NCBI GenBank assembly: GCA_002269645.1 | Contig: NIVC01003192.1 | Location: 1 to 64,000 of the forward strand | Reading direction: 5' to 3' | Origin: Macrostomum lignano | Lineage: Eukaryota | DNA: 64,000 bases | Shown here: positions 1 to 64,000 of the stretch, piece after piece | Position numbering within the stretch: the first letter of the stretch is position 1 | How the letters are laid out: every line of letters begins with the position of its first letter | The notes under the pieces: model-generated | Told to the model about the DNA's origin: nothing | Databases searched by the model: none | What the model saw: only the letters and a program-made list of their open reading frames with translations | Translations under genes and position numbers: made by a program

Positions 1-55
1 TTTGATAATGAATCTCTGAATTCTCAGCAGGTACCCCAAAGACCTACAAACAGCT

Positions 56-341
56 AGCTACCGATATGTTGTGTACATTTTAGTTTATAGTTTGTTTTAT
101 AGTTTTAATACTATAGAGATAAGTATCTTCCGAACAGATTCGGAGCTACAGTGATTTAATAGGAGATTGTAAACTGCTGCGGTCAGCTACCGATATGTTG
201 TGTAATCTGCTTTGTAAATTAATAAAGAATTAAAAACGGTGTCTCAGACTATTGAGATAAGTATCTTCCAAATACGTCCAAAGCTACAGAATATGTAATA
301 GGAGACATAGACTACTGCGGACAGCTACCGATATGTTGCGC
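56..341. repeat. Degenerate ~138-bp tandem repeat (2 copies plus a partial one)
   Basis: AGCTACCGATATGTTG at 56, 185, 323; GAGATAAGTATCTTCC at 116, 254. Confidence 0.8.
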
Positions 342-430
342 AAATTAACTTGAATAAGAGATCAGTAGGAGCGGTGATACACTATAATCTCTATTTCTCT
401 ACTCCTACCTAATTTTTCTCGTCTTCCCTT

Positions 431-513
431 CAATGAATTGTCAACTCTAGTTGCTATGACAACATCAAAGCAATGAATTGTCAACTCTAGTTGCTATGAC
501 AACATCAAAGCAA
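431..513. repeat. Perfect 40-bp tandem duplication
   Basis: CAATGAATTGTCAACTCTAGTTGCTATGACAACATCAAAG twice. Confidence 0.9.
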
Positions 514-1029
514 AAGCTTTATTTTTAAACAGAACTTTTTTAGCTTGCTTGTTTTATTTATCATCAACTCGATTTTCTATAGCTTCAGTTGTTTGTTTTC
601 TTATTAACTTCTCGTGTCTTTTTTATTTAAATGGCGCCTTCTGTTACTATGGTAAGGATAGTTATTGTTAGTGAAGCTCAAATGCTACTATGATTTGTTT
701 TAATCAGAAACTACTCGACTTTTTTATAAAAATTTATAGTTCTAGTCACTGATTGACATGGAACAAATACGATCTAGCTTAGCCACGGAGTAACTGTGCC
801 TGTCTATGCGGTTTACGTAGTGCACTTTCTTCACCGCATGTAAGCCTTGCTGTTTACAAGTACAAATATAAATAATATTTAATCTCAGCACAAGCTCAAG
901 AACGTTATTTGATAAAAAAAATTCCTCAGATGTACTGTAGCTTATGCGAGCTTTCGTTTGTAATCTCTTTTTTATGTTATTTTCAAGCACGATTTTGTCA
1001 CTAACTGATTCATTGACTCATTGGCTCGA

Positions 1030-1362
1030 TTATTAGCTAACTCATTAGCTGACTCACTGACTGACTTGAGTAAGTGGTTGGGTGGACGGGTGACTCACTG
1101 ACTCATTCACTGGCTCACTCACTGATTGACTCACTCACTCACTAACTCACTCACTCACTCACTCACTCACTAACTCACTCACTGATTGACTCACTCACTC
1201 ACTAACTCACTCACTCACTCACTCCCTCACTCACTCACTAACTCGCTCACTCTCTCACTCACTCATTCACTCACTAACTCGCTCACTCTCTCACTCACTC
1301 ACTCACTTACTCGCTCACTCACTCACTCACTCACTCACTCACTCACTCACTCACTCACTGTC
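1030..1362. repeat. (ACTC)n microsatellite
   Basis: Direct observation. Confidence 0.93.
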
Positions 1363-1899
1363 TACTGACCATAACGGGCAACAGCTTATTTTAGCTGGCA
1401 TAATCTGGCATTGCTACTAGACCAACTATATAGTAGTATAATAAGAGAATATTATTTTCTTCTGCGCCTAATTTACATAGTAGAGCCTTCTCCAAGCTTT
1501 GCTGTCTAATATCTCTCGTGTTGTCATTGAGTTTGTTCGTCTGTCAAAACAGAACTGCCCCAGGTAAATCCCCCCAGCGACATCTGATTAATGGCCGGCG
1601 GAATGCAATTTTTCTTCATTTATTATTAGCTTGTGGGAAAACTCTGGATACCAACGGAGAGAGGCTTTAAGAAGATCCCCCAGAGGATTTCAACTGGCTT
1701 AGGGATGATAGAAGAATGCGCTGCCTCTGTAATCCCATCCGCACCTGCTCTGTTTGAGTCGGAGAACTCGGACGGGCATTCACGTCCATCATATTTGTGG
1801 TTCTGCCCTCGGCTGCTTTCTCGTGTCTGATTGTTTTTGTTATTTTAGCTAGTCGGTGCGAATATGAAGCAGATGAATGAAAGCGATTCGCCGCAGTTG

Positions 1900-2390
1900 G
1901 ACAGACAGACAGTCAGACAGACAGACAGGCAGGCAGAGACAGATAGACAGGCAGACAGACAGACAGACAGACAGACAGGCAGACAGACAGACAGACAGAC
2001 AGGCAGGCAGACAGATAGACAGGCAGACAGACAGATAGACGGGCAGACAGACAGAGACAGACAGACAGACAGATAGACAGGCAGACAGACAGAGACAGAC
2101 AAACAGACAGACAGACAGATAGATAGATAGACAGGCAGACAGAGACAGACAGACAGACAGACAGAGACAGACAGGCAGACAGCCAGACAGATAGACAGGC
2201 AGACAGTCAGACAGAGAGACAGACAGAGACAGACAGACAGACAGACAGACAGATAGATAGACAGGCAGACAGACAGAGACAGACAGACAGGCAGACAGAC
2301 AGAGACAGACAGACAGACAGACAGGCAGACAGACAGCCAGACAGACAGATAGACAGGCAGACAGAGAGACAGACGGACAGACAGACAGAC

Positions 2391-2431
<41 letters not shown>

Positions 2432-2530
2432 TAGACAGACAGACAGATAGATGGACAGACAAAAAGACAGTTTTACAGACGTGCGGTAAGGCAAGGCAGA
2501 CGCAAAGACAAACACTAACAGACAGCCAGA
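1900..2530. repeat. (GACA)n compound microsatellite
   Basis: Direct observation. Confidence 0.95.
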
Positions 2531-3135
2531 CAGTCCGGTTGGACAAACGTCTGCCCACTCAGATTTACCAGCTTAACAGTCAAACTGATTGCAAGACAGA
2601 TAATTGCAGATATGCGGACGGTAAGGCGGTTTTACAATTCAAGACTGACATCCTGGACAATAAAATCAATTGGATATTTGACTCCCGCTACTTATCTAAG
2701 GGATTTCATGTTTACGACAGCAACGTCAGATTGAGAGAAAGTCAGTTAAGATCAGGAAGAATTGTTTTTTTCATCCGAGTCGTCTTCTCAGCTGGTTTCT
2801 CCATCCTTGCCTCCTCTTTACAACTCAGGAAATCCCCTGCCCGACTGTTATCTATCAGATGCCCTTCCCAAACAGACCGATGGGCCATCGCATATCGAGC
2901 CCCTCTCGGCTTGCTTAGCAAGTCACTGAGAACTGGCTGACTCTGCATGAATCATCGCTGATCGGCTGTTAGTCCTGCGCCCATAGTCTTAGTGCAAGGG
3001 CAAGTACATGTACACGGAAGGATTTGTAAGATCTTTTAGTTTTAGTCTCAACTTTCAGATCCAATCAAAGTTTATTATTTTCTTTTTTCTTGCCAATACA
3101 TCTAGTAAATAACCAGACCGACGGATAGTAAAAAA

Positions 3136-4240
3136 AGACAGACTGACAGACAGACAGACACTAAGACAGACAGACAGACTGACTGACTGACAGACAGACA
3201 GAAAGACAGACAGACTGACAGACACTAAGACAGACACTAAGACAGACAGACAGACTGACAGACAGACAGAAAGACAGACAGACTGACAGACACTAAGACA
3301 GACACTAAGACAGACTGACTGACTGACAGACAGACAGAAAGACAGACAGACTGACAGACACTAAGACAGACTGACTGACTGACGGACAGACAGAAAGACA
3401 GACAGACTGACAGACACTAAGACAGACACTAAGACAGACTGACTGACTGACAGACAGACAGAAAGACTGACAGACACTAAGACAGACACTAAGACAGACT
3501 GACTGACTGACAGACAGACAGAAAGACAGACAGACTGACAGACACTAAGACAGACTGACTGACTGACAGACAGACAGAAAGACAGACAGACTGACAGACA
3601 CTAAGACAGACACTAAGACAGACTGACTGACTGACAGACAGACAGAAAGACAGACAGACTGATAGACACTAAGACAGACACTAAGACAGACTGACTGACT
3701 GACAGACAGACAGAAAGACAGACAGACTGACAGACACTAAGACAGACTGACTGACTGACAGACAGACAGAAAGACAGACAGACTGACAGACACTAAGACA
3801 GACACTAAGACAGACTGACTGACTGACAGACAGACAGAAAGACAGACAGACTGACAGACACTAAGACAGACACTAAGACAGACTGACTGACTGACAGACA
3901 GACAGAAAGACAGACAGACTGACAGACACTAAGACAGACACTAAGACAGACTGACTGACTGACAGACAGACAGACAGAAAGACAGACAGACTGACAGACA
4001 CTAAGACAGACTGACTGACTGACAGACAGACAGAAAGACAGACAGACTGACAGACACTAAGACAGACTGACTGACTGACAGACAGAAAGACAGACAGACT
4101 GACAGACACTAAGACAGACACTAAGACAGACTGACTGACTGACAGACAGACAGAAAGACAGACAGACTGACAGACACTAAGACAGACAGACAGACAGACA
4201 GACTGACTGACAGACAGACAGAAAGACTGACTGACTGACT

Positions 4241-4323
<83 letters not shown>

Positions 4324-4420
4324 TGACAGACAGACAAACAGAAAGGCAGGCAGGCACACAGACAGTCAGACAGACTAAGACAGACTGACTGACTGACAGA
4401 CAGACTAAGACAGACACACT
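3136..4420. repeat. (GACA/GACT)n microsatellite with GACACTAA higher-order units
   Basis: Direct observation. Confidence 0.95.
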
Positions 4421-4911
4421 GACAGACTGTCTCAAATATAATTTTGTCTCAAATAAATATTTCAGTGGTGTCTCGAACTTCTATTAAAAATGAATGCAAC
4501 ACCGAACCATGGTAAAGATAGAAACATGCATCTCTATCTGCTGACCTTACTCGCTTCTGCATGTATCTACTCAACTATCTGATCAGCCACTCCCCTGCCT
4601 CTCTCCGCTGTCAGTCTCTGTCCACTCGGCCGTGCAGTTGGCTACGCATGGCAGCCTTTTAATTTACATGCAAATCCTGGCCAAGGTAGCGAGCCTCAGC
4701 CACTGAGTCGCTCTTCCGCGACGCACAAGTTTTGATAGCATTGTAGAATAAACAGGGAAGCGGCTTATTTGTTTAGCCGTGCATGTTTTTCAAGCGCGAT
4801 GAGGAAGACGCGAGCTCGGTCAGCGTCAATAGGTTTTTTCTGAGGCTGCCATGGGAGGGATTCCTTGCGGGATTAAGCGAGTGTCCTAGCTGTATCACTT
4901 CATTGATGGGG

Positions 4912-5452
4912 CACCCTCTGCAGTGCTATGATACCCTCTGCAGTGTTATGGCGCCCTCTGCAGTGCTATGATACCCTCTGCAGTGCTATGATACCCTCTG
5001 CAGTGTTATGGCGCCCTCTGCAGTGCTATGATACCGATACCCTCTGCAGTGCTATGATACCCTCTGCAGTGTTATGGCGCCCTCTGCAGTGCTATGATAC
5101 CCTCTGCAGTGCTATGATACCCTCTGCAGTGTTATGGCGCCCTCTGCAGTGCTATGATACCCTCTGCAGTGCTATGATACCCTCTGCAGTGTTATGGCGC
5201 CCTCTGCAGTGCTATGATACCCTCTGCAGTGCTATGATACCCTCTGCAGTGCTATGATACCCTCTGCAGTGCTATGATACCCTCTGCAGTGTTATGGCGC
5301 CCTCTGCAGTGCTATGATACCCTCTGCAGTGCTATGATACCCTCTGCAGTGCTATGATACCCTCTGCAGTGCTATGATACCCTCTGCAGTGCTATGATAC
5401 CCTCTGCAGTGCTATGATACCCTCTGCAGTGCTATGATACCCTCTGCAGTGC
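4912..5452. repeat. 20-bp minisatellite CCCTCTGCAGTGCTATGATA
   Basis: About 27 copies, periodic GTTATGGCG variant. Confidence 0.95.
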
Positions 5453-6104
5453 TTAAACTCTCAGATTGCTGGCATACCTCTCGCCTTTCCCAAGCAATAG
5501 GTCCTGCCACAAACCTTATTCAAATGAATTAAAGTGGGGATTACTTGGGCACTGGCTGAAGTGGGATTAACGCTTAACTGCTACTAGAGAGACAGAGAGA
5601 CAGTCAGAGCGTACAAAATAAAAGGTCAAGAGCTAATACGGGTGGGTCCCAGTCATTTTTTACTTCTATGCAGGCACCGCAGTTCGAACTGCGGGTTGTT
5701 TTAAATCTGCTCCTATCTACAGGTTGCTCCCAGCCTATATTCTCCTAACAACTGGCATTTTCTTAATAGGCGCGGGTCGCTTGTGGACCGCGGATTTCTG
5801 GGTTTGCAATGGAAGGCGGAGCCACAGCGCTACCACCCTGACATCCTGGCGCTGTTCCAGCTTCCAGTTCTGAATCAACAATGCAAACTGTTTTCAGTTA
5901 ATAATATAAAGCCACAGGTAGATCAAGGAGTTTATGAGCCTTGAATCTGGAGTGACCAACTCCTCAATAATTCTGCTGATTACGACTTATAAACTGAAAT
6001 GCGAAATTATTATCAATTAAATTAAAATTTGACGGGAAACTTGCAGTCACCCTAAGGAACGTGGACCAGAGATGGAGATGGCTAGAGGAGACCCTTGGCG
6101 CTAA

Positions 6105-6548
6105 CATCTAGTCAGCGGCGCTAATCTAGTCTTTAGCGCTGAAATCTATTGTGGCGCTAACATCTAGTCTGTGGCGCTAAAATCTAGTCAGCGACGCTAT
6201 AAAATCTAGTCTGTGGCGCTAATATCTAGTCTGTGTAGTCTGTGGCGCTAATATCTAGTCTGTGTAGTCTGTGGCGCTGAAATCTAGTCTGTGGCGCTAA
6301 CATCTAGTCTGTGACGCTAAAATCTAGTCTATGACGCTAAAATCTAGTCTATGACGCTAAAATCTAGTTTGTGGCGCTAAAATCTAGTTTGTGGCGCTAA
6401 AATCTTGTTTGTGACGCTAAAATCTAGTCTATGACGCTAAAATCTAGTCTATGACGCTAAAATCTAGTTTGTGGCGCTGAAATCTAGTCTGTGACGCTAA
6501 AATCTAGTTTGTGGCGCTAAAATCTATTCTGTGGCGCTAAAATCTAAT
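6105..6548. repeat. 20-bp minisatellite GCGCTAAAATCTAGTCTGTG
   Basis: Direct observation. Confidence 0.93.
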
Positions 6549-7269
6549 CTCCAGTGACGCCTTTGTGAGCCTGCAGTTGTCTATAAATAGCTGCAGATCT
6601 GGGAAGGATTTCTAACCCCAGACAGTGATTCCGGGGCCTCCTTGGACTAAGACTTGGACCAAACGGAAAATAAGTGTTGTGCTTTTTTTGCAAAACCATC
6701 GCGGGCCATAGAGGATACCGCAAGCGGCTGGTCCGCGCATCGGGCAATCAAGAGCCCCGGGACCAGCTGTTCCGATAAAATGCAGACACAGAGAGAGAGA
6801 GGAGGCAGGGCGGAGTCGTACGCGCCAGGTCTGCATCAGCAAAATAGCAAAAGCAAAGTATATTACAGTCGATTGGCAGTCCTCGGAATGCGGAACGCGT
6901 GGCTGCCCCTGGGCCTGGCGGGATGTTCAAAAGAATTCAATAGAGAGACGCGCCTTGCTGCCCCGTCCGCTTACCGCAATCCTAGCAGCGGCAGTTTAAA
7001 ACTGATTATTATTTAGTTGTCTAAAACTTGCTTCTGCAGCAACCGCCGATTTTTATAAATGCTTTGCGGCGGCGTTCCGGTCAGCGGAACCCGTTTGAAA
7101 TCCCTGTGTGTAGCTTTGGAAATCGTAGTTACTAGCTCGTATTTAATTAAATGACTTGACTGTTCTTAAAAACACCCACGTACTTTATTAGAAAACTAAT
7201 TAGAACAACTAGCAACAGATTCCGAACATAATCCCGTAAACTTTACCAGAATTGGCCTATGAAAATATA

Positions 7270-7980
7270 GTCTGAAAATCTCCCCTTAAATCTTATAAAA
7301 ATATCCCCATGAATCTCCCAAACACCTCAAAATCTCCCCAGGAATCTCCCGAAAATATCCTCATTGATCTATAGAAAATCTCCCCATGAATCTCTCTCTC
7401 AATAATCTTCCCATGGATCTATCGAAAATCTCACTATGAATCTCTTAAAAATCTCCCCACAAATCTCCCGAAAATCTCTCCATGAATCTCCCGAAAGTAT
7501 CCCATGGATCTATAGAAAATCTCCCTATGAATCTCCCGAAAATCTCTCCAAGAATCTCTCGAAAATCTCCCCATAAATCACCCGAAAATCTCCCCAAGAA
7601 CCTCCCGATAATCTCTCCAAGAATCTCCCGAAAATCTCCCAAGAATCTCCCGAAAATCTCCCCAAGAATCTCCCGAAAATCTCTCCAAGAATCTCCCGAA
7701 AATCTCCCCAAGAATCTCCCGAAAATCTCCCCAAGAATCTCCCGAAAATCTCTCCAAGAATCTCCCAAAAATCTCCCCAAGAACCTCCCGATAATCTCTC
7801 CAAGAATCTCCCGAAAATCTCCCCAAGAATCTCCCGAAAATCTCCCCAAGAATCTCCCGAAAATCTCTCCAAGAATCTCCCGAAAATCTCCCCAAGAATC
7901 TCCCGAAAATCTCCCCAAGAATCTCCCGAAAATCTCCCCAAGAATCTCCCGAAAATCCCCATAGATATCTCGAAAATCTC
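7270..7980. repeat. 23-bp minisatellite AATCTCCCGAAAATCTCCCCAAG
   Basis: Direct observation. Confidence 0.93.
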
Positions 7981-8699
7981 GCCACAAATGAGTGCTTCCG
8001 GTGTCTGGCACTAACAATATCCCCAATTCATTCAACCCATTAATATCCCACCTGTTGTCCAGCCAGAATGCCTGCATTTGCCTCCATCTGTGCAGCCGGA
8101 ATCTCCCAAAAAAACGCGACCCCACGCGCCCCACAGCAAACAAACACTCATTTAGCCGATCCAATTCAAGATAAAAAAACGGCGAATCCCCAAAAAATTA
8201 GTCGACCATATTGGGCCGCCGGCCTCTTCAATCGAAATGCTAAACGTGCGTGTAATTTTCCTGCGCTGGTCCGCTGGCTGGGCCAAGTGAGCAATATATC
8301 AAAAAGTTGTATATACCGCTGCTGTATCTTAAACCGCCATATTCAACCCTTTTTAATACCGCGACAGTTTTATTGGCCTACAATCGGGGGGATTGCGGCA
8401 GGCTGGCTGCATTGGCAGGGTGTTTCAGCTGTTGAAAAAATCTGTCTCTCAGATAATTATTTCGTATGCGGCCGCGACTCCCCGCTGGGAGCGTGATAGA
8501 TATTATCGATCGGGTGGGGGGGGGCTCCTGATATCGCCTAAAACCTCAAATAAAGTCCGCTATTTAGTTCTCAACTCAGTCACAGACCTGGCTGTGTGAG
8601 TGAGACTTTCCGTCAAAGTTTAAAAGCATATGGCTGTGCAATACGCGGAATTTGAGTTAATTAATTAAACATTCACGTTTATACAACTTTTATGTTGTA

Positions 8700-9460
8700 T
8701 CGAATCCCCCAGCTTCACAATCCCCCAGCTTCACAATCCCCCAGCTTCACAATCCCCAAGCTTCACAATCCTCAAGCTTCACAATCCTCAAGCTTCACAA
8801 TCCCCAAGCTTCACAATCCCAAGCTTCACAATCCTCAAGCTTCACAATCCCCAAGCTTTACATCCCCAAGCTTCACAATCCCCAAGCTTCAAAATCCTCA
8901 AGCTTCACAATTCTCAAGCTTCACAATCCTCAAACTTCACAATCCTCAAGCTTCACAATCCCAAGCTTCACAATCCCTAAGATGCACAATCCCCAAGCTT
9001 CACATCCCCAAGCTTCACAATCCCCAAGCTTCACAATCCCCAAGCTTCACAATCCTCAAGCTTCACAATCCTCAAGCTTCACAATCCTCAAGCTTCACAA
9101 TCCCCAAGCTTCACAATCCCAAGCTTCACAATCCTCAAGCTTCACAATCCCCAAGCTTTACATCCCCAAGCTTCACAATCCCCAAGCTTCAAAATCCTCA
9201 AGCTTCACAATTCTCAAGCTTCAAAATCCTCAAGCTTCACAATCCCCCAGCTTCACAATCCTCAAACTTCACAATCCCTAAGCTTCACAATCCCTAAGCT
9301 TCACAATCCCTAAGCTTCACAATCCCCAAGCTTCACAATCCCCAAGCTTCACAATCCTCAAGCTTCACAATCCTCAAGCTTCACAATCCTCAAGCTTCAC
9401 AATCCCCAAGCTTCACAATCCCCAAGCTTCACAATCCCCAAGCTTCACAATCCCAAAGCC
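8700..9460. repeat. 16-bp minisatellite AAGCTTCACAATCCCC
   Basis: Direct observation. Confidence 0.95.
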
Positions 9461-10430
9461 AAACTTCTAAAAAAGTATTAACTGAATTAGTTTGGAACAC
9501 CAGAAACCCTTTCGGTGAAGCTTCTTCAGTGCTCACGAGCAGCAAGAATGAATATCCTTGCTCTCAAAGCAGTTGAACAAATTTTATTTTTTGGAGTGGG
9601 GCAGAAAGGTTTACAATCTGCGTGGGCAAAATCAGACATCAGTTCAACTAAGAGGGTTTAGGATTATTTAGTATATTTATGAGCTGTACTAATTATCTTT
9701 TATTCAACAAGTTGATAAGCAATAGCCGACCGACATCAACTGAGAATCGGCTGCTGGGCAACACATTTCTAGAGCAATTTCAATTTGACTTTCGTACTGC
9801 AGTCACGTGTTTATATATGCTGTAGTTTATAGTATGTATAGTAATATTAGTAATTGTAATAGTAATAATAATAATAACAGCAATATTCAGAGCCGACCAC
9901 AGACGAGAGGCAGAGTTTTACGTGACTAAAAAACAAAAAACACGCACGTTGAACAAACAAACAAATTTAACGCGAGCAAAATTCAATCAAATTTGTTATA
10001 ATAAATCTGTACAGGGCAATGGCAGTTATTCAGTTGCTAGCTGTGGCGGCAGGCGACCAACATGTGGGACTCGGGGGCCGGTGTGTCTGTGTGTGTATTT
10101 AAACTAGGGTATCTATCTAAAATAGTAAGTTAAGGAAAACATTCGACAGGTGCTTTGACAGAATTATATACGCATGTATGTATATAAGCTCTCTGAAAAT
10201 GAACCCTATTGTTTTATCAAATGAAATTTCCACACAAATAGCAAACAGCAGCAAAGAATGAATCACATTTAACACCGAGTGACGCTCTCTACCCCGTGTA
10301 TGCAGTGTTTAGACATGTAATTATAATGTAATAATTTAATAACTCTGTTTTAACGGAGCAACGGTTCCGGCAGTGCTGGCAGGGTGCCGGTCTTGCAGTT
10401 CCTCGGGACGTGTCGGCGTCAGTCTGTCCG

Positions 10431-28937
<18,507 letters not shown>

Positions 28938-28974
28938 GTGAACAGGAAATGGGGGACTTGCGTGTGACGGGACA

Positions 28975-29125
28975 GAGAGAGAGAGTGTGTGTGTGTGTGT
29001 GTCTGTTCCCGGGCCTGTTGATGGCTCAGCTGTCAGCTCAAGTCTGGTCAGATGAAGTCGGACTTGACGGGGGGAAGAAGACAGTCGAGAGTGAGAGAGA
29101 GAGAGGGGGGGAAGAGATCGAGAGT
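28975..29125 (-). promoter_or_regulatory. GA/GT-repeat-rich 5' UTR or proximal promoter region of Meis
   Basis: GAGA and GT tracts immediately upstream of the ATG at 28937; function inferred only. Confidence 0.3.
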
Positions 29126-30227
29126 GAGAGGATTTCGCGGCTCGACCGTCTAGCGAGAGGTTAATTATTATTGACGAGCGCCAGTCGGGGCTTGTGCTTG
29201 CAAGTGGGGAGGCGCGACTGTCAAAATGTATAATAAAATGTCAAAATTTATACTCGCTTTCTTGACACGGCCTGTCCCGCAGCGGGGCTGGAGAGGAGAG
29301 AAATAGAAAGACTGAAGGGGGGCTCGGAGAGAGGAGGGGGCGGCGGGTTGGTGGAACAGACTGGCTCGGGGCCTTGCCCGGCTTTCGCGAAAGCAGAGGT
29401 TGGCGGGCAGCACAGTGCACAGCCAATGGCAGAGGCTGGTGAGGCTCTGGCCCAGCCAACCAGAGAGCTGTCTAACCGATCCCACTCTTCCCTCATTTAT
29501 CCCCTCCGCATTCCCCACACTAGCAAATATTCCTGCACAGTTGAATGTGGGAGTCTTTAATCCGCCATCTGGAGAGTCTAAACTGCTTCAATAATAATTT
29601 TTGGTGCTGAGTTTCTTCTCTGTCGGTGGGTGGGTGACTCTGACCGCTCTGTCTCTTACCCTTGGCTTACTTCTATTAAGACCGATCGCATACAGTCACA
29701 AACTTACTGTCACCCCCCCCCGTGGTCTCCCGGTATAGCACAAAAGCACCCCTTTACCCGGCCGGCCGGAGTAGCAGACGGTCAGTTGAGCAGCAGACGA
29801 CTGTATTTTCCAGCTCAAGCCCGCACCGCACCCTCTCTCTCTCTGTGTGTGTGATGATACCGCTCTTAATTTATAAAGCAATAGCTTATAATAATAACTT
29901 AGCCACTGGCCCTGACAGACCGCCCGCTGTGTGCTACAGACACAATGCTATGGATATATGAGCTCTGTGTAGGACAATTGACCAGCTCTTTCTCTATCTG
30001 TCTGACTAAGCTGATTTAAATAATTCTTTCTTATCCTCTGCTATGGTACTTAGTCTTGTATTGGCCTATTTTTCAGCTGCACCATCTTTTCTTATGTATT
30101 AGAAAAAAAACAAGAGTCGGTCTGTCTGATGCCTCACGGGTCTGACTTTACCCTATCAGACTGTATTTCTAGCCTTGTGTGGCTCTTCTTGTGGTGTGAA
30201 TTTGTCGGAATCTTTTTTATAGAATTT

Positions 30228-31415
30228 GGGGCGCCGAAGTTATCATTGGGGGGCGCCGAAGTTATCATTGGGGGGCGCCGAAGTTATAATTGGGGGCGCC
30301 GAAGTTATCATTGGGGGGCGCCAAAGTTATCATTGGGTCGCCGAAGTTATCATTGGGTCGCCGAAGTTATCATTAGGGCGCCGAAGTTATCATTAGGGCG
30401 CCGAAGTTATCATTAGGGCGCCGAAGTTATCATTAGGGCGCCGAAGTTATCATTAGGGCGCCGAAGTTATCATTGGGTCGCCGAAGTTATCATTGGGGGG
30501 CGCCGAAGTTATCATTGGGGCGCCGAAGTTATCATTGGGGGGCGCCGAAGTTATCAGTGGGGGGGCGCCGAAGTTATTATTGGGGGGGGGGCGCCGAAGT
30601 TATTATTGGGGGGGGGGGCGCCGAAGTTATTACTTTGGTGCTGAATTTATCATTGGGGGCGTCGAAATTATCATTGGGGGCGCCGAAGCTATCATTAGGG
30701 CGCCGAAGTTATCACTGGGTCGCTGAAGTTATTATTACGGCGCTGAACTTATCATTAGGGCCTAGGTCGCTGAAGTTATTAATACGGCGCCGAAGTTATC
30801 ATTAGGGCGCCGAAGTTATCATTAGGGCGCCGAAGTTATCATTAGGGCGCCGAAGTTATCATTAGGGCGCCGACAGGGACATTGGGACGCCGGCAGTGAT
30901 ATTAAGGCGCCGACAGGGACATTGGGGCGCCGGCAGTGATATCAAGGCGCCGACAGGGACATTGGGGCGCCGGCAGTGATATTAAGGCGCCGACAGGGAC
31001 ATTGGGGCGCCGGCAGTGATATCAAGGCGCCGACAGGGACATTGGGGCGCCGGCAGTGATATTAAGGCGCCGACAGGGACATTGGGGCGCCGGCAGTGAT
31101 ATTAAGGCGCCGACAGGGACATTGGGGCGCCGGCAGTGATATCAAGGCGCCGACAGGGACATTGGGGCGCCGGCAGTGATATTAAGGCGCCGACAGGGAC
31201 ATTGGGGCGCCGGCAGTGATATTAAGGCGCCGACAGGGACATTGGGGCGCCGGCAGTGATATCAAGGCGCGGACAGGGACATTGGGGCGCCGGCAGTGAT
31301 ATTAAGGCGCCGACAGGGACATTGGGGCGCCGGCAGTGATATTAAGGCGCCGACAGGGACATTGGGGCGCCGGCAGTGATATTAAGGCGCCGATAGGGAC
31401 ATTGGGGCGCCGAGC
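30228..31415. repeat. Bipartite GGCGCC-cored array: ~20-bp units (30228-30865) then 40-bp dimeric units (30866-31415)
   Basis: GGCGCCGAAGTTATCATTAG, then GGCGCCGACAGGGACATTGGGGCGCCGGCAGTGATATTAA. Confidence 0.95.
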
Positions 31416-32874
31416 ATTAGGGGTCATTAGGCGTGCCATAGCGGAGAAACGGTACTATTTATAAGTTGACATTCGAATTCCATAGATTATCAGTTAAGAT
31501 TTCCTAATTTGGAAGAAAAGAAACCAAAGCCATAGCCATACTGTGTGTGTGTGTGTGTTTAAATTGCATAACACAGTCCTTGCATTTCTGCCAATAACTG
31601 ATGATTCGGTTCAAATGTTCTTTAATATTAGCAGGCATAATTGCCTTTTGATTTAAATATAATTAATTCAGCCAGTTAGGCAGTCTAGAAAGAAGTGGAG
31701 AGTGGAGAGTGGAGAGTTAAGAAAATGACACAGGAAATGACGGGAAGCGAATGCAGGGAAGAAAGACACGTCAGGATATCCCCAAGACCCTCCCCCCGAA
31801 AACGTTTGTTCAGAACGCAAGCAAGTCATCGAGCTGTGAAAAATGAGTGTAGAAGTTGGGTTCGAAACTCTCTTCAGACACAATGGGTCCACTGCTACAA
31901 TGTTTCTTATAGCTAATGTAAAATATAAAGTAGATAGTAAAATTAGGAGAATCAAGGGAGAGCCTGACTAAAGTTAGTGGTTTGCACTGCCAAGGGGACC
32001 CAGAGCCAAGAATCTGGATTGCTCTATACTGCCTTTCGGACAGCACGAACGAAGGATACCCTACTGCAATTGTCAACTAGAGAAGGGTTTTTTGGAAGCA
32101 AACTCTTGATCCGTGTCGGTGGTGCGGGCAGAACCATAGACAAATTTTAATTACGAATATTAAAAATAAAATAGGCATTGCTTGTAACCATAAAAGCAAC
32201 CGTATCTTATATCAAATCCAGTTTCAATGTTCAAATCTCCTTGAATGTGCCAAACTGCCACCCGTTTGCAATTGCAAAAAATAACTTGCTACGTTCGTAT
32301 AGCCAAGATTTTAATCACGCAGTCTGGACCCACTGGATAAAAAAGTGGGAATTAAGCGACAAAGACCGATTCAACCGTATTTATTTATCACAGTGTCTCA
32401 TCTACCGAGGGTTGTGACCAGGCCTTTTGCATTTTGGCACCACCCCCAATTCTAGGGTAAAAATCTGCGGCGCATAGCGGCCATATTGAATATAAGATTT
32501 TTCAGACCCACTTTGTCTAGAGAATATTCCGCATTCGATTGGATGCTCTTTTAACAAACGCGCCATCATATCTTATTGCTTGTCCTTGTTCAGACTGGCC
32601 ATCTGTGATATTGCTGGGTCGGGCAGCTCTTTCAGTGTTGTACTACGCTAGGTACCGCCATATAAAAGTATTGTTTGCGCATATATAGTGTCAATCAATC
32701 AGTACTAATGTCAGTCAACACAAGGGGCTAACCGTCTAATAAGCACCGCCTTATTAGCTGAATGAACTTGTTTTCTGTGTTTTTCTCTGGCAGATTTAAG
32801 TTTACAGATTCCTAATTTGGACATTGTTGTCTGGACTCGGCTGTTTGCTTGAACAGTGCTTTTAACTATGTTTA

Positions 32875-33190
32875 ATAGGGGGCGGATTCTGGGAGGTTGA
32901 ATAGGGGGCGGATTTCGGGGGAGTAGGTTGAATAGGGGGCGGATTTCGGGGGAGTAGGTTGAATAGGGGGCGGATTTCGGGGGAGTAGGTTGAATAGGGG
33001 GGCGGATTTCGGGGGAGTAGGTTGAATAGGGGGCGGATTTCGGGGGAGTAGGTTAAATAGGGGGCGGATTTCGGGGGAGTAGGTTTGATAGGGGGCGGAT
33101 TTCGGGGAAGTAGGTTTGATAGGGGGCGGATTTCACAGAGGAGCAGGTTTTATTGGGGCGGATTTCGGGAGAGTAGGTTTGACATGGGGC
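32875..33190. repeat. 31-bp G-rich minisatellite GGGGGCGGATTTCGGGGGAGTAGGTTGAATA
   Basis: Direct observation. Confidence 0.93.
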
Positions 33191-33859
33191 GGAAATCAGC
33201 GGGTAAAATCTGAGCTATTATTTACTGATATATCAAAGCCATAGGAAAGTCAGCTAAAAGAATGGCGATATTTCCAAGCCAGAGAAGGCTTGCCAGTCAG
33301 TGAACCGGAGCCCATCAAACTGCTCTCCCCTTCGACTTCAGATTTCCCAAAGATGCAGTGGACTGTGTCGGCGGTCATTAATCATGTGCGGCGGGTGGCA
33401 AAACTCGTCCTCAACCAACTCTCCTTCCCCCCCCCCCCCCGATTTAATCCCGCCTTAATCCTCAGCCCAGGCTGAAAACTTTCGCCATACGCCTGCGCTT
33501 TTCAAGCCTCGGGGGGGGGGCGCCTCATTATCATAATGCATCGCGGGCCAGTGCACCTGAATGAGCAGCCTTCTCCACTCCGGCTCAATCTCACTTAACG
33601 ATTTCTCTTCGCTCTCCCAATTCTCAGCCCGTGCAGTCAGAGGCCTTTTTAGCGTGGCAAATGGTGGTTAAGCCGACATTATATTGGATAGAATATATAA
33701 ATTAACCTTCTCTAGAAGTTTTTGAATATTTGCCAATCGTTAAAATGCTAAAGTACGACTTCCTGATTGAAAATCGAAAAAGACTAGGCATCATGTATTC
33801 TTGGAGTGGACCTAGGGTGGTCCCGAGAATGAGAGGGGTCAGCTGACCCCCACCCCGCA

Positions 33860-34480
33860 GACAGTGCCCCAAGGAGGACAATGCCCCTAAGGACTGTGCC
33901 CCACCTAAGGACAAGTCCCTTAAGGACAGTGCCCCACCTAAGGACAGTGCCCCCCACCTAAGGACAGTGCCCCACCTAAGGACAGTGCCCCCCACCTAAG
34001 GACAGTGCCCCACCTAAGGACAGTGCCCCCACCTAAGGACAGTGCCCCACCTAAAGACAAGTCCCTTAAGGACAGTGCCCCACCTAAGGACAGTGCCCCC
34101 CCACCTAAGGACAGTGCCCCACCTAAGGACAGTGCCCCCCACCTAAGGACAAGTCCCTTAAGGACAGTGCCCCACCTAAGGACAGTGCCCCCACCTAGGA
34201 CAGTGCGCCCACCTAAGGACAGTGCCCCCACACCTAAGGACAGTGCCCCCCCACCTAAGGACAGTGCCCCACCTAAGGACAGTGTCCCCACCTAGGGACA
34301 GTGCCCCCACCTAAGGACAGTGCCCCCCACCTAGGGACAGTGCCCCACCTAAGGACAGTGTCCCCACCTAAGGACAGTGCCCCCCACCTAGGGACAGTGC
34401 CCCCACCTAAGGACAGTGCCCCCCACCTAAGGACAGTGCCCCCCCACCTAAGGACAGTGCCCCACCCAAGGACAGTGCGC
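33860..34480. repeat. 18-21-bp minisatellite CCTAAGGACAGTGCCCC(CC)A
   Basis: Direct observation; variable C-run. Confidence 0.93.
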
Positions 34481-35119
34481 CAAATAAAAAACCTCGACCC
34501 ACCAACAGATGGGGCAGGGGTCAACTGACCTCCTTCAAACCGCCTTTACATAGCCCAGAATTTTTCTATCTCAGCTATGTAATCCCATCCATGAGAAACT
34601 GATATGCTCATTTGCTCGTGCATAATAGACTGCCAGTTCCCTACAAAGGTGTGAAAGAAGACAGATTCTTAATCAGGAACCTTTTTTTGCATCCAATTTA
34701 AATCAGACCAGGGGATCAACCATCGGCATTTTGTTCGCTTGATTGCGGATTAAAGTTCGATCAGGGATTTGAGTCTTCTCCTGCCTCCCTGATCAGCCAA
34801 TTATAGTTAATTAGCCTAGAAGTGAGCAGCAGCTCGCGCGAGGCCAATTATAAATGACCAATTATCACGTGACTCCCGGCCCAGACAGCTTTGCTAATTA
34901 TATAGAATTTCAAGTTGGCTAATCCGGATTTGCAGTAACTCAACTGAGTTCTTTTTTACCCTGGCTTTGCTGCTTCTCGGAACCCGTCATTACAAAAATT
35001 CTAAAATGTGGGAGATTGAGTTTAACCGCTAAAAGCCAAAACTTCCTGCCGACATTTTTCTGGATTAGAATTAATAGTTGATATTCAGTTTCGGCGCTGC
35101 CTTCTTAAATTTATTGAGA

Positions 35120-36290
35120 GATGGAGGGAGGCAGGATGAGATTGGGGGAGGCAGGATGAGATTGGGGGAGGCAGGATGAGATTGGGGAAGGCAGGATGAG
35201 ATTGGGGGAGGCAGGAGGAGATTGGGGGAGGCAGGATGAGATTGAGGGAGGCAGGATGAGATTGAGGGAGGCAGGATGAGATTGAGGGAGGCGGAATGAG
35301 ATTGAGGGATATAAGGAGACTATGAAAGAGATTGAGCTAGGGAGGCAGGATGAGATTGAGGGAGGCAGGAGGAGATTGGGGGAGGCAGGATGAGATTAGG
35401 GGAGGCAGGATGAGATTGAGGGAGGCAGGATGAGATTGAGGGAGGCAGGATGAGATTGAGGGAGGCAGGATGAGATTGAGGGAGGCAGGAGGAGATTGAG
35501 GGAGGCAGGATGAGATTGGGGGAGGCAGGATGAGATTGAGGGAGGCAGGATGAGATTGAGGGAGGCAGGATGAGATTGAGGGAGGCAGGATGAGATTGAG
35601 GGAGGCAGGATGAGATTGAGGGAGGCAGGATGAGATTGGAGAAGGCAGGATAAGATTGAGGGAGGCAGGATAAGATTGAGGGAGGCAGGATGAGATTGAG
35701 GGAGGCAGGATGAGATTGAGGAAGGCAGGATGAGATTGAGGGAGGCAGGATGAGATTGAGGAAGGCAGGATGAGATTGAGGAAGGCAGGATGAGATTGAG
35801 GGAGGCAGGATGAGATTGAGGGAGGCAGAATGAGATTGGAGGAGGCAGGATAAGATTGAGGAAGGCAGGATGAGATTGAGGGAGGCATGCTGAGATTGAG
35901 GGAGGCATGCTGAGATTGGGGGAGGCAGGCTGAGATTGGGGGAGGCAGAATGAGATTAAGGGAGATTCTGAGAGAGATTGAGCTAGGGAGGCAGAAGGAA
36001 ATTGAGAGAGGTAGGATGAGATTGACGGAGGCAGGATGAGATTAAGGAAGGCAGGATGAGACTGGGGGAGGCAGGATGAGATTAAGGGAGGGCAGGATGA
36101 GATTGAGGGAGGCAGGATGAGATTGAGGGAGGCAGGATGAGATTAAGGGAGGCAGGATGAGATTAAGGGAGGGCAGGGTGAGATTGAGGGAGGCAGGATG
36201 AGATTAAGGGAGGCAGGATGAGATTGAGGGAGACTCTGAGAGAGGTTGAGGGAGGCAGAATGAGATTGGGGAGACTCTGGGAGAGGTTGT
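35120..36290. repeat. 20-bp purine-rich minisatellite GAGGGAGGCAGGATGAGATT
   Basis: Direct observation. Confidence 0.95.
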
Positions 36291-39200
36291 GGCGGGCGCG
36301 GTGAGATCGATGTGGCCTGGGCACTATTTTAGGTGTAATGAAGGACCATGAAGGGATGGGGCAGTTGAATAGATTCCCATAATGCTTAATTAACCTAGCC
36401 CCGAATGGAGCCGAGATACCCAGCTTCGATCTCAACTGACTTGCGAATCTGACTGGCTGATCAATGCAAAGCGTGGCGGCTCTATCTTGATGATGCTGTC
36501 CAAACAAACCCTTCAAACTTGTCAGTCATTATTTGAGTATAATAGTAGTAGGCAGGGCTTGGCCTACAGATGAAACTGAAGCTGAGCTCAAGTTTCGATA
36601 TCAAATTTTTCCCTACACGATCGCTTCCACAAGTTGCGCTCGATCGCGCCCTTGTGTGTATATTATTATGTATATACGAGCTAGTTAATATTGTTATTTA
36701 AACTGATCGCGGCCGACTATTTTCAATCGAAAATCCAGCAAATTTTGATTGCAGATCTAGATCTCGTGTGCGCCTGTTTGTGTGCAGTGCCAATGATATA
36801 CACCAGCTATAAAAGTAGAATGGATCGTACAGCTGGTTCCCTCAAATTTTCAATGACGTCTCGTCCGTTGTCTTGATCGATAAAATCAATCTAGGGATGG
36901 GTCTGGGATCCATCTATATTGCAGTAATTAGTCTTAGTTATCTGAACAAGCAATCTGTGTCGTAATCATTGGTGTTGTTTTTGTTTTTGTTTTTCACGGA
37001 ACAAGTGGCTGCTGTATGCGTGTAACACTTTAGGTTTGTATGTACCTGTATTTTGAGTGGCCAAGGCGCGCCATTCAATTAGAATTGGAGTTGGCGCCAT
37101 TTATCTTGGAGTTCACGCCATTTCAATCAATGTGGATGGAAAAATCTGGGACAAAACTAGAGTCTACTTTTAGTAGTGTTTACGAAAGAGATGTCTTTAA
37201 AGAGCTTTTCATATTACCAATTCCAGAATCAGAATCGGTTTGGGTCTTCCAAGAAAAACAGCAGTATAACTGTTTAATTCTGTTGAATGTTTGACTGCCT
37301 TAACAACCTCACTTAGAACAATTTTTCACTTTTTTCTTGGCGATTGTCATTCAATAATAAAAACTTTATAGCACATATCTCCCTCTAGTTATGGAGACAA
37401 AAAGTTATACTTCACAAATTGGTTCTGGTTCTGGAACCAGAACAAGCAATATGAAAAGGCCCTAAAAATGTTAAGCTGCGCGGCAACTGTACGACTGTAT
37501 TACGCATTTTAATTCTGAAAGATGGATGCAAATGGAGGCGAAATCAGGATGGAGGGCCGTGTTATTACAGGTGTCATATTGAAAATTTTGGGGAGAGCCA
37601 GTCAAATTTTGGACAAAAATGCAAGCCCCCTCCTCAACATGTACAAGTATACGCTCGTATATGTATGGGACATGTATATGTAGACCCTACTGGGTCTGGA
37701 TGCACTCTTCACAGAACTATTAGCCGCGTGATTGTGTGCCCTGCACAACAGGTAAAGCAAGTCTTAAAGTGCATAAACTCCTAGAATTCTCTTCCCATCA
37801 GTCAAGTACATAGGCATTTTGATTAACCGTTTTTGCTTGCGTTAGAAAATTAAAATCCTTTCAATACACAGTCCGCTTATTTTTAAAGGCATAACAAACA
37901 AAATTGACTAGTTCCAATTATTTGCTAATTGAGCTTAAAAAATCAATTCTAGGGATACCCAAAATGTATAATTTTGAGTAGAGATAAAAACACTGAAACA
38001 TTTTACTTTTAAATATGCGTTTTAAGGTATGCATTTTAAATAAAAGTTCAGCAGGTCTAACTAGTATAACTAGTAACTACTAACTATTAACTAGCTCGTA
38101 ACTACTTACTTACCGAATTCACCCTGCATAAAAGCACCCCCCCAAAATATTGTAAAAAATCGATTGAAAAAGTATTTAAAATGTCAAAGTTAGTTGTAAG
38201 CATAGTAAATTGTTAAAGCTAAAGCGGTGTTGTTATATAATAGTTTAGTACTTACACTTTTGACTTTACAGTAAAGTACTAAATTAAATCAAGGATTTAA
38301 ATTTACTTAAGTCCTGCAATCAGAGCCTTAGGGATTAGGCCTAGCCCTTATGCAAGTTAGATAAAAAGAAGTGCATTTAAAGTCTATTAACATCCTTCGT
38401 AAATCACTAAAAGCACTAGATTTTGCACTGTATTGCATATTGTTGTGCAGGGCTACTCTGTCTGACTCTTAGTCTTAGTTCTATCTTAGTCTAATCTAAC
38501 TTGTCTAATTAATGATTAACACTAATGACTGTTGTGGTGCTACATTTTCTAATGCATTTTAAGCCATAGCCTAGCCTCCTAGCCTTAAAATAATATATAT
38601 TACCCTTTAAAGTAGGCCTAGTACTCAAAATTCAATTGAATGACTTAGGCCCCTAATAGAAAAAAATTAACCCCCTTTCTCATTCTTCTCAATTACAAAT
38701 TCTTAGCATTAATAATCTTAAATTGAAATTACTTAGAATTAAGTACAGGTAGAGATAGAAATTTAAATTTATATCATTGATTAAATTCAATCAAATAGAT
38801 TTTTTATATAAGTTGCTTAATTCAAGGTTTAATTTAATTTGTTAATTAAATTAAAACAAAAGAGGAAGGTTGTGAGTCTAAATTGGGTTAGTTTTAAATA
38901 ATAAAGACAAAGCTTTTGTTTTTATAAAAAATCAAACTGCTAGTTATTATATCTAAGACTTTGAATCAGTCTAAAATCATTATATAAGGCCAAAAGCTTT
39001 TTAATAGTTATCTATTTAAATAAACTTGAAAAGGAATGAAAGATTGATTCCTAATCCTGATCTAAAACCTAAAGTCTAAGAGTACAATACTATACTAAAC
39101 TTTAAGCTAGGCTATATTTGAAAAAAAGGTTTATATAGAAAATTATCCTAGATTTTTTGCTAAAAAAATAGAATACATATGATATGCACATACTCTATGA

Positions 39201-40108
39201 CTATGTATAAAAACCTAGATTATATCACTTATACAAGAGTAGATTTAAGGAGAAGGGCAAGACAATAGCAGCTATCCTATGTGGCTAACAATGATGATAC
39301 CCCTTTTCCTTTGGTTTAGCAGTTGCAAATGTCAATATTCTAAAATTTAATAATTTAAAATTAAATGGGCAGTGATCTTATGTATATTATAGTGCCTCTA
39401 CTCTTATTTTTATAATCTAACCTCCTCTTATTTTATATTTTTTAATCCTTCTTTGCATATATGACTATACTATACCAAAGGAATAATATAAAGCAATTAT
39501 TAAGTATGCTATAGCATGACCTATTAAAATATAAGCAACTTTTAAAGTTTAAGAAAAGCTTTTAAAGCAAACAAAATATTTGTATAGATAAGCATTATTA
39601 TTATTTATTAAAAAAATAGAATATATTTCTGTTTTTAATAATAGAATAATTTTAATATACAATTGATATAAGTTTTAAAATTGAAATATAGTATTTAATA
39701 TACAGATACAAAAATTAAAAAAATTAATAGATATATAGAATATAGATATAAATATTAATAGAATATATGCCAATGCAATTCTTCTAGATTTTAGAATAAG
39801 CCCTTGTTTATTTAGTTTATACTCTGTAAAAGCCAATGGTATTAAATTGAAACATACTTTCATTTGAGCTACATATAGTGTTTATAATACTAGACCCCAA
39901 TCTCAAAGCCAAATTTATATGCAAAGCTTACTGAATTTTATCTAATTGGTTCAATATAGTCTTCTATGAAAATATAGCATAATTGTATCTAGAGAGCCTT
40001 TGTATAGCAAAGCTGTATGTGTAGTTTAAATCTTTTGTCTTTGACTTAAATGTTTTTGTCCTATGTCACCCTCCATCCTAACAATTTTTGGGTGCTTGGC
40101 ATACATGT

Positions 40109-40260
40109 GCAACCTTGGGAATCACCCGGCCGTTTCTAATGGCAACACATACATGTAAGTTGCTATTGGCTGAGAGCAGTCCTGTGACTACTATTCCATC
40201 CAATAGCGACTTACATGTGTGTGTTGCCAATAGAAATGGCCGGGTGAATCCCTAGGTTGC
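40109..40260. repeat. Long inverted repeat / hairpin (61-bp arms, 30-nt loop); MITE or hairpin-RNA candidate
   Basis: Arms 40109-40169 and 40200-40260 are reverse complements with 6 differences. Confidence 0.85.
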
Positions 40261-40894
40261 GCCCAAGCATGGTGCTTGGTTGATCAGTTTTGAAAAATAT
40301 CATTACCTGCTTTGGCCATTTTATCATTTGGCTAGATTCACTAGATTGGCTAAGTGTTATGTATATATGCTATGCTATGATGTAGGGCTTGTTGAGTAAG
40401 TGGCCAATTTTCAATTGATATAAAGTTAACTATTATCTATATAATTGAGATAGAGTTTTCTAAGCAATAGAATTATAGTGGGTTGCCATTTGGTATTGTG
40501 GGTCCAAATCCAGAATCAGTCAAAAGAATTCAATATAAAATAAAACACCAAACACTGTATACCATATCATTTATATTGCTAAGCCTTTGACCCACAGAAT
40601 TTGTGTAAAAGTCTGCAGGCTCCATGTTTATAGCTTATTTAACTTTGACAGTTTGATATAAAAATCCTAAAGTTGCACGAATCTAAATAGTTATAAAATA
40701 ATTGATGCTAAATATGAAACACCTGTAGTTAATGTTGATGCCTGAACAAAAAGTGTGACAAAAAAGGCTTGAAGTTTTAGGCTTGTTTTCTTACTTGGAA
40801 CCTGTTGTTGTACTGATTTGTTTGAGCATTTGCCCTGTGCATTTGCAGCCAGAACTAGTGTCATTCAAGATCGCGTGCGTGACCTAGGCCAAAA

Positions 40895-41140
40895 ATGGCA
40901 AGCGCAGACTCGACTCAAGCTCAAGCTACTCAGCCGCAGTCCCGGCTGCTGCTTCCGGCTCGAAAGTCGCTGGACTTGTCGACATCTATGTCGGGCAAGT
41001 CGTCTGTTTCTGCGGTGTCGAATTCAGCTTCCGGTTCGGCTTCAGGCTTGTCCAACAGTCCGCGCGGTTCTTCATGCGCTGTTTGCCAGGATGTAGCCAG
41101 CGGTGTGCACTACGGTGTGCCCACTTGCGAAGGCTGCAAG
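40895..41140 (+). CDS. Nuclear receptor exon 1 (A/B region plus first zinc finger, P-box CEGCK)
   Basis: ATG in aaaaATGG context; C-x2-C-x13-C-x2-C; donor AAG|GTGCGG. Confidence 0.92.
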
Positions 41141-44100
41141 GTGCGGCAGATAGATCTACCATAATAGTTGTTGAATGGCAGATAGATCTATCATAGTAGT
41201 TGTTGAATGGCAGATAGATCTATCCTAGTAGCTGCTGAATGGCAGATAGATATATTCTAGTAGCTGTTGAATGACAGATCTACCCTAGTACCTATTGAAT
41301 GGCAGATAGATCTATCCTAGTAGCTGTTAATGGCAGATAGAACTACCTTGACTTAGCTGCAGGGGGCTCCGTGCGTCCGGAAACAGCGAGGAAGCGTTGC
41401 CGCCCATTTCGCTAACCCCTGGCGACCACGGGCAGCTGGTGCTGCGGTGTCGCGCAGGGAGTTCCGGTGGCGCCGGCGTCCGCAGCGCGGTCCCCCTCCG
41501 GAGAGTCCAGGAGGTGGATTGTCGCTCGCCCGGTAGCCCTTAGGTAGCGGACGAGCTGGCAGAGATTCTCGGGCCTGAAAACGTCGGAGAGGTCCGGGTT
41601 TGGGCCGAGGTAGGTGAGCCTGTCCTGAGTAAAGGCGGGGCATTCACAGATGAAGTGCTCCGCATTCTCGACACCGGAGAGGCAGAAAGGGCATTCCTCA
41701 CTGCGGATTTTCTCCTGGAGGTAACGATGCCTGGCAAAGCAGCCATGACCCGAGAGGGCCATGGTAACCGCCCTGATGTCCCTGCGGTTGAGTCCAAGCA
41801 GGGCCCTGCGTAGGGCGGAGGAGGGACAGGGGACAGCCGCGCGGGATTGCCGGCAGTCGGAGGCGTTAGCCCACCTCTCCCTGTGCTTAGAAGCCACCCA
41901 CTGGTTTAGAACTACCTTGGTAGCACAATGGGAAGCAGATAGATCTATCCTAGTAGCACAATGAGCAGCAGATAGATCTATCCTAGTAGCACAGTGAGCA
42001 GCAGATAGATCTATTCTAGTAGCACAGTGAGCAGCAGATAGATCTATTCTAGTAGCACAGTGAGCAGCAGATAGATCTATTCTAGTAGCACAGTGAGCAG
42101 CAGATAGATCTATTCTAGTAGCACAGTGAGCAGCAGATAGATCTATCTCAGCAGTACAGTGGGCACCCAATTGACAACTTATATGGCAGGTAGATAGATC
42201 TACCTGATTAAGCCAGGCGGATGATCTAAAAGTTTCGCTCTCTCCCATTCTCCAAGGGCTTTTTCCGCCGTATCGTGTCGTCCCGCAACCCGGCCGGCGC
42301 CTGCTCCCACGCCAGCCCGCTGGCGATAACGCCGCAGACTCGCAACGCCTGCCAATGGTGCCGTTTGAAAAAGTGCTGCGCCGTTAACATGGGCCGGCAG
42401 CGTTCGAAACTCGGCCGTCGGGCCAGACTCGACGCCGACAACGGCAACGGCGGTCGCGGAGTCGGCGGCGCCAAGCGTCGAACCCAGCAGCCGCCTTCGC
42501 CGAGCTCTGTAGAAGCTGAGACAATCAGCGATCAGCAACTGCTGCGCTTCATCGAGCTGAAACGGTGGGAATTTGAAAATCAAGTCCGTCGTCGCACCTA
42601 TTTTAGACGACAGGCCTCGCTAAATAGCGACAAATCGCCTGTCACCTCCTGTGCTCGGGTGCGTGGATAGTTTTCTTAACACGGCGGGGTTGGGGGCCTC
42701 AGAGGTTGAAGCTTTGGTTTGCGGCAGTGCCCAGAGCCCACTGAAAACCATCTGAATAAAAAAAGAGGGGGCTGAACTAGAGCCCAGTTTCCCGCTCTTC
42801 TCGTTCTCAGAAGTCATTCAAATTGTGCCAGTCAAAAGGTCACTGACAGTCAAACTGTGCCAGTCAAAAGTCACTGACAGTCAAACTGTGCCAGTCAAAA
42901 GTCACTGACAGTCAAATTGTGCCAGTCAAAAGTCACTGACAGTCAAATTGTGCCAGTCAAAAGTCACTGACAGTCAAATTGTGCCAGTCAAAAATCACTG
43001 ACAGTCAAACTGTGCCAGTCAAAAGGTCACTGACAGTCAAATTGTGCCAGTCAAAAGGTCACTGACAGTCAAAAAAAGTCGCGGACAGTCAAATTGTGCC
43101 AGTCAAAAGTCACTGACAGTCAAAAGTCACTGACAGTCAAACTGTGCCAGTCAAAAGTCACTGACAGTCAAAAGTCACTGACAGTCGAATTGTGCCAGTC
43201 AAAAGTCACTGACAGTCAAATTGAGCCAGTCAAAAAGTCACTGACAGTCAAACTGTGCCAGTCAAAAGTCACTGACAGTCAAACTGTGCCAGTCAAAAGT
43301 CACTGACAGCCAAACTGTGCCAGTCAAAAGTCACTGACAGTCAAATTGAGCCAGTCAAAAAGTCACTGACAGTCAAACTGTGCCAGTCAAAAGTCACTGA
43401 CAGTCAAACTGTGCCAGTCAAAAGTCACTGACAGTCAAATTGTGCCAGTCAAAAGTCGCTGACATTCACACTAAAAATCAGGGAAAAAAGCAGTATTTGA
43501 AGTACATCCTGTCCTATTAAACTCTGCAGACCAGCTCCTTGCCCCGACTTCTATCGAGTCCCGCCGCCACCGTCGCCACCTCACCGCCGCCGCCGCCACC
43601 GCCGTCGGCATCGTTTCCACCATCCGCACAATCCGTCCCGGTCACTCCGTCGGTCGCAGTCGTCGGCGCCCAGTCACCCTGGGCATCGAGCTCCGGTCGC
43701 TGCGGCAGCAGCAGTCGGAGCTCCCCGACTCCGCCGCCTCACCCGCCTCCTCCCCGCCGCCGCCGGACGGTCAGCTTAGCGAAGCCTGGCTAACCGGCTG
43801 TCAGCCGCTGCTATCGGGCCAGTCGCTTGTCCGCCTGTGCCACCGCCTGACTGGCGACACCGACAGTCGCTCGGCCGCGTGGCTTTGCTCACTCTGCGAT
43901 CGTCCGGACGTGTCCGGCGATTCGGCCAAGTTAATCCTGTGCGCGGTTGACAAATTTGTGCAGTACTGGGAGGCCGATTTAAACGATCAGTTCAGCCAGA
44001 ACCCTGTCTGCGGCCGGGCCATTGCCGAGAGCACGGAGCTCATTCTCGAGGGGCATCGGCGCACCGCCTACTTCTGTCAGGACCGGATGTCTAAGTTCAG

Positions 44101-45768
44101 GGCTGAGCGCTTGCCTATGGTGAGTGTGTTGCTATGGGGGTCTAACCTAGGGTTTTTCTCTACGATTTCTGTCCGGCATGAAAGATAGTCGATTTGGATG
44201 GCCGGTCTATCTGGATGGTCTATTTGGATGGCCGGTTTATCTGGATGGTCTATTTGGATGGCCGGTTTATCTGGATTGTCGATTTTGGCCGGTTTATCTG
44301 GGTGGCCGGTTTATCTGGATGGCCGGTTTATCTGGATGGTCGATTTGGATGGCCGGTTTATCTGGATGGTCTATTTGGATGGCCGGTTTATCTGGGTGGT
44401 CTATTTGGATGGCCGGTTTATCTGGGTGGTCTATTTGGATGGCCGGTTTATCTGGATGGTCTATTTGGATGGCCGGTTTATCTGGGTGGTCTATTTGGAT
44501 GGCCGGTTTATCTGGGTGGTCTATTTGGATGGCCGGTTTATCTGGGTGGTCTATTTGGATGGCCGGTTTATCTGGGTGGTCTATTTGGATGGCCGGTTTA
44601 TCTGGATGGTCGATTTGGATGGCCGGTTTATCTGGATGGTCTATTTGGATGGCCGGTTTATCTGGGTGGCCGGTTTATCTGGATGGTCGATTTTGGCCGG
44701 TTTATCTGGGTGGCCGGTTTATCTGGATGGCCGGTTTATCTGGATGGCCGGTTTATCTGGATGGCCGGTTTATCTGGGTGGTCGATTTGGATGGTAGATT
44801 AGGTTGTTTGATTTGTATATATTTTTTAATGTCACTGTAGTTAACTTTAGACTATCGGACTTGATGTTATTCTACGGTAGATATCTATTTCAAATTGGCT
44901 CTTAAAAGAAGGTTTATGTGACTATTTCACTTTAGAATTAAGAATATGTACTAGTACCGAATGTAACTCTTTAAGTGTCCCACTATGCGTTCACTCAGGA
45001 ATGCCACTCTCCAATTGTCACACTATGCGTTCACTCAGGAATTTCACTCCAATTGTCACACTATGCGTTCACTCAGGAATGTCACTCTCCAATTGTCACA
45101 CCATGCGTTCACTCAGGAATGCCACTCTCCAATTGTCACACTATGCGTTCACTCAGGAATGCCACTATCCTCGTGTGACTTTCTGTATGGGCACTCTGTA
45201 AGCCATAAAGCATGCTCCTTCTCACTCTGTGAAGCGCCTTCGTGATCATACTTATTAAGTATTTTATAATTTCAGCCCTGACCAAAGCTTGAAAAAGTAC
45301 ACTCATGAATTGCTGCACTTGATTCCAGTTACGCGAACCGGCTATCGGTGAAGAAGCCGCCGTGCTGAATCACCTGGTGGGCTGCATACCCCAGCTGATG
45401 CTCCGTATAGTGGCCTTCGCCAGGAACATTCTAGGCAGCAGCGCCGCCGCTCACGGTCATTCAGATCAGCAGCAACTCGACGACAGCGACCACAACCGAG
45501 TGCTGGCATCTCGCTGCTCCGACGTTCTACTTGACTCTGATAAGCGGCGCCTGATTGTGCACCACTGCTTCAAGGTCATTGCTATGCGCTTCTGCGACGC
45601 CTTGATCCAGTCTGGCGAAGGCTACATTATCGATCCTGCGCTGCACTATCGTTTGACTAAGTTTGTACTTGTTCCACTGTTTGAGGCTGGGGTAGACAGA
45701 TAGTTAGGTACTGAAGGCATGTAGATATTAGGATAACACTAAGAGCATGCAGGAGCACTAACGCTAAA

Positions 45769-45838
<70 letters not shown>

Positions 45839-47757
45839 GACAGACAGACAAGCAGACTAGGACGCTAAGGCTACAAAGACACTAAGGCTACAAAGATACT
45901 AAGGCTACAAAGACACTAAGGCTACAAAGACACTAAGCCTACAAAGACACTAAGCCTACAAAGACACTAAGGCTACAAAGACACTAAGCCTACAAAGACA
46001 CTAAGCCTACAAAGACACTAAACCTACAAAGACACTAAGCCTACAAAGACACTAAGGCTACAAAGACACTAAGGCTACAAAGACACTAAGCCTACAAAGA
46101 CACTAAGGCTACAAAGACACTAAGGCTACAAAGACACTAAGGCTACAAAGACACTAAGGCTACAAAGACACTAAGCCTACAAAGACACTAAGGCTACAAA
46201 GACACTAAGGCTACAAAGACACTAAGGCTACAAAGACACTAAGGCTACAAAGACACTAAGGCTACAAAGACACTAAGCCTACAAAGACACTAAGGCTACA
46301 AAGACACTAAGGCTACAAAGACACTAAGGCTACAAAGACACTAAGACTACAAAGAAAATAAGGCTACAAAGACACTAAGCGAGACAGACACTAAAGCAGA
46401 CAGCTGCAGACGCTCGCCCCAGATTTCAAATCCTGTACATAACCAATCTGCCCCTCCGCCATTCGCAGAGAGTTCCTCGTGACTGCCAACCATCCCATGC
46501 TGTCGCAGCTGTTTCTTAAATTCTTCGACGTCTCAACTGTTTGGGATTCGCACGGCATCACGGAGCAAGAGTTGGCCTTTCTGTCGGCCATCTGTCTCAC
46601 TTCGCCATGTTAGTGGCTTGCTAATTGTACTGCTGTGAATCTATTCTGTGAATGTCCCCAAAATTGAGATCGATACTTCACGATGTCTCGATAGGGATTC
46701 GGAAATCTGAATGTCTCAAAATGGGGATCTAAATACCAGATTATCCTAAAATGAGGATCTAGATGTCAGAATATCCCAAAATGAGGATCTAAATACCAGA
46801 ATATCCTAAAATGAAGATCTAGATATCAGAATATCCCAAAATGGGGATCTAAATACCAGAATATCTCAAAATGGGGATCTAAATACCATAATATCCCCAA
46901 GTGGGGATCTAGATATCAGAATATCTCAAAATGGGGATCTAAATACCATAATATCCCCAAGTGGGGATCTAGATATCAGAATATCTCAAAATGGGGATCT
47001 AAATACAATAATATCCCAAATGGGGATCTAGATATCAGAATATCTCAAAATGGGGATCTAAATACCATAATATCCCAAATGTGGATCTAGATATCAGAAT
47101 ATCCCAAATGGGGATCTAAATACCATAATATCCCAAATGGGGATCTAGATATCAGAATATCCCAAATGGGGATCTAAATACCATAATATCCCAAATGGGG
47201 ATCTAGATATCAGAATATCTCAAAACGGGGATCTAAATACCATAATATCCCAAATGTGGATCTAGATATCAGAATATCCCAAATGGGGATCTAAATACCA
47301 TAATATCCCCAAATGGGGATCTAGATATCAAAATATCCCAAATGGGGTTCTGGATATCAGAATATCCCAAGATAAAAAACCAGTTTAATTAATTCTTGTT
47401 ACGTATTTAATTTCAGTTTTGGACTCGAAAAATGATGCGTTTAGCAGTTCGTCAGAGACACAGTTTGATGACGCCAATGCTGTTGTAAGCGTTCACTCCG
47501 CTGTGATCGGACTGTTTTGGATCCACCTCCGATCGGCTGAGATGACGAGAAGAGGCTGCGATCCCGCTAAAGTCAAGTTGGATTCCCGGCTTAACTTGGA
47601 GCTGAGAGTGCAAGGTAGGCTTTTATTTTATTGATAGCTGCTCAGTATGGGACCTAAACTAGGATTCAAAATAATGGGACAGACAGATCAGACAGGCAGA
47701 TCAGACAGGCAGACAGACAGACAGACAGACGGACAGACAGACAGACAGAGGCAGATC

Positions 47758-47828
<71 letters not shown>

Positions 47829-47836
47829 GGCAGATC

Positions 47837-47881
<45 letters not shown>

Positions 47882-48462
47882 GGCAGACAGACAGACAGGC
47901 AGACAGACAGACAGAGGCAGATCAGACAGACATACAGACAGACAGACAGGCAGATCAGACAGACAGACAGGCAGATCAGACAGACAGGCAGGCAGATCAG
48001 ACAGACAGACAGGCAGGCAGATCAGACAGACAGACAGGCAGGCAGATCAGACAGGCAGACAGGCAGGCAGATCAGACAGGCAGACAGGCAGGCAGATTAG
48101 ACAGGCAGATTAGACAAACCAGACAGGCAGATCAGACAGACAGACAGGCAGATCAGACAGACAGACAGTCAGGCACTCACACCCTTATCCCCGCAGCGCT
48201 CAGCCGCATCATGGATCTGTCAGCAGTATTCGACGCATTGCAAAGCGTTGACGGTGTGCACAAGCAGAACGAGGCAATGATTGACAGCATCGTAGAGCGA
48301 CTGTCGGCCTCGTGTTCAACCTCCGGTCAGCCAGATGGCTTCCCAGATTTCAGCGCCGCCTTCAACCCTGTGGGCCATCCGGCACCAGATCCGCAGCGGT
48401 TGAACCAGTACGGGGCCGGCGTCTACCAGGAGGTGTTCGGCCCCGCAGCCAACTCTGGTTGA
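40895..48462 (+). CDS. Divergent nuclear hormone receptor, most similar in motif to NR1F (ROR/HR3); 7 coding exons
   Basis: Exons: 40895-41140, 42257-42658, 43535(or 43530)-44119, 45329-45660, 46469-46608, 47417-47614, 48197-48462. [25 protein letters not shown]|GFFRR...[14 protein letters not shown]-box SKLGRR; LBD motifs [29 protein letters not shown]-2-like VYQEVF (cf. ROR LYKELF). The exon 2/3 junction frame is ambiguous. Confidence 0.88.
41146..42150. repeat. 32/33-bp minisatellite with GATAGATCTAT core, split by the retrotransposon
   Basis: Left arm 41146-41340 (32-bp units), right arm 41920-42150 (33-bp units). Confidence 0.9.
41351..41906 (-). mobile_element. 5'-truncated non-LTR retrotransposon (C-terminal zinc-knuckle region; LOA/I/R1/Tad1-type) in nuclear receptor intron 1
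   Basis: Minus-strand ORF W...CRQSR...[20 protein letters not shown]...[21 protein letters not shown] (C-x2-C-x7-H-x4-C knuckle); flanked by the direct repeat TAGAACTACCTTG at 41338-41350 and 41907-41919. Confidence 0.85.
42257..42658 (+). CDS. Nuclear receptor exon 2 (second zinc finger, T-box, hinge)
   Basis: ctccaag|GGC TTT TTC CGC CGT (GFFRR); donor CGG|GTGCGT inferred. Confidence 0.88.
42820..43460. repeat. 31-bp minisatellite GTCAAAAGTCACTGACAGTCAAACTGTGCCA
   Basis: Direct observation. Confidence 0.95.
43535..44119 (+). CDS. Nuclear receptor exon 3 (hinge / LBD start)
   Basis: Frame open from 43535 to strong donor ATG|GTGAGT at 44120; many C/G-ending codons in this frame; start depends on which AG is used. 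Confidence 0.7.
44190..44800. repeat. 30-bp minisatellite GGATGGCCGGTTTATCTGG(A/G)TGGTCTATTT
   Basis: Direct observation. Confidence 0.95.
44981..45168. repeat. 40-bp minisatellite CACTATGCGTTCACTCAGGAATGCCACTCTCCAATTGTCA
   Basis: About 4.7 copies. Confidence 0.93.
45329..45660 (+). CDS. Nuclear receptor exon 4 (LBD helices 3-5)
   Basis: gattccag|TTA; [14 protein letters not shown]...[19 protein letters not shown]; donor AA|GTTTGT. Confidence 0.82.
45770..46380. repeat. (GACA)n followed by the 17-bp minisatellite GACACTAAGGCTACAAA
   Basis: Direct observation. Confidence 0.95.
46469..46608 (+). CDS. Nuclear receptor exon 5 (LBD helices 7-8)
   Basis: ttcgcag|A GAG; [18 protein letters not shown]; donor T|GTTAGT. 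Confidence 0.82.
46715..47370. repeat. ~30-bp minisatellite with alternating variants (60-bp higher-order unit)
   Basis: GGGGATCTAAATACCATAAT... alternates with GGGGATCTAGATATCAGAAT... Confidence 0.93.
47417..47614 (+). CDS. Nuclear receptor exon 6
   Basis: atttcag|TT, phase 1 to 1, donor G|GTAGGC. Confidence 0.78.
47678..48170. repeat. (GACA)n compound microsatellite with GCAGATCA interruptions
   Basis: Direct observation; explains the false N-terminus of ORF 47647..48462. Confidence 0.95.
48197..48462 (+). CDS. Nuclear receptor terminal exon 7 (helices 10-12)
   Basis: ccccgcag|CG; ALSRIMDL...[14 protein letters not shown]. Confidence 0.82.
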
Positions 48463-49794
48463 ATGAACTTTAAAGCTCACTTGAGCAGTCCTGCATCCTA
48501 GCCAGAGTTTAGCTCAGCTGCTTTTTTCTATCTAAGATTCCTATGGATTGCAGTAAAAAAACTGACTATCGAATATTCGCTAATCGAGTCTTTGTTTCTG
48601 TGTGTTTCAAGTCTGCGGTTATAGTAGTTCTCTTTGCACTGTGCAGCCCCATTATTTTGCGCCTTAAGCTCTATCAGGCAAGTAGGTTTTTTGGCCACAT
48701 TTTTTATTCATTTTGCAGCTGGATTGCCTAACTGAAGTCCAGTGAAATATGAAGCATTAGACTTTTTCTGCAGCTGATTTACGAGAAAATTGGCAATTAG
48801 AAAGCCATTTTAGCTGCCGTGTCGCATCTGCCGCATCTCGGTGAAGATCTCACGTCACATCTCACATCTCTGGTTTCTATGGTCACGAGTAAAGGCTGAT
48901 GGCTGCTGTCAGAGTCGAGAATTTGGATGGCAGTTAAGATAAGATAATAATCAAGCATTAATTCTAATTATCAGCTAGGTCTTATAACTTAATAACTTTG
49001 CATAGTAACTTGCCACAAACACCTGCTGAGATTTTTATTATACTATAAATTGAGTCTAAATTTTTCTTTCAGATTTCAACGATTCTACTTGTAGTAGTCA
49101 AAAAGTGTAAAAACTGTGCCATTAATGCTTTTTTCAGGCAAAAAACGTTTTTTCTACTTCAGGGACCGGCTTAAAGTAGTATGTTGTGCGCTCGTAATAA
49201 TTTGGAATTTTTCTATTGCCAAAAAGCACACAATCCAATTGCATACCTAAATGTTACTACTAACACCATGAATTTATGATGCTTCATAAATATAGCGAAA
49301 TATTGTCTCATTGCGCTTCCATTACTTATTTTTGCATAGAAACAAATTAATAATCTACGATTACAGACAGCGATATTGTCATCATTTTTCTTAATTTTAC
49401 TAGATTTAGATGTAAATTCTTAAAGCTTATATTAACCAGTTTTTTATGCTAAGATAGATTGCTTTGTCGAATTAGGCTATTTACTTATAGTAGGTGGAGT
49501 TAGTTTATTATAATTATTATTTATACCAATCGTTTTGGTTTGCAAAGTTGACCTTTTGGCTGCTATGTAGAGTATAGGTAAAGTTGCTTGTTTAATAAAC
49601 ATTGTCGCCAAGGCTTGCATTACACAACTCTTGTGTTATTTACTCGTAATTATTTTTTCTCCTGGAAATTATATTTGTTTAACTGATTTCTGCTTTAAGT
49701 TTGTCTTATTTATTAGGGATCGAAGCTTTCTTGTAAAACAGTCTTATTAATATGGGTTATTCTATAATTATTTATTTAATTCTCTGAGGAAGTT

Positions 49795-50197
49795 TCTGTT
49801 GAAGCGGATCATCCCCTGGCAGTCATTCTGCTGAAGCGGATTGTCATCAGAGAATCATTCTGCTGAAGCGGATTGTCATCAGAGAATCATTCTGCTGAAG
49901 CGGATTATCATCAGAGAATCATTCTACTGAAAGCGGATTATCATCTGAGAATCATTCTACTGAAGCGGATTATGATCAGAGAATCATTTTGCTGAAGCAG
50001 ATTATCATCTGAGAATCATTCTGCTGAAGCGGATCATCATCTGAGAATCACTCTACTGAAAGCGGATTATCATCTGAGAATCATTCTACTGAAGCGGATT
50101 ATCATCTGATCGAGAATCATTCTACTGAAAGCGGATTATCATCTGAGAATCATTCTACTGAAAGCGGATTATCATCTGAGAACCATTCTACTGAAGG
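49795..50197. repeat. 32-33-bp minisatellite CTGAAGCGGATTATCATCTGAGAATCATTCT
   Basis: Direct observation. Confidence 0.92.
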
Positions 50198-50534
50198 CCC
50201 TCCGTGCCCATGTCGGTGCGCAGGGTGGCTAAAGCAAGCAAGCAAGCGGCAACTTTCTTATTGCGCTTCGTTTGAAAAAAAGCACCACAGGCGGGCCTGG
50301 TGAAGGTGTAGAAAGTGTTTTTTTAGGTCAGGCCTGGTGCAGCAGTATTATACACGAAAACAGAATGGTATTAAAGAGAAAACAAGAAAGATCTGTGTAG
50401 AGAGGATTTCTGCTTTTCTAGGCTTCAATTTTAAGCGGCGGCTGTCCTTTCCTTGTCTGCACTTTTATACTTGCTTTTTGACATTCTTACATTAACAAAC
50501 TGCTGACGAGTGTCCCGAGCTGGAGAATCTAGCT

Positions 50535-50990
50535 TTCTCCTTTTCCAAGAATCCGATGTCTTTTCTAATAATCCATCTTTATCCTTTTCCAAGAATCCGA
50601 CGGCTTTTCTAAGAACTCAGCTGTCTAATTTTCCAAGAATCCGACGGCTTTTCTGACAATCCATCTTTCTCGTTTTCCAAGAATCTGACGGCTTTTCTAA
50701 GAACTCAGCTGTCTAATTTTCCAAGAATCCGACGGCTTTTCTGACAATCCATCTTTCTCGTTTTCCAAGAATCTGACGGCTTTTCTAAGAACTCAGCTGT
50801 CTAATTTTCCAAGAATCCGACGGCTTTTCTGACAATCCATCTTTCTCGTTTTCCAAGAATCTGACGGCTTTTCTAAGAACTCAGCTGTCTAATTTTCCAA
50901 GAATCCGACGGCTTTTCTGACAATCCATCTTTCTCGTTTTCCAAGAATCTGACAGCTTTTCTAAGAATCCAGCTTTTTTCTAAAAAATAG
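50535..50990. repeat. 88-bp higher-order repeat of two related 44-bp monomers
   Basis: TTTTCCAAGAATC(C/T)GACGGCTTTTCT... with two alternating tails. Confidence 0.92.
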
Positions 50991-51784
50991 GTTTATTTTA
51001 TTTAAATCTAACTTTATATGAGAATCGTGCTCAATTTCTTAGAATGTTGCTCATTTTCTAAGAATCTGTCAATCTTCCCATCGAATCTGGCATATTAAAG
51101 ATTGCCAGCAAGAGTTCAAGCTACAGTTCGTCAGAAAACACAAGCCGAAATGATAAATCATGCAGTGCTGTTGGAGCCACAGATTGGTGAATTTTTAGTG
51201 TTTACTCAGCCATGCCCCCAAGGACTGCTTGGAGTGCATCAATTTTGCATGCGATCTTTTTTGCCCCAAACAACCCTTCTCAAACAGCTTTCTCCTATTA
51301 CACATGGCTGGCTGGCGGGTGCATCGAGCACTCGGCTTTTTGGAAGGCAAACATTGGAAGGATCGTGGCCAGTTGTTTTTTTCCACACGGGACCACCCAC
51401 TTTGTTAAATTGTCTCCTTGAGTGAGAGTGCTCAGAGTGCTCTCAGCAGTGAGTGACGCTGTCTTAGCCGCAAATATGAGATCCCAGAGCGCCGCGATTT
51501 CGCTGGGGAGTTGATCATTTAATAGCGTTCTAAATCATGAATTTAGCCATTCACAGATTGTCCAGATAAGGCGAAAATATTGAGGCCTGTAAGGAAAAGA
51601 GAAATAGCCTTCATATTGTTCGTTGTTTTTTTCAGCACCTCCCAGCTTCAATACGAGCTATTTCAGTAACTCTCAGTTCAATTTTGTATCGATTTTTTAT
51701 TCACAAACTTTTTCAGAAGCTTGATGCTAAGTTAGGTAATCGCAAACTAGTTAATTAGATTGTTTTTTTTTTTTTTTGTAGTTC

Positions 51785-51832
51785 TTAGCTAGTTAGTTAC
51801 CTGGTATTTAGTTAGTTAGTTAGCTAGTTAGC

Positions 51833-51915
<83 letters not shown>

Positions 51916-51935
51916 CTAGCTACTTAGTTAGTTAA

Positions 51936-51982
<47 letters not shown>

Positions 51983-52063
51983 ATTTATTAGTTAGTTAGT
52001 TAGTTAGCTAGCTAGCTACTTAGTTAATTAGTTAGTTAGTTAATCAGTTAGTTAGTTACTTAC

Positions 52064-52144
<81 letters not shown>

Positions 52145-52225
52145 CAGTTAGTTAGTTAGTTAGTTATTTAGTTAGTTAGTTAGTTAGTCAGTTAGTTAGT
52201 TAGTTAGTTTGTTAGTTAGTTTGTT
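51785..52225. repeat. (TTAG)n microsatellite
   Basis: Direct observation. Confidence 0.96.
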
Positions 52226-52630
52226 TGTAGCAAGAGATATCAATATTTTAGTCATTTCTGAAGCCTGCTTGCTTGCATAGTTTACTGGGGACAATGTTTT
52301 TGCTATAAGTTCATGCTTCAATTTTCACATAGCTCGATCAACTTCAGCAGGAAATGCTTTAAAAAAATAAATAAGACTGATACCAAAAAGCGCAAGTTCA
52401 GCGCAAGACTTGCTAAGATATTTTAATTTATTATCCCGACAGAATTGTGGTCAGTATTTATCAAAAGAAAAGAATATGATTTTTCCATCTTTTCAGACAC
52501 ACAGAGAGAGAAGTTGTACGGTCTTGCACTCTCCCACTTGTTCCGCTTTGGGGGATAATGTAGTTACAGACGCAGAGGAGAACAGACTCAGTCGGGTTCG
52601 CTGCGCCGCTGATCCTCTTCTCCGGCCTCG

Positions 52631-55037
<2,407 letters not shown>

Positions 55038-55374
55038 TTTTATTGCAAATTTCGAGATAGATATAAATGTTTCTGGAGCAGTTCTCTGGAGTATGGTCGA
55101 GTCTGAGGAGGATCTGGGGTTCAGCTACTCAATAAAGCTGCCGAGTTCGAATCCTCCTCCCCCAATCCCCATCGAGATTCGACGATAGGCTCAGGCCAAT
55201 CAACGGAAAACACGAACTCAGATTGCCTGACTTCACTCTGGCTTATCATTTTCTGGTGAAGCATGTCATTTGGAGGGCTACTTTTATGAGCACAGTTATT
55301 AAAGCAGAAAGCTCATCTAGGCTCCATCGCTGAATCCAGATGCTTCTTTCTCGCACAAACGGCACTTTTCCTCT

Positions 55375-57085
55375 TTCTGATTCTATCCGACACCTGCTGA
55401 TTCTATCTGACACCTGCTGATTCTATCTGACACCTGCTGATTCTATCCGACACCTGCTGATTCTATCTGACACCTGCTGATTCTATCTGACACCTGCTGA
55501 TTCTATCTGACACCTGCAGATTCTATCTGACACCTGCTGATTCTATCTGACACCTGCTGATTCTATCCGACACCTGCTGATTCTATCTGACACCTGCTGA
55601 TTCTATCTGACACCTGCTGATTCTATCTGACACCTGCTGATTCAATCCGACACCTGCTAATTCTATCCGACACCTGCTGATTCTATCTGACACCTGCTGA
55701 TTCTATCCGACACCTGCTGATTCTATCCGACACCTGCTGATTCTATCCGACACCTGCTGATTCTATCTGACATCTGCTGATTCTATCCGACACCTGCTGA
55801 TTCTATCTGACACCTGCTGATTCTATCCAACACCTGCTGATTCTATCTGACATCTGCTGATTCTATCCGACACCTGCTGATTCTATCTGACATCTGCTGA
55901 TTCTATCTGACATCTGCTGATTCTATCTGACACCTGCTGATTCTATCTGACATCTGCTGATTCTATCTGACACCTGCTGATTCTATCTGACACCTGCTGA
56001 TTCTATCTGACACCTGCTGATTCAATCCGACACCTGCTAATTCTATCCGACACCTGCTGATTCTATCTGACACCTGCTGATTCTATCCGACACCTGCTGA
56101 TTCTATCCGACACCTGCTGATTCTATCCGACACCTGCTGATTCTATCTGACATCTGCTGATTCTATCTGACATCTGCTGATTCTATCTGACACCTGCTAA
56201 TTCTATCTGACACCTGCTGATTCTATCCGACACCTGCTGATTCTATCCGACACCTGCTGATTCTATCTGACACCTGCTGATTCTATCCGACACCTGCTGA
56301 TTCTATCCGACACCTGCTGATTCTATCTGACATCTGCTGATTCTATCTGACATCTGCTGATTCTATCTGACACCTGCTGATTCTATCTGACACCTGCTGA
56401 TTCTATCCGACACCTGCTGATTCTATCTGACACCTGCTGATTCTATCTGACACCTGCTGATTCTATCTGACACCTGCTGATTCAATCCGACACCTGCTAA
56501 TTCTATCCGACACCTGCTGATTCTATCTGACACCTGCTGATTCTATCCGACACCTGCTGATTCTATCCGACACCTGCTGATTCTATCCGACACCTGCTGA
56601 TTCTATCTGACATCTGCTGATTCTATCCGACACCTGCTGATTCTATCTGACACCTGCTGATTCTATCCAACACCTGCTGATTCTATCTGACATCTGCTGA
56701 TTCTATCCGACACCTGCTGATTCTATCTGACATCTGCTGATTCTATCTGACATCTGCTGATTCTATCTGACACCTGCTGATTCTATCTGACATCTGCTGA
56801 TTCTATCCGACACCTGCTGATTCTATCCGACACCTGCTGATTCTATCTGACATCTGCTGATTCTATCCGACACCTGCTGATTCTATCTGACATCTGCTGA
56901 TTCTATCTGACATCTGCTGATTCTATCTGACACCTGCTGATTCTATCTGACATCTGCTGATTCTATCTGACACCTGCTGATTCTATCTGACACCTGCTGA
57001 TTCTATCTGACACCTGCTGATTCTATCTGACACCTGCTGATTCTATCTGACATCTGCTGATTCTATCTGACACCTGCTGATTCTA
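55375..57085. repeat. 20-bp minisatellite GATTCTATCTGACACCTGCT, about 85 copies
   Basis: Direct observation; variant pattern recurs at 840-bp spacing. Confidence 0.97.
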
Positions 57086-58199
57086 GTGGCAGTGGCTCCT
57101 GCATAGTGCACAGAATGCAGCATCACTGAACTGAGATAAATGCTCAGGATAATGCTCACTTGCTTTCGGAATTGAATGCTTAAAGAGCTGATAAATTGTG
57201 CGGCACCCCCTCATCCATCAAATAGGCTTAATTTATAGCCTTGACGGTAAGAGTCATACTCGTACAGCAGTTTCTCCATAATATTTAATAAAATATACTG
57301 CATCGCAGGCCTGCAGGATTGAAGACTGCAGGCTTCAAGTATTCGAAATCAATAAAGGAACTGGTGGAAGCTCTTGAGAATACGGATATGCAAGTCTTCT
57401 AATATGGCATAAAAAATCTCATCCCTTTGACCAGACCAGCGTGAAGAAACGATAGCCCTACAAAAGTCTGGCAAGGATTCTTATAGGCCATATGATCGAT
57501 TTTCAATCCTTACTAACTGAAATAAATTTGTACTTTCTGTCTTTCAGTGCTGTGACCGGCATGCTGTCGTTCCGATCTCTCGAACAATTTGATCTCCCCG
57601 AAGGAATAAGAATATCCAAGGACTGTATAGCCAGTCTTGGTTTGACAAATTTGCAATGGATTAATTTATAATCTTGGTTACTTTAAATTCGCAAAACAAT
57701 TTTCATTCTGACAGTTTTATTGACTTACAGAAGAATTCTTAGTGTCTAATTAATAATTGAATTAATTTTAATTACAATTAAGCATTGTGAGCTAGGCAAT
57801 ATACTTCGTAGGAAGCTGCATCTGTGTGTAGGACACGTGGTAACGGAAGCAGCACAATGGCCTAGCCTCACATACCATGCGCTGCACAATGAAGATCTTT
57901 CCATGATCATTGAAAATCATGATTGAAAGGCCTACTAGACCAATTTGTTTGGCTGAATTAACGCACTGGATCAAGGCTGATCAATGATTGACAGTAGTTT
58001 AAGACTGCTTGAGACGGAGCAGTATGATTAGCTGGAATGACTATTAACTTCTTGACAATACACTAAATTTGTTCTAATGGATTTCTCATTCATCAGCCTG
58101 TAATCTACAGGCAGATGGCACCTTTGGCATTATAAAATGTTTACAGGTAATGTGTTGAAACAGCTGCTCAGAAAGACAGTAGTAGCAGCTGAGAGCTGC

Positions 58200-58760
58200 T
58201 TCTCCATCGCAGCAGGAGAACCGGAGCTCAGAACTGCTTCTCCATCGCAGCAGGAGAACCGGAGCTCAGAACTGCTGCCCCATCACAGCAGGGAGAACTG
58301 CAGAGCTCAGAACTGCTGCCCCATCACAGCAGGGAGAACCGCAGAGCTCAGAACTGCTGCCCCATCACAGCAGGGAGAACTGCAGAGCTCAGAACTGCTG
58401 CCCCATCACAGCAGGGAGAACCGCAGAGCTCAGAACTGCTGCCCCATCACAGCAGGGAGAACTGCAGAGCTCAGAACTGCTGCCCCATCACAGCAGGGAG
58501 AACCGCAGAGCTCAGAACTGCTGCCCCATCACAGCAGGGAGAACTGCAGAGCTCAGAACTGCTGCCCCATCACAGCAGGGAGAACTGCAGAGCTCAGAAC
58601 TGCTGCCCCATCACAGCAGGGAGAACTGCAGAGCTCAGAACTGCTGCCCCATCACAGCAGGGAGAACTGCAGAGCTCAGAACTGCTGCCCCATCACAGCA
58701 GGGAGAAATGGAGAGCTCAGAACTGCTGCCCCATCACAGCAGGGAGAAATGGAGCTACCC
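58200..58760. repeat. 41-bp minisatellite GAGCTCAGAACTGCTGCCCCATCACAGCAGGGAGAACTGCA
   Basis: Direct observation; explains ORF 58137..58967. Confidence 0.94.
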
Positions 58761-61470
58761 GCGGCCAACTCTGCTTCACTTGAGGATGCTGGCAGCAACT
58801 GCTACCGCACACTATCTGTAGAAGCTGGATGGAATGAAAGGAGAGTTAAAATAATAGGAAAAGGGGTAGTCTTAGCATTTCTGCAGAGTTTAACTACTAT
58901 AGCATCAAAACCTTGTCGTGCTGAATCCTTTCAAAATCCCAATAATCTGCGCATCCCTCTAAAATAAAAAATGCACACAGAACGCATGATTTACGCCAGA
59001 TTTTTTCCTGGGAATTAAAAAATAGGGGTTGTAAATTTTAAACTTTTCAAAACTTTTGCACCTTTAATTCCATACAATTTTTGCCTCAAATGAGCCTCCA
59101 TGAAAGTTTACATTCCAGCATCATTTCAGCATGAAAAATGTTCTTTCTGACAGCTCATTTATATGTAGACTCGTGTACTCGAAAATTTCCTACATTAGCT
59201 ATATTTAGCTTTAGAAAAACTGCGTTAAATAAAGCCTTGAGTTAGTAAAATTTTCCATATTTGAGCATAGATGTCAATTTTTTATTAGAGGTACTTTGGA
59301 CCAACACGCGAAGAGCTGTGAGCTTTTGTGTTGAAGTCTTGCAAAATCCGCGTATAAAAGAAGCTGTGGCCTCCATTACATGCTATATAACGGTTTATAG
59401 TGAGCGGTGAAAAACAGGTAATGATCTAAACAAAAAATAACTATATGCAGTTGCGCAACTTGATTTAAATTTCCTAAAATAGAAGCTAGGCAAACATACC
59501 AGGTAAGTGGGCCAGTCATATTTACAAAGATCAAACAAAGTAAAAAGAAGACTGCCGCGACCCCAGGCTTTTACGGGCCTATAATTGTAGTAGTGTACAC
59601 ACAAAAATATTATCTAAGTATATTAGATAATTATTCGTAATATAACATGTTAAGCTAGCAGTTACATCACGTTATCTATGCAGCATTTTACAAGCTTGGA
59701 CTATTAATAAAGTATACGACCGTATAGACCGAAACGGCTAGCAAACGTAGCAATCAGTCCCGCGTGTGCTACATGCTTAGCCAACACCTCTTCAAAATGA
59801 TACGTCCTATAGCCTCCCCGAGTCTTGCACAGGCGTGACGAAAACACTGATTTTGAGGATGTTTCACACGTCGTCAGGTCAAATTAAACTGATCGAATGA
59901 GACAAGGTGCGTGACCAGAATGTATTTGCAGATATCGCCTCATATAGCTGCATGCTAGTCGCGTTCTTGAGAGGCAAAACTCAAAATGCTCGGTTATTCT
60001 CTTTGCCATGTGGGCAAGGTCTCTGCATGTTGGCCTAATTATCAAGCAAAAAGACAGCTCGGGGTGTAGTGACTTGAAATTCCAGGCCGAAGACTTCGGC
60101 AGCCACCCAGTCCATTAATAGCTCATAATTGTTAGTCCGCAGCAGGGATAAAGAGAGAGGGAGTTAAAGAGAACCCCGTTCCAGAAAGTAGCGATCTTGC
60201 ATCATTAATTCAATTCTTCGTGCTAAGCTAACGCAGCAGAGAATACGAACTGACTGATGAGGAAGATGAAAAGAAAAAAGAAAAAAGGCTGCAAAAGGTT
60301 GGGGTGGAGAACTTGTGGGATTAGTTACTCGTATAAAGGCCGATTCACACTGCCATCAAATTAAAGGAATGAAATTTGGTGTAAAAGTCGTGTGATCACA
60401 CGATGGCGATGTGAACGAATCTTAAAGCTTCATCATTAGCTGCAGTGTGGAACTACAGGCGCGCATTAGTTTTATATAAGCTACTACGAGCGTATTAATC
60501 ACTATCTATGCAGGCTCGCACTTTGATCAATCATGCGAGGGTTTCTTCGTGCTTCAGTTTCAGCATGCAGGTAACAATTAACTAGGATTAGAGTCAGCTG
60601 AGCACAGCTACTCAGTGCAGTAATGACGAGTCTGCAAAAGAATGAGAAGTGTCGTGCGTCACAGCAGAACCAGTTTAGTCAGATGAAATTGCAATAAAAG
60701 TATGAAGGTTTCTCTGACGGGTTTCGTTCAGCATCCCTCTACTGAACTGAAATACTGAATCGTCTAGCTCAATGTACATGTATCAATTATTTCAGAAAAA
60801 CAATAGCAACACCGTTTTGATTTGCAATGACGCCGCAAATATTCGCAAATGTCGGGACCAGACCGCCGAGGTGAATGAACTGCCACCAAAGGCCAAGTGT
60901 CAGACAACAGACTAAAATTCTAGAGCTACCAGAAAATGATCTAACAGGAAGTACGCGACCTCCGGAAACAGATCAAACTGAATCACGAAAGAGTCGATTA
61001 TAGTGGAAGCTTGTGAAAATATACACCTTTTTGCGGCCAAATTTGGTTATTTCTTTATTTAAATTGGTGCGTGGTCATCAACAGTGACGTGGAAGCGTGG
61101 TAGAGATTTTACAAAGACAAAACAAATATAACAACTAATAGCTCATGTTATAGAAAGCCATAAACAGCAGAAATCGATTTCTTAGAAAATCATTCTGGCG
61201 GACAGAGGACAGTGAATGCATGTGTGACTGGTGGCTTAGAGTTTGATGTTCGTGAAATAAATCAAATTGATAGCGAAAAAACCAAATTGCCTGGTGATTT
61301 CCGTTTTAGTCTTTAGTGATTATTACTTCTGCTGGACTCATTGTAACGCAACAAATTGGGACGCAGTAAGAACCAAATAGGAAGTAAAAAGGTATGGTTA
61401 AAGTTAAATTCAGCTATTTGCAACAGATAAAATCAGTATGGGAACTTTCAGAGCTTTGGCGTCAATCGCC

Positions 61471-62678
61471 CTATTTGATACTGTGAGATAAAACTTCAAG
61501 CTGCATGTGCGGGTCCAAGTAGACTTCCCGCAACTGCCTGGACAGTGTGTTGTGCTCACACATCCACTCGCCAGAGCTGCGCCTGTACAGAAGCCGATTG
61601 TTGGCCAGGTCGCGGAAACGATAAAATGCAAAGGCCTGAAAGCAGCTGTCAACTTTCACTGGTGGCAGGTCAGCCGGTCCACGCATTATCGACGCGTAAT
61701 AGTCAACAGCTGGATAGCGGCTATCCTCGCCGAAATGCTTGTTGAGAAAGAAAGTCAAAGTGCAAGGGTCGAATAGGCGATGTTCGGGAACTTCGATGGT
61801 GTTGGCGCACAACTGTTGCAGCAGCGGCCGAGTCTTGAAATAGTAAAGACCCTGGCTAGCCGGTCGAGACTCCAGCGAGTCCAGGTGACATCCGGGTCAA
61901 TCACAAGCAGCAAGTCAGCCCAGCCAGCAAAGTGCCTGTACGCGTACTCCAGGTAGATATTCCTGAGCGCGGACATGACCAGGCCGCGGTCGATCTCCTC
62001 AGCTACGCTTCGATTCATGCTGGCCGAACCAGGCAGGTGAGCCCGGCCGCTGGAGTAGCGAATATCGAGCCGGCAGGGCTGACTGGCCTCGCTAGAGCAG
62101 CCCAGAAGCCGAAGGCCAAGGTCGCGCTGCGCCTCTCCGACAAGAAAGGCGCGGGTTCCGTCGACCGAGTCATTCTCGACAACCAAAAGCCTAGAGTCGT
62201 TGAATAGTCGTCGAAGACGGCGCAGATTGCCCAGACTTGACGGTAGGCCTTGAACGCCGTCTCGAATAGTGGCTGCCACCAGCAGACGTTGGCTGGCTAG
62301 CCAATCACGAGCGATACGCGAGCGCCATTTGGGCTGCCTCTCAGACTCAGTTTTAAGCTTCATCAGCGGTAGCAGCTGACCAGGTCTGTCAAATTTGTAC
62401 AGCGATTGTTCTACAGACAGCTTGACCTCAGCCAGCATATCTGAGAAGGTTGGCTCTGACAGCGCAGCGCTGGATAAAGAATTCGACACCTGCGATGCTT
62501 TTATCTTTAATGAGCTGTCGCCAGAGCCAATTTGCAGCCAGGTCTGCGCTTGCCGGAGCATCATCAGGGTGAGCAAGCAGCTGACTGTAAAGGACGCCAG
62601 AAGCTGCCGAGCAGCTAGCCTGTGCCACCATAGTCGACGACAGTGTGCGTACACACGGAGCGGGTGAACTCGGAGCAT
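61471..62678 (-). CDS. Intronless type II membrane glycosyltransferase, GT-A fold, CAP59/GT69-like; interrupted by a 1-bp frameshift near 61855
   Basis: Two overlapping ORFs (61755..62729 and 61471..61812) join into about 402 aa if one C is restored (GCC AGG GTC to GCC CAG GGT C). N-terminal TM (LLASFTVSCLLTLMML); motifs VENDSVDGT, SALRNIYL, DPD, CAN...FD, VDSCFQAFAFY, CEH. Confidence 0.72.
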
Positions 62679-64000
62679 TTTTAGCCAATTATATTGGCGA
62701 AATTGGGGTGTATTGATGAAATCAAGCAAATAAGAAAAACTATGAGTCTCTGGGCAGAAAAATTGCTATTGCTTCTACGGTTACTGAATTCCAAATCGCA
62801 TCACCTCTAGTATTTATTCGTCAGGATTTCCATCTTTACTCTCAACCCCATCCTTCCCCATCATCACCGCACTTGGCTTAATGCATGAATGCGTACAATT
62901 ACAGCAGGTAGAACCGTCCTATGCGTTCACCAAAATCATTCTGCGAATCCACGGCAATGAATAGGGAAGAGATTCTCACGCGCGACACACTCCCCACACC
63001 CTATATATATATATATAATTTAGCCAGCTACTAGTGAGAGTTACAGAGAAACTTGAGGTCGATTAACGCTGCTCCAAAATCGACAACAGCAAAAAGTTTT
63101 TTGACCATTCATTTGTTCAATAAATTAAGCTAGTGTACATAAGAACGCACTCATTTTATGGAAGTATAAAAAGGACATTTTGGTACTGTACCCAAAACCC
63201 GTTGGTTTTAAATCGACAAAAAGGACCCGTTGACCGTAGGGCAAGAAAAATAAAGAGAAAGATAAGTATTGTTTACTTATTTAATGTACTGACCAGCGGG
63301 CTGCTCAAGGATGCGTTATAATTGTTCAAATCCATAGGTAGAACGCTGCCATACGTACAGAAGCACGCACAAGCCTCTCTGCAAAAATTTAGCACATATA
63401 ACTCGAATAAGAGCAATCATTAGGATTAGGAATATATATATACGATTTTTGCGTCCTTGACTCCTTAACAACATGTTACATGTTCAAATCATATTTTGCG
63501 AAAGTAGAAAAAGTACATAAAGATGGTTTTTATTATCATAACAAGCTAGTCGATAAATCAGCAGGTCTACATAAAATAGCAAGGAACAGCAACAAAAATA
63601 GTGCAGAATGAATGTCTGAAAAAGAAAACTCAGCTGCAGTCGGCATGCAAATTGTTGAACAAAAGGCAGAGTATCGAACGAAAAATCAGAATCGAATGAA
63701 AACTTGTTTTTTTCGCAATATTGAATGAAACCAATTTTTTTAATAGATAGATAAAAGCCTTGTGTACTAACCCAGAGCGAACAGGAGTACTCAGAAGTTC
63801 GTGCACAGTGCCCTTAAGCTAGCTATTGAGATGTGATAAGAAGGCAAAGTAAAAATTTCCGTTTGCAACATAAACTGAATAATTTTGAGCGAAGTTACTC
63901 CAGAGAATAAAAAAACTGCTTATGAAGCTTTCTGTATCGAAAAATAAATACAAACAGTGCAAGATACGGGCATGAGCTCAGCAGAGAGAAGCATACCATG

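Follow-up and report, generated by a model that had tools for sequence, protein, structure and literature searches.

A nuclear receptor gene family of Macrostomum lignano with a conserved variant of the second zinc finger

Introduction

The flatworm Macrostomum lignano has a family of four nuclear receptor (NR) genes in which the second zinc finger (finger II) of the DNA-binding domain lacks its second cysteine, and this variant finger has been conserved under purifying selection. The eight-cysteine pattern of the DNA-binding domain is treated as a defining invariant of NRs, and the D-box is their main dimerisation surface on DNA. The explanation that best fits the whole, with a probability of roughly 0.6, is that the four genes form an NR1-type family whose ancestor lost the cysteine and fixed a histidine, so that finger II would be a Cys-His-Cys-Cys site within a working DNA-binding domain, followed by a diverged ligand-binding domain. 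The window that was analysed is a stretch of 64,000 nucleotides from contig NIVC01003192.1 and holds the gene BOX15_Mlig030638g2.

The gene and its copies

The gene in the window is copy g2 of Mlig030638, of which there are three near-identical copies: g1 on NIVC01001076.1, g2 in the window and g3 on NIVC01000452.1. The GenBank protein PAA52732.1 (P0160) is encoded exactly by the window, and the locus at NIVC01003192.1 37895-46793 is identical to 37895-46793 of the window. The features of the gene are as follows, with the junction of exons 4 and 5 set from P0009 and P0015.

40895..41140, forward strand: exon 1, which opens with the start codon and runs through the N-terminal region and finger I (C61, C64, C78, C81) as far as CEGCK of the P-box; donor site aag|GTGCGG; exact match to PAA52732.1
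42257..42658, forward strand: exon 2, with GFFRR, finger II, the C-terminal extension of the DNA-binding domain and the first part of the hinge
42302..42361, forward strand: non-canonical finger II, C98 to C117; DNA identical in g1 and g3
42308..42310, forward strand: His100 (CAC), two residues past the first finger II Cys; invariant in all four paralogue types; candidate replacement zinc ligand
42320..42322, forward strand: Leu104 (CTG), in the column of the canonical second finger II Cys; Leu or Ile (ATA) in the paralogues
42392..42421, forward strand: C-terminal extension, similar to SREASRLGRR in the nearest spiralian NR1 group and to the region with RFGR/KFGR in Rev-erb and ROR
43530..44119, forward strand: exon 3, hinge and first helices of the ligand-binding domain; starts at 43530 with the annotated acceptor and at 43535 with an alternative one
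43752..43755, forward strand: C-run, four C in g2 against five in g1 and g3; shifts the annotated frame
43791..43793, forward strand: TAA stop of the annotated 303-residue PAA52732.1
45329..45660, forward strand: exon 4, the ligand-binding-domain core (IVAFARNI..., MRFC...), which the window has in intact form
46469..46608, forward strand: exon 5, ligand-binding domain
47417..47614, forward strand: exon 6, ligand-binding domain
48197..48462, forward strand: exon 7, end of the ligand-binding domain and stop codon
48271-48303, forward strand: 11-residue motif in exon 7, conserved among paralogues
48424-48438, forward strand: YQEVF in exon 7, not conserved among paralogues

The intron of 1116 nt between exons 1 and 2 interrupts finger I and the P-box (CAVC...CEGCK|GFFRR), and its position between K and G is common to the window gene and paralogue type 3. 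The original prediction had described the open reading frame as complete, and this needs correction. With the annotated acceptor (exon start 43530), the frame of g2 runs into the stop at 43791-43793 and the GenBank product ends at 303 residues, without a ligand-binding domain, whereas the full frame of 722 residues is reached in g2 only by way of the alternative acceptor 5 nt downstream.

It may be that g2 is a duplicate that is decaying or is functionally truncated, in which the deletion of one nucleotide from the hinge exon is real and the only product is a 303-residue protein of DNA-binding domain and hinge. Such a protein could act as a competitor that lacks a ligand-binding domain; alternatively, the locus could be turning into a pseudogene. 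This would agree with the C-run of four in place of five, with the 303-residue PAA52732.1 that the transcript-based annotation gives, and with the private changes of g2, which are the most numerous among the three copies (8 non-synonymous and 7 synonymous; one-sided binomial P = 0.057 against a neutral 3:1, not significant at 0.05). The residues that mark g2 are W188, R195 and Y199. In addition, the DV1 line carries extra duplicated chromosomes, so redundant copies are to be expected. Against this, the exons of the ligand-binding domain downstream are all intact and 98-100% identical to those of g1 and g3, the acceptor 5 nt downstream restores the full 722-residue frame, and a homopolymer difference among copies that are ~98% identical has the look of a classic PacBio polishing artefact. 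We consider truncation a serious possibility that nonetheless falls short of even odds. It concerns g2 alone, with the full receptor being supplied by g1 and g3, and does not conflict with the main explanation for the family.

The altered second finger

Direct reading of 42302-42361 gives TGC TCC CAC GCC AGC CCG CTG GCG ATA ACG CCG CAG ACT CGC AAC GCC TGC CAA TGG TGC, which translates to a finger II with Leu at the second Cys, His two residues past the first (position +2) and the canonical spacing of 15 residues from the first Cys to the third, all as had been predicted. Seven of the eight zinc-binding cysteines of an NR are present, and the missing one, replaced by Leu104, is likewise absent from all four paralogue types. 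Leu104 aligns with the second finger II Cys of the solved DNA-binding domains of ROR-gamma and RAR-alpha in phmmer comparisons, and it falls into the same column against 14 canonical NR DNA-binding domains of M. lignano. The domain is otherwise easily recognised: it matches Pfam zf-C4 (PF00105) at 79.6-81.1 bits, with a cut-off of 21.1, and 88 solved NR DNA-binding domains match it at E <= 0.001, the best at ~6e-20. Finger I, the P-box (CEGCKGFFRR), the RNxC motif and the C-terminal extension are intact, again as claimed. In a survey of retrieved relatives, all eight cysteines were found in 227 of 267 DNA-binding-domain matches, and the second finger II Cys was absent outside the Macrostomum family in only two protein clusters. 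From the translation, the Pfam match, both alignments and this survey, it follows that the loss of the cysteine is real, lies exactly where it had been placed, and is rare.

The cysteine is not the only conserved residue of the domain to have changed. The aromatic residue before the first finger II Cys is altered, KCL has become KCC, and GM has become NM, and the DNA-binding domain may therefore work differently overall.

Conservation among paralogues

The family in M. lignano comprises four paralogue types, all without the second finger II Cys; types 2 and 4 were compared as proteins. Their DNA-binding domains are printed in the S5 File of PMC8363021, where one type reads CAHSV-PLEMT. Across the four types, the Cys, His, Pro and Leu/Ile of finger II are invariant while neighbouring positions vary, and in type 3 the codon at the site of the second Cys is ATA (Ile). 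Types 1 and 3 are 83.5% identical over the DNA-binding domain and extension, with pS 0.67, dN 0.10 and an omega of ~0.06; synonymous sites are saturated between paralogue types. Omega is ~0.26 over the ligand-binding domain of the same pair, and their hinges are 29% identical. Among g1, g2 and g3, omega is 0.16-0.33, and there is no amino-acid change in the DNA-binding domain. The variant zinc finger is thus conserved in the four-gene family under purifying selection, and neutral evolution, which would have spoken against a functional receptor, is refuted for the family. The alignment to relatives that had been suggested as a check bears this out for paralogues and copies, which share the loss of the cysteine; no orthologue was found in another species, and the conservation therefore rests on the paralogues of one species.

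Zinc coordination

The most likely state of finger II, judging from which residues are conserved, is a Cys-His-Cys-Cys site. In the common ancestor of the four NR1-type paralogues, the second ligand would have been replaced by a hydrophobic Leu/Ile, and alongside that replacement a His would have been fixed two residues past the first finger II Cys. The zinc would then be held through Cys98, His100, Cys114 and Cys117, so that the second ligand would have moved from +6 to +2. The altered domain would still work as a DNA-binding domain: finger I with the EGCKG P-box would be expected to recognise a half-site of the AGGTCA type, with the basic extension (SKLGRR) contacting the minor groove next to it, as in the monomer-binding ROR, Rev-erb and E75. 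The former D-box would be a Pro-[Leu/Ile] loop and not a canonical dimerisation surface, and the family would probably bind as monomers.

An alternative to this proposal is that finger II has lost full zinc coordination, with three cysteines plus water or no metal at all and with the Pro-[Leu/Ile] loop stabilising the fold, while the His makes a phosphate or partner contact and recognition falls to finger I and the extension. The cysteine was indeed exchanged for a hydrophobic residue and not for a ligand, the Pro-[Leu/Ile] pair is invariant, and several other conserved positions of the finger II core are altered too. The DNA-binding domain also has its lowest pLDDT (81) just before and at the start of finger II. 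Moreover, a His at +2 occurs in a canonical C4 finger of MLHR96-12 (CSHGDGNC), so a His there need not be a ligand. What makes lost coordination unlikely in our judgement is that neither the three remaining cysteines nor the His vary between paralogues that have reached saturation at their synonymous sites, and that His or Cys at +2 recurs in two other lineages without the second Cys. These are the five-domain protein P0018 (CNHSSGL and CCHSSDI) and the mite protein P0022 (CCCDGNS), which together with the Macrostomum family bring the count to three of three lineages, against a background of 2.1% (4 of 189 distinct canonical finger II sequences) in a sample that was chosen by similarity to the family profile and is thereby tilted slightly towards His at +2. 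It is unusual for a structural zinc site to have no more than three protein ligands, which also counts against this alternative. The extra Cys of KKCC was considered as a fourth ligand and rejected because, at about nine residues down helix 3, it would be too distant.

A broader and more tentative reading, to which we give slightly less than an even chance, is that this is a second independent non-C4 zinc module of NRs. The ligand at +6 would have moved to +2 (Cys-x-His...Cys-x2-Cys), freeing the D-box as a Pro-Leu/Ile loop, and the arrangement would have arisen repeatedly, in the Macrostomum family, in P0018 and in P0022.

The ligand-binding domain

No match to the Pfam ligand-binding domain PF00104 was found in the window model at E <= 10 or in P0015 and P0016 at E <= 0.01, and a phmmer search of the PDB with the C-terminal half found nothing. 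The domain was therefore identified by fold comparison and with a family HMM of the domain, which matches the PF00104 regions of other NRs in a collinear manner. AlphaFold2, run with an alignment of 66 sequences, gave a pLDDT of mostly 85-97 over residues 311-675, and all of the PDB matches listed by Foldseek at ranks 1-50 are nuclear receptors, including the ligand-binding domains of RORgt, Rev-erb-alpha, VDR and PPAR-gamma, with TM scores of 0.6-0.76 and a probability of 1.0. By these predicted models, the C-terminal half is a true ligand-binding domain of an NR, though one that has diverged strongly. The same AlphaFold2 run put the DNA-binding domain at a pLDDT of 81-97, finger II included; zinc is not modelled by AlphaFold2, which would arrive at a canonical fold from the alignment alone. 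When the DNA-binding-domain sequence was run singly, the model was poor (pLDDT 57) and was disregarded. The YQEVF that had been proposed as an AF-2-like motif did not hold up, as it is absent from paralogue type 3 and sits in a tail with a pLDDT below 50; the type 2 sequence (P0014) ends before that position.

Subfamily identity and accuracy of the sequence

The best matches outside Macrostomum belong to a spiralian NR1 group that carries inconsistent NCBI names: the Lingula 'E75-like' XP_013385069, the Mytilus 'NR1D1' and 'ROR-beta-like', the Tubulanus 'NR1D2-like', the Gigantopelta 'HR3' and the Octopus 'nhr-48'. This group may correspond to NR1CDEF/MgNR1DEF, described from molluscs by Vogeler et al. 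2014 (PMC4070562).

It is very unlikely that the gene is simply a flatworm PPAR (NR1C) or a ROR. The first label is that of Cheng et al. 2021, as it is given in the S5 File of PMC8363021; the second was implied by the original prediction, with its framing around ROR and the RORE. ROR-gamma is nominally the best solved DNA-binding domain, at 74.8 bits, and RORgt ligand-binding domains dominate the Foldseek matches listed, but the lead of ROR-gamma over RAR-alpha is merely 0.3 bits and RORgt is heavily over-represented in the PDB. The DNA-binding domain of PPAR-delta scores 66.2 bits, below ROR, RAR, Rev-erb, TR and GCNF. PPARs have a D-box of three residues, and this short D-box is absent in the window gene. 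The ligand-binding domain is detected neither by PF00104 nor by phmmer against the PDB. In M. lignano, Wu & LoVerde saw no evidence of PPARs, and they reported ROR to be missing from flatworms (PMC8363021); the ROR framing is thus not supported.

An error of consensus or assembly, with TGC as the true codon and finger II a normal C4, had been named as something to be excluded on the sole point that CCG CTG GCG differs from CCG TGC GCG by one moved C, and it can be dismissed: TGC TCC CAC GCC AGC CCG CTG GCG ATA is identical in g1, g2 and g3, three separately assembled loci (in g3 with a synonymous GGC/GGT difference adjoining it), the gene models P0001, P0009 and P0011 of the older ML2 assembly have the same residues, the site codes for Leu, or for Ile as ATA, inside differing flanks in the paralogues, and Illumina DNA and RNA reads were used to polish the assembly with Pilon, its gene set coming from RNA-seq-based transcripts. 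Because the codons are identical in three copies and the Cys is also missing in the paralogues, Leu104 is no such error.

Earlier records and significance

The four genes had already been catalogued, as "PPAR" by Cheng et al. 2021 and without a name by another group. No mention of the missing cysteine was found in the accessible literature, a scope outside which Cheng et al. 2021 (Front Mar Sci) falls, and no paper was found that names Mlig030638 or Mlig004368. The case also bears on annotation: the group that gave no name left the four genes out of the NR complement of M. lignano, possibly on account of a finger that seems broken.

A different pattern of substitution that is held under strong purifying selection widens what the NR fold is seen to tolerate, and the family, from which the canonical D-box would have been removed, offers a natural test case for how a set of zinc ligands evolves, by migration of a ligand or by its loss. 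Should the move to +2 indeed have arisen repeatedly, it would be a general escape route for the NR fold. Such receptors escape any screen that demands C4 plus C4. In practical terms the impact is modest; the family is known from a single species.

Comparison with known receptors

PPARs are likewise NR1 receptors with an unusual D-box spacing, and their three-residue D-box means that the fold tolerates a shorter chelate loop. PPARs keep all four cysteines, however, whereas in the Macrostomum family the overall spacing is canonical, the scores do not favour PPAR, and the assignment is rejected by Wu & LoVerde. The monomer-binding receptors ROR, Rev-erb and E75 (NR1D/F) share with the family the EGCKG P-box and a basic extension with x-[FL]-G-R-x, and they provide the top solved DNA-binding domains in phmmer and, among the matches listed, the top ligand-binding-domain folds in Foldseek. 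They differ in their canonical C4 finger II, and in sequence the Macrostomum family is no closer to them than to RAR.

The spiralian NR1 group gives the best match outside Macrostomum for both the DNA-binding domain with its extension (56-57% identity) and the ligand-binding domain, and has in common with the family the [IM]TP..RN.C past the position of the second Cys, the S[KR]LGRR extension and the CEGCKGFFRR P-box. In contrast to the family, all its members keep the second Cys (C-x-N-E-E-K-C), with Asn rather than His at +2, and their ligand-binding domain is recognised by PF00104. In the reverse comparison, the core of the spiralian DNA-binding domain was nearer to flatworm E78 and SmNR1 than to the Macrostomum family, so orthology with the spiralian group is not established.

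The closest parallel for the finger itself is HR96b/Vitellogenic Factor 1 of parasitic flatworms, which has a CHC2 second finger (Wu & LoVerde 2021, PMC8363021); the original prediction was correct in pointing to His-substituted receptors of another subfamily in these parasites. In HR96b, with the pattern C-x6-H-x9-C-x2-C, the His stands at the position of the second Cys itself, whereas the Macrostomum family has Leu/Ile there and its His four residues earlier (C-x-H-x13/14-C-x2-C). HR96b also has the P-box CESCKA (CESCKAFFRR) in place of CEGCKG, has extra exons inside its DNA-binding domain, and belongs to subfamily NR1J in parasites, while the Macrostomum family is found in a free-living macrostomid. 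Common to both are a flatworm NR that has lost the second finger II Cys, a His as its possible substitute, similar residues past the site (HVITPTTRREC in HR96b) and conservation throughout a clade.

A non-canonical second zinc finger

Scanned for motifs in six frames, the window has a single DNA-binding domain (DBD) of the nuclear receptor (NR) type, which matches Pfam zf-C4 with about 80 bits (cut-off 21.1). The domain is split by an intron: finger I and the P-box, as far as CEGCK, are at the end of exon 1 (40895-41140), while exon 2 (42257-42658) opens with GFFRR, followed by finger II and then the C-terminal extension. Finger II (42302-42361), read directly, has the codons TGC TCC CAC GCC AGC CCG CTG GCG ATA ACG CCG CAG ACT CGC AAC GCC TGC CAA TGG TGC, among which two stand out in translation.

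Codons of interest in finger II, from direct reading and translation
42308-42310, plus strand: CAC (His100, position +2 from the first Cys)
42320-42322, plus strand: CTG (Leu104, position +6)

Leu occupies the column of the second Cys in phmmer alignments to the solved DBDs of ROR-gamma and RAR-alpha, and is again opposite that Cys when the domain is aligned to 14 M. lignano NR DBDs of canonical type. The Leu-for-Cys finger of the original prediction is confirmed. The 14-DBD alignment also revealed changes at other conserved positions, namely the aromatic residue that precedes finger II's first Cys, KCL, which becomes KCC, and GM, which becomes NM.

Copies, paralogues and the question of error

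The best protein matches of the window gene come from Macrostomum lignano. The annotated locus of PAA52732.1 (NIVC01003192.1 37895-46793; gene BOX15_Mlig030638g2, here g2) has the same coordinates and sequence in the window, which thus corresponds to the contig's first 64 kb. Two near-identical copies, g1 and g3, encode PAA72595.1 (723 aa) and PAA82786.1 (739 aa, partial). DV1, the line sequenced for Mlig_3_7 (GCA_002269645.1), carries duplicated chromosomes; Illumina reads (DNA and RNA) served to polish the assembly, whose genes in GenBank come from transcripts based on RNA-seq (PMC5730564). Four DBD types of this kind, labelled NR1C (PPAR) by Cheng et al. 2021, are printed in the S5 File of Wu & LoVerde 2021 (PMC8363021); one is identical to the window (type 1) and two others read GSCGHIIPIEMTPQTRNTCQWC and GACAHSVPLEMTPQTRNTCQWC. 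The second Cys is absent from all four, each of which keeps C-x-H and Pro-[Leu/Ile] with variable positions between them.

It had been cautioned that CCG CTG GCG could be a consensus error for CCG TGC GCG. This is ruled out, as the finger II codons are the same in g1, g2 and g3 (g3 differs by a synonymous GGC to GGT three codons upstream of the first Cys), the same residues occur in gene models of the older ML2 assembly, and all four types lack the Cys. Moreover, the type-3 locus (L004, NIVC01000105.1) has ATA at the site, within TGC GGC CAC ATC ATT CCT ATA GAG ATG, from which TGC is unreachable by any single-base slip. The DBD intron of this locus measures 9288 nt. The locus has the intron positions of the window gene, except that it lacks the hinge intron, its counterparts of exons 2 and 3 being joined in one.

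Gene structure and possible truncation of the window copy

The g1 protein (P0015) confirmed seven exons on the window.

Exons of the receptor gene, from the g1 protein
40895-41140, plus strand: exon 1
42257-42658, plus strand: exon 2
43530 or 43535 to 44119, plus strand: exon 3
45329-45660, plus strand: exon 4
46469-46608, plus strand: exon 5
47417-47614, plus strand: exon 6
48197-48462, plus strand: exon 7

The original prediction took the ORF to be complete, which holds only with a particular splice site. At 43752-43755, g2 has CCCC where g1 and g3 have CCCCC, and with the acceptor used by g1 and g3 (exon start 43530) the frame stays open for 87 codons of exon 3 before TAA at 43791-43793. 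The product is exactly the 303-aa PAA52732.1, with DBD and hinge and without the ligand-binding domain (LBD), and the window copy may therefore be truncated. The shorter run may be a real recent frameshift, or it may be a homopolymer artefact among copies that are roughly 98% identical; the g2 exons that follow it are intact and 98-100% identical to g1 and g3, and the private changes of g2 comprise eight non-synonymous and seven synonymous ones (one-sided binomial P = 0.057 against the neutral 3:1 expectation). The frame may also be rescued by an alternative acceptor, since the candidate AGs lie 5 nt apart (43528-43534, CTGCAG|ACCAG|CTC) and the downstream one (exon start 43535) leaves all of exon 3 open, giving an uninterrupted frame of 722 aa.

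The introns of the gene all consist largely of tandem-repeat arrays, with periods of 4, 17, 30-31, 40 and 60-125, which yield long spurious ORFs in every frame.

Tandem-repeat arrays in the introns
42818-43472
44184-44781
44959-45170
45769-46394
46719-47370
47678-48172

Intron 1 (41141-42256) has two related 32-33-bp arrays (41145-41345 and 41920-42165), both with GCAGATAGATCTAT. Flanked by them, on the minus strand within 41412-42248, is an ORF that has a CPFC...H...C motif but no Pfam match and may be a mobile-element remnant. The neighbouring gene (minus strand, about 12300-19050) is a Meis/homothorax-type TALE homeobox gene, with long CT-rich repeats in its introns.

Features of the TALE neighbour gene
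about 18980-19049, minus strand: Meis_PKNOX_N match (E 4e-7)
about 13400-13540, minus strand: start of the homeodomain

Two adjoining, long, non-repetitive ORFs of 324 and 113 aa (minus strand, 61755-62729 and 61471-61812), with no Pfam match, may belong as exons to a gene that is lineage-specific or has escaped annotation.

Selection on the family

Divergence between paralogue types and among copies
Type 1 vs type 3, DBD and extension: identity 83.5%; pS 0.67; dN 0.10; omega about 0.06
Type 1 vs type 3, ligand-binding domain: identity 40%; pS 0.72; dN 0.62; omega about 0.26
Type 1 vs type 3, hinge: identity 29%; pS 0.80; dN 1.07; omega not computable
Among g1, g2 and g3, whole CDS: dS 0.011-0.023; omega 0.16-0.33

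Synonymous sites between the types are saturated, hence these are old duplicates; intron positions are common to them. No amino-acid change separates the DBDs of g1, g2 and g3, and together with the saturation this means that purifying selection has upheld the unusual finger since before the family expanded. Neutral evolution of the family, which the original prediction had named as grounds for refutation, is contradicted by the omega over the DBD and extension.

The ligand-binding domain

The C-terminal half has no match to Pfam PF00104 and none in a PDB phmmer search. It is nevertheless an LBD, as three lines of evidence agree: it shares 57-58% identity with paralogue type 2, a family HMM of this half is collinear with PF00104 regions in other NRs, and AlphaFold2, from a 66-sequence alignment, models residues 311-675 with pLDDT mostly of 85-97 in a fold for which the Foldseek PDB matches listed are all nuclear receptors (among them the LBDs of RORgt, Rev-erb-alpha, VDR and PPAR-gamma at TM 0.6-0.76, and DNA-bound multi-domain chains of LXR, PPAR and RAR). 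That model gives the DBD, finger II included, a pLDDT of 81-97. YQEVF (48424-48438), once proposed as AF-2-like, lies in a tail with pLDDT below 50 and is absent from type 3; the one type-2 sequence that covers this region (P0014) ends before the site. A better candidate for helix 12 closes the last long predicted helix, namely a stretch kept among the paralogues (48271-48303 / VLMESQINRI / AMIESVIEKL).

Relatives

By PDB phmmer, the DBD scores 74.8 bits with ROR-gamma, 74.5 with RAR-alpha, 72.5 with Rev-erb, 69 with TR and 66.2 with PPAR-delta, and by sequence it is a generic NR1 domain. The PPAR label is not supported, PPAR-delta ranking below the other four, and with ROR-gamma ahead of RAR-alpha by just 0.3 bits the scores do not decide for ROR. 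Identity to other M. lignano NR DBDs is only 41-52%, and when 1.84 billion representatives were searched with a profile, no family member came up outside the species. The best outside matches, for the DBD with extension (56-57% identity) and the LBD alike, belong to one conserved spiralian NR1 group, variously named by NCBI (Lingula 'E75-like', Mytilus 'NR1D1' / 'ROR-beta-like', Tubulanus 'NR1D2-like', Gigantopelta 'HR3', Octopus 'nhr-48'), which may be the molluscan NR1CDEF/MgNR1DEF group (PMC4070562). This group and the Macrostomum family have [IM]TP..RN.C and S[KR]LGRR in common, but the group has C-x-N-E-E-K-C where the family lacks the second Cys. A reciprocal test failed, the DBD core of the group being nearer E78 and SmNR1.

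A putative zinc site and comparison with known receptors

All eight Cys are present in 227 of the 267 DBD matches in the survey of collected relatives, and what is left outside the family consists of fragments, of two cases in which the first ligand is shifted N-terminally, and of two clusters without the second Cys. One cluster is a five-DBD protein (P0018/P0190, UniParc UPI00074D98E5), with the Cys lost in its CNHSSGLEITVKTRKKCIKC (CNHSSGL) and CCHSSDIKLT domains; the other is a protein with several DBDs from the mite Dinothrombium tinctorium (P0022, RWS01804.1), with the Cys lost in its CCCDGNSEIT domain. Both have His or Cys at +2, as does the Macrostomum family, compared with 4 of 189 distinct canonical fingers (2.1%). 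The chance of this in all three lineages is about 1e-5, with some ascertainment bias as the sample was chosen with the family profile. The coincidence favours a putative zinc site of Cys98-His100-Cys114-Cys117, in which the second ligand, once at +6, would now be at +2. There is good precedent for an extended strand that binds one zinc through its residues i and i+2, as His94/His96 of carbonic anhydrase II do.

The D-box would be turned into x-x-Pro-[Leu/Ile], making canonical dimer contacts through it unlikely, and the EGCKG P-box predicts an AGGTCA-type half-site. ROR, Rev-erb and E75 bind as monomers with minor-groove contacts, and the basic SKLGRR extension suggests, by analogy, a similar mode here.

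The genes are already known, being in GenBank with their DBD sequences in a published supplement; Wu & LoVerde 2021 left the four unnamed and outside their 61 NRs (PMC8363021). The missing Cys in Macrostomum genes finds no mention in the literature covered, which excludes the text of Cheng et al. 2021. In a lineage-specific NR1 clade, then, the second zinc finger of the NR exists in a genuine variant form that is conserved and under selection; its interest, for those who study how NRs and zinc fingers evolve, is moderate. For HR96b (Vitellogenic Factor 1) of parasites, the CHC2 finger was stated to be absent from the NRs of other animals (Wu & LoVerde 2021, PMC8363021); in that receptor, His stands at the position of the second Cys (C-x6-H-x9-C-x2-C), whereas the Macrostomum family has Leu or Ile there.
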